A stretch of 64,000 nucleotides of DNA, from positions 164,424,001 to 164,488,000 of the forward strand of contig OZ024740.1 in the NCBI GenBank assembly GCA_964016885.1. Direction: 5' to 3'. The notes below the pieces were generated by a model. The model was not told where the DNA came from and did no database searches. It saw nothing but the letters and a program-made list of their open reading frames with translations. The DNA comes from Eledone cirrhosa (taxonomy: Eukaryota). How positions within the stretch are numbered: the first letter of the stretch is position 1; each line of letters starts with the position of its first letter. Shown here piece after piece: positions 1-64,000 of the stretch. Position numbers and translations under genes: made by a program.

Positions 1-261
1 TTTGTATCCATGTTTTGTCGTTTCCTTGAACTATATATATATTGTGTCATTACCACGCACGTCACTACTCAATAAACGTAATGAAGACATAATAAATCGT
101 CCTTTTATTATTATAATTACACTCTGTTTAGTTCTACACCTCATTACTTACTGGAAACAACCTATCGAGTACTCACTCTGGTTTCATATTACCCACTCTT
201 CTGCCCCAAGTATCGAGTACTCAGGTGGGTTGTGGTCCACCTGATATTTTACCACACCCTA

Positions 262-343
<82 letters not shown>

Positions 344-529
344 ATACTTTGGGAGCGTCATATTGTTGTAATAATATTGCCAGAATTAATAACAGAACAC
401 ACTCACTGTTTGGTTCGTTTTCGCTTCTGTATCTTTTATATCAGTTAATTTATTCGGTCCTCAATGTTTACTATTGACTGACCAACGGTCAAAAACACAG
501 ATATAATATACACAAACACATATATATAG

Positions 530-578
530 TCTAACAAAGTTCTTTCGTTGCACATCTGCAACATCGTCAGTGGTGCTA
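530..578 (-). ncRNA. Antisense copy of the same hammerhead-like motif in the inverted pseudo-LTR
   Basis: tttcgttgcacatctgcaacatcgtcag at 543-570 is the exact reverse complement of the 3462-3489 motif. Confidence 0.7.
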
Positions 579-885
579 TTATGTTTCGTCCTGTTGAATT
601 GTATTCTACGCCATCAAAAACAAGAAACATAATAATAAAAGTAACAACCACAATGGTAGAAATAACAGTAACAACAACAATAGCAATAGAGAAAACAACA
701 CCAATATATCTAACAATCATAACAACAATACATCTAGCAATCAAAACAATAATAATAATGTTAATGATAGGAAAAACAACAACCACCATAATAACAATTA
801 TAGCAACACACACACCTATGACGATAGACATAATGACAACCCCTTAGAGAAACTATTCTTCAATCCAGCTGACAAAACATATCAG

Positions 886-3180
886 ATGGGTAACATTTAT
901 CCTACGAAGTTACCCTTTAATAAAAGGGTTTGTATACCACAACAAATAGATGACGAGACAGAGGCACAGTTCACCATAGCTAGAAATAAGATTAGACAAA
1001 TAGTAGACCAATATACTAAGAGACAAAGCAGACCAGAGGTCCAACAACCTGGAAGGAAACCTGTAGAACGCTTAGTTAGCCTCAAGCAGCGCACAAGGGA
1101 TGGTGAGGTAGTATGTCTACCCACGGATAAGTCTGGTAGGATGTCAATAGACAGCATGCCGAACTACATCAAGGCTATGCAACCCCACATACCAACACGA
1201 GCGAAATTACACAGCAAATACATGAGGGGAAGAGAGATCTTCAACGCTCACATGATGATGTGGACCGACATCCTAAAGCCAAGCAGACGCACTGCCAACA
1301 ACTTCCAGGCATCTAACAATGACATACCACCATTGTATGGACTCCGCAAAGACCATAAGACAGTCGAAGACCCGACAACAGGACCACCAACAAGACCTGT
1401 ATGCGGGGCCAATATCGCTAGCAACTACAGGATCTCCTACTTCCTCTCAATGGTTATACGCCCCATAATCAAGATGTCCCCCAGATGCATGTGACAGTAC
1501 AGAGGTCCTCCTCAGCAGAATCAGTGAGTACAAAAAAAAACCTATCCAACTGCATAATAGGCAGTATGGATGTGGTATGACTATACCCATCCATTAACAT
1601 TGATTTTGCTGTGGAAAAATGTGTGGAGATGATCATTGTGAGTGAGGTGGAGTTCTGCGACGTCGACACAGACGAACTGGGCCTCCTACTTAGATTTACC
1701 TATGACACTGACTACCTAGACAGCCATGATCTTAGCAGTTTCTTCCCCAGTAGTGCCATAAGAGGTAGACCCCCACCATAACCTCAATGTCAAAAAAGAC
1801 TCTCATGGGAAGGTGGATTGGGTGGACCAAAGCCATACGGACCCCCAAAAACAATGATCAGGTAAGAAAAATGGTCGCACATGCAATAGGGGCTAGTATT
1901 AAAACTACCCTAAAGGGCCACATATTCAAATTCAACGAGAATATCTACACCAAAAATGAGGATCAGCCATTGGCGTCAGCATAGCTGGTGACGTTGCCAA
2001 CCTTTTTATGGTATGGTGGGAAAGGAGACTCAAAGATCTCCTTGATGAGAGCTACATAGACCTCATCATGTACTCTCGTTACGTAGACGACATTAATATA
2101 GTAATAAGAACATCCCCACAAGAGAGTACTAACAAGTATGATTTAGAATGTAGCATAATGGAAAGCATACAGCAGATAGCTAATTCCATACACCAGAGTA
2201 TAACTCTAACTATCAACTACCCTTCCAAACACCCTAACGATAGACTACCTGTATTAGAGACGCAACTCTGGATTAACACTATAGACGAGAGAGCCCAAAT
2301 TCTCCACTCACACTACGCTAAACCCATGGCCTCCAAATACCTGATACTCAAAAACTCAGCAATGTCTAGTGGTGCTAAGTTTAATATTCTGATCGCAGAC
2401 TTGGTACGAGTGATGAAGAACGTGTCCCGCATGTGCGACCCAACATAAATGGAAAGACACATCCAACACTTCATCAACCGCATGCAGTTCTCTGGCTACA
2501 ACCAAAGAGACAGAATAAGAGTATACAAAGGAGCCACAGAGAAGTATAAGACCCTCAAAGGACTGGACATGAAAGAAATTTGCCCATTATACAGGAGCAA
2601 ATCATGGAATAGTTTAGATAGGACTAAACATGAGATAGGGAAAGCCACCGAGATACCAGAGTGTCATGTTCGTGGACGCTACCCCTGGAGGGAAATTAGC
2701 TAACCAGTGTAGAAAGGCCCTGAGAAAGACCCACTTAAAAATAAGGTGGTAGAAAAGCCAGGAACCACCATAAAATCCCTGATCAGCAAAACCTACCCTT
2801 TTAAGAAAACCCACTGTACCAATAGGAAATGTATCATATGTAAGGTGAACCCCCGGATAAAATGTAAAACTAGAAACGTAGTCTATAGCATAAGATGTAC
2901 AGAGGGTACTTGCAGAAACATGACAACAACATACATAGGTGAGACAGCTGGTAGCATGTGAAAGGATAGACCAACACTGGAGGAACCTAAAAGGAAGAAA
3001 AAACGGTTCAGTATTATAAGAACACGCCAGGCAACAATATGACGGTAACATAGACAACATAGAAATTAGAATAATATCTAAACATAGAAATGACCGAGCA
3101 GATAGGCAAATCAGAGAGGCCAGTGAAATAGAACTTAGAAGGCCACAGCTAAACAGAAAATATGAATGGAATAACAACAG
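886..3180 (+). pseudogene. Disrupted PLE reverse transcriptase/GIY-YIG endonuclease ORF
   Basis: ORFs 886-1494, 1787-1984, 2008-2448 (YSRYVDD), 2449-2703 and 2746-2961 (VVY..C..YIGET) are collinear but broken by stops and frameshifts. Confidence 0.85.
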
Positions 3181-3453
3181 CACCCAAACAAACAATACTG
3201 ACCTAAGAGAAATATAAATAAATAAATAAATATACACACAAGCACAATAACAACAAACACATATAAACACACACTAGTAAACTAAGATAGAATACAATAA
3301 CCAAAACACAGTCACCCAAACGCGAACACATATCAAACGCTATACACACACGCAAACGCATGCGCAGAGAAGAAGACAAAAATAAATAAATAAATAAATA
3401 TACAGATTAGATAAAAATGGCGTGGACATACAATACAACAGGAGGAAACATAA

Positions 3454-3500
3454 TAGCACCACTGACGATGTTGCAGATGTGCAACGAAAGAACTTTGTTA
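3454..3500 (+). ncRNA. Hammerhead-like motif in PLE 3' pseudo-LTR
   Basis: CTGACGA(3462-3468)-T-GTTGCA gatg TGCAAC-GAAA(3486-3489). Perfect 6-bp stem II; stems I and III weak. Confidence 0.7.
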
Positions 3501-3714
3501 GACTATATATATGTGTTTGTGTCCAAATTATATCTGTATTTTTGACCGTTGGTCAGTCAATGGTAAACATTGTGGACCGAATTAATTAACTGATATAAAA
3601 GATACAGAAGCGAAAACCAACCAAACAGTGAGTGTGTTCTGTTATTAATTCTGGCACTATTATTACAACAATATGACCCTCCCAAAGTATAACAATATTT
3701 GTTTCGACACACGA

Positions 3715-3870
3715 TTTCAGAAGATCCCGTTAAGGGTGAAAGCAGCGATTTTTTGCTTAAACTTTAATCTGTTATTTTAATAAATATTTGCTCTAAGGTT
3801 CTTATATATTTGATATATATTTATCCTTATCGAGCCCTCTTTGGATTTTAGTCTTCAAATTTATTATTAT

Positions 3871-3876
<6 letters not shown>
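3715..3876 (+). mobile_element. Repeat fragment with variant hammerhead (CAGAAGA core), ending in (TA)n
   Basis: Near-identical reverse complement at 59972-60134. Shorter copies at 27247-27309, 31845-31913 and 60840-60880. Confidence 0.8.
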
Positions 3877-3909
<33 letters not shown>

Positions 3910-4659
3910 ATTGATTATCTGTCTAGTTATTTTCTACGGCTAAGAGGAAAGACTAGGTACATTTTATCTGACTGTTCCTCACAGAGGATGGTCTGTGACA
4001 TTTTTCTGTTATTTCTTCAAAGTTACATTTTAAACAATAACAACTAACATTAACTAAATAATATCAACTACGAACGTTACTTTATGCAATTATCAAACAT
4101 TAAAAATATTTAAAAAAAATAACAAAACACTTACTCAGAAATAAATAAAAAATGGCAGACATAGAAGATTTCCCGAAATAACAAGAATCAGTTTAAGTAA
4201 AACATATAAAGAACAATTTAAAGAAGACCACTAAAAATTGTTTGAATAACGTAGAAAACATTCAACCCCACCCTTTCCAATAAAAAATAAAACGTAAGAA
4301 AAGAAGAGGAAAAACACAATGAAGAGAATATCGCTATACTAATGGAATAAGCAATGTTTGAGGGGCGGATAATTTAGCTCATGGTTCCACTAACTCATCC
4401 ATCAACTTAACGAATCTAACATCTCTATGTTACTTAAACCAGAATAACGGACAAGGCAAATTTATCAGTATCGCTTTACAAGTTCTCATATTAAAAGCAC
4501 TAATGATTATATACATACACACATACACAGTCTACAACTCCCTGCCGCTCTCGTTCATATACAGGCCTTCTTTGCAATCATGTATTATATACATTCATGA
4601 ATGTGTGCAATTTATGGAAACTCACTCACACATACATTCGTTCATAAATACACACTCAT

Positions 4660-4770
<111 letters not shown>

Positions 4771-4829
4771 TGTGTGAGTGTATGTCGTTTGTGCATCTCT
4801 CTCTCTCTCATTCTATATTCACACACTTA

Positions 4830-4940
<111 letters not shown>

Positions 4941-5061
4941 TGAAGAATCAGAAATGTGAAACAGTATCACAATGCAGAAGATGGACCTTTTTGAATCATA
5001 CCTCTGATAAGATAGACATACGCTACTTTATATAAACACAAACGTTTACCAATTCACCGCC

Positions 5062-5140
<79 letters not shown>

Positions 5141-5393
5141 AAATGTATGTGTGTGTATGTGGGTACGTATTTATGCAAACACAGAAATAAGCAAATACAC
5201 ACATACGCTGACAATCACTCTCACGTATGTATACATACATCATGCACATAAAAGTTCTGATATTCTACTGTATATTATACCATATATAAACATGTGTGTA
5301 TTTAGATATACATAGATATATTGATCATCTAACTAGGTAAATAAGAATTTACCCCCACAAATACACTCACACACATACACATACACACACATA

Positions 5394-5428
<35 letters not shown>

Positions 5429-5457
5429 AGGGCGGTGAATTGGTAAACGTTTGTGTT

Positions 5458-5496
<39 letters not shown>

Positions 5497-6416
5497 ATAT
5501 ATAGGTATATATATATATACATATGTACATATATACACTGTTGCTTCATCTGGCTGTGTTGGGTGTATGGAACTCATTTATCAATAAATTTATTTCTGGT
5601 ATGGGTTGTGGTTTTCCTGTTTATTATGCGGTGAGCGCTGTTTCTTTTTTCTTTGTGTGTGTGGATATAAGGAAATGTTTTTGCATTACTTAAAAATTAA
5701 GTTAACTTTATTCAATAACTGTGAAGTCGTGTGCCTGTGTGTGTGTATGTTTTTATGCGGATGAGTATGCAACTGGATGTATGTATACATATTCGTATAT
5801 ATGTCCCTATATTGCTCTACACTTGCCCTTCTCTATGATGCATGCTGTCCTGTATGACCAGTACACTCACATTCCAATCTAGAAATTACTTTACTTTATA
5901 TATTCCCCTGCACCATCACGCTTAACAAAACAAGTTAAATTATTTCACCCAAATTACCTACTTTAACCACCAATCTAATTAACTATCCTCGTAGTTACAT
6001 TTAAACACCTGCACTGAATTTCCGAAAAACATAATTCCGCAAACAAATTACTCTAATTTCTTTTTATATTGATAGAGAAATCCTTCACAAGAAAATAAAA
6101 ACAACTACAAACCCATTGTCTGTTATTCTACAGACGAAAATAGTAAACAATCCAAACAAATATTAATAGCAACACTGCTTCCTCGAAACACAAATAAACT
6201 CATATATCAGTACTGCCACTTATTCTATATGCCAAAACCACCCCAATTCTTCTGTCTAACTCAGAAGTTCTCAAACTTTTTGAGTCACCGCCCCTCTCAC
6301 AACCACGTAATACCCTCAGCTCTTCCCAAACCTATCTCCAGAGAGACCTGCCTACAGGCAAATTGTAAATAATGTATAATAAATAAAATCGTTAATTTAT
6401 ATATAACAAATAATAT

Positions 6417-6603
6417 AATTGTTTCTACTTTTGGCACAAGGCCAGCAATTAACCAGTGCATTACTGGTACTTTATTTTATCGACCCCGTAAGGATGAAAG
6501 GCAAAGTTAACCTCGGCGGGATTTGAACTCAGAATGGCAAGGTCCGTAACTCTATGCGTCAAAGCATGGCGTCCGACCCTCTACCGATACTGCCAATCCA
6601 CCT
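6417..6603 (-). mobile_element. tRNA-derived SINE (octopod-like family)
   Basis: Reverse strand shows A-box TGGCAGTATCGG, B-box GAGTTCAAATCC and 3' tail ggccttgtgccaaaagtagaaacaat shared with other copies. Confidence 0.85.
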
Positions 6604-6640
6604 ATACAATGTGTAGATACATATTATATGTTTAATATTA

Positions 6641-6829
6641 AGGGCGGTGAATTGGCAGTATCGGCAGAGGGTCGGACGCCATGCTTTCCAACATAGTTAC
6701 GTCCCTTTACGATCTGAGTTCAAATCCTGCCGAGGATGACTTTGCCTTTCATCCTTACGGGGTCGATAAAATAAAGTACCAGTAATGCACTGGGTAATTG
6801 CTGGCCTTGTGCCTAAAGTAGAAACAATT
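6641..6829 (+). mobile_element. tRNA-derived SINE, full length
   Basis: gggcggtgaattggcagtatcgg...tctgagttcaaatcc...aagtagaaacaat. Confidence 0.9.
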
Positions 6830-7293
6830 ATATATTTTATATTTTACTATATTTATATATAATATGTATCATTTGATATTTAATATATTATTATATCATC
6901 TCTACCCCCCACCACCGCCCACTTAGGCCGCAACGTCTCCTGGACCTTCTCAAGCCCCCATGGCGTGGCGGTAGCGCCCACTTAGAGAACCTCTAGTCTA
7001 ACTAATCTTAAAATATATCAATTAACACATAACTACAATTCTTTCACATGAAAAATAGTTCACAACGTCTTTGAACAATCCTTCTCAGCATGAAACTTAT
7101 ACAAATTCCTCAACTTACCAACCTTTTTTCATTTTTCATTAATAAAACTCTGTAGCTTAAACAATTCTTTCTACACGATAAAAACAAACATGAAACCCCA
7201 CAAAACCATCAGCACAGCTAAGCTATTCAAATGCACAAAAGATCATTAGTAAATAAACCAACACCACGTGCTTTTGTTCGCACACAATAAAAT

Positions 7294-7480
7294 AATTGTT
7301 TCTACTATAGGTACAAGGCCAGCAATTTTAGGGGAGGGGAAAGTCGATTAAATTGACCTCAGTGCTTACTGGTACTTTATTCTATCAACCCCTTAAGGAT
7401 TAAAGACAAATCTAGCCTCGGCGGGATTCTAATCTAGAATGTAAAGGGCAATAACTATATGCTGCAAAGCATGGTGACTG
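7294..7480 (-). mobile_element. tRNA-derived SINE (diverged)
   Basis: Same tail and body as the other copies, with an extra ggggaggggaaagtcgatt segment. Confidence 0.75.
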
Positions 7481-7670
7481 ATGAATTAATAAGTATAAAA
7501 ACTATAACCCAGTGCAGCAATGAATATCTCAAATAAGCATGTTTCTGACGCCCCACGCAGACAGATAACGAAAGTTGAAATTTCGAAACTACTGCCCCTT
7601 GTTTCTTAATAAAATGTATTCCTCACGTATTGAGTAATCAATACATACACATAGACACCATCACACACCA

Positions 7671-7709
<39 letters not shown>

Positions 7710-7876
7710 CTCTCTCTCTCCCTCTCTCTCTCACGCATATATTTAACCATTGTGGAATTCCATTTCATTCCATAGTAAAGGCATATATGTTGATATATAA
7801 TACTGTATTGTATTAGCCACACACACGCCGCTTATGTATATTGTGCGACGGACTTATCTGTTTGATTACATGAGTG

Positions 7877-7915
<39 letters not shown>

Positions 7916-9660
7916 AACGTATATATATATAATATATATGTGTGTTTGTATGTGTGTGTGTGTGTGTGTGCATGTGTAATAACCAGAGTAAATATACACT
8001 CCTTTTGAAAGAAATATATAAACATGCGTGTGCATTCAGCCGCACGTTACTTCAGTAATAGATGCATACGTATATCCATAAGAACACGCATGCTTATTTA
8101 TTTAGAAATTGTTTATTTCCATTATTTTAATATAGCCTTTTCTCTTGCTCAATTAAGTTGTCACTTAATTTGAAAACCTTGTTTACAAATAAATGACACA
8201 AGGGGCTAGAAAGCCAACCTGCCCTGTGAACTCAATTTCTCTTGTTCCCATTTGAATCATCACAAAACCAAAACAAAATAAAGAAAGAAATTAAAGAATA
8301 CCGCTGAAAAGAATAGGAAAAACAAAGACAAACGCAACATCATTATAAAAAAAAAGTAAGAAGTAAGAATGAATGTCAAATCCTTTTGCTATAGTTCCAT
8401 CCATATCTGTTACGTTATTCTATGAAAGGAGACATTAACTTTCACGCAAAGACGACAGAATTGCCTTCCTGCAAAAACGCATTCCTTATGAGAGAATACC
8501 TATGTCAAAATCAACCTCCAAGGTCAATTTTGAACATTACACAAGATTTCTGTCTCCGCTTATGCAGTCAACAACATTTTTCTGACAGCTATAACACTCT
8601 TTATACCTCACCATCTCAAACAGTCATCTTGCATATTAAACTAAATTTCTGTAAGAATCACAAATGTTATGCTGGACAGATTCAGCTTTCATTTTATAAC
8701 TGTTTCTTTGTTTTAACTAGGCACAAAATGTTTGGGGGAAGTAATATTTATGCATTTTCCCAAATCGTTAATAAAAGAAGTAATCGATTCCATGATAGAC
8801 CTTATAATTTAGGCGAAAACTCTCTATCTTATTCAGAAAGTCACACATTTTTGAGATTTAGTACTTGATTGTACTTTATTCCATTAAGCTTGAAATGATG
8901 AAAGGCAATTTTAGCACCAACAGCATGTCACATACTCCACATATTGATATGTATAAAATCACCATAAACACGAAAAAGTATTTACATTGATAATTGCAAA
9001 TACATTTATCACTGTCATTAGATGAGGGGAAAAAGTGAATTATTTTCAACTTGGTATCGAAATTAAGTTGACTTGGCTAATCTGGAATACCCAGTTCAAT
9101 ATATACACAGTTTTTACTTTAACATGATTTTCTCTTTTTTTTAGCACTACGCATATAAACAAGACCGTGAAGTGTAAAAACAAAGTTTGTTGTGTATTGT
9201 GTTACTTCTATTTACATTATGGATTCGAATTCAACCATTGGCAAGAATTAGCTTCTTTACTGTATGATATTTACTATAATTTAAAATGTGCTGTAATGTG
9301 CCAAATTCTGTTTGGTGTAATCCACTGCAGGGCAATGTATTGTAGTAATCGTCTTGGATGTAAATAAAGATGCGATAATTTATATTGGCTCGAGTATATT
9401 TTGATGCATATATTTCAAATTATATCTTGTTTGTTGAGAATATGAATGTAAATTGGCAGTTAAAAAAACAGAAATAATTAAGATAAAACATGGAAGAAAT
9501 GCAATATTGTGTTGATTTTAAGGAAAACAAAACCAAAATACAGTATGACACTACTTAATGACTTGATATAACCTACGAAATAAAGGTCGGCAGTTGCAAG
9601 AGCGGGCGAACCAGTTCAGTTCGAAATGTCTCGACGATTGTCCCTCTTGCTTTTGCTTGC

Positions 9661-9691
<31 letters not shown>

Positions 9692-9725
9692 AGTGTGAAA
9701 GCAGAAGCAAGAGGGACAATATATA

Positions 9726-10385
9726 TATATAAAATCAGGGAGTGTAAACACAGAAAATATCCTAAAAGTATATAAAAAATATATAGATTCCAAAAAATTC
9801 ACTCTACTTACTATATGTGCCCTTACTGCGGTTTCAGATCCCAAACAAATAGATAATCCAAGCGGATTTCCATTGAGAAAGAGATCCTTGTCAGAAAGCT
9901 TTTCTCCCTCGGAGAATATAAAATTCCAGAGTTCAAATTAAAAACTGGCACCATACAAAACTGCCCCAGAATGAGAATAAATGAATGATGAAACAATTTT
10001 GTCTAGTACCGTGTACAGAAAGCAGGGTGGACAGGTCAATCCCGTGCTGCTAAAAATAGCAGCTGTTCAAACGACCAAAGGTTTCTCCACTGTTAGAGAG
10101 AATAATATTAAAGGTATATGTTCCTACACATAGGGACATAAGTATAGTCCGACCATATGCTAATGTGATTCAATGGCAAGTTAATAAATTAACAAGCCAG
10201 AATCAAGGAGTGTAAACACAGAAAATGTCCTAAAAAATATATAAAAAATATATAGATTCCAAAAAATTCACTGTACTTACTATATGTGCGCTTACCGCGG
10301 TTGTGTTCTAGCTTGTTAATTTATTAACTTGCCATTGAACCACATTAGCATACGGTCCGACTATACTTATGTCCCTATGTGTATT
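9726..10385 (-). mobile_element. Non-coding hammerhead-bearing element (469-nt unit, direct repeat plus inverted arm)
   Basis: 9731-9832 is repeated at 10201-10302 (offset 469). 10125-10197 is inverted at 10309-10383. HHR at 9819-9899. Confidence 0.85.
9819..9899 (-). ncRNA. Type-I hammerhead with extended stem II
   Basis: GCTTT-CTGACAA-GGATCTC..(aatcc gctt ggatt)..GGGATCT-GAAA-CCGCAG-TA-AGGGC. The partner copy has palindromic ACCGCGGT helix III. G8 is mutated to A. Confidence 0.7.
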
Positions 10386-10403
10386 AATTACATGAAAAAA
10401 AAA

Positions 10404-10694
10404 ACGAGGTGTCCTACACAAGTGAAAGTATAAGGAAAAAAGATGAAATCGAAAATGCAACTGGAGTCTTTTTTTTTTTAAATATATATTTATTTGGTTC
10501 CTTTACCCGTTTCGCAGTTCTTCTGCTTTTCAAAAGTAGAATTGAGATGGAGCGTTTGTCGTTACAAACCCTCCATCTCAATCCTACTTTTGAAAAGCAG
10601 AAGAACTGCGAAACGGGTAAAGGAACCAAATAAATATATATTTAAAAAAAAAAAAAAAAAATACTCCAGTTGCATTTTCGATTTCATCTTGTTT

Positions 10695-10701
<7 letters not shown>
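10404..10701. mobile_element. Fold-back (palindromic) element with a minimal hammerhead in each arm
   Basis: 10429-10559 pairs with 10564-10701. CTT-TTGAAAA-GCAG aagaa CTGC-GAAAC GG GTA-AAG at 10587-10622 (+) and 10501-10536 (-). Second family member at 62663-62943. Confidence 0.85.
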
Positions 10702-10769
<68 letters not shown>

Positions 10770-10783
10770 TTTTAATATAGATG

Positions 10784-10834
10784 AGATTCTACAGGACTAG
10801 AACTGTTTCATTCTTCAGAAATTATCAGGGATCT
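10784..10834 (-). ncRNA. Type-I hammerhead-like motif (decayed)
   Basis: AGATCC-CTGATAA-T-TTCT ga AGAA-T-GAAA-CAG ttctagtc CTG-TA-GAATCT, just before a (TA)n tract. Confidence 0.6.
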
Positions 10835-11289
10835 GGGTATCAAAAAATAATTATGGTATATATATAGGTCTCTACAAGTGGTAGGAGAGAGTGGGGAGTG
10901 GGATGGGTGTAGGTCATTGGTTGACAGAATTCATTAGAAGCTAATTCAACAAAGCTATAGTTTATTTTTATTTTTAGAGTAACAAAGGCAGGAAGAATTC
11001 TATAAACAGGTTCAGGATGGCATGCCAATCCTTATTAAGCTAATAGGTGTCTATAAAATCAGTGGGGGTCAGTCACGGTAGATAGATTTAAAGGAAAGGG
11101 AAATTCTTAAAAGCTAAATTCTTTACTAAGTGACAAGGTTTAGAGAATTCTGTAGACAAATTCAAAATATTGAGTGCATATCTTACTATTGTCGTCAAAT
11201 TTCTCTTAAACTATTCAACTATATGCCAAAATTAACAGACACATTCACAAAACACACTCACTCATACACTCGCGCGCACCCATAGACAC

Positions 11290-12570
11290 ACCCACGGCTG
11301 AAATTAGCGACCTTGTGGGCTTGTACATCCTACATCAACTGAAGAACCTATTTACCGGCCTAACCGGAGGTTTATACCGAGACGACGGCCTCTTTGCCCT
11401 GCATAGTGTTAACCCCAGGACTACTGATGGGTTTCGGAAAAACTTAAGCTCTTTCTTCTCTAATCTAGGATTTAGTATAACTATAGAATCTAATATGACT
11501 AGGGCCAACTTCTTAGATGTCACTCTCGACCTAGATACTTCCCTCTATTACCTGTACCACAAACCTAACGAGTCCCTTAGATATATTAACGTTAATTCAA
11601 ACCACCCCCAAAACATCACTGATAACCTTGTAAAAAGCGTCTCTATTAGAATATCTGGCCTCTCTGCCAACAAAGATATTTTTAACGCATCTGCCTCCTA
11701 CTACAATGACGCCCTCGCTCGCAGCGGATTTAAAGAAAAGATAACATACTTAGAAACCACCGCAAGATTGCAGAGGAGGAATAGACATAGGCAGATTAGC
11801 TGGTACAACCCTCCCTTCAATAGAGAGGTCTCTACCCCGATAGCTAGGATTTTGTTCACTTTGCTGAAATTACACTTCCCCGAACAACATGGGAACCACA
11901 CCATCCTTAATAAGAACACAATAAGACTCTCCTACTCCACCACACCTAACCTAGCTAGGAATATAGCCAACCACAATTCTAAAAAATTAAATAAGCCAAC
12001 CACCTCCGAACCCAATCCCCGGACTGGGGCGCTGTGTAATTTCCTAAATAAGGAAGCATGCTGCCTTGAAAACAAATGCCTCACAAATGATATCGTATAC
12101 AAATGCGATGTCATCTCAGGCACCGATGATTGCAAAAAAACTTACATCGGCAAGACCTCCAACAACTTTAAGACCCGTTGGTATGCCCATACCCACTCCT
12201 TCAGAAGACCGGACAAATCAAACCAGACAACACTCGCCTCCTATGTTTGGGACCTCAAAAGGAACTCCACCCCCCTCACACTTAAATGGAAAATACTCCA
12301 GAAAGCGCGCTCTTACAACGGAGGACACAAAGGGCTGCGACCTCTGTATCTCAGAGAGCTACGAAATTTTATTCGCCAAGGGCCCGCTACTGAACAAACT
12401 CTCTGACCACTGCCCGAACTGCATGCACAAGAACTTTGCAACTTTCAAACACTTTAAGCCAGTGTTAAAGCCCGATGGCTAAAAACGACTGCCCCCTATT
12501 GGCCCTTATTCCTCCTTACCACCCTACCCCCACCCCTCCTCAACCTGAAATACGGCCACTATGGTTATGT
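11290..12570 (+). mobile_element. 5'-truncated Penelope-like element (Hydra-clade-like RT + GIY-YIG)
   Basis: ORF 11315-12406: GLYRDDG, NFLDVTLDL, YHKPN..YINVNSNHP, WYNPPF, IVYKC..YIGKT..FKTRW..H, LKWKIL. After a frameshift: CDLC..E..LLNK....NCMH. Confidence 0.9.
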
Positions 12571-12845
12571 GAGTGCCTCTTACCTATCTGCATTCTCTGC
12601 CTGTAGAGCTGTTTTTATGTGCCTGTGTATATGCGTATATTTATTGAGTACTTATTTATTTGTTAGTGTACATATTTGTCTGTATGTATGTATATGTATG
12701 TGTATGTTTATGTATTGTATGTATGAGTATGTGTGCACATATGTATGTGTGTGTGTGTGTATATATATTTATATGTGTATTTATGTGTATATCTGTATGT
12801 ATGGGTATACGTGTATGTATGTGCATGTGTGTATATATATATGTG

Positions 12846-12900
<55 letters not shown>

Positions 12901-12949
12901 ATATATGTATGTGTATATATGTGTATGTGTGTTTATATTTATATAAACA

Positions 12950-13770
12950 CACATCTCTCCTCTTCCGACCATCGCTTCATGGAATACTCGCACGCAGAAA
13001 TTGACGACCACAGAATCCACTAAACACCTTTGGATTTTACCAACTTTTCAACCATCCTCTTACGTAATCACCTATATAACTCACCCACACACACACCCCA
13101 AAAACATTTTTTTCTCCACACGCCACCTACACCCACAACACGCTTAAACCCCACACACACACGTGCTTTCCACCACATATTTACACCCTCAGCCTCCTGA
13201 TTCCTCTCCCCCCACCCCCTATCCACACACGCACAGACACTCCGACCCACAACCCCCCCCCCACACACACACCTACACCTCTTCCTGAACATGCAACCCC
13301 GTTCTTCCCCCAATCCTTACTTTCACATACACACACACACACACACACGTACACCTACACACACAAACCACCTTCAGCCCTCCCCGCTCGGACACCCCGT
13401 CTCCCTCTCCCCACTCCACCCGCCACCACCCCTACACCCCCACACCCTTCCACCACCTGTTTTACACCCCTTTAAATTTCATTTTATTTTGATCATGCTT
13501 TTATATTTAAATTTATTTCATTCCTTGTATTTTGATCATGCTTTATTTTTATTTTTATTTTTATTTTTTTCATTCGCACCGTTTCCTTTCGCTATATGTC
13601 TCTCCACCACTCCCCCACACACCCTTTGAACTCTGTTCCCACAGACTTCCCACCTGAGGAAGGGCTTATGCCCGAAACGTCGTCCCCCACCAACACCCCA
13701 CTCTCCTGAGCGTGAAATTAATAAACATTCGTTGTACTGCCTCTCTGTTTTGTCCCTGTTCAAATGTTTC
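12950..13770 (+). mobile_element. Probable PLE 3' fragment ending in a hammerhead, AATAAA and (TA)n
   Basis: Non-coding C-rich segment, HHR core at 13654-13684, aataaa at ~13720, then (TA)n. Confidence 0.5.
13644..13684 (+). ncRNA. Minimal PLE-type hammerhead motif
   Basis: CTGAGGA-A-GGGC ttat GCCC-GAAACGTC (palindromic ACGT helix III). Stem I not clearly formed. Confidence 0.7.
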
Positions 13771-13856
13771 CATTATATATATATATATATATATATATAA
13801 ACAAATAACGAAACGAAATTAAATGTGAGTTACAAACGAAAATGTACATCTTTAAC

Positions 13857-14620
<764 letters not shown>

Positions 14621-16408
14621 ATAAGAAGAAAATAACGTTTGTCTCCTTGTTAGTCGGAAGATTAAGAGTACTTTTCCTTTAATTTAAAGCACTTAGGCTG
14701 TAAAACATGTAAAATCACTCCCTAGATATTTCTATTTTTGTGTATAAAAAGAACAAAATATATTTGCAATTGTTTGCGTTTACACAGAGAAGCTTGTAAT
14801 TTAAAGCTAGTTACGCCTACATTATATTTATTTTTAAGAATGTTATGACATTGCTCTTTGATAATTCGTTCTGTATCAAACCAAATATTTGAAAGTATAT
14901 GGTCTCCACCATTATTGTTAGAATGCGTATTTTCTGAACGTTTGGGAAAATGTAACCGTAGAAAAATATAAAAGCAAATGCATTAAAAAGGGTGTGAAAT
15001 GGTCTGGTATATTGAATTCTGTTGTAATGAATGAATATAATTTTTCGTAGTGCTTATTTTATTTGTATGATTCAGTACAGTGTAAACACGTAGAAATGAA
15101 TGAGTTATAGCACAAAGTTATAGCACAAAGTCCATTGCATATGGTAGAATATGTACATATAGATTTAACTGATGTTTTTACACTTCTTTATGTAAACGAA
15201 TCTTCCTCAACTATTCGCTTGTGTATCAATGTCACAGTAAAACATTGTTGAGTATTTCAGTATTTCACTTATATTTTGAGGGTATGCAGCAAGAAACCAA
15301 TTTGTTTTCCATTACTGTTTTTATTTAGTAATGTACAAAAGATGTTTCTTTCTCAAATGTGTAAAACTTCAGAAAGACTTTTTTATGATTTCTACAGGCC
15401 TAGTTACCTTTCCAGCTGCTCTCTCATTTTCATTGGAGCATTTTACTATATGTTCAATTTATATGAATACCATTTTTAAATTGGTTTTTCCCTGTCAATG
15501 GTTTGTCCATTTAAGCAATTTAGGAGTATTGTTCATCTCATGAAAATGTTTCTGTCCCTGGAAATGATATATTTGTAAACGTTGGCCTTTCCATATGTAA
15601 CATATTTAATGTATATGGCTTGCTTTGTTGACATAATTTGCTTGAGTTTCAAGCCAATGTTTTTTTTTTAGAGAGAGCCTTCTGGGCCTATTCAGTTTTT
15701 CCGAGATCTTTTTTAATTGATTTCAAGTAAACCTAATGGAAATCTAAGCTGAGAGACTGAGCTAGATGTTCTTTCGGTCAATATATAGTTAATTCTATTA
15801 TAATGAGGTAACAAGATTGAAACGTGGTCATGGATATATTTTAATAGGTACCAGATAGTCTTCAACATTTTTGCTAATCCGTTTGTAAAAGTGTTTTATA
15901 CTGTAATTGTAATGGACGGAAAAATATAGTTAGGGAAAAGTAAAGTAACAGAGACGAAATAGAAGAAAGAGAAGCTGAGAAAGTAAAATTGATACGCTGA
16001 GAGTTAGAGAAAGGTTATTATACCGCGTAAAATGAAGACACATAGAGATAAAGACAAGAGAGAGAGGGGTCGTAAAGAAGAGGTAGGAGATGTGGTTGGA
16101 AAGAAGGTAGATGAAGTTAGATATATATATATATATAGAGGGGGAGGAGCACGGAAAGAGGAGAGTGAAGAGAGAGAGAGAGAGATGGGATATTTTTCCT
16201 GCTAAACCAAACATAATGTGGTAGAGTAAAAATGAAATCTATGTCAAGTATCTACTAAATTACAAATAAAAAAAAAGAACATATGGAGAAAGATCGCTCT
16301 TTCTCTCTCACTCCCCCTCTCCATTTTGTTCTGGTCACTTCTACTAAACAAACTGACAACCAAACTAAATACTTGACCGAAGACAAAATGACAAACATAC
16401 ATAATGAT

Positions 16409-16623
16409 AATTGTTTCTACTTTAGGCACAAGGGAAGTAATTTGAGGGGAAGGGAAAGCCGATTAAATTGACCCTAGTGCATTACTGGTGCTTTATTTTA
16501 TTGAACCCGGAAGGATGAATGGCAAAGCTAATGTCGGCAGGATATGAATACAGAACGTGAAGGGCCGTAATTCTATGCTGTAAAACATGTTCGACGCTCT
16601 ACCGATACTGGCAATCCACCGCC
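16409..16623 (-). mobile_element. tRNA-derived SINE
   Basis: Matches the 6641-6829 family on the reverse strand. Confidence 0.85.
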
Positions 16624-16624
16624 T

Positions 16625-17995
16625 TTTCTTTAACCAGTCCCATTTCTGCGGATCTCTGGATGCTGTTTCCTTCAAGAAGATGCTATGAAGAGTAGCACGT
16701 AGACATCAATTTGTTTGCCTTTCTATCCAGATCTTATCATATCCTTCATTTTATTGTCCTTGATGTTATTTGACTCCAAAACAACCAAATAACTATATAC
16801 TTCTTCTTCTGTGTCTATCACCTTTATCATCTCACTCGTTGGTATCTCGATTCCTCTGCGTTTCTTCAATGTGCCCCTCCTCATCATTAGGACTTTACAT
16901 TTATTAATACCAAATTCCATACAAGTATCATTGCTGGAAATACGAACAGAGTTAAGTTCATCCAAATCCTCATTCTTCTCTAAAAGTTTTAGGTCGTCTA
17001 TGAAGAGAAGGTCGTTGTCGGTAAACTCTTCTCTTCTCAGCTCGTATCTTGCCTTCACTTTTCGCAATACGCGGGATAAGAGTATGGAGTTAATGACAAA
17101 CAATAACGGAGACAGTCTATCTCATTGGAAGATACCTATCTTGATTTTTATTCCTCTCAGGGATTCTCTCAACTATGCCAACACTGTGCCCCAGTTCTTC
17201 AGGCTATTACTTAATAGCAGTCTGATGTTGTCCACGACCTTGAAGATTTCTGGACACTTGGTTATCCGACAATAAAGAACCATGTCGAATACCATTTTGT
17301 AGTCTCTCCATCCCATAGCAACACTAGTATGTCTCCTCTTGCAGTTCCTTATAATCATTTTCTCAATAAGTAACATATCTTTTGTACCACGAGACTTCTT
17401 CCGGCATCTTATCTGTTCCTATGGCAATAAGTTATTTATGTCGAGGTGGTGCTAGATTTCCTCAGACATAATGTTTGTTAGCAGTTTCCATACCAAGGAT
17501 ATGACATGTGATAGGCTTATATTTGGTATCGTCATTTCCCTTGACTTGGATTTTCATTATTAGAACCGTGGTACCGTTTGTCAACGAATGCATTACATCA
17601 CCTGATATCAAATAGTCATTGGCCATGGCTGTCAGTATCGAGTGGAGAGACACTATATTCTTAGTCCAATACCCTTGCACACCATCCGGGCCTGATGCAT
17701 TCCAGTTGGTTAATTATTGGCCGGCTTTTTAAATGTTTCAGGCGAGAAACTCAAGTCAGGTTGTTGGTGAGCTTGTTCATTGATCTCCTTTTTAACAGCT
17801 CCCAAATCCTTCTCCAAAATGCGTTGGTCTGTTCAGGGATACTATTGTTGCTTCTTTTTTTTTTTCGTTCTACCAGTTCAAATAATATCTTTTGGTTCCT
17901 GTCGAACATGTGGTATTCTCTATATTGGTTAATTTTGCTCTCAATCTTTTGATTTTTGCACGTCTGGGTATGACACGCTGTTTTAATTCCTCTAT
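16625..17995 (-). mobile_element. Decayed R4/Dong-like non-LTR retrotransposon RT fragment
   Basis: PGPDGVQGYWTK, KYKPITC, DY.KxFDMV, GIFQ.DxLSPLLF, LLFIDDLKL, MEFGINKC across broken frames. Confidence 0.8.
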
Positions 17996-18009
17996 TGCAA
18001 CATTGTGCC

Positions 18010-18144
18010 ACTACGGCCTTTGCCATTCTGAGTTCAAATCCCGCCGAGGTTAACTTTGCCTTTCATCCTTACGGAGTCGATAAAATAAAGTACCAGTAAT
18101 GCACTGGGTAATTGCTGGCCTTGTGCCAATAGTAGAAACAATTA
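18010..18144 (+). mobile_element. tRNA-derived SINE, 5'-truncated
   Basis: B-box and tail identical to the family. Confidence 0.85.
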
Positions 18145-19085
18145 TTGTAACTATTTAATTAACAAAATAAATATAAATTTGAAGAGCGAAAACAAATTAT
18201 TTTGGATTACAGATTGTACATGTGTATCAAAGATTGAATGTCCTTTACTTTCCATGAAACAGAATTGCGTTCTTTCCATGCAGATTTCAATTATCGGCGG
18301 CCTTCTGTACTTCATCCTCTGTTCAAGTCTACTCATGCGACTAGACATTTTCAGCATTCTTAATCCCATCACTTAAAGTCATTTTTTGTATTTCTTTAAA
18401 AATTTACTTCCTATAATTTTTTCCATCAAAATAAAGTCAATATATGAGTTTCCAGACTAGTGTTGTCACTCCTTTTCTTATTCTTCCTGTATTTCACCCA
18501 CCACCATTGCTGGTGGAATGTTAAAATCAGTCGCTTCGTATCTAGAATTATGGAAGTATGGTTGGACAGTGTTTCTTATCCCCTGCAATGGGCCAATTAT
18601 ACCTTAAGTATATCCAAGCAGGCTTAAGGGCACCCTATTTACCATAACAGGTTAAGATACCAGAAGAAGACAGACATATTTAGTATTCTGCACAATGCTA
18701 ACACACGGTAGACAATATGTGGATAATTTATCAACGACAACACCCAATATACGAGTAAATATATAGCAGCAGATTATGTCTCTACAAAGGACAATGCTGT
18801 GATATACATGTCTAGCATGAATGCTGACTTATATATAGGTTTAAAATCAAACACTCTGAGAAAGATACTACAAACATATTTTGTTTCATATAAAAACAGT
18901 GTCTAGTAGCTGTCGACATACGTTTGGCAACCAAATTATCCAACATACAATTTCAAGGAAGTTTTTAGATTTGGGTGTTAGATTTCTAATAGATAAACTA
19001 AACTGGTAGAATTATTCTCAGTGGCCCATGTATGGGCATATATTGTTGTGAAATGTAAAAGTATGTTCCTCTGCATTGAGTGTAA

Positions 19086-19612
19086 TCTATATATATAAAG
19101 CTGTGGTTGTCTGTCTGTCTATCGATTTTTGGCACACATCTCCTCTTAGAATCTCTGACGGAATTGCACCGAAATTGCTATACTTGTACATTGAGCCCTA
19201 GCGAAGACATCGGAAAAAAAATATTTCAAATTGACCCACCCTATGTGACGAAATCGAATCTAATGTATCGATTTTTGAGCGTAAGTGACGAGTTATTTCC
19301 CTTTGTTCTGTTTACATTGAGCGTCTTACGTTGTTTTTCTCTGCGTTGCAGTGTTTACATTTTCGATCTTTGTTAATAAATAACCAGTGCAGTTTTTATC
19401 CCCAGCATCCTCTTTTGTTATAACATTCGGGTTATCGTTATGTTTTCTTAGCTTCATGAGGCATATTGTTGGTTGAGGGAATATTAATCAAAAACACCAC
19501 ATGCAAGTCTGCACAGTAGACACTACAGTTTTTAAGCCAAAAAAGAAACTTAACATTGTAACTTTAACACAGCTACTGAGCGACCCCGAGCAACGCCGGG
19601 CTTTACTGCTAG
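19086..19612 (+). mobile_element. Non-autonomous Helitron
   Basis: 5' TC(TATATATATAAA), subterminal hairpin CCCG-agcaacgc-CGGG, 3' CTAG, inserted between A and T with no TSD. Confidence 0.8.
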
Positions 19613-20183
19613 TACTTGATATATCACGAATGATTTAATTTGGTGTTGCATTTGGACTGGCATGGAAGAATCAGCTTTATCAAATATTCCTTTTTTCTAT
19701 TCATTTTATTTGTATTTTTCGCAATATGAGAAGATTTAGCCCTTCCATCTGATACGGTGTGGAGGATGTACAATTCACGAAGTTGCCATTGTATTGTGAA
19801 TATCTTAGTTTGCTTCTCTGAAACCGTCGCTCTAGAGATAAACCTAAGCATCATTAAATTTGACAAATTAGAACACTTGACTCTAAAACCCAAACCTCAT
19901 ATATACATAAATCGTTTTGATTTTCTCTTTAGAAAAAAAGTAATCTATTTACATCCCCATGACACTGGATAAATATCCTGGAAGGACAGGGACTAAGATC
20001 TAGACCGATGCCCCACCAAAGTAAAGATATGAGAGCAACAACAAAAACAAGGAATAATACAGGAAAAGGAAACAAATCAACAGCAACAACATCAATAACA
20101 ACAACAGCAGCTACAACAAGAACAAGAAGAAAAACAACAGCAATAACGTCAATAATAATAATAATAATAATGATAATAATAAT

Positions 20184-23100
20184 GGTTTCTTTGTTGGCCA
20201 CAAGGGCTGTCACGAAGAAAAACATTAGAGACGGCACAGAACAGTACAGGACGATGCAAAGTGGGTTTTGGTCGTTTAAACAGGTTATAACAAAATTGGG
20301 CTGGAAATAAAAAAAAAATTAGAACAACAAAAATTCCCCAAAAAGGGGGATACCTCCGAGGGTCATTCGTGGCGAAAACCACACAAAAAAGACCACGGCC
20401 ACCCTTACCACCAGGGCAAGTACCCTCACTCAGTTTTCCCACTCATCAGTCTACAGGCGGGCCCGTTCACTCGGACCAGACTCGCCACTTTCACCCACCT
20501 TTCAACAAACTTACTAGAAGGCAGCACTTGCCTTCCACCCTGATTTTCCTCTTCAAGTGAAACTTGAAAAAGTTAATCAGGGATTGGCCGGAGAGGAAAG
20601 TGTCCGTATTTAACCCTATCAACCTTGTCCACCACACAATCTCTTTCGCCATGAACACCAGGCAGATGAAAACTACCTGCTCTTCCTCCTCTTTAAAGGA
20701 GGATGGCGCGGCTATCAGCACAATCGACTCAGTCGATAACCGGATCTGTCCTACGCGACAGCAGCTGTTCGACATAGCTCCACAAGTCAGCAATCCTGGG
20801 GCACTGGACGAGTGCGTGTAGGACGGTTTCGGCGCCCTGCACGCATCTCGGACAGGCTCGGCTGACAGTACCTCCGTGCCTGTAGAGCTTGTCCCGAACC
20901 GGCAATGCGCCCCAGTAGCACTGACAGGCCAGGGATTTCTGGAAGTTGTCCATAAGCCCCGGTCTGAAAGTTCTCTTGAAGAGAGCGAACAGCTGATCGT
21001 ATTCGACGCCAAGGGTCTCCCCGAGAACGTCGTTGCTCTTTGCCTCCACTAGCCCTCTATAGAACGCCGAGGTGGATGTTCCGCCGATACTAGTACCGAG
21101 CTGGTAGAGGGCGGTGAGCACTTGGAGACATTCCATCTTCCAAGCTCTATCCCTCGGTCTTTTCCTGATCCAGGACTGCAGCTCTGTCAAGGAGACGAGC
21201 TGGGGAAAAGCGTGTCAGGAAAACGGCAACCACACCTGTTCACCGTCAAGGAAGCACCAGAGATGTCGCAGCCTCAGCGCATGTTTGCACATAATCATCC
21301 ACGGCATGCCTAGTCCTCCACGCAACGGGTGTTGAGAGCAAAAGGATTGTCTGACCATGGGATTACCACAAAAAGTGGAAGAGAAGGCGCTCCATTTTGG
21401 TCAGAGTTGGGCGGGGGCGAGGTACGACGGTCAGGCGGTAGCAGATGACGGACGCTATGTACGCATTCGCCACCTCCGCCCGACTTTTCAGAGACAGCCT
21501 CCTCTCGGCCCATTTCTGGGTGAGAGAGGCTACCCTGCTCGTCACCCCGCTCCAGTTTTTCACCATCTGGAGGTCCGGACCGAACCAAACCCCAAGCAAT
21601 TTAACCGGTCCTTCCGTCCAGCGCCCCACGACGCTGTCGGACGGCATGGACTTACCTCTCCAGGTGCCGAGTTGGAAGCCCACCGACTTTTCCTGGTTTA
21701 TCTTTGCTCCTGTCACCACTTCGTATTCATTGAGAGCGGTTCCGAGCATCTGGACGTGTTTGGTTCTCGACACCACCACGGTGACGTCGTCGGCGTAAGC
21801 TGATACGTATCTCCCGCATCCCAGATCTTGTGGGACCCCCTCATTTTCTCCAATTTGTGCAGTAACGGCTCGAGGACCAGTACGTGCAAGAGGGACGAGA
21901 GGGGAAACCCTGGTGGACCGAACGCATGATTCTGAAAGGCTGCGACAGGTGACCCTCACAATCGGGCAGATGTCGCTGTGCATCGCCGCGATCCAGCCCC
22001 TAAAAACGCGCCTCGAGGACTGTAGCCAGGTACCGATGGTCGACCCTATCAAATGCTTTAGATTGATCCAAGGTGATCAAGGCCCCACCCGTGCCAGGTT
22101 CCTTAACCACCCTCTCTATGATGTATCGCATGAGATGGAGGTTGTCGTGGATTGATCTGTCCGGAATGGCGCACGTCTGCGCCTCTCCCACCAGATCACC
22201 GACGACAAACGCGAATCTCTTTGCTAACAACTTGGCCAATATCTGAAACTCTGTGTTTAACAGAGTTATGGGCCTGAAGTCGTCTATAACGTGCCCCTTG
22301 TTCGGGTCTTTTCTCAGCAGCGCCACTGCTCCCCGGCTCACAAAACTGGGAATGCTCCCGTTTTGCTGCCAGTTGCAGTAGACATCTGCCAAGAGGTCGC
22401 CGAACAAGTCTGGCATATACGCATAAAGCTGGTAGGGTAGACCATCCAAACCTGGCGATTTACTCCTCGTGCAGTCAGACATCGCTTCCCGTATTTCATC
22501 TGCTGTTATCGGCTTTTCGCAGCACTGCGCTGCGGTCGTCGAGAGCCGCGGCAGTCCGTCGAGGTATGCACCGAAGTCCATCCTCCGTCCGGCCCGCCGC
22601 CGCTCCAGAACAATTGAGCAAAGTGCTGTTGAAAAGCCGCACACATCTGCTCGGGTTCGAGCAACATGCACCTGTTTTGATCAGGCAAAGACCGAATTGT
22701 GGACATGTTGTCACGTCGCGCCTCCACCACCCGGGCCCATTGAACGGCTTTCGTCCCCTTGTATCTTAGAGCACGTACTCTAGCTCTGACAACGCAGCCT
22801 TCATGCTTTGCGTTGAAGAATCGGTCGAGTGCCAATCTCGCCGCAAGCACGTCGATTGCGATGCCTGTCCTAAACGCCTCTTCTAGCTTTCTACCTAACT
22901 CTCCCTCTACTCTATTTTCCTCTATCACTACTTCTTTGCTAAATCTGATCGATTCTACTCTAATAGCACTTTTCAGGGTAAACTACCACCTGTTGTTGAC
23001 CATCGCACCCGTCAATGCATGCTTAACTAATTCGCTAATCCGTTCTCTGCAAGCTTTGCGTGCCGGGAACGACGCGTTCAACTTCCAGTAGCCGGACCTT

Positions 23101-24133
23101 TTCCTATGGAGTCTATCGAAGTCAACTTCACAGATCACAAATTTGTGGTCCGTGTAGTCGACTACTTTAAATTGTAGACAAGCTATACTAGCCTTATCTG
23201 TTTCCCTACAGAATACCCTATCTAAATACGATCTGGATGACTCGATGCGGTTTGTCCATGTCCACATTGGCACAGTCGGATAATCCAGCCTATACCTGTC
23301 AGACAGTTCAAAACGTCTGAGCAGGTTGTTGAGGCTTTTACACCCTGCTGCCCTGTCTACTAGCTCCACATAATCCCAGCGTGCATCTAGGATACCGTTC
23401 CAGTCGTCCACTAAGGCTAAAGAGCGGGACGTTTCAAGAAGGGTCTTTAGACGTCTGAAGAAATCTGGCCGTCCTGCCCCTATTGGTGGTCGTGGTGTGG
23501 TTGTTGTTGGTGGTGATGCTTGTGGTGGTGATTGTGATGGTGTTGCTGTAAGTCTCCTAGCATCCTTTACCCCTCTTCGCTTTTGGAGGGTGAAGCTAAG
23601 GGTTTTTTCTTTTTTGTTTTTTTTTGTGGCAGATCACTTGCCCCTTCCCTCCCGCCGCATACTCCATGTCGGATTCCGTGGCATCTGGGAGGGGTATGAA
23701 CTCCACTGCTGTTTGTGGTGGTAGTGGAGCACGCTCCAGCGATTTTGCCGCCAGTGTAGCTACTGCGAATGTTGATGTTGCCCCCACTGCTGCCGCTGCT
23801 TTAGTTGTCCGTGGCCTTCGTATGACTGCCACGGACGTTGCCCTCCTACTCCTCATGGAAGAGTCTTCTGCCTCTGTTGCCTGCCCTGCTATTGGTAGCA
23901 GCGGATGAGGCGCTGGAAGGAGGGGCCCTCTTCTTGGCTGTCTTCTGTAAAATGTTCAAATATTTTTCTTATATTTGGGCTAAAAGGCCCACATATTATA
24001 CTTTCCCCTTAACAGGGAATAGTCCTAGGGCTTATATACCTTACACAACAAGAACAATTTAACAACAAATAATTATAACCGGTAAATAAAGCGACTTACT
24101 GGGAGCGAGCAAAAAAGACGTCCGAACAGACCA
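20184..24133 (-). mobile_element. Tx1/L1-clade LINE, near full length but internally deleted and frameshifted
   Basis: GC-rich. APE (DWN, SYLDR, TDHK, GYWKLN), RT (KSPGLDGLP, FRPITLLN, LDQSKAFDRV, AYADD), C-terminal CxxC..HALVQC. 3' end abuts (ATT)n. ORF1-like remnant 23500-23950. Confidence 0.9.
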
Positions 24134-24151
24134 ATAATAATAATAATAATG

Positions 24152-26431
24152 CTTTCTTTATTAACCACAAAGGTTTACACAAAGTAGACATTAAGGACAA
24201 TACAGGACAATACAGGACGGTGCAAATGGCCATTTCTGTGTGTAAAAAAACAAAAAAACAGGATGTAACAAAAAAAGAACAATGAAAAATTCCCTAATAG
24301 GGGGGAAACTTCCAAGGGACACTCGTGGAGAAAGCCCATTAAAAAAGCCACGGTAACACTGACCACCAGTGCAAGTGCCCTCTCCCAGTTTTCCATTTTC
24401 AATTTACAGGCATATGTTCAGATATATATTCACTCGGGCCATTCTTGCCTCTCTCACCCATCTTTCAACTAAATGCTGGGAATAGAGCACTTCCCTCTCT
24501 ACCCTGATTTTCCTTTTCAAATGAAATTTGGGGCATCACCGAAAAGGAGAGTGCTCGTCTTCAGCCTTTTCAGACGCATCCACCATACTATCTCTTTCGC
24601 CATGGCCACTAGACAGATAAAAACTGCCTGCCCTTCCCGGCTAAAGGAAGAGGGTGGGGCAATGCTCACGATGGACTCAGCTGATAGCTAGATCCGTCCC
24701 ACACGCGACAGCAGGTGTTCGACATAAACCCACAAGTTAGCAATGCTCGGACACTGGACGAGTGCATGCAGGCAGGACGGTTTCATTGCCCTGCGCGCAT
24801 CTCGGACATGCCCGGCTGACGGCACTTCCATGCCTGTAGAGATTATCCCGAACTGGCAAAGCTCCTCCGTAGCACTGCCAGGCCAGGGATTTCTGGAAAT
24901 TGTCCATAGGCCCCGGCCCGAAAGTCCTTCGTCGACGCCTAGAGTTTCCCCAAATACGTCGTCGCTCCCTCCCACTAATCCTCTATAGAACGCCAAGGTG
25001 GAGTTTCCACCGATCACATTGCCCGACTGGTCGAGGGCTGTGAGCGCCTGAAGATATTCCAGTCTCCAGGCGCTTCCTCTCGGTCTTCACTTGACCCAGG
25101 ACTGCAACTCCGTCAAGGAGACGAGCTGGGGAAAGACGCGTCTAGCAAATGGCGACCACACCTGATCACCGTCAAGGAAGAGGTAGGTGGAGATGTCGTA
25201 GCCTGAGCGCGTGTCTGCGCATCACCAGCCACGTAGCTGGTGTTGACAGCAGATGGACCGCCTGACCATCGGAGCGCGTCATTCCACAGAAAGCGAAAGA
25301 GCAAACGCTCCAGCGCAGTCAGCCGAGGCTTAGGACAAGGTACGACGGTTAGGCGGTAGTAGATGACGGACGCGATGTACGCATTCACCACCTCTGCTCG
25401 ACATTTCTGGGTGAGAGAAGCCACCCTGCTCGTCACCTCGTCCCAGTTTTTGTCCGTCTGGAGGTCTGGACCGAACCAGACCCTTATTAATTTAACCGGT
25501 CCGTCTGTCCAGCGCCGGACGACGCTGTTGGACAGGATGGACATGCCTCTCCAGGTGCCGAGCTGCAGGCCCACCGACTTTTCCTTGTTGATCATTGCTC
25601 CTGTCACCGCTTCGTATTCTCTTAGTGTAGTGCCAATCGCCTCGATGTGTTTGGCGTTCGATACCACTACGGTGATATCGTTCGCATATGCTGACACGGA
25701 TCTTCCGCATCCTAGTTCGCACGGGCTCCCCCTCAACGTCTCCAGTTTGTGCAGTAATAGCTCGAGAGTCAATACGTACAAGAGGGACGAGAGGGGACAT
25801 CCTTGGCGGACCGAGCGCATGATGTTGAACGGTTCCGAAATGTGACCGTTCACTCTCACCACAGAGCAGATATCGCTGTGCATGGCAGGGATCCAGCCTC
25901 TGAAGACGGGCCCAAAGCCAGCCGCCCTCAGGACTGCCGCCTGATAACGATGGACGACCCTCTCGAAAGCTTTCGACTGATTTAAATTGATCAAGGATCC
26001 ACCCCCCCCCCCCCCCCCGTGCCAGGTTCCCTAGCTACCCTCTCCACGATGTATCGCATGAGGTGGAGGTTGTCGTGGATGGATCTCTTTGGAATGGCGC
26101 ATGTCTGCGCCTCTCCCACCAGACCACCATCGACAAGCGCCAACCTCTTTGCTAGCACCTTGGCCAAAATCTTGAACTCTGTGTTTAACAGAGTTATGGG
26201 CCTGAAATTATCTATGTTATACTCCTTGTTCGTATCCGTTCTCAGCAGCGCCACCGCTCCTCGGCTCACAGAACTGGGAATTCTCCCGTTCTGTTGCCAG
26301 TTGCAGTAGACGTCTGCCAAGAGGCCTCCGAACAAGTCTGGCATCTGTACGCAAAGTTCATAGGGCAGATCATCCAAACCAGGCGATTTACCCCTTGTGC
26401 AGCCAATAATTGCCTCCCGTACATTATCGGC
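24152..26431 (-). mobile_element. Second Tx1/L1-clade LINE, 5'-truncated, related subfamily
   Basis: ORFs 25991-26377 and 25113-25994 (QGCPLS, AYAND) are collinear with the first copy. 3' taataaagaa + (ATT)n. Confidence 0.9.
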
Positions 26432-26462
26432 TAAAAAAAAAAAAAAAAAAAATAATAATTAT

Positions 26463-26930
26463 AATATACTGAAGGACTTTAAAAAGAGGGTATGCCTGTT
26501 AATTGATATATCCGTTCCAATAGACAAGAATGTATTTATAAACACTTTTGGAAAATTGAGCAAGTTTAAATACCTGGAGACAGAGATTGGAAAAATGTGG
26601 ATGTTGAGAACTAAAACAATACCAGTGGTTGTAGGCGCTCTAGGAATGATACCTAAGGGGTATAAGTATTACTTATCCCAAACCCGAGGAAACTCGCGTA
26701 TAGAAGAAATACAAAATATAGTCCTAATGGGAACTGCCCATGTACTAAGGAAGATTCTGTCAATAAAAGTACATCACAAGTCTAAACACCTAAAGATGCA
26801 TGTGCGTGTATGTGTGTTCTTTCTTGAACATGGCGGACCTTGTTGTCTCTTGAAGTCACTGGTTGTGACTTGGTGATAACTCGTATGAACATAAAGCAAG
26901 ATAAATGAAAAAATAATATTATAATAATGA
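26463..26930 (+). mobile_element. 3' end of R4/Dong-like element (restriction-like endonuclease)
   Basis: LIDISVP.D.N...KLSKFKYL..EI.KMW...IPVVVGALG. Ends in (AAT)n/(AAG)n. Confidence 0.8.
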
Positions 26931-26961
<31 letters not shown>

Positions 26962-27149
26962 AAGAAGAAGAAGAAGAAGAAGAACCATGCTAATAAATTC
27001 ATTCTTGATGAAGGGAATATATAACCAAATGCGAATAAAATTTAATCCCGCCATACCAAATATAACAAGAACTGATCGTAGGCTCGTTACACACACATAG
27101 AGACATAAATAAACAAATAAATAAATATAAATCTATCTATCTATCGATC

Positions 27150-27309
<160 letters not shown>

Positions 27310-27349
27310 ATATATATATATATACACATACACACACACACATATATAC

Positions 27350-27397
<48 letters not shown>

Positions 27398-27399
27398 CA

Positions 27400-28895
27400 C
27401 ATTAATGGGAAGAAGGAATTCAATAGCAACAGCCTCATTACCAAGAGACTGACGACAAAGGAATAGAACCATTTGAATGCATAGATAGAAGTAGGCGTAC
27501 CCTAAAAGACATAAAGGTTCTGACCTACAAAAGCTAATTTAGAGCAACACAGCCAAAAAGACAAATGAAAAGAAAGATATAGGAAAACGAACCCCTAAAG
27601 ACAAAATCCAACAACACTTAGGATAAAGCTGGAATTAATCTAAGAATTTCAAACAATAGAATTCCCTATGGATCTCAGAATATACCTCATAAAGATAAAA
27701 TTTAATAATAAAATAGCAACAATAATAAAAAAAAAACGCTAAGCAAAACTCGTAGAATTAATAAACGATAATCAATCTAATGTACCCCCTTTGATCTACA
27801 CTAACAAAAATAACAAAACACATACAAACATGGAAATGAAAGATACAAAAATAGAGGGGAAATAAAAGAGAATGCCTCTCAAGCTTAAACGAAATAGGAA
27901 AGAAAACAACAAAACTAGGAATAGCAAAGAAAAAAAATAAAACAGCAGAAAATACTAAAGAAATGTAAGAGCAGAAAAGGGAATCCCAGAGACTAGGGAA
28001 TAATTAAAATAAATACTTGCAAAAGCACAACCAATCCGTAGATATGAAAAGCGCTAAAAGTACTCCAATCCATAAGGACTCTACTAGGAACTTCATAAGA
28101 GCAACATAGCGGTAAATATAGCCCCAAAAGTAAAATATATGGGATTATAGCAAAGGGAGAAGAGACATCAGTATGCACAGAACTAGCAAGTACAATGAAC
28201 ATAGCAATGAACAACTATGGGAAGATATTACAATAGATGATGTTGAAAAAAAGCAAGCAACTAGAAGGCACTGGGACATGAACAGATACTGAACATTTGA
28301 TTGAAATATGTAAAATAAACAGACGTTGTATGTATATAAACGTTTCATGAGATGATGTCAGAGCCAGAAAAAAACCTGACCTGCTCACTAAAGGGGAAAT
28401 AAGCCTGATCTCCAAGAGTATTAACACAGCAAGCCCCAAACACTACAGGCACATAGCATGCTTGCCTACTATATACTTTAAATGCAATAGTATTGCAGAG
28501 TCTGATCAAACATCTGAAAAAGTCAACCGGCTTCTAGAAAAACAGAAATCATGCTGCAAAGACTCATATGGCTGTAAAGATCAGTTGCTAATCAAGAAAC
28601 CCATAATCGAAAACTGCAGAAGAAAAAAAAAAACTCAGCGTAGCATGATGATTACAAAGAGGCGTTTGATAGTGCTCCCCATACATGGATACTGAACACA
28701 CTAGCCATGACTAAAGTAGTGCTAACAATAAAATCATTTATCAAGCATTTATAAGTGAGTGGCAAACACTCCTGCAGATACGAAACAGGGAACAATAAAA
28801 ACTGAACCCATCCCAATCAACAGGGGGACATTTTAAGGGGACTCCCTGTCAGCACTGCTTTTGTGCCTAGCACTGACGCCATTATCTGGGACACT
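27400..28895 (+). mobile_element. Decayed R4/Dong-like RT fragment
   Basis: P.HYRHIACLPTIY, EKQK.C.K.SYGCKDQLLI, DYKEAFDS, GDSLSALLFCLAL.PLS in broken frames. Confidence 0.7.
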
Positions 28896-29180
28896 AATCG
28901 TGGTCGAAATAATCTGTGACCCAAAAGCATTGTTAATACGATGATTTGATGCTGCTGCACTTAGGCCAGATTTGAAGTCATAAAGTAAACAGCCTTGAAT
29001 GAAGGGTTTGGACAAATCCGTGTTGCGTCACATTTGACGGTGAAACAGAAAATTAGAAATGCACATGGAGCCTATCAGCGTCACCTCTTGTATATGTGCG
29101 CATGTGCAACCTTCAGCATTTCCAGAAAACTCTACAAAAATACCTCTTTTTGTAAAACGTCGGGAACTTTCTGTCCAATA
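28896..29180 (-). mobile_element. Mariner-type transposon 5' remnant
   Basis: ORF start MSKPFIQGCLLYDFKSGLSAAASNHRINNAFG resembles the mariner N-terminal HTH. Terminal sequence ends at a TA. Confidence 0.65.
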
Positions 29181-29854
29181 TATGTGTATATCTGTTTTGC
29201 GCAATGTATTTTCAGGCATGTAATTAATTATATTCTTATATGTCAAATATATATTTAGTAAGGTTGTGAAATATATCTCTTCCAACTCACTATCTCTCTT
29301 TGGACAAATAATGGTTCATGATGAGGCAGAGAAAAAAAAACCCGTCTTTTTGTAAAACTGCATTATTGATGGTAGATGAAAAATGGTTGTCAGAGAGAGG
29401 GGGAGAGATGGGGAGTGAGAGAAGGAAAAAGAGGGGGAAAGAGAGAGAGCGCAGAGGTAGGGACACAAAAGTGAGGAGGGAAGGAGGAAGAGAACAAAAA
29501 GTGGGAGATTGAGATGGCATTCCCATGAAAGACGAAGGGAAGGTTATAGATGAACGTGAGAGAAAGTTACTAGAAAAAATAGGCGATCATCGAGGAAAGA
29601 CACACGAGGAACGGGCATTGATTTCAGCATTTAGATTTCAATTAAGATGGCGCTTGTTGTGTGACCATTTCAGTTTTGACCCGCAAACTGATCTGACCAG
29701 GGAAGCGAAAGCTCGTGACACCCTCTCAGTAAATAATAAGTAAATATAAATAGAAGTAAAAATGCAACGAAAACAATAATACTCCGCCAAAAAAAAGAAG
29801 AAGAAAAAGAAGAAGAAGAAGAAGAAGAAGAAGAAGAAGAAGAAGAAGAAGAAG

Positions 29855-29885
<31 letters not shown>

Positions 29886-30389
29886 TGATGATGATGATGA
29901 TGAATACGAAGAAAATGAAGCCCCCCCAAAAAACGAAGAGGAACGACAACAATGACAATAACAGCAAGAAAACGAAAAATGTACAAAAAAACAATAAAAC
30001 ATGAATAAGCAAAAACGAAGAGGAAAAGAGGAAAATAAGTCAGTGAAGCTTATATATTTTTCTCATCAATCGTGTTTCTATTGTCATTATGTTGTGATGA
30101 TAACGTCAAAGCAATTAAACGTTGAGAAGGACAAAGCGAGAGAGAGAGAAAGAGAGAGGGAGATAGAGAGAGAGAGGGAGACAGGGAGAGAGAGAAAGAG
30201 GGGGATAGTGAGAGAGTGGAGAAAGTGAGAAAGACAAAGAGAAAGGGAAAGTGTTTGAGTAAAATACACATACAAAAAAAGACGATAGCAAAATAATAAG
30301 AATGAGAATGATAGGGCTACTGTGAAAGATAGGGAAGAAATACGAAGGAAAATATAGATATATGTGTATTTAAATACAAACATACATAC

Positions 30390-30437
<48 letters not shown>

Positions 30438-30629
30438 CATATATATATGTGTGTGTGTGTGTGAAAATGTGTGTGTATGTGGGCAGGGTGCAAAAGATGC
30501 CTATATATTCACATTTATATAGGAATAGGCAAGTGGGCAAATTTTCGCATTTACAAACACACACACACACGCGCGCGCGCGCACACACACACACGCATAC
30601 ACGCACACGCACACACACACATCTGTATA

Positions 30630-30694
<65 letters not shown>

Positions 30695-30696
30695 AT

Positions 30697-30782
<86 letters not shown>

Positions 30783-30907
30783 ATATTATTTGCTGAAGTA
30801 AAGAAATACACCAACGATGGAAAGAAATATAGATGTCAGTATATATATGAAAGATAATGCGAATGGGAGAGAGAGAGAGAGGGGAGAGAAAGAGAGGAGA
30901 GAGAGAG

Positions 30908-30984
<77 letters not shown>

Positions 30985-31111
30985 CAACTAGACAGATAAA
31001 GAATAATGAGAAATAAGGGATTGTAAAGGATTAAAGAAATGGAAATGAAGAAATTATAGTTACTTTCTGAGAGATTATGACAGGGACGTCTGGAAACGCG
31101 TGGAATATATA

Positions 31112-31811
31112 TGCATATATAGGAAAAGCAAACAAGATAAAAAAAAAAGTCTTCACTTTAATGTCCCTACTGCAGTTTCATTGAGAAAATAACGATACTC
31201 CGAGTAGAGTATCACGAGAAATCTCAAATCATCAGGAGACTTTCTCGGTCCAGAAATAAAGTTCAAGACAAGAATTCCCACCATTCGCTGTCAGTAAACA
31301 TTTCGAATGAAAGAACTATCACGTGACAAGCGACCAACAGGAGGGTAATATATGTGGACAATGACAGGCTACGTGCTACTAGGAAAAGTAGTTCGATTCG
31401 GCCAAATTTTCACTCTACCATAAGGGAGTGTATTATATTAAACGAAGAAGTATATATATATATCTACGCGAGTATAGGTACAAGTGTAGATACATACAGA
31501 GAATCAACTTATACTACGTTTGTTCTTATGAAAGAGTTATTAACATCAACAGATTCAGAGCCTAATAAAATCATATATGGATTTAAGATTTCTCGCGATA
31601 CTCTACTCGGAGTATCGTTATTTTCTCAATGAAACTGCAGTAGAGACATTAAAGTGAGAAAGTAAAGATTTTTTCTTACCTTGTTTGCTTTTCCCATATA
31701 TGATTTTATTAGGCTTTGAATCTGTTGATTTTATTAACTCTTTCATAGAACCAAACTTAGTATAAGTTGGACGGTCTGAATGTATCTACACTTGTACCTA
31801 TACTCGTGTAC

Positions 31812-31812
<1 letters not shown>
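31112..31812 (-). mobile_element. Non-coding hammerhead element: one 458-nt unit plus inverted arm
   Basis: 31114-31224 is inverted at 31586-31702, and 31455-31580 is inverted at 31694-31812. The unit is terminally redundant (catatat(a)gg at 31114 and 31572). Confidence 0.85.
31163..31240 (-). ncRNA. Type-I hammerhead ribozyme with extended stem II
   Basis: GTCTC-CTGATGA-T-TTGAGA..GATACTC tactcg GAGTATC..TCTCAA-T-GAAA-CTGCAG-TA-GGGAC. Intact core and GUA site. Confidence 0.85.
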
Positions 31813-31844
<32 letters not shown>

Positions 31845-31913
31845 TTAAAATAACAGATTAAAGTTTAAGCAAAGAATCGCTGCTTTCACCCTTAACAGGA
31901 TCTTCTGAAACTA
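31845..31913 (-). ncRNA. Variant hammerhead (CAGAAGA core)
   Basis: AGTTT-CAGAAGA-T-CCT gttaa GGG-T-GAAA-GCAG cgattct TTGC-TT-AAACT. Confidence 0.6.
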
Positions 31914-32039
31914 AAAAAAAATCAATCATTTAATATATATATATTAATATATATACACATAGTATAATTGAAATTTCATAAATTTAGTATATATGTGTGA
32001 TCTTAGGTTTACTGGAGCAGTTATGGGCCTGTCTTAATC

Positions 32040-32760
32040 TCCAGGGAAGGGTTTCACACAGTTTCATCACTTTTCAACCAGAGTCCGATCACCTGGTGGT
32101 CCTCAACATCAATAGAACGATCAAAACGCACATCCTCTCTGCCTACTTGCCGACTGAAATCATCTCACACATCACTAAGGATCTACGATCAACTACAACA
32201 TGTACTGGGCCTGATTCCAAAAACAGAAATGACCATCGTCGCTGGTGACCTCAAAGCCCACGTTGACTGGTTGGGGGACTATCATAGGCACTTTTAGGAA
32301 CGGGAAGATAAAAAACGATCGAATCCTCCTTCTATCCTGCACCACAACCATCAACCTGGTCATCTGGAACATCCGCTTCTAGCATCCTCTGAAACATCAG
32401 CACACATAGCGAAATCCGTCTGGAAAGAACTCGGCGATCCTAGACTATGTCCTTATGAGTGCTCCGTTCTGATCATCACTCAAGAATGTTCGCGCCACCA
32501 GAAGACCCGACTGCGGCTCTGATCACTACCTCGTTCGTGCCTGGATTCGTCTGAAACTCTAACGGGTAAAGAGGAAATTGCCGAAAGTGACAAGATTGTA
32601 TTGGAATCAACTGAGCGATGCCGCCCGACTGCGAGACTTTCAGATCACAATGATCAATCGCTTCGCCTCACTGGCAGCGTCTGACAATGTTGACGATGAA
32701 GAACTTAAGATCTTAAAGTCGATCCTTGAAATGCCAAGCTCATGTGCCCGCCAAGCCCTT
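32040..32760 (+). mobile_element. Decayed LINE apurinic-endonuclease fragment (RTE-like)
   Basis: ILSAYLPTE, IVAGDL.AH, ILDYVL, DCGSDHYLV in broken frames. Confidence 0.7.
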
Positions 32761-32894
32761 GTGCCAGTCAAACAGCTCAACAAATCAAGAGCAACTTAAT
32801 GATAATTAAATATTAATTAGTCGCTAATACTTAAACATCACAATGAATGCATAAAATACATAGATAAAATATCAATCAGAGAAACAGTATTACA

Positions 32895-33395
32895 TATAAA
32901 TTTTAGTGAAAACCTCTATTTATGGGAGTATAAGCCAAAGAGTCCAAAAATAATTTTAGTCAATGTCACTTACATATCGATCTCCCTACCATGGTTTCAT
33001 TTGTTAAGGAGGGAATTACTGGAAAAGATCAATATTTGAAGAATCCACAAATTTTGGCTGCTATTTCTAACGGTATTGCAAGCCTACCACGTAGTCCTAA
33101 TATTAAGAGACATTTGTTCATGTAACGGTTCAATTACACAACGTGTTTTTGCACAGTATGCTGGATCGGCAACAGGATGTGGAATTTCATGATAAATATT
33201 GTCTCTTTGAATTGAAGATTTACTCTCCTGACGAATTTGTGGATTACTCAAATACTGTTCTTTTCTCATAATTACTTCTTCCACTTAATGAAACCATGGT
33301 AGATAGGTCGATATATAAGTAAGATTGACTTTTTTTAGGAGGGGGGGGGGGGGCTTTCTGGCTTAAACTCCCATAGAGCTTTCACCTACACTTAA
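32895..33395 (+). mobile_element. Older fold-back hammerhead element
   Basis: Diverged inverted arms ~32895-33053 and ~33234-33395. HHR at 33223-33306. Confidence 0.75.
33223..33306 (+). ncRNA. Type-I hammerhead with extended stem II
   Basis: CTCTC-CTGACGA-ATTTGTGGA..TCCACTTAAT-GAAA-CCATGG-TA. The inverted copy retains the stem-I partner GGGAG and ATTTGT/ACAAAT. Confidence 0.75.
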
Positions 33396-33409
33396 TATAT
33401 TATACATAT

Positions 33410-33442
<33 letters not shown>

Positions 33443-34949
33443 CCTACATATATATGTGTATGTGTGTGTGTTACACGGCGTAGAAGCGATGCATGGCATT
33501 GAAATTAGTAGCGGTTTTCAGCTAGATCCCATTGTTTTCTCAATAGTCTAGTGTCGTCTTTCAAGTGTATTGTTGCAGTCTCACACAGACCTATTTCAAT
33601 TTAGAAGAGTCGGGAGCATGAAGATATTTCTCTCTCTCTCTCCCTCTATCTCTCTCTCTCTTCAATTTTATTATCATCAACACCATCAAAACCATCATCA
33701 TCAGCACCACGGAGTTATCTTATTTTATTTCATATTGTGTTTAGCAAACACTCGTTTAAATTTGATAAAGGTTTTCTCAAAAAAGGAATTTTTCTTTCTT
33801 TTTTGTTGCGTGAAGCCAAATGGCTTTTCGGTCGAGCCGAGACACCACTTGTAATAAAGATAACTTTGCACAACAGGAGCAAAAGCATATAGATGCGTTT
33901 ACAAGTATTTTCACAACGTGAAATTGGCCAATATATTTGTGAGACATTTAGCTAGATTATTTTACACGCTGCACTTTCGTAGAGCAATTATCAATGTCAC
34001 AGCGGGTGGACTCATCGGCATGTGTATATTTCTAACGTCTTCTGGTTTTATTTCTAAAATGTTTCACCAATAGTGAAATAGTTGTTTTTTTAAACAAGGT
34101 CCCTTTATTAGGATTCAAAGTTTATCAACAAGGGAGCCCTCTATCTTTGTATGCATGCATGTGTGTATGTATGTATGTATGTATGTATGTATGTATGTAT
34201 GTATGTATGTACGCATGTGAGTATGTATGTATGTATGTATGTATGTATGTATGTATGTATGTATGTATGTATGTATGTATGTATGTATGTATGGGATAAC
34301 TCCGACATAAAACCTGCGGCTCAGTAGTTACCGATGATGTTGATCTTTTCTTCTTTTCAGGTTATAACTACTGTCGCTCAGAGAGTGGGATTGGCTCAGT
34401 GCACAGTCTTTCCTCACTTAAAATAAATCTTCACGCACAGGCATTGCACGATAAAATTAATTAATAATTATTAATAGTGGTATATCGTGCAATGGCCATA
34501 CTCGATAACGAGGGGACATCATCATGTATGTATGTTCTTCTGGTTTCATTATTTTATAAATTTTAGCAATAGAGAAAGAACCAGTTTCTAACACAGACAC
34601 AAGTGTCTTTCGTTGGAATGTTTACATGTATGTATGTATGAATGTATCTATGTATGTATGCCTGTGTATATATGTATTAATATATATATATGTTCTGCTT
34701 TTACTTTTTTTTGCTCACCAATAGCGAGGGAGTCAGTTTTTAACATAGAAACAATACTTTTTTATTGGAATTTAGACATCAACTAGGTATATGCATATGC
34801 ATATTTGTGTTTGTGTGCATGTATGGATGTTATTACATGTGTGGATTTGAGTTATATATGTATACGGGCATATACATGTGTGTATGGAGTTATTACATAC
34901 CAAATTTCAGTTCCATTAATGGACTACGCATGTAACTATCTAACAATAG

Positions 34950-36400
34950 TTGTACTGAGACATTAGGTAACATATCCAGGAGTCCCAATAATCTAAAGGT
35001 AGAGTCAGGGTGGAATGTCTGCAGATTCCTTATTAGTTCAGCATAAATGTTCTCCTTTTCACGAATCTATACCATTATATTGACATCTGCCGGGCAGCCG
35101 ATTTCCACTACTGTGCATGCTTTCTTTTCTCTGTCCCATGTCACTAAATCTGTTCAGTTATCTTTGCATTTATTGGAGTATCGACTGGAACATTTCATCA
35201 TTACTCTTTCATATTTGTGTAATTTTTTATATTACAATTCGCAAGGCTATAATTTCTACAGATTATATTATATAGTGTTTTGGCCACTGCATTATGCCTC
35301 ATAAGTAAATAGTATCATTATGACATCGTTGGACAAATGCATTTGACGTTGGTGACATATTCAATGTTTATTCCGCTTAGTCTGCAACTGTTGTCATATG
35401 TAGGGGTGTTGACTGCATCTCTTTCTCTTTTCTGCATCAGGTATTTCGTTGTTATTTCCGGTGTTTGGTTTGCAAAATCATATTCTTCGAAGTGAGAGCC
35501 AATATACCATTTTTGGTCCCAGATAACTACTTTGTCTATCCATATTACTCTCACTCTGAAGCTTTCTTGCAACTTAGCTAAGCATGATTTCATTGCAGTG
35601 TTGCTGTGCAATGTTCCTGGGTGAGAGCTTTTGAGTATCATGCAGGGAGTATTTTTCAAGGAGCTCCTTCCCAACTCTCATGAGATTATCTGCTTCATGC
35701 AGACTTGTTCCATTTATGGGCTCCTACGCTTGTTGATTCGTAGATGTTGTTGGAAGGATGTGATGCAACACTCAAATGCTGTTTGGATTGATGTTAAGCC
35801 TCTGCCTACCTGTTTACGTTTCAGGTAGAGGAGAACTCTATCAATGTTGATATTGACGTTTCTGGTGCCGGTTAGAACTTTTCGGGTTTTAAGATCTATG
35901 GCTCAGATCCAAACTAGCGCATAGTAAAGTAGTTCAGATGTTGGTGTAAGCCCAGGCACAGCACACACACTTTGAGCCACAGATTTATTGTGCACAGAGT
36001 GTTCAGAAGACTATTTGCCCTATTCAGGTGTTATTCCCTGATTACTCATTCCTTGAAACAAATTCCATCATATAATATATTAAAAATCATCCGTAAGTAT
36101 TTGTAGTTATCCTTGTCGGATACCCGTGAAACTGTCAGGCTATTGACAGATGCTGCTAGAGTGTCTTGTAGTTTTTCCTCGCTTTAGAATCATATAGGTA
36201 GTTTTATCTTGGCCAAAATCCACTCCTCAATCTTTCGAGCACATCGTAACCATGTCAAACTTGTTCTCCATACAATTTATATTCTTAGCATACATTTTCA
36301 TGTCAGTCACAAAGAAGTTATGTGTTAGTTTTGTGTTTTTGCCTCCTGTAAGCCAATAATGTATCCTACATATTTCTTCAGAATAAAGGGCAAAGTATAA
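34950..36400 (-). mobile_element. Highly decayed R4/Dong-like element 3' part
   Basis: Reverse strand reads ...FFVTDMKMYA (degenerate YxDD), YKYL, TRK.L, CRL....IEYV..KC.C, VIWD. Confidence 0.55.
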
Positions 36401-39071
36401 ATAGTATGTCTTCAGAATAAAGGCACAGTATAAATAGTATGTCTTGAAATATATCACTGCAACATTCTATAAAAATCAATGACGATATATTCCTCTTTCT
36501 TTGTATAACCTCCATATCACGGTAAACTATGTTTTTTATCAACAGAATTAGCCTTTCTACAGATTGCACTGTATATTATTTTATCAGAGACATAATGCTT
36601 CGTGTAAATATAGTATAGTGATGGCATTTTCGGACTACCTTGTTTATCTATGTTACACTCAATCTGAAACTCTATAACAACATAACCATGCATGGTCTTC
36701 TAATGATATGCAAAATTCCTTGCATCTGCAGTTTTAATGTGGTAGCGTATTGCAACCTCTGTGAGAGTCATCAGTCAGAGAATACGTTTTTTGGAGATCT
36801 CTTCTAGCTTTCATGATTTTATCAGTCACATCTACATAGATTTGATTCCTGGATGTATAATTTGACGCTTGTTGACAACTAGATGATGTGACATTTAAAT
36901 GTTATTTCAATCGATATTAACCCTCTACTAACTAGTCTTCGTTTTAGAGATTTATGTAAAGGCAGTCAATTCCATTATCGATGTGGAAATGTCTGGTAGT
37001 AGGTAATAGCTTTCAGATTTTAAGGTCAATGGCTCTGACCTCTTTTTGTCTAAGTCGAGTAGCACCAATGCCTATAAGAACATTGTTGCAGCGAAAGGGT
37101 TAGTCACTAATTTATTGAATTCAGAAATGTTTTAGGACCATATTACTTGTTATAAGTCTCCTCAGAAGATATATCTTTACTGATAATTAAGTACCTGTAA
37201 CATTCCTTGTAAAGATATCGCTGAAATAGTAAGATATTTCTTTAAGTTTTCCTTCGTGGAACGTTTATTTTGGCCTATAAAAATGTCGACACACGATCAA
37301 TATTATTTTCATACTATTCATATTATCGAAATATGTTCTGTGCCGATGTTCGTATTTCACAAGAACTGTGAACTAACTACATACTCTTCAAATTTACACC
37401 CTAAAATTCAAGAGATTTCAAGTAAAAACATGTATAAACAGCATCAAAGAGAGTCTGCTTCTTTGAAATATATCTCTGAGATATTTTATCTCATCAAATA
37501 CAATATTATTGCCTTTTGTACTTAACATCAATGTAATGGTTCAGAATAAAGTCAGATTATCTTTGACTCTAATTAAGCTGTGTGACTAGCAGCATCAAGC
37601 ATTACTGAATGTGGAATAGAAATGAATGCGTTCTTGTAATGAAAGCTCTCTTATGCCGGGGAAGCACTGATTTGTTATTTCGAAGGTGCTTAGCTTCTTT
37701 CTTTTTCGCTGCTTGTTCAGCTGCGATGATAGTATTACTATTACAGTGATCCTGGGGGAATAGGTTCAGACAAGTCATATACATTTTAAACACTATATTC
37801 TGCCATGAAATTATCCAGTGGCACTTCGCAATGTAGATACCATTGTTGTTTCGGTATTAGATATACATGTACCGGTGAGCCTGCAATATTTACATCAGCA
37901 GTGAGATGGTGAAAATCAGTTTATTTTGTACAAGTATTCGACAATAAAGTTTATTTCAATTGTTATGAAATTTATTTTCACCACAGTCTCAGGAGTATAG
38001 CCATTGATATTGTATGAAGGTACAATGTTTTGTTTTTCCGCGGATTTCTTCTAGTTACAAGGAAGCATGGTTTAAACACCTTGTCGTCTCTCCAAAGATT
38101 CCTCCAGAATATATGTTATCTTCTTGAGTCGCTAAACATGTTATTGTTTATTTCTTATGTATGCATTTTAATGAAATAATTTTAATATTTTCCTTCTGAT
38201 GCATGATATTCTCGTTAATAGCTTTTAATGACTGATTGAGTGTGATTAATTTACACCTAAATCTTTTTATTTTACTATCTCTAAAATTTTTTACATTTTT
38301 GCTGGTGAGATGGATAAGGAAAGCAATGGAGTTAACGTCATTTTTAGATTTTTCAAGATTCCTTTTGTTTCACATATTCTTAAACTTGTATTTGAATCGA
38401 TGGTGGAAAAAGGTAAAATGAAGACACGTGACAAAATATATACATAAGAATATGAACAATGTGAGTACAGTGGAGATGAATACGTCAAATGGGAAGAGAA
38501 GGAATGTAAATTTTCAGGCTAAACCCCGTATCGAAATAGAGCAAGAATACGAAATAAGAAAAAGTTTAGGAACGATACTAACGTGAAGAACAGATGTGGT
38601 TTGAATGGCTACATGCATATATATACACAGAAATGTGAACATAAATTGTCTCTGCTTAGAATAGTTAACCATATTTGCATACAGCTTGGCAGAGAAAAAA
38701 GCTATAAGAGATTTACCATGTTCTCAACAGGAACCTACGTAATTTGCTTTGGTTTCTTAGAGATAAATTATGGCATTTACCGTACTAGATACAACCAGAG
38801 AAAATATTTTACATACTCCCAGCAGGTATAAACAGTATTCTCAGTAGGTAAATTGTAGCAATTACTATATCAGAAAAATAGTTTATTAAACGTTTATCAT
38901 GTTCTTGTTGCCAGAATATATATATATATATATATTCATTAGTTAAGCAAAACAAGATCACAAATTCACAAGGAAGACGTTATTTAAAGAGCGTCAACAT
39001 AGTTGCAGTTTAATGTAATGAATAAGGAGTGTAATTATAATTTAATGTAAGGAATAATAATAATAATGTCC

Positions 39072-39193
39072 GTTTACAATTGTTTCGCTACTCCATATAA
39101 TGTTTCTGGATCAATTGATTATTAGATAGTTATTGATCTGGTTCAGAGGAAGATAAGTAACTTAATTAATGTTATGGATCAGCTCTTCAGAAC
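39072..39193 (-). ncRNA. Hammerhead with ~97-nt stem II domain (3' pseudo-LTR)
   Basis: GTT-CTGAAGA-GCTG.TCCATAA...TTATATGGA.TAGC-GAAA-CAATTG-TA-AAC. Confidence 0.8.
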
Positions 39194-39605
39194 TTCAAAT
39201 GAGATAATGAAAATATTGATAAAGATAAGATAGAATAAGAAATATAAAATAAAGTACAGTAAGATGGTTACGTGATTGTAAGGTTACATAGATTGGTATT
39301 TCACGAAAGGGGTCCTGGATATCTCAAGTGTCTTCTATAAACAAGCATTACGCTTCTGTCGAGGCTATATTGAGCAAGATCTGCCTATGCATAGCAAGAT
39401 GGCCACTTTAGGAAATTTACCTTACTAATTAGAGACGGGTTTCAATGGAGGTGACTCCTTGAAAAGTTAAATTCATAAGTAATTTATAACTAAGAAGTGC
39501 AAATGACCTTAAATGAGAGACAATGTAGGGGAGGTAACTTATAATTATCTAAGTCTGGGTTAAATATTTAACCTGCTAGCTATATGTAATGGCGAGATTT
39601 GATGA

Positions 39606-42251
<2,646 letters not shown>

Positions 42252-42580
42252 GGTGGCTTCTAACTGTTAATAGCTCAACTACGGGAGCTCGAGTATACAC
42301 AGTTCGAGAGTAAACCAATCTTAAAGAGAGAGATGGAGATAGGAGAAGAGAGATTGGTGAAGGTGTTAGAAGCCAAAAGCGTAAAAACATGTGCTCGATG
42401 TGCAATATGCAGTGGAAGGCAGCTAGAGTGCTGGGTTCATGTAGAGATTAGGTGCACAGAGCTAGAAGTATTCATTAGTTACGCAAAACAAGACCAAGAC
42501 CACAAATTGACAAGGAAGACGTTGCAGTTTAATGTAAGGAATAAGGGGTGTAATTATAGTTTAATGTAAGGAATAATAAT

Positions 42581-42697
42581 AATTGTTTCTACTTTTGGCA
42601 CAAGGCTAGCAATTACTCAGTGTATTACTCGTCCTTTATTTTATCGACCCCGTAAGGATGAAAGGCAAAGTTAACCTCGGCGGGATTTGAAATCAGA
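42581..42697 (-). mobile_element. Truncated SINE inserted in the PLE pseudo-LTR
   Basis: Absent from the 3' repeat. Flanked by duplicated gtaaggaataataataat. Confidence 0.85.
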
Positions 42698-42721
42698 AAG
42701 TAAGGAATAATAATAATGTCC

Positions 42722-42843
42722 GTTTACAATTGTTTCGCTACTCCATATAATGTTTCAGGATCAATTGATTATTAGATCGTTATTGATCTGGTTCAGAGGA
42801 AGATAAGTGACTTAATTAAAGTTATGGACTAGCTCTTCAGAAC
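42722..42843 (-). ncRNA. Hammerhead with ~97-nt stem II domain (5' pseudo-LTR)
   Basis: Same motif 3650 bp away, with perfect GCTA/TAGC stem II base. Confidence 0.8.
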
Positions 42844-43406
42844 TTCAAATGAGATAATGAAAATATTGATGAAGATAAGATGGAATAAGAAATATACAAT
42901 AAAGTACAGTAAGATGGTTACCTGATTGTAAGGTTACATAGATTGGTATTTCACGAAAGGGGTCCTGGATATCTCAAGTGTCTGCTATAAACAAGCATTA
43001 CGCTTCTGTCGAGGCTATATTGAGCAAGATCTGCCTATGCATAGCAAGATGGCCACTTTAGGAAATTTACCTTACTAATTAGAGACGGGTTTCAATGGAG
43101 GTGACTCCTTGAAAAGTTAAATTCATAAGTAATTTATAACTAAGAAGTGCAAATGACCTTAAATGAGAGACAATGTAGGGGAGGTAACTTATAATTATCT
43201 AAGTCAGGGTTAAATATTTAACCTGCTAGCTATATGTAATGGCAAGATTTGATGACTATGTTGGGTCGAATATTCTGTTGGCGAAGGAATTTGCCCTACA
43301 ATGGTGACAGTTAAGAGTTACCTCGTTTCTGTCGTTAATAGGTTGTGGTTGTGACAGAGTTATGTAATAGGCCTCGGTAAGACAGAGATCACAACAGTTT
43401 CTCCGT

Positions 43407-43477
<71 letters not shown>

Positions 43478-43837
43478 CGTGTGTGTGTGCGTGTGTGATT
43501 GTACGTGTGCATGTGAGCATGTGTGAGTATGTGTGTGTGCGTGCGTGAGCATGTGTGTATGCATGTGCCTGTGTCTGTGTCCGTATGCATGTATGTGTTA
43601 TATGCAATTAGATATGTATGCATATGTGTATATGAAGAAGGTTTTGTTTTAGAACTGTTGTATAAAATATAAACAATTTTGTTTTAATTTTATCATATCT
43701 TTATATAATTGATTTTCACATTTTCCAAAACCGTAATACAATAATATGTGAAACTTGGTTAAACTTTTAATGTGTGTTACTGTGTACCAGTGTGTCTGTG
43801 TGTGTATGAGTGTGTCAAATAACTATTGATTTAACAC

Positions 43838-44240
43838 ATCATCATCATCTGGTCGAGCTTGCTCGGACATTCATGAGCATAGCACTAGATCAAGCATACA
43901 TGTTGGGAGGTCATTAGGGGAGCATCCTGTGTCTCTACATAGTTGGTTGATGTAAGTTAAAGCAGGTAAGCCAACCTTCCTCTGACCACTGCTAGGTGCC
44001 CAAACCAAAATATCACTAACAATTTCTTGCTTTGCTTGCCATCAATGTCCTAGAGGTCGCATTCTTCGTTCCCGCAATATTGTAGATATATGAGGGGTGA
44101 TACCATAGAGCGGGTTCTTTAGTAGGATGCTGTGCCCAGGAAATATTAAGTACAGCTCACAGCATCCGTGTATAAGTTCCATCAAGGCTGGATTCTAGTT
44201 TTTCGGTCAGTGTCCAAGTAATGACACCATGCATCAAAAC
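43838..44240 (-). mobile_element. RTE-like LINE 3' end
   Basis: Reverse strand WTLT..LES.LDGTYTRML.AVLNISW.QHP. (GAT)n tail. Confidence 0.7.
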
Positions 44241-44859
44241 CTGTCAGGTCGCTCTTGAGCACTACTGGTAACATGTAACCCAGTACGACTTGTAACCTGG
44301 TCTGGTCGTCGGTGACTAAACCGGCAACCCCACTAAGCTTGCTTGGTGAGGGGGGTGGGGTGATATTTGGACAACCTGCGGAACTAAGGAGAGTGAACGT
44401 ACATCCAATAACTTTGTTAATTCAAGTAAGGTAACAGAATCAGTTGTTTTGTCTTTCATGTCCATAGCCATGTCAATACGGATGATGAGTGTTATTGATT
44501 GTATGCTATAAAGAATTTAACGTGGTGATATGGTTACACACAAATGAAAAATTGTGACATGACTGAAAAAAAAAAAAAAAATCTTACGAGTAAGAATCGA
44601 ACCTATGATACAACTAGTCATGCTTCAGACGGACAGACACACATTTACACTATAAATGAATGCGTATACGTATATTAATACAAAAACACTCACGCACGTA
44701 CACCCCCCCATACACACATACACACACATAGGGACAGAGAGATTAGGGGTGGACTTTTATGAATTTATTTTTAAGTGAAGACATTCGTCTGTCCTTATTT
44801 CATATAACTTTCAATAGTCCTGACCTTATTCTTCAGAGAGAATATGTATATATATCAGC

Positions 44860-45484
44860 CATGGTTACCAAACGGCTAATAATTTGGGCTGTTTGTTTAC
44901 AAACAAACCGAACATTATAATAAATGTTCGGTAAACCCATACGTACATATATATATGTGTGCATGTATGTATGTATATACATACTACTGTACGTCTGTAT
45001 ACATATATGTGTGTACGTATACATACTTATATTTAAGTATCAGCCGTACTAAGAGTGAGAAATGAAATTTCATTTTTTCCATTTATCGTTTTCGGTACGC
45101 CCGGGCGACTAACTCATTCGATATGCAAATTAGGCTGCTCAGCCGTTAATATGCATAAGGAAAGAATATACTTTCAAACGTTCAATCGACTGACAGGAAG
45201 GTATACGGTGCTGATGACGGCTAATAAGCTAAAAACTAGTTCATCGTTCCTTTGTCAGTGTTGAACAAAAAGGCAACGATGGTTGCCGAACACTACGGCT
45301 AATAATTCGGGCTGTTTGTTTACAAACAAACCGAGCATTATAATAAATGTTCGGTAAATCCATACGTACATATTTATATGTCTGCATCTATTATGTACGT
45401 CTGTATAGATATATGTATGTACATATACATACTTATATTTAAGTAACAGCCATACTAAGTGTGAGAAATTAAATTTCATTTTTT

Positions 45485-45488
<4 letters not shown>
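44860..45488 (+). mobile_element. Non-coding ~1.5-mer element (423-nt unit) with decayed minimal hammerhead
   Basis: 44861-45081 repeats at 45279-45488. CGGTG-CTGATGA-C-GGCT aata AGCT-aAAAA-CTAG-TT-CATCG at 45206-45246. Flanked by (TA)n. Confidence 0.75.
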
Positions 45489-45554
<66 letters not shown>

Positions 45555-45657
45555 GCATATATATAAATTTGTGTGTGTGTGCATATATGTTATTGAATGT
45601 ATATATATATATATATATAAATATATATATATACTCTAAAAAACCCAGGAAGTACAT

Positions 45658-45805
<148 letters not shown>

Positions 45806-46171
45806 ATATAATTATATAATCTAACAAATAAAAAGTAATATAAACAAACAGAGGTGGAGCGCGGAACACGTTTGAAATGATTTTTTATTTATATATCCAT
45901 CTATTTATTAATTATTTTATTTATTCATATATTTATTTTGAGCTTTAGTACGTTTATTAAAATTGTTGGCCACTGGCATGAGATGTTGCATAAAGTACAT
46001 TAGTTTCAGTTGTGAGTTAGTGTCTTTGTGTGGAGATTTTAAATTTGATTCATTTATTAGATTTGATGTGGTATTCTCTGCAGCCTTTTCTATGTGGCGA
46101 AATATTTTATGTTCTAATAGTGTAGTGAATAATAGAGAAAATAATGTGATAATGAGATGTCTGAAGAATAT

Positions 46172-46214
<43 letters not shown>

Positions 46215-46246
46215 TATATTTATATCTATCTATCTATCTATCTATC

Positions 46247-47495
46247 TGTCGTGCCTTGTCCAGCCAAAACGCTCACCAAAGTGGAGCGCGCGCTCTTCCA
46301 ATTCCTTTGGAAGAAACGGGCTCCTTTGGTGAGAAGATCCATCTGTTGCCAACACCCTTCCAGCGGAGGGCTGGGGATGCCGTGGCTGACGATTCGCAAA
46401 CACGCGCTCCGGCTGTGACATCTCTACGTATTCCTCACCGGACAACCGGTGTGGGCCCCGTTCGTGAGGCGAGCCTTCCAACGACTCGTCTCGCTGACCG
46501 AGCTGCAGTACTGGGTCAAGCAAAGACCGAGGAAAATGGGCGACGACTGTCACATCAAATGTGCCCAGGCGCTCACAGCCCTCTGGCAGGCGGACCCGGC
46601 AATCAGTGGAGACTCCACTTCGTCATTCTATAGAGGATTGATCCGCAGCAAGTGCACGACGCACTCGGAGAAACTCTAGGCGTAGAGGAAGACGAACCGG
46701 CCAGTCTGTTCAGGAGGACCTTACGCCCGAAACCGATGGACAACTTCCAAAAGTCCCTGGCTTGGCAGTGCTACCGAGGAGCTCTACCAGTTCGAGACAA
46801 GCTCTATAGACATGGGCGCCCGGGCAGGGACCCTTCGAAAAAGATCTGTTCGAGATGCGTGCGAGATGAAGAAACCGTCGCGCACGCATTCATACACTGC
46901 CCGGGCGTTACCGACCTGTCGGGCTATGTAGAACGACTATTGTCGCGGGTGGGACCAATCCGGTTGACCACTGAGTCCACTCTCATGATCAAACCCCCAC
47001 CCTCCTTCAAAAACAAAGGAGAGGCGGTTTTCCTTTGTGTGATAGCTATGGCGAAAGAGGTTGTATGGTGGACAAGGTTAAAAGGGCTAAGGTCAGACAC
47101 CTTTCTCTCCGGCCAACAACTGATTCTTTTTTCCAAATACCACTTTGGAAGAAGAATCAGGATGGATAGAGAGGTGCTGTACCCCAGCAAGTTTTATGAA
47201 AGGTGGGTGAAAGTGGCGAGAATGGCACGAGTGAATGGGCCTTCTCTCTATATCAGCTTCTAGGTTGAGGAAAAAGAGGAAGAGGGGAAAGGGGTACAAA
47301 CTCTTCGTACTCCTGGAGATGAGGGTTGCACATTTTTTCGGGGGTATGTGTTACCCATATGAAATGTCTCCCCTATTGGGGAAAATCGATTAACTTTTAA
47401 ATTGTATTTGTGATATTTTACACATTTTTATTGTATGTAAATTTCCCTCTTTGTATTTGTCCCCTTCTTTTGTGGCCCTGTGGCTAATAAAGAAA
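46247..47495 (+). mobile_element. Tx1/L1-clade LINE 3' fragment
   Basis: GGLGMPW, ALPVRDKL, CSRC..ETVAHAFIHC. Ends ctaataaagaa within (TCTA)n. Confidence 0.88.
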
Positions 47496-47532
47496 CATAT
47501 CTATCTATCTATCTCTCTCTATCTTTACATAA

Positions 47533-47612
<80 letters not shown>

Positions 47613-47629
47613 ACACACACACACGCACG

Positions 47630-47664
<35 letters not shown>

Positions 47665-48181
47665 TATATATATATGTATATATCGATTTATATGTTGCGT
47701 TGTATCTATGTTAGCATTCTCATTTGGCTTGAGCTATTAAATTTTTAGAAAAGCCACTAGTGTTTCATTTGTAGAGTGACTAAATGCTCTTCTACACTGC
47801 GATTTTTGCACTGATGTTTTGTATTATAATAATATAGATCTGGTATTCATAAGATCTATTTAATTATATCGATTTATTTGTGTTAGTTATAAACGGATGT
47901 GATGTATCTGCAATTTTGTCTAGAAATAGAGTAATGTTTGTGCTGTCAAAAAAGCAGTTTTGGTTCGGAGATGGTTCGGAGAGGGTCTGAGATCTTTTAT
48001 TTCCTTAACTTCTGCTGTGGCTATTACATCGAGAATATCGCCCATATAATTGGTCTATATTTATGGAAGTTTTTGTTTTTATATGTATATTTCTAAAATG
48101 ATATCAGTTTTTGTCAATTGTGACCCCGCAGAACGCTGTGAAGGTGGACTTTAAGAGAGAATCCATGTCTACCTTGTATTA

Positions 48182-48359
48182 TGGCAGTATCGGTAAAGGG
48201 TCGGACGCCATGCTTTCCAGCATAGTTACGTCCCTTTACGATCTGAGTTCAAATCCCGCCGAGGTTGACTTTGCCTTTCATCCTTACGGGGTCGGTAAAA
48301 TAAAGTACCAGTAATGCACTGGGTAATTGCTGGCCTTGTGCCTAAAGTAGAAACAATTA
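48182..48359 (+). mobile_element. tRNA-derived SINE
   Basis: A-box, B-box and tail match the family. Confidence 0.9.
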
Positions 48360-48897
48360 TTATGTGCAAGCAAAATGTACATATGTTGTACAAGACACTA
48401 TAAATTCTTTCGAATATTAGATAATATCACAGGTTGTAATTTTCGAATGTTTATAAATAAGTGTTCTTCGTTTAATTTGTTGTCTAAGTCAAATTTCTAA
48501 GAACGTTTTGAATGATCATTAACGGTTTCTCTCTGATATGTATATTTTAATAATATTACGTAAATGTTTAATCGTATTGTTTAAAAAACGCTAAAGATTT
48601 GATTGCTTGGTGATCTTTGGTGTTGATGTACTTATTTGAAATATTATGGGTCTATGGACGTTATTTTATTTGTTGTATATTTACGGTTTCATAGTTATGT
48701 GGTGGAGTATTACTTCTTCAATGCGGAGAAAGTTAAGAGCTCATTTTGGGATGCACCAATCTTACGTACTTTATGCAGCTTAACCTTTAAACGAATGCTG
48801 CTGTTTATCGTGCAGTGGTGGTGAATTTAAAGTATAACCATAGAAATTTTTTAAGACGAATGTTGAACCCTTATACGTCGACATACGACGGGAAGGT

Positions 48898-48980
<83 letters not shown>

Positions 48981-49199
48981 ATTTGTGTTGGTGTTCTGAA
49001 ATACCAATGTCTATATGAATATTGCATATTTAATAAAATACTGTATGTTTATAAAATACTGTATGTTTATTTAAAAACATTTTGAAAGCCATTAGCTATG
49101 AATTTTCCCTTTGTTTTTGCTAAAGCCGTGTATGTGACTTTACTCACTATCTTAAATTCATAGGGGAATGCCTTCAAAATATTTTTAAATAAACATACA

Positions 49200-49272
<73 letters not shown>

Positions 49273-50151
49273 ATGTAAATAGTGAATCCATCTATAGAAA
49301 CCAGAAGATACTAAAATGTTCGAGGTATGCTATTTCTGAATGAGCGTTTACGTACAGAATCTACAATGGAGATATTGAAGAACATCTTGTTTCCAATAAT
49401 ATTTACATATGTACCGTAAGGTGTCATTTAATTTCAATTTAGCCAAAATTGAGCAAATCAATGATCAAAAGTTTTCTGGTCGTGACAATCGTGATTTTGG
49501 TTTGTTCAGTGTAAGGCTATATGGTTTGCATGTGATTTCTTTGGTTTGAAGTAACCTCTCATCCACCATCTAAGAAATCGATAAATAACGACATTCAAGC
49601 CCTAACCAAGCAGTATGTATAGGGTTTTGTATGAATACATTATCTAAATTGTATTTTCCTTATTTAATATGGTAAGATGAGAATTAAGGGAGGTTTAACC
49701 TGCTAATCGAGTGACTGCTGAAGGACTCCCTCAATAGCTAATGGTATCTAAGTGCTACATGTCTACAACAACTTATCGTCACCTCTTCATATCACTACAG
49801 ATTTCAGTTATGGTTATGTATTGTGAGTAGTTTCAAGGGAGAGTAATTTTGGCTATTATGTATGTTAGAAGAAGAGCTGAACCTATATCTAACCCTGGAT
49901 ATGAAATACTATCAAAACAAGGTTATTGCTTAATGTACATGTATATATATGTGTGTGACTGTTTATCTGTCTGTTTGTGATTGTGTTTGCATGGATTTGA
50001 ATCCTGTGTTTTGGAGTGCTTCAAGTAGGAAATGCAACGAAACAACTGATGCGCTGTAATTCAAAGATGCACGCGTTGCACATTGGTCAGAGGACAGAAC
50101 AGAATGAAATGACCAATTCAGAGTTGAGTATAGAAAAGAAAAGACAGAAAA

Positions 50152-50184
<33 letters not shown>

Positions 50185-50230
<46 letters not shown>

Positions 50231-50410
50231 AAGAAAAAGAGAAATAAGGGCATTGCGAGAGAGGGAAAGAAATGGAATGAGTAATGGAAAGAAGACCGGC
50301 AAATATATATATATATATATATATTTGCCGGTCTTCTTTCCATTACTCATTCCATTTCTTTCCCTCTCTCGCAATGCCCTTATTTCTCTTTTTCTTTCTT
50401 TCTCTCTTTT

Positions 50411-50445
<35 letters not shown>
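50185..50445. repeat. Near-perfect palindrome centred on (AT)n
   Basis: 50220-50303 is the exact reverse complement of 50323-50407, extending into (GA)n/(TC)n. Confidence 0.9.
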
Positions 50446-50447
50446 CT

Positions 50448-50478
<31 letters not shown>

Positions 50479-50842
50479 TTATGCATGTATGCACATATAT
50501 AAAGTGGAAAGAGAGTAAGAGAGAGAAAGAGAGTAAGAGAGAGAAAGAGAGTAAGAGAGAGAAAGAAGAGAGATAGAGAGGTAAGGGTAGACAAAGAAAT
50601 ATTACATCTGTATTAAATGCCAATGCATGGAAAGGAAACGGCATATTAAGAGAGGAAGGTCAGAAGGTGTGTGCGGGGAAAATGATAAATGGACAGATAG
50701 CAATCTCACCTCTATATTGGAATCTGTTTTTAACAGGTTTATTTCCTTCCAGACAAATACTAATTATTGCAGTTATGATGTTCACTTGATCTTAATTTCA
50801 AAGAATTCAATTTCACCCATACATACAAGTATTCGTCACAAA

Positions 50843-50875
<33 letters not shown>

Positions 50876-50886
50876 TTGTGCACGCT

Positions 50887-50929
<43 letters not shown>

Positions 50930-52976
50930 TATGTGTGGGAGGCATGCACAAGATTGTGTATGCTCTTATACTTTCTTAAATGGAGAAACATACATAGATG
51001 TATGTATAAACATAGTGTATATGCTTCATATTCGCCTCTATTAATGTATATATACATATATACATGTGTGCGTGTGTGAGTTTGTATATACCTACACCCC
51101 AATATGTACATATAACATGGTATTTTCTAACATAGCCACACAACCTTTCATACAGAACATCCATAGATCTATATTTACTTGAACATATTAAATATTTAGT
51201 ATTTGTGATGGGAAGAAAGCAGGCTGGTCAAAAGATTAAGTGTACCTAAACACATGGAACAATGTCTTTTATTATATCTGATGAGAAATGAGAAATGTTA
51301 ATGTAGATGCAAACTATGTTTAACGATAATGATAATTAATTTGCTTAGTGGCGTCCCTTTGTGATTCATCTGTTCCTGAAGCTAGCTTCGCGTTTTGAAA
51401 GGCCGGAGATTTAGTGTTAACCACGCAGCTAGATTAATATTTAGAGTTAGTGGATGGACAATTAATTGTTAGAATATGACGTGTGCAATAAAATGATCTT
51501 CGTTCATTTGCTTACGGCAATATGAATTTCTTAAGTGTTATCAACTATAATATCAGAGAATATATTAGGAATAAAGGTTTTTATTAAATCTGTACGCAAT
51601 AATGATTGGTTGCTATCATTGTTCGTTTTACTGTGAATTAGTTTTAGACTTTGAAAATGTTGTTGTAGTTATTATTAATATTTTATTATTATTATTATTT
51701 AATAGGTGTATTTTCATTGATTTCTCTCATTGCATTTCGAAGTAGTGCTTTGTATGTATTGGGTATGTGCAATTTTCTGTTAATTCTAAGGTATTAGAAC
51801 TACTCCCTGTAATATGTATGCAGTGACTAGTATTCTCCGTATGCTCCGCATATTTGTATATACTGACCTTTTTCATAAGCATATGTTTAATCTTCCACAT
51901 TATGGTGAGCTCTATTTCAGATACTTTTATACTTTTATAATGTCTCTTCTTCGAGGAATCTTCTATCATTTGTTGAAACTGATACATCAATAAGGAGGCA
52001 CTTTCTATTATATGTGGTCTTTCACAACAATAACCGTCCGATTGGCCTTCCTAACCTTATCTGTGAGGATAGGCCTATCCCAAACTATGCTCGCTTTCCC
52101 GTTTTCTAAGAGTTGTTTTATGTATATTTCTGCATCCTCTTTTCTAGATATTCTAGATATCTTTTCTAATGATGGCGTAACTTCGACCTTCTTCTGTCCC
52201 TGTAGTTGATCTCGAAGATCTCATTAATACTCTCCTTATCCCCCCTCCCTTCTTTTATTCTTCTCTAGGATAATCGACTCTCTTTCAAGTTCCTCCTTGT
52301 TCACCTCATTCATCACAATTTCACCAGTCTCATGCATTTCATCCTCATCTACGACATTTCTTCAAACTTGACCTGGCGAATTCAAAGCCTCATGATTGAA
52401 AGATCCATGCAGATCCAAGCATCCCCACAGCAGAAATGTAAGAATCGTCTACGTAATCAACCAATTTGTTATAGATACCATCAAAATATGGACCAAAACA
52501 AACCCACAGTCTTAATAAAAGAAGTGCATATTATATGACATGATCCTAGATACAACTATAATAAATTAGGTGCTAGTAAGGTGTTGCAAATTTCTGGTAA
52601 CGTTTTTTAACTTCATTAAGAAGATTTATATTTTAAGGAGGTTAATGTCATTGCAAGAAAGCCAAATTAGAAATACCGAGAGCGCCTGAATAAGACCTTG
52701 AAGAATGGAAGAAATATATTGATCTACAAGTGAAAGCAATTTGCATTTAATATATTTTTCTTTTGTCCTGAGATCAAATTCGTCCATCATCAGGATGGGT
52801 TTAATCAATTATTTCCTCTACTTATTATTAAAAATCGATGTGCCCATACGCCAAGAGATCAATGTGCCATGGCAAGAAATTGATTACAAATAGAAGTTTG
52901 GATTCAAGAAACATACACCTGGGCATTTGAAATTATAGACGCTACTGACATCATACTAATTTGATGTAATATAACA

Positions 52977-53158
52977 TAATTGTTTCTACTTTTGGTACCA
53001 GGCCAGCAATTACTCAGTGCATTACTGGTACTTTATTTTATCGATCTCGTAAGGATGAAAGGCAAAGTTAACCTTGGCGGAATGAACTCAGAATAGCAAG
53101 GGCCGTAACTCTATGAATCAAAGCATGGCGTTCTACTCTCTACCAATACTGTCAATCC
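52977..53158 (-). mobile_element. tRNA-derived SINE
   Basis: Reverse-strand match to the family. Confidence 0.85.
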
Positions 53159-53207
53159 ATATAATATAATATAGTATAATATATGTGTTTATATATATAT
53201 ATATATA

Positions 53208-53334
<127 letters not shown>

Positions 53335-53399
53335 CGATGTCATGGTCTGGATATAGCAAGTGGGGAAAAAATTCAATCAGCTGAGACTATCTTTGCAAG

Positions 53400-53810
53400 T
53401 TCAAGAACCGAAACACTCATTAGAAGTTTTCGGGTGATAAGAAGCTACACAAAAGGAAAACCTTGTATAGCTTGTCGTAATCGTTTGGAACGATTTAATA
53501 CAATGGCATTTGAGGAAACCTTCTCCATGAGCCAACTTGGTGAAAGCAACGGACAGGCTTCTACTATCACTGAGAGAAGTGTTCATGTCGTAAAGGATGT
53601 TTGTACGCTATGAGTTTGATTTATAAGGAGCTGTGGAATACCAGACTTTAGAAGCAACGACACAATGTAATCTGTGATCAATAGCACATAGACAAATTAT
53701 GAGTAAATGACACTGGTTAAAATGTACGGGCTGGAGTGGGTTCTCCGGACCTTATTGGAAGAATTGAACTCAGCTCTAAAAGTTAAAGACCTACTTGTGA
53801 ATTTTACAAT
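53400..53810 (+). mobile_element. Very decayed mariner transposase remnant
   Basis: G.ASTIT...V..V followed by EWVLRTL (degenerate WVPxxL). Confidence 0.4.
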
Positions 53811-55629
53811 GTGGGTGCTACATAGACCAGGTGTAGACAAACTTGTCTTTCATTGTATCGATTGCATGTAGCTAGCTGATCCTCGCTGTTTAAATGCTTC
53901 GACAGTAGATACATAGATAGCAATGCAAGTAATATAATACATGCTTTCAGACACTGGATTATTTGAGTGGTGATGCATATAGACCTGGTCACCCATGATC
54001 TCATTACAATACACTATTTTGATATTATTCAACGCGAAACCAGCTCATACCAGCGTTCTATGTCACAGATACTACGGAAGAGGGGAGATAGTAAATATCT
54101 GTGCTCTCATCCTGAAACAAGATTATCATTGTATGACAGTATGTATGGTATGGTCTACAGCTGGAGGAAGAGATGTTATATATGGAACTGTAGACAATAA
54201 TTTCTCGACTATATTATTAGCGTGGGGTAGTATGGAAAACGAAGAAGAAGAAGAAGGAGATGAAGAAGAAAAACTACAATAACAACAGCAACACTAGCAA
54301 GAGCAAGAACAACATCATCTGTAGTTGTGTCGCCTTTACATTTTATGTCTTTCTTCGTAAAATATTTTAACAAAAAATAAAATCAGCACTAAAAGATGAT
54401 TAAAGGTTCCTTATATCAGAACACTGCCGACACATTTGTTGTTGAACAGGGTACAGTCGATTAACATCCATTCCAGTATATTGCTGGTGCCAATTGTATC
54501 GACCCCCGGGGAGGATGAGAAACAAGTTAACCAGAGTGGGGTTGTGCAACTCTACCGCGTTAGCAAATCTGTAAAATAGAGTACCGCAGATAATAGAAAT
54601 TACTGATGTCTTATATCAGCACGCGTATTTATATGTTTAGAAGAAGTGAAAATGAGGTATTGTGGCTTTCAGACATTTCCTAAAGCTACGTGTGATCTAA
54701 ATAGAAAGAAATAGCTTAAATTAGGATTCGTTATCGGGCCGCTGCTTTAGTATACCAGGAGCCTGCTTTTCTGTTTTCCGTTGCAATGCCATCAACTAAT
54801 TACCGTAAAACACTCATTACCAATACACACATATGTAGGTGTGGTGTTTAGAAAATAGCACTACAATTAAGGAGGCAGATGAAATCTTCACAAAAGAGAC
54901 TAATAAAGTTATATAAAGAAAATAGAATGTTTCTCCTCCGCGCACTTATTTAACACATCTCCGCTATTCTTCAACATTTGGCAAGCTAAATAGAAGGCAT
55001 ATTCCCTTGCAAATTCACGCAAGTCGTCTCTATTTCAACGCCCCGATCATAGACATTCTCTTGTACTCAGCTTAAAGTCTTACGATAAAATGCACACACA
55101 AATACACGCACATACACATATGTCAATCTACATATATATGCACAAATTACATAGGTATAATTAAACAGACACCCACACACACAAACACACAGACATACGC
55201 ACATACATACATAGATACACACACACATACACACAAACACGCACATATACACACACACATACACACACACATACACACAAACACACACACATACACACAC
55301 ATACACACACATACACACACATACACACAAATATATATATTTTAGTTTAGTGTTGAGGGATGAGATAAAGCGCACAGAGTGCTCTATGTGAAAGAAATAA
55401 AGCTAAAATATTTTAGTTATCATCTTCATCACAAAAGGGTTACTAGCGCTGGTTTCTAATTGTACATCTACTCATTTCCATTCATAGTTTTCGTTCATGC
55501 AACTATAAACAATGCTAGTTGATGCTATTACCTTGAGATATCGTTAGGTGCAAGTTGCATAAACCTATGGCTTAATTAATTTATTTTTGTTTTTCCTGAT
55601 ACAGGGGGAATAACTTGCTAAAATTATAG

Positions 55630-55790
55630 TTGGTGAATTGGCAGTATCGGTAGAGGGTTGGACGCCATGCTTTCTAGCAAAGTTACGTCCCTTTACGGTC
55701 TGAGTTCAAATCCTGTCGAAGGTCAATAAAATAAAGTACCAGTAATGTACTGGGTAATTGCTGGCCTTGTGCCAAAAGTAGAAACAATTA
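55630..55790 (+). mobile_element. tRNA-derived SINE with internal deletion
   Basis: ggtgaattggcagtatcgg...gagttcaaatcc...gtagaaacaat. Confidence 0.85.
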
Positions 55791-56567
55791 TAGTTAATCA
55801 ACTCTTAAATGTTTTTCCTAATTAAGGAGGAATGTCTCCTGCTAATATTATAGTTAATTAAATGAGTTAAGGTGAACATTGGAGTCAAATACTAATTAGG
55901 TGTCTATATGCCTATCTTGGTGTGAAGTTCTCTAATGTTTTTGTGGATTTGTGATATTACTGTGAAATTGGTTGTTAAGCGTATTGTCATAGGACAATGA
56001 TTATTTGAATATGTCCTACGTGTGCGCGTCTGTATGTATAGAGCTATGCCGGAGTAACATTTTAATTCTACTTTTAAATTGGGCCTACTTATATAGCTTC
56101 ATATGCTTTCGGAAAAAAAATATTTTCGCCTTTTTCAAATTCCAACAGTAAGCAAGTGGAAGCATTGTCCTGGTAAGAGCCAGAGCTCAAAATGCATCGA
56201 CAATTATCCTCCGCTGCTTCTGCTGGAATCCGCTAGACGGTGCTGGTCGTCAGTCTTTCTATTCATAACCCGGCTTTCAAAATATTTATTTATTAAACAT
56301 AACGTATATCTTTAGATATACGAAATTGACATGCACGCGCGCACACACACACATACATACATACATACACACATATATATATATATATATATATCTACTA
56401 CCCTAAGTATTGAGTACTCTGGTGCGTTATGATCCATCTGGTTCCTTACCACAATTCCTTCGTTATATATATATATATATATATAATATATATATATATA
56501 ATATAGAAATAGCTTCTACAGGAAATCATCACGACGCCCTGTGGTTACCCCCGATTGTACCCGGGAT

Positions 56568-56647
<80 letters not shown>

Positions 56648-57146
56648 AGAAACAAAAGTGTTTTTCTTATTTTCTTCTCTTTTTTTCTGGGTTAGAAAAT
56701 GTTAAAAATAAAATATTTTACTTTGTGTGAAGTGTTAAGGTATTAGTTAATTTATTTATTAATTAACAATACCAATAATTAATTAATTTATTAATTTATT
56801 TATCTAATGATTATCAATTACCGGTTTCACCATTTTATTCATTATCAAATTATGTGAGTTAGAGAGAAAAAAAGGGGAATTTGTATTGGTTAAGGTGATG
56901 TTGAACATGTTATTGAAATGGGAAGGAAAGAATAATATTATTTACAAACAAGGTTTTTGAAGTAAAAAAAAGGGTGATGTAGAACATAATGGGAAAGAAA
57001 TAATGATATTATTAACCAGCATTGTTTTTTTAAGATAAGCAGTTAAAAAAATGTTATTATGGTACGAAAGCTTAAAGAAGTTGATCCATGATAGAGGCAA
57101 ATGTCCGCCATACATACATACATACATACATACATACATACATACA

Positions 57147-57180
<34 letters not shown>

Positions 57181-57731
57181 CATATATACATACATATATA
57201 TATGAGGGCAATTCATAATACATGGTATAATATAATATATTTGCCAAGATTAGGTACTCCGTCGTATCAAATGTTATTTACCATGACATTGGGGCGACCA
57301 ATGTCTATTGAGTGACAGTGGGTAGATGGACACTGTTTCAATGTTCATAGAATGAGCTACATCAGTTATTCAAGGCCAGCCTTCTGCTACCCTGTGTTAC
57401 TTTGAATTACCGCGAATTATTTTAAGGGTACATGTTTTTGGAATGCTCAGTCACTTATGCGTTAGTTTCAGTAGTTTTTTGTTTACTTATTAGTATCGTT
57501 CTTCTTCCTTCTTCTTCTTCTTCTTCTTCTTCTTCTTCTTCTTCTTCTTCTTCTTTCTCACATACTTCTGTATATCTCACTAACGTTTTCGCATTTCCTC
57601 TCTGTGTGTTAAGCCTCGTTATGTCAGCATGTTTGTCTCTGAATTTATGTGTATGAGGTTACGCATGAGTTTGTGTGCATGTGTGTGCAAGTGTGTGTGT
57701 GTGTCTGTGTATGTGTGTGTGTGTGTGTGTG

Positions 57732-57825
<94 letters not shown>

Positions 57826-58157
57826 CGCGTGCGTGTGTGTGTGTGTTGGATGTATTCACTTTGCTCTTTAGAATGCAGATTAGTCACATATGGATGACAT
57901 TTGCATAGATGCCGCTACAAACGTTTTGATTGAACTACGGACTATTTCAGTCTGACATCGTGTGGAGGAACCCAGTAGGAAAAGCAGAAAAGATTGGCAA
58001 AAATATACATATAGACAATCATAAAGACACTTACACAACCATATACAAACATGTACGTACACTCAGGCAGCTACACATACACATACGTCCTTAGAAACTT
58101 AAAGAGTTTTCATCTCCGTAGAAGTAATGGTCTGGTGTTAACCCTAATTGCTCATTC

Positions 58158-58246
<89 letters not shown>

Positions 58247-58456
58247 TGTATATATATATATACATATATATATATATGAATGTATATATAGTGTTTTGCA
58301 ATACACTGTATGCTTAATTAAAAGCATTTCGAAGACCTTACGCTATTGTTTTAGAGTAGTGACAGTCTCACTTACTTTAAATTTTCAGCAAACAGGGGAG
58401 ATAAAGCTGACAGAGCTCTGTTTCATACTGATTGGTACTTATCAAAGCCAAGTATC

Positions 58457-59480
58457 CAGATGCATACATATGCTAGCAAATATATAGGTTTTGTCTTAGT
58501 AACTTTGTGGTTCAATGCAAGGGGATGCAGAACAATTATATGAAAGACGTAAAATAAGAAAATTATAAAAATAAACTTACTAAAATTTCACTCCAACTAA
58601 TTAGTTTCTGAAAGGGAATAAACATGGTTTCCGAATGGGACACATGGAGAAGGCCTTTCGTCATCAGGAAGTCTGTTCTCAGCTAAGTTCCCAGGCAATG
58701 CGTGGACACAAGTAGGCAGTGATTTTTTCAATGTCTTGGAATTTAGTCCACGCTTGCTTTTTTCCATCCACTGAATTATTTTTGTATAAGTTCCCTGTGT
58801 CCACGCATTGCCTGGGAACTTAGCTGAGAATAGACTTCCTGATGACGAAAGGCCTTCTTCATGTGTTCCATTCGGAAACCATGTATATTCCCTTTCAGAA
58901 ACTAATTAATTGGAGTGAAATTTTAGTAAGTTAATTTTTATAATTTTCTTATTTTACGTCTTTCATATAATTGTTCTGCATCCCCTTGCATTGGACCACA
59001 AAGTTACTAATACAAAACCTATATATTTGTTAGCATAGGTATGCATCTGTATATATATGTTGGTAGATATACTAATTCTTTATAATTATCTCCAAATTAT
59101 TTTGTTGAGCGAAAATTTGCCAAAACTGCTACTATAGTTCATAGTAATAGTTCGGCTACTATCTTCTTAACACCCCACTCCTCACTGATTAACCTCGATG
59201 TCACGTGATTGATTCTTTTGAATTTGCCACCGACCAAGTAGGCAGTGATTTTTTCAATGCCTTGGAATTTAGTCGACGCTTGCTTTTTTCCATCCACTGA
59301 ATTATTTTTGTATAAGTTCCCTGTGTCCACGCATTGCCTGGGAACTTAGCTGAGAATAGACTTCCTGATGAAGAAAGGCCTTCTCCATGTGTTCCATTCG
59401 GAAACCATGTTTATTCCCTTTCAGAAACTAATTTTAGTAAGTAAGTTAATTTTTATAATTTTCTTATTTTACGTCTTTCA
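58457..59480 (+). mobile_element. Non-coding element: 526-nt unit, direct repeat and 254-bp inverted arm, three stem-II-less hammerhead-like cores
   Basis: 58457-58710 is inverted at 58796-59049, and 58709-58965 repeats at 59235-59480. CTGATGA-N-GAAA-GGCC-TTC at 58839, 59365 (+) and 58667 (-). Confidence 0.85.
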
Positions 59481-60984
<1,504 letters not shown>

Positions 60985-61033
60985 ATTATGTATATATGTA
61001 TATATATGTATATATATATATATATATATAGTG

Positions 61034-61222
61034 AGGTCGCGCGTGGCTGAGGAGTGGTAAGAGAATTGGATTCGCAATCATGAGGTTGTGATTTCGAGTC
61101 CTGGACCGAGCGATACCTTATGTCCTCGAGCGATGCGTTGTGTCCTTGAGCGATGCGTTATGTCCTTACACTGGAAACTTTGTCTGCATGACTCTGGGCA
61201 CGTATTTGGATAAGACACTATT
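61034..61222 (+). mobile_element. Second tRNA-derived SINE family with internal ~21-bp triplication
   Basis: tRNA-like head (GTGGCTGAG.AGTGGT, TTCGAGTCC), then three copies of gagcgatgcgttrtgtccty and later aagacact. Confidence 0.65.
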
Positions 61223-61467
61223 CTCCTGCTGATGCTGAGAAACTGAAATTTCCTTATTTGTCCTCCCGGCGCGGATTCCAAGAAGAATTCAGTGTCTCTT
61301 CCACAAATGTGGAGGTTCAAAATTATTCATAATCAATTATTCTGAAAATAAATAATGGAAATATATTCACTGTTTTTATGAAGAGAAGAGTGACAACGGA
61401 AGTAAAAAAAATTTGTATAAAATTAGCAGTTGAAAATTGCGAACAAATATCATCCTCACCCTGTATA

Positions 61468-62210
61468 TATATATTATAACTGAATATAAAAGAAAAACGA
61501 ACACAGACATATACATATATGTGTTCAAATCGTAAGGGACCAGATTTGAACACATATATGTATATATCTGTGTTCGTTTTTCTTTTATATTCAGTTATAA
61601 TATACGGCTTGGAAAAATCTCTTTCCTAGAGCTATTTTATTGTAAGAGACTATTTTGAGTTTCGAACTCAATATATACCTTTGATATATTCGGCTCCGTT
61701 AATTTTTAAGCTAATTCAAATGTCGAGTAAACCTGGCTGCTCTTTTTAGTGGTGTGAGTTTGTGAGACACGCTAAGTTCTGATACCATGTGATTTATTAT
61801 ATATACGCACACTATTCAGTTGTTTAATATACTTAGAAGTGGCCAGGATACCAATAATTCTTCATCCGCTGATGAGCAAGAATTGGTATTCCCCTTCACA
61901 ATTAATTTTGCGAAACAGCATTATCAAAGCTGTCCGAGTGATTGGTAGTTACCACAATTCCGGTTTGTATTTACTTTCTTGATTTATTCTTAAATTGAAT
62001 CTGGCAAACAGTATTGTCTATAGTTTTTGCCAGACTCACTATTGTCTATAGTTAGTATTTTTTTCACCTTAGCGAATCTGGTCCCTTACGATTTGAACAC
62101 ATACGTGTATATATCTGTGTTCGTTTTCCTTTTATATTCAGTTATAATATACGGCTCGGAAAAATTCAGTTATAATATACGGCTCGGAAAAATCTCCTAT
62201 TGTAGGAGAC
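61468..62210 (+). mobile_element. Non-coding hammerhead element: 547-nt unit with direct repeat and fold-back 5' end
   Basis: Palindrome 61468-61604. 61543-61621 repeats at 62090-62165. Canonical HHR at 61862-61941. Confidence 0.85.
61862..61941 (+). ncRNA. Canonical type-I hammerhead ribozyme
   Basis: TCATCCG-CTGATGA-GCAAGAATT..AATTTTGC-GAAA-CAGC attatcaaa GCTG-TC-CGAGTGA. Intact core, GUC site, stable helix III. Confidence 0.9.
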
Positions 62211-62250
<40 letters not shown>

Positions 62251-62537
62251 ATAGAAAACGAAAAATCAGTGATGCATTTGAACTCAATTTATTGTGAGTT
62301 ACAATTGTTTCGCCGGCGGCCAGCTCGAGACGCGTTCATTGTGTGGATTTGTCTGATTCTGGAGCCGCAGGTTCGACGGACACATCTAATGATTTCGGAG
62401 CATATTCTCTGTAAGAGCATAGAGTGCTCAACCGGCATACCGCCTATGGAAGCATCTTAGTTACCATCAGACACACACACACGCACGCACACACACACAC
62501 ACACACACACAGACACACGCACACACATACACACACA

Positions 62538-62632
<95 letters not shown>

Positions 62633-62662
62633 GTGAGATTTTTTTACAAAATGAAAACGAAC

Positions 62663-62943
62663 CGAGGTGTCCTACACAAGTGAAAGTATAAGGAAAAAAG
62701 ATGAAATCTAAAATGCAACTGGAGTCTTTTTTTTATAAAAATATATATTTATTTGGGTCCTTTACCGGTTTCGCAGTTCTTCTGCTTTTCAAAAGTAGAA
62801 TTGAGATGGAGGTTTTGTGGTTTTCTCACATCTACTTTTGAAAAGCAGAAGAACTGCGAAACCTGTAAAGGAACCAAATATGTATATATTTTTTATAAAA
62901 AAAGACTGCAGTTGCATTTTCGATTTCATCTTTTTTCCTTATA
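62663..62943. mobile_element. Second fold-back element of the TTGAAAA-hammerhead family
   Basis: Near-identical to 10404-10701 but with a different centre. HHRs at 62760-62795 (-) and 62835-62870 (+). Confidence 0.85.
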
Positions 62944-62974
62944 TATATATATATATATACACACACAAACACAC

Positions 62975-64000
62975 ACAGACATCCGATGGGCACGAAAGAA
63001 GCCCCCTCATACACCAACCTTGTCATGAGATATTTGAAAACCACTCTCTACTGCAAAGTTCTCGAAAAATACGGCAATGCCTTCTACCAACACATAGAAA
63101 AGAACTGGAAGAGATATCTGGACGACTGCTTCATCCTCTCCCATGAAAGTATAGATAGAGTGTTTGAGTTTAAAACCCTTCTGAATGGACTCAACACAAA
63201 CTTACAATTCACAATGGATTACAGCCATGAACAACTCCCTTTCCTCGACATCCTCAAGAAAAGAAACAACAAAATAGAAACAGACATATACTACAAACCC
63301 ACAGACTCCAAACAATACCTCCCATTCAACTCGTGCTACTCTAGTCACACCCAAATGGCAATTCCTTATAACCTAGCCAGAAGGATCTGCACAATAGTTT
63401 CAGATAAATCCACATGCTACACACGACTAGAAGAATTAAAAACACACTTATCAGCAGAAACTACCCACCATCCCTAATCAACAATGGATTCCAACGTGCC
63501 CTAAAACTCGACATAAAGGAACTCAGACACCCCAAACCCAGGAATGAACCGCAACAAAAACCTCTACCATACATCTCCACACACAACCCCCTCAACAATG
63601 AGGCATTCGACACCATCCTCCAGAACATTCCTTTACTAAAAAGAGACCCAAGAATGAACAAAATCCTCCAAACACACAACATCATAAAGAGCAAAAGACA
63701 ACCTAAATCCATAAAAAACATCCTCACACAAGCCAAAATCCAACGAACCCTTACAATAAACCCTACAGTAAGGCCCAACTGTGGCATATGCATAAATCTA
63801 ATAGAAGGTTCAACATTCCATTTTAAACAAGGACAACATTTCACAGTTAAACACAACTTTACATGTGCATCTGAAAACCTAATCTATGTGTTGACCTGCT
63901 CAGGTTGTCTGACTACATAGGACAGACAAAAAACAGCCTCCGTCCACGTATGGCCGTCCATAAATCATAAATTAAAATACAGGAATACAGAAAAATTGCA
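62975..64000 (+). mobile_element. 5'-truncated Penelope-like element (Neptune-like), running off the window end
   Basis: MGTKEAPSYTNL, WKRYLDDCF, LPFLD, YYKPTDSKQYLPFNS, IPYNLARRI, FTCASENLIYVLTC..C..YIGQT. Confidence 0.9.

Follow-up and report, generated by a model that had tools for sequence, protein, structure and literature searches.

The 64-kb window, by which we mean the whole stretch of DNA analysed here, is microsatellite-rich animal DNA holding many decayed retroelements, and it contains two head-to-head copies of a repeat that we call F1. The full unit occupies the minus strand from 31580 to 31114 (467 nt) and consists of a 458-nt unit with a 9-nt terminal redundancy, a near-repeat of a TA-rich site standing at both ends. 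A preliminary description of this DNA held that the minus strand starts and stops at one point of the unit, and this is borne out; the unit length given there was also correct, but to call the monomer permuted was an overstatement, since its ends sit on a TA site that other copies use as well. The unit has 35% GC, and six-frame translation gave no long ORF in it, nor the RT plus GIY-YIG ORF of an autonomous PLE.

The opposite arm, on the plus strand at 31580-31812 (233 nt), is an inverted, 5'-truncated copy of F1 that matches positions 351-467 of the unit at 87.8% and then positions 1-117 at 88.9%, being 88% identical overall. It crosses the unit junction without a break, as had been claimed, and comprises the 3' part of a hammerhead (31580-31647), the TA site (31695-31702) and 110 nt of the next unit. 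The hammerhead in this arm is incomplete: it begins within the core, and the 5' strand of stem I is missing. The two arms overlap by 1 nt at 31580, within an inversion junction (31568-31584) whose sequence reads as a palindrome of 16 bp and one additional base. Both arms extend through the predicted cleavage site and both terminate at their 3' ends in TA tracts: a TA-rich left end at 31105-31122, the point at which other copies enter (TA)n, and a (TA)n target tract at 31812-31845, on whose far side a different short repeat also has its 3' end. The place where the inverted arm ends corresponds to an internal TA tract of the unit (31451-31463); this forms a second site for 3' ends, about 117 nt beyond the first. 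No target-site duplication is discernible at the locus. The arms diverge by 12%, a value for which insertion age and the use of two templates cannot be told apart.

On the minus strand at 31240-31163 a type I hammerhead ribozyme is predicted from a descriptor and from folding, with cleavage after 31168. It has the conserved elements of the type (CUGANGA, GAAA and UH, three helices, stem I open), with stem I formed by 31240-31236 and 31167-31163 (5 bp including one G.U), the core CUGAUGA at 31235-31229, GAAA at 31179-31176, GUA at 31170-31168 and a palindromic helix III at 31176-31169. Stem II (31228-31180) measures 49 nt and is built in two tiers, with a U.U mismatch, 6 bp, a 7x6 internal loop, 9 bp and a 4-nt loop. 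The 5-bp stem I, palindromic helix III and two-tier stem II of about 50 nt in the preliminary description were thus all found again. The description of the ribozyme as intact with a perfect core holds for the core bases, but the base of stem II carries U.U instead of the usual G-C; the G10.1-C11.1 pair is absent from both families discussed here, the second of which, F2, has C.A or A.A. Three reports (PMC7229834, PMC8557442, PMC3088659) present U.U at this position as a tolerated natural variant. A scan of both strands of the window with the type I descriptor gave two sites, the F1 hammerhead and one in F2 at 58667. The Rfam hammerhead models gave no match at the gathering threshold in the window, and the nine matches obtained in 31000-31900 with the limit relaxed to E 10 include no hammerhead.

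Folding predicts an extension of stem I (31155-31262, minus strand) with a 6-bp lower helix and a side hairpin. The segment GAGAA (31246-31242) could pair with UUCUC (31220-31216), which lies in the internal loop of stem II; the duplex energy is -7.6 kcal/mol in F1, and the same complementarity recurs in F2 at -2.9 to -4.8 kcal/mol. We regard this as a candidate pseudoknot between stems I and II, with the antiparallel geometry expected. It is a matter of conservation and not of covariation, and in F1 these two segments also pair in an alternative fold that is inactive. The two F1 copies show two-sided changes in none of 15 pairs and add no covariation. Since the free fold is more stable than that of the ribozyme by about 7 kcal/mol, the activity of the F1 ribozyme is uncertain. 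The palindromic helix III is unable to fold alone, and the pairing of a dimer is worth -11.1 kcal/mol. Among 40 of 197 rows from other copies, substitutions in the ribozyme occur in six rows at five positions; four keep the pair, one lies in a loop and none falls in the core.

Four of the six DNA runs carrying the same species label were examined on 31030-31600, X1 and X2 coming from one sample and X4 and X5 from other samples; 185 loose-end rows were left out of account. The F1 unit is present in three runs of one sample. It is matched by 306 contigs in X1 and 312 in X2, most of them 80-95% alike and 32 and 31, respectively, at least 99% alike, and by 81 reads in X4 and 70 in X5. Five distinct head-to-tail junction strings were found in the X1 and X2 contigs, none of which matches the window arm by eye, and the units that they imply are 443-467 nt long; single reads of X4 and X5 also show a head-to-tail joint, and two complete F1 hammerheads in a row are not among these joints. 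Seven contigs in X1 and eight in X2 enter (TA)n at 31105, and the internal TA link lies within a divergent contig (X2 record 15, 31336-31560). As the junction strings and this contig together cover all links, every link of the unit recurs elsewhere. Most copies seen pass 31580 into the next unit. The opposite-strand joint at 31580 occurs at single-copy depth (9 in X1 and 6.9 in X2) and is most simply the window's own inversion junction; X1 and X2 may derive from the source sample of the window, and for this reason the joint is not independent evidence. Summed depth over the ribozyme is 800-1570, as against about 10 for an exact-match piece, which suggests tens to about a hundred F1 copies, the summed depth not being a copy number. 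F1 is a multicopy, non-coding repeat family.

A scan of all CUGANGA cores, together with self-comparison of the window, revealed the sister family F2 at 58453-59484. Here a minus-strand arm (58710-58453) meets, head-to-head, a tandem of 1.5 units whose period is 526 nt, with three copies of a long-stem-II hammerhead in all and a 3' end in (TA)n. Two of the cores are in tandem 526 nt apart, helix III of the second being damaged. The layout matches that of F1 in its inverted arms and (TA)n 3' end, but F2 holds 1.5 units. The alignment of F1 with F2 scores 64, against 31.6±4.6 for shuffled sequences, and none of 300 shuffles reaches this value; on their sequences, the two families are homologous and distantly related. 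Stems I and III and the lower helix of stem II are unlike in sequence with pairing kept, and stem II (49-52 nt across both families) follows a common plan of mismatch, 6 bp, internal loop and upper stem. The loop motifs UUCUC, UAUU and an apical AYUC-GGA are conserved, as is GAGAA immediately 5' of stem I.

The same alignment brought out a 10-mer on the minus strand at 31319-31328, shared with F2 (59199-59208), which may be an internal promoter element and which we take to be of E-box type. It has two matches in the window where 0.08 are expected, for a motif that was picked after alignment. A second conserved motif (31403-31415, minus strand) may be part of the same promoter region. A B-box-like 9-mer on the plus strand near 31393 was dropped; F2 has no counterpart.

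These data bear on two rival explanations. According to the first, F1 is a satellite-like repeat spread by DNA recombination, with an inversion that arose later at the DNA level or is an artefact of assembly. The 12% divergence of the arms fits this, as does the left flank (31030-31089), which has no depth in all four runs, although the gap may come from a filter on microsatellite-rich records. Against it, the opposite-strand joint at 31580 is found at single-copy depth in two runs of one sample (possibly that from which the window derives), the 3' end of either arm falls at a TA tract, F2 repeats the layout and the stems remain paired, and we judge it very improbable. According to the second, the unit comes from an autonomous PLE that is absent from the window, of which it would be the pseudo-LTR and 3' end, and the locus holds two truncated ends of that PLE. 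Summed depth does peak over the hammerhead and drop upstream, as with 5' truncation, and long contigs (X2 record 10, 3440 nt; X1 record 4, 1714 nt) extend upstream beyond the unit. However, every link of the 458-nt unit is found again among the other copies, the unit has no ORF remnant and no ORF lies between the two F2 hammerheads that are 526 nt apart, which makes this reading improbable.

The reading that we prefer, with somewhat better than even confidence, is that the locus represents head-to-head copies of a hammerhead-bearing non-LTR retrozyme, inserted into a TA tract by the RT-endonuclease of a PLE, probably of the Hydra clade, that copied an uncleaved head-to-tail transcript. The observations behind it are the closed multicopy unit, the head-to-tail joints elsewhere, the 3' ends tied to TA, the arms crossing the cleavage site and the inverted layout found again in F2. 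What the preliminary description missed is that this layout, a partial tandem with an inverted 5'-truncated copy, an optional 3' extension and a microsatellite target, is that of a standard PLE insertion. In the mechanism that we propose, tandem units would be transcribed from the internal promoter as a multimeric RNA, and the PLE protein would nick both strands of (TA)n. Target-primed cDNA could start at either of two TA-like sites, which lie 54 and about 170 nt 3' of the predicted cut; the optional 3' extension would follow from this choice, and two 5'-truncated cDNAs would then be joined head-to-head, here at a palindromic TA site. One arm would be of exactly unit length because the joining fell at that site. 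In tandem transcripts the hammerhead would cut as a dimer, helix III being too weak for a monomer, possibly with help from the pseudoknot, and the released monomers may circularise.

The nature of the template can be narrowed from the arms themselves. Because both cross the predicted cleavage site, it should have been uncleaved or re-ligated RNA, and because cDNA begun at the first site on a linear cleaved monomer would be no longer than 54 nt, it should have been either an uncleaved multimer or a circle. That the template was circular or tandem had been proposed before and is supported by the head-to-tail junctions in other copies. A circle itself would have a parallel in related retrozymes of molluscs and corals, which build up in circular form (PMC7229834). 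With the same element and the same PLE enzyme, cDNA on a ligated circular RNA would run from the TA site once round and stop at its own primer. This would account for the crossing of the cleavage site by both arms and for the unit length with its 9-nt terminal redundancy, as a random 5' break would fall within ±5 nt of this point about 2% of the time. The locus was, however, chosen for its unit-length feature. A circular fold of the unit has z = -1.9 (2 of 60 shuffles are as stable), but with 59% of bases paired it is only marginally stable. A length of exactly one monomer is not specific to a circle: the F2 insertion contains 1.5 units, most copies seen at 31580 continue into the next unit, and the palindrome at the junction gives another reason for the break point. 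Differently permuted copies had been anticipated elsewhere, and head-to-tail junctions do occur, but the ends are shared at the TA site. For these reasons we favour the multimer, which we hold to be somewhat more probable than not, over the circle, which is possible but tentative.

As to the enzyme that would have inserted the retrozyme, the window contains a decayed PLE on the minus strand at 38935-43408, which has (TA)n at either end and whose two pseudo-LTRs (pLTRs) are 97.6% alike. It carries DKT, CxCx5C and CxxC, as do most of its 20 homologues, and according to Craig et al. (2021, PMC8557442) these motifs define the Hydra clade. A hammerhead-like motif in its pLTRs combines a stem II of 97 nt with a helix III that is palindromic and a stem I of only 3 bp. 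The pLTRs are unusually long (about 800 nt); the 5' one carries an inserted SINE-like sequence, and a (TA)n tract lies within the end of the ORF. This element likely represents the type of helper used by F1. The helper clade is nevertheless not proven, since similarity of the whole F1 unit to the Hydra pLTRs of the window is not significant (reached by 154 and 51 of 300 shuffles) and matches of short end motifs are weak (21 of 1000 for the monomer, 151 of 1000 for the arm, 664 of 1000 for F2 and 11 of 1000 after the cleavage site). Neptune- and Naiad-like PLEs likewise target (TA)n. A Naiad helper is not favoured by comparison, by eye, with five published Naiad consensus 3' ends, mostly from cephalopods, which in the portions available bear no likeness to F1. 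None of six motifs was found in the accessible published PLE consensus files (supplement of PMC8557442), where line breaks can hide matches. A Pfam search with nine PLE-like ORF pieces gave one sub-threshold GIY-YIG match and one unrelated weak match. Three further PLE-like regions were observed in the window: RT remnants between 278-nt inverted repeats that are 95% alike (340-3694), with CUGACGA cores at 570 (minus) and 3462 (plus); a second Hydra-like fragment with a weak GIY-YIG match (11210-12482, plus); and a fragment (62899-63920, plus) that is Neptune-like, its clade assigned by eye.

The window holds several other repeats. A short repeat adjoining (TA)n tracts is present in four copies (31846-31912, 3715-3860, 27243-27309 and 59987-60134), one of which shares the (TA)n tract of the F1 arm; three of its copies include a hammerhead-like motif with the core CAGAAGA, not CUGANGA. 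Two related palindromic elements of about 270 nt (10429-10701 and 62687-62943), 85% alike, also adjoin (TA)n, and short motifs of CUGANGA followed by a hairpin at 13654 and 45211, both on the plus strand, may be minimal PLE-type hammerheads. A dispersed family, found as an inverted pair at 6420-6826 and in about eight other places (e.g. 18012-18146, 48182-48361 and 52976-53159), is SINE-like, and we take it to resemble the SINEs of octopods.

Among known systems, F1 is closest in general plan to the non-LTR retrozymes. PLE hammerheads acting as dimers and circular retrozymes have been described (Cervera 2014, PMC4209133; Cervera and de la Peña 2020, PMC7229834), and a recent preprint argues that retrozymes are non-autonomous PLEs and reports solo monomers (Li et al. 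2026, bioRxiv 10.64898/2026.07.22.740005); in that preprint, eight of nine predicted retrozymes were uncleaved in vitro and one was cut. As described in the 2020 and 2026 reports, these elements share with F1 a non-coding tandem unit that is low in GC, measures a few hundred bases and holds a single type I hammerhead, and their dispersed solo monomers and proposed derivation from PLEs as non-autonomous forms are likewise F1-like. The F1 unit, with 35% GC, is under the 50% bound for such elements, and its 458 nt lie slightly above the range of 150-450 bp given in 2020 and inside that of 51-972 in Li et al. It differs in its two-tiered stem II of 49 nt, where theirs has a canonical 4-bp helix, and in a PLE-type inverted arm that is seen directly.

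PLE insertions with an inverted 5'-truncated copy at the 5' end, an optional tail and a bias to (TA)n are described in Craig et al. (2021), where the inverted copy is noted for one Hydra-clade family. F1 resembles the Hydra-clade PLEs in its (TA)n targets, a hammerhead near the 3' end, the U.U base and a short self-complementary helix III, and differs in lacking an RT/EN ORF and in the length of stem II (49-52 nt in F1 and F2 against at most 26 nt in 25 families). By our count of File S2, as far as it was available, 14 of the 25 families have U.U at the base of stem II. The same source describes one stem II of about 54 nt, that of PLE-X1 from Selaginella, and reports for eight Naiads 'half cores' with a spacing of 35-50 nt. 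Head-to-head inversions of Penelope with junction palindromes (Arkhipova et al. 2013, PMC3846280) and internal initiation by a PLE RT at two sites in vitro, cleavage being unneeded for insertion (Frangieh et al. 2024, PMC11167929), have also been reported. With such insertions F1 shares the inversion, the junction palindrome and two alternative 3' ends, whereas its extension is about 117 nt, not 30-40, and it has neither a coding body nor a visible target-site duplication. Hammerheads with pseudoknots, and with U.U at the base of stem II, appear in Perreault et al. (2011, PMC3088659); compared with these and with Selaginella PLE-X1, the candidate contact modelled in F1 would use the internal loop of a two-tier stem II and would belong to an animal tandem repeat. 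In the searched literature, which leaves most subscription papers outside, we found no animal retrozyme described as having such a two-tier stem II, and the supplements of Li et al. may list similar families. A pattern of core, gap and helix III had 17 matches in viral contigs, none with flanking stems evident by eye and none with a match to F1 longer than 21 nt. A 23-nt F1 motif had no match in metagenomes, and the stem II pattern of F1 and F2 had 17 metagenome matches, none with GAAA at the right distance, and no viral match. These pattern matches are treated as chance.

The F1 locus is thus real and is mostly accounted for by known PLE and retrozyme biology; it is not a new kind of element, and it reveals neither a new element class nor a host function. 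What is modestly new is a variant ribozyme together with a direct PLE signature on a non-coding unit. A more far-reaching proposal, which we consider doubtful, is that F1 and F2 come from a lineage, old and by now diversified, of circular RNAs that carry a promoter and parasitise Penelope elements of the Hydra clade, and in which stem II would be a conserved two-tier module with its internal loop pseudoknotted to stem I and an apical loop able to bind a helper protein; a large set of such ribozymes, missed by Rfam and by short-spacer descriptors, could then lie hidden in (TA)n-rich invertebrate genomes, including in PLEs scored as 'lacking' or 'half-core'. More directly, the comparison of F1 with F2 defines a small, testable hammerhead variant, and since Rfam misses this type, the number of hammerheads in genomes of this kind may be underestimated. 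The link between retrozymes and PLEs was earlier argued mostly from co-occurrence and phylogeny; here a retrozyme-type unit bears the PLE signature directly (inverted arm, two 3' end sites and a (TA)n target), and does so twice in 64 kb.

Follow-up and report, generated by a model that had tools for sequence, protein, structure and literature searches.

The 64,000-nucleotide window, that is, the whole stretch of DNA analyzed here, consists of animal-like DNA that is rich in microsatellites and contains several decayed retroelement frames. Within these 64 kb, the pattern CTGATGANGAAA gave three matches against a chance expectation of 0.03, and none of 100 shuffled sequences reached three. Each match carries the hammerhead core boxes CUGAUGA and GAAA separated by a linker of one nucleotide, which is C at 58839-58850 (plus strand), A at 59365-59376 (plus strand), and C again in the inverted copy at 58656-58667 (minus strand). 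Both boxes, CUGANGA and GAAA, are thus present and exact in all three copies, while stem II with its G10.1-C11.1 pair is absent from all three, the linker being only 1 nt long. Over the 112 nt that they share, the copies differ at 3, 4, and 3 positions. The arrangement given in the preliminary description, namely, three CTGATGA-N-GAAA cores with two direct copies 526 nt apart and one inverted copy, is therefore borne out, although the three matches are not independent, since all of them lie inside one insertion. The same holds for the AGGCCT palindrome (58850-58855, plus strand), which directly follows the core on its 3' side in all three copies; this sequence, initially taken for helix III, is not conserved among the stem-II-less relatives. 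The proposed UC/UUC cleavage site did not stand: the published consensus for Penelope-like elements (PLEs), GAAAN-palindrome-NUH, would place CUU rather than UUC at this position.

The three cores sit in a noncoding insertion of about 1,030 bp, in which an inverted, 5'-truncated piece is followed by a 526-bp unit, half of a second unit, and a (TA)n tract. The inverted copy (58453-58710, minus strand; 258 nt corresponding to 58796-59053, 96% identity, 11 differences) is joined head-to-head, with a 2-nt overlap at 58709-58710, to the full 526-nt noncoding unit (58709-59234, plus strand). This unit is directly repeated, 58709-58907 and 59235-59433 being 97% identical at an offset of 526 nt. The partial, pseudo-LTR-like second unit (59235-59484, plus strand) stops at a 3' end that recurs in the family, and the (TA)n tract at 59481-59530, the likely insertion target, marks the 3' end of the insertion. 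On both strands, the unit folds more stably than shuffled sequences (z = -3.3 and -3.0; 40 shuffles). Fold prediction places a long hairpin upstream of the core (58776-58833, plus strand), in which family variants keep or add pairs at 58788 and 58796 and give a mixed picture at 58793/58816.

The hallmarks of PLEs described in PMC8557442 are a partial tandem, an adjoining inverted 5'-truncated copy, and a (TA)n target, and PLE hammerheads have been reported in pairs on opposite strands, 100 to 700 bp apart (PMC4209133). The insertion displays a pseudo-LTR formed by the partial tandem, a neighboring inverted 5'-truncated copy, and a (TA)n or AT-rich target with a recurrent 3' end. The 3' ends of the family lie at about 58969 and about 59053-59084, 85 to 115 nt apart, compared with a PLE tail extension of 30 to 40 bp. 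An open reading frame with RT and GIY-YIG domains was not found in the unit, whose longest stop-free stretch in any frame is 76 amino acids, so that the unit is at most a nonautonomous PLE derivative; no autonomous partner sharing its sequence was found within the 64-kb window. With non-LTR retrozymes, the insertion shares the noncoding tandem unit of a few hundred nucleotides but not the complete type I hammerhead in consecutive units. By analogy, the element appears to behave like a nonautonomous PLE derivative or a retrozyme.

Other elements of the window also carry hammerhead-like motifs. A second noncoding element of the same layout occupies 61470-62165, with an inverted piece at 61470-61546 and direct repeats 547 nt apart; no homology to the stem-II-less element is detectable, as 92 of 100 and 72 of 100 shuffles scored as well. 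At 61869 it contains a type I hammerhead that appears complete: its stem II region spans 37 nt, its stem III has 5 bp, and a GUC site lies at 61933-61934. The pairing of this motif was reached by only 1 of 200 shuffles, and the motif is a better ribozyme candidate than the stem-II-less cores. At 13654-13683 lies a typical PLE minimal hammerhead, with a stem II of 4 to 5 bp, an ACGU palindrome, a 2-bp stem I, and (TA)n nearby downstream. A 52-nt sequence occurs with 94% identity at 59533-59584 and 13774-13824, in both cases inside the (TA)n downstream of two different hammerhead-bearing elements. Two identical, inverted hammerhead-like cores at 570 (minus strand) and 3462 (plus strand), about 2.9 kb apart, enclose RT-like frames at 598-2448, and this region may represent a complete PLE that has decayed and has inverted ends. 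Finally, a long, near-perfect, MITE-like inverted repeat lies at 62740-62930, where matches to microRNA-like hairpins stayed below the threshold.

A Pfam search with seven frames of the window left five without a match and gave one RVT_1 match, as well as a weak GIY-YIG match for frame 11210-12403 (E value of 8e-4, below the curated cutoff). The frameshifted frames 62899-63920, 11210-12406, and 39606-42266 resemble PLE RT/GIY-YIG proteins by their motifs, and Atlas look-alikes with HTH_animal/RVT_1 were seen for 62899-63474. Rfam reported no hammerhead in 57500-64000 or 59235-59440, but since the control motifs at 13654 and 61869 went unreported as well, this negative result carries no information. 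Scans of sequence collections returned no family members: there were 0 and 0 matches in metagenome contigs, 1 in genome contigs, and 21, 8, 0, and 0 in viral contigs, and none of the 30 matched loci has more than 24 nt in common with the unit, as expected by chance at the level of the pattern.

Ten public runs, none of those listed being an RNA run, contain part of the unit, X8 to X10 having a small share, and the family was surveyed in the contigs of four of them (X1, X4, X6, and X7), which represent four species labels and three studies; X1 is possibly the source sample, and two studies remain when it is left aside. The repeat family is high-copy and noncoding, with 3,052 unit-matching contigs in X1, 54 in X4, 37 in X6, and 9 in X7. 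Joints of a unit end to a unit start were present in X1, X4, and X7, and loose ends in (TA)n at 58969, the equivalent of the end of the second unit in the window, in 18 X1 contigs and 1 X6 contig. Between 58837 and 58851, the summed contig depth falls about 24-fold in X1 (from 118,985 to 5,015), and past 58847 the drop is 3- to 8-fold in the other runs (from 90.5 to 21.3 in X4, 31.3 to 4.1 in X6, and 13.3 to 5 in X7). Contig depth is not copy number, and the resulting share of 4 to 38% for the stem-II-less form is a rough guide. Loose ends begin right behind 58847 in nine X1 contigs and one X7 contig and behind 58852 in one X4 contig, and the deepest X6 piece among those listed ends exactly at 58847.

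Past CTGATGA-C-G, contigs of three of the four runs (X1, X4, and X7) run into an AT-rich hairpin. A bulged C and a G precede this hairpin in the loose ends, in which about 35 nt of extra sequence are visible. By eye, the X4 loose end contains exact reverse-complement arms, TATAGTTA and TAACTATA, flanking a short loop, and the loose ends agree with one another, sharing an 8-bp perfect inverted repeat whose inner pair is either U-A or U-G. The published PLE hammerhead consensus reads CUGANGA-H-G...C-GAAA, that is, a bulged H, G10.1, helix II, and C11.1 ahead of GAAA. Its H and G10.1 fit the C-G of the family, and its C11.1 stands before the G of GAAA, so that CG would flank stem II on both sides. 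Judged from these sequences, the hairpin following 58847 is likely the missing stem II; we infer the closure of this stem, since no contig in the four runs joins 58847 to 58848 with letters in between. The likeness of the extra letters to 59074-59089 (14 of 16 positions) is within chance (4 matches versus 6.65 expected). To the right of the joint, the depth in X1 climbs gradually (3.5k at 58864, 18k at 58870, 93k at 58885, and 200k at 58909); the majority form probably differs further to the right too, and the event at the joint may have been something other than a clean deletion. Elsewhere in the unit, one X4 contig omits about 80 nt (59102-59183) and other runs show divergent sequence ahead of 59171-59199, which suggests subfamilies with other unit lengths.

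The form without stem II is a minority, yet it is not local. Among the 32 pieces listed (with 3,161 further pieces), 10 bridge the joint without an insert and with at least 31 letters on either side, namely, 5 of 8 in X1, 2 of 8 in X4, 1 of 8 in X6, and 2 of 8 in X7, and each of them carries 10 to 27 other letters. The preliminary description had considered that all other copies might have a normal stem II, the deletion then being local; the finding of stem-II-less contigs in all four runs contradicts this. At least two divergent haplotypes can be told apart among these contigs, one resembling the window and a second with about ten linked changes, common to X4, X6, and X7 and rare in X1. The depth step, the loose ends, and the consensus point to 58846-58847 (plus strand) as the putative deletion joint, the CG there being what would remain once stem II is lost. 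The palindrome is disrupted in deleted copies by C58854A in 13 X1 contigs versus G58851T in 3, and base 58854 is absent from 7 contigs of X1 and 1 of X4; G58851T alone was seen in X4 and X7, and one X6 contig retains the palindrome by two compensating changes. No change in the core boxes was found among the 40 variants listed (with 92 further), except that one loose end has a tolerated change at U7.

We consider it likely that the window copies are dead deletion derivatives of a PLE-like repeat that were copied onward, probably by a PLE reverse transcriptase acting in trans. This reading builds on the tandem unit, the inverted 5' piece, the (TA)n 3' end, and the absence of an open reading frame, together with the fact that two forms of the family part ways right after CTGATGA-C-G. 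The longer form would be the ancestral hammerhead, in which a bulged nucleotide and G10.1 lead into a long stem II with C11.1 as its closing base. A polymerase, either a reverse transcriptase or a DNA polymerase, would have slipped between the CG before and the CG after the hairpin, and such a slip would leave exactly CUGAUGA-C-GAAA, as in the window. The deleted RNA would have remained a template, since the joint is common to all three insertion copies and to divergent contigs of four runs; as a minority deletion is shared by all three insertion copies, their template most likely already lacked stem II. The stem-II-less RNA is predicted not to cleave, because a linker of one nucleotide is too short to span from A9 to G12 and stem I is missing. 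The exact boxes in all three copies and the absence of core changes among the listed variants run counter to this reading, as does C58854A, which would improve an upstream stem III. That the deleted form was retrotransposed, we infer from the architecture of the insertion rather than from target-site duplications.

The earlier suggestion of a deletion derivative that still spread thus agrees with the contig data, in which the majority runs into the hairpin and a stem-II-less minority occurs in all four runs. The accompanying claim that this would show cleavage to be dispensable is weaker than stated, since this had been shown in vitro for a PLE (PMC11167929) and Naiad PLEs proliferate, as reported in PMC8557442, without canonical hammerheads. 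Catalytically dead hammerhead mutants left the insertion of the Anolis PLE in vitro unaltered (PMC11167929), and eight of nine predicted retrozyme dimers of Xenopus did not cleave (bioRxiv 10.64898/2026.07.22.740005), so that it comes as no surprise to find an element spreading with a dead ribozyme. Overall, the feature is real and most likely a decayed variant of a known system.

Alternatively, only intact RNAs might serve as templates, and repeated skipping at the same CG microhomology, either in reverse transcription or afterwards in DNA, might remove stem II each time anew and leave the deleted copies as dead ends. We regard this as unlikely. It would account for deleted contigs in at least two haplotypes, and one of the markers that define the second haplotype, an additional C behind 58837, reaches a depth of 8,636 in X1, more than the total bridging depth of 5,015, which hints that intact counterparts exist. 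However, all three insertion copies are deleted although the depth share of this form is only about 4 to 38%, and three independent losses are unlikely. It is possible that the deletion arose several times independently, and recurrent skipping and onward copying can coexist, with several origins each of which then spread.

Somewhat less probable, in our view, is that most copies have a longer insert, or a junction of another kind, in place of a simple stem II after 58847 and that the repeat spreads at the DNA level, in a satellite- or rolling-circle-like manner, rather than as a PLE passenger. The gap closed by no contig and the slow rightward recovery of depth are consistent with such a scenario, as is the fact that the unit has no open reading frame and shares no sequence with any PLE found in the window; unequal crossover has been proposed for the local tandem growth of retrozymes (bioRxiv 10.64898/2026.07.22.740005). 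In contrast, the divergence begins exactly at G10.1 and the visible letters form a hairpin, while the clustering of 3' ends at one (TA)n position and the inverted 5' piece, a PLE hallmark, also speak against this scenario.

We also doubt strongly that the core is an active ribozyme without stem II, be it as a dimer, with the assistance of a protein, or in a type III fold via an upstream site at 58736; it is equally doubtful that a stem-II-less hammerhead has been maintained across species by cleavage, with an upstream partner and either an element protein or an intact sister copy. Both boxes are exact in all three copies, the stem-II-less form recurs under four species labels, and one PLE hammerhead is reported to need its protein to cleave (PMC11167929), but the linker and the palindrome are variable. 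Within 21 nt past A15.1, there are seven UH sites in the first direct copy and six in the second, all with zero stem I pairs, and only site 58872 offers three stem I pairs with just two stem III pairs; the same scan recovered the proper site for the motifs at 13654 and 61869. The preliminary description called an adjacent stem I not obvious; it is in fact absent, and nothing pairs beside the palindrome. If the palindrome or a dimer is invoked, cleavage requires a pair between C58838 and the nucleotide following the site, a pair that is formed at none of the UH sites within 21 nt, and dimerization is no remedy because both monomers present identical strands. Dimeric minizymes require pairing linkers, and linkers of C/C or C/A cannot pair, which disfavors a dimer. 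The extreme minimal dimeric ribozyme initially envisaged is hence not supported: the palindrome provides no stem I, the linkers are noncomplementary, and in many deleted copies the palindrome itself is broken without compensation.

The candidate upstream partner (58733-58748, plus strand), which would provide stems III and I in a type III topology with U16.1 at 58736, is not above chance. Site 58736/59262 gives the best anchored pairing in the unit, with a predicted stem III of 4 bp and a stem I of 3 + 4 bp, and by eye C58854A would extend stem III to 7 bp. However, 59 of 200 and 33 of 200 shuffles reached this pairing, whereas the control at 61869 was equaled by 1 of 200 and that at 13654 by 14 of 200. 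Forcing the type III fold costs 10 to 20 kcal/mol over the free structure, in which both boxes are predicted to be paired into a helical rod. A noncircular permutation (PMC10085705) was rejected, since both strands of stem II would be one identical nucleotide. Our literature search, which did not extend to Lunse et al. 2017 and Long and Uhlenbeck 1994, found no natural hammerhead without stem II or with a 1-nt linker in its core, only engineered cases. Going by their sequence, the window copies would qualify neither as a hammerhead ribozyme nor as an active retrozyme.

It is very improbable that stem II is missing only through an artifact of sequencing or assembly, for although polymerases can skip strong hairpins and several bridging pieces are only 2 to 6 deep, the identical joint occurs in three diverged copies, one of them with an altered linker, and in contigs of three studies together with linked haplotype changes.

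Among known systems, the minimal hammerheads of PLE pseudo-LTRs (Cervera and de la Pena 2014, PMC4209133) resemble the window copies in their CUGANGA and GAAA boxes, the bulged nucleotide after A9, the short palindrome past GAAA, and the tandem and opposite-strand copies 100 to 700 bp apart. All 56 aligned in that publication have helix II and an adjacent helix I, whereas the window copies lack both, and the apparent intact stem II of the family is longer and AT-rich compared with those published. Non-LTR retrozymes, which are nonautonomous PLE derivatives (PMC7229834; bioRxiv 10.64898/2026.07.22.740005), are likewise noncoding tandems without an open reading frame and with one core per unit, and the size of our unit falls within their reported range of 51 to 972 bp. 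Those described there as active carry, in each of two consecutive units, an entire type I hammerhead, which the window insertion lacks; the inverted 5' piece of the insertion is PLE-like. PAc, a Poseidon element of Anolis (Frangieh et al. 2024, PMC11167929), shares AT-rich targets and internal 3' ends with the insertion, and its insertion in vitro is independent of ribozyme cleavage; PAc is, however, autonomous and has an intact, protein-assisted ribozyme, whereas the window case is a natural deletion without an open reading frame.

Engineered minizymes (PMC544870) and maxizymes (PMC10766806) also have helix II removed between A9 and G12 but differ in having linkers of 4 to 5 nt, one G-C pair plus a linker, or, for maxizymes, a designed heterodimer, along with full stems I and III. 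In the Naiad PLEs (Craig et al. 2021, PMC8557442), the "HHR_core" sequences are likewise core boxes without fitting stems, and these elements also have (TA)n targets and an inverted and tandem layout and spread without a canonical ribozyme. Naiads encode a protein, whereas the window unit has no open reading frame, and the spacers searched for in that work (7 to 17 nt, or 35 to 50 nt for half cores) leave a 1-nt spacer outside their range.

The role of hammerheads in PLE transposition is described as open (PMC8557442) and has so far been addressed only in vitro (PMC11167929). If the deleted form did cleave, its junction would be smaller than that of any other natural hammerhead and would parallel, in nature, the engineered maxizymes, and the structural minimum of natural hammerheads would need revision. 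The preferred reading, that of dead derivatives copied onward, adds no new ribozyme class, and its worth, which is modest, lies in offering a natural test of PLE hammerhead function. If it is true, ribozyme-bearing and ribozyme-dead forms coexist in several related genomes, and the family could serve to test, in the genome, whether PLE hammerheads aid transposition or merely ride along.
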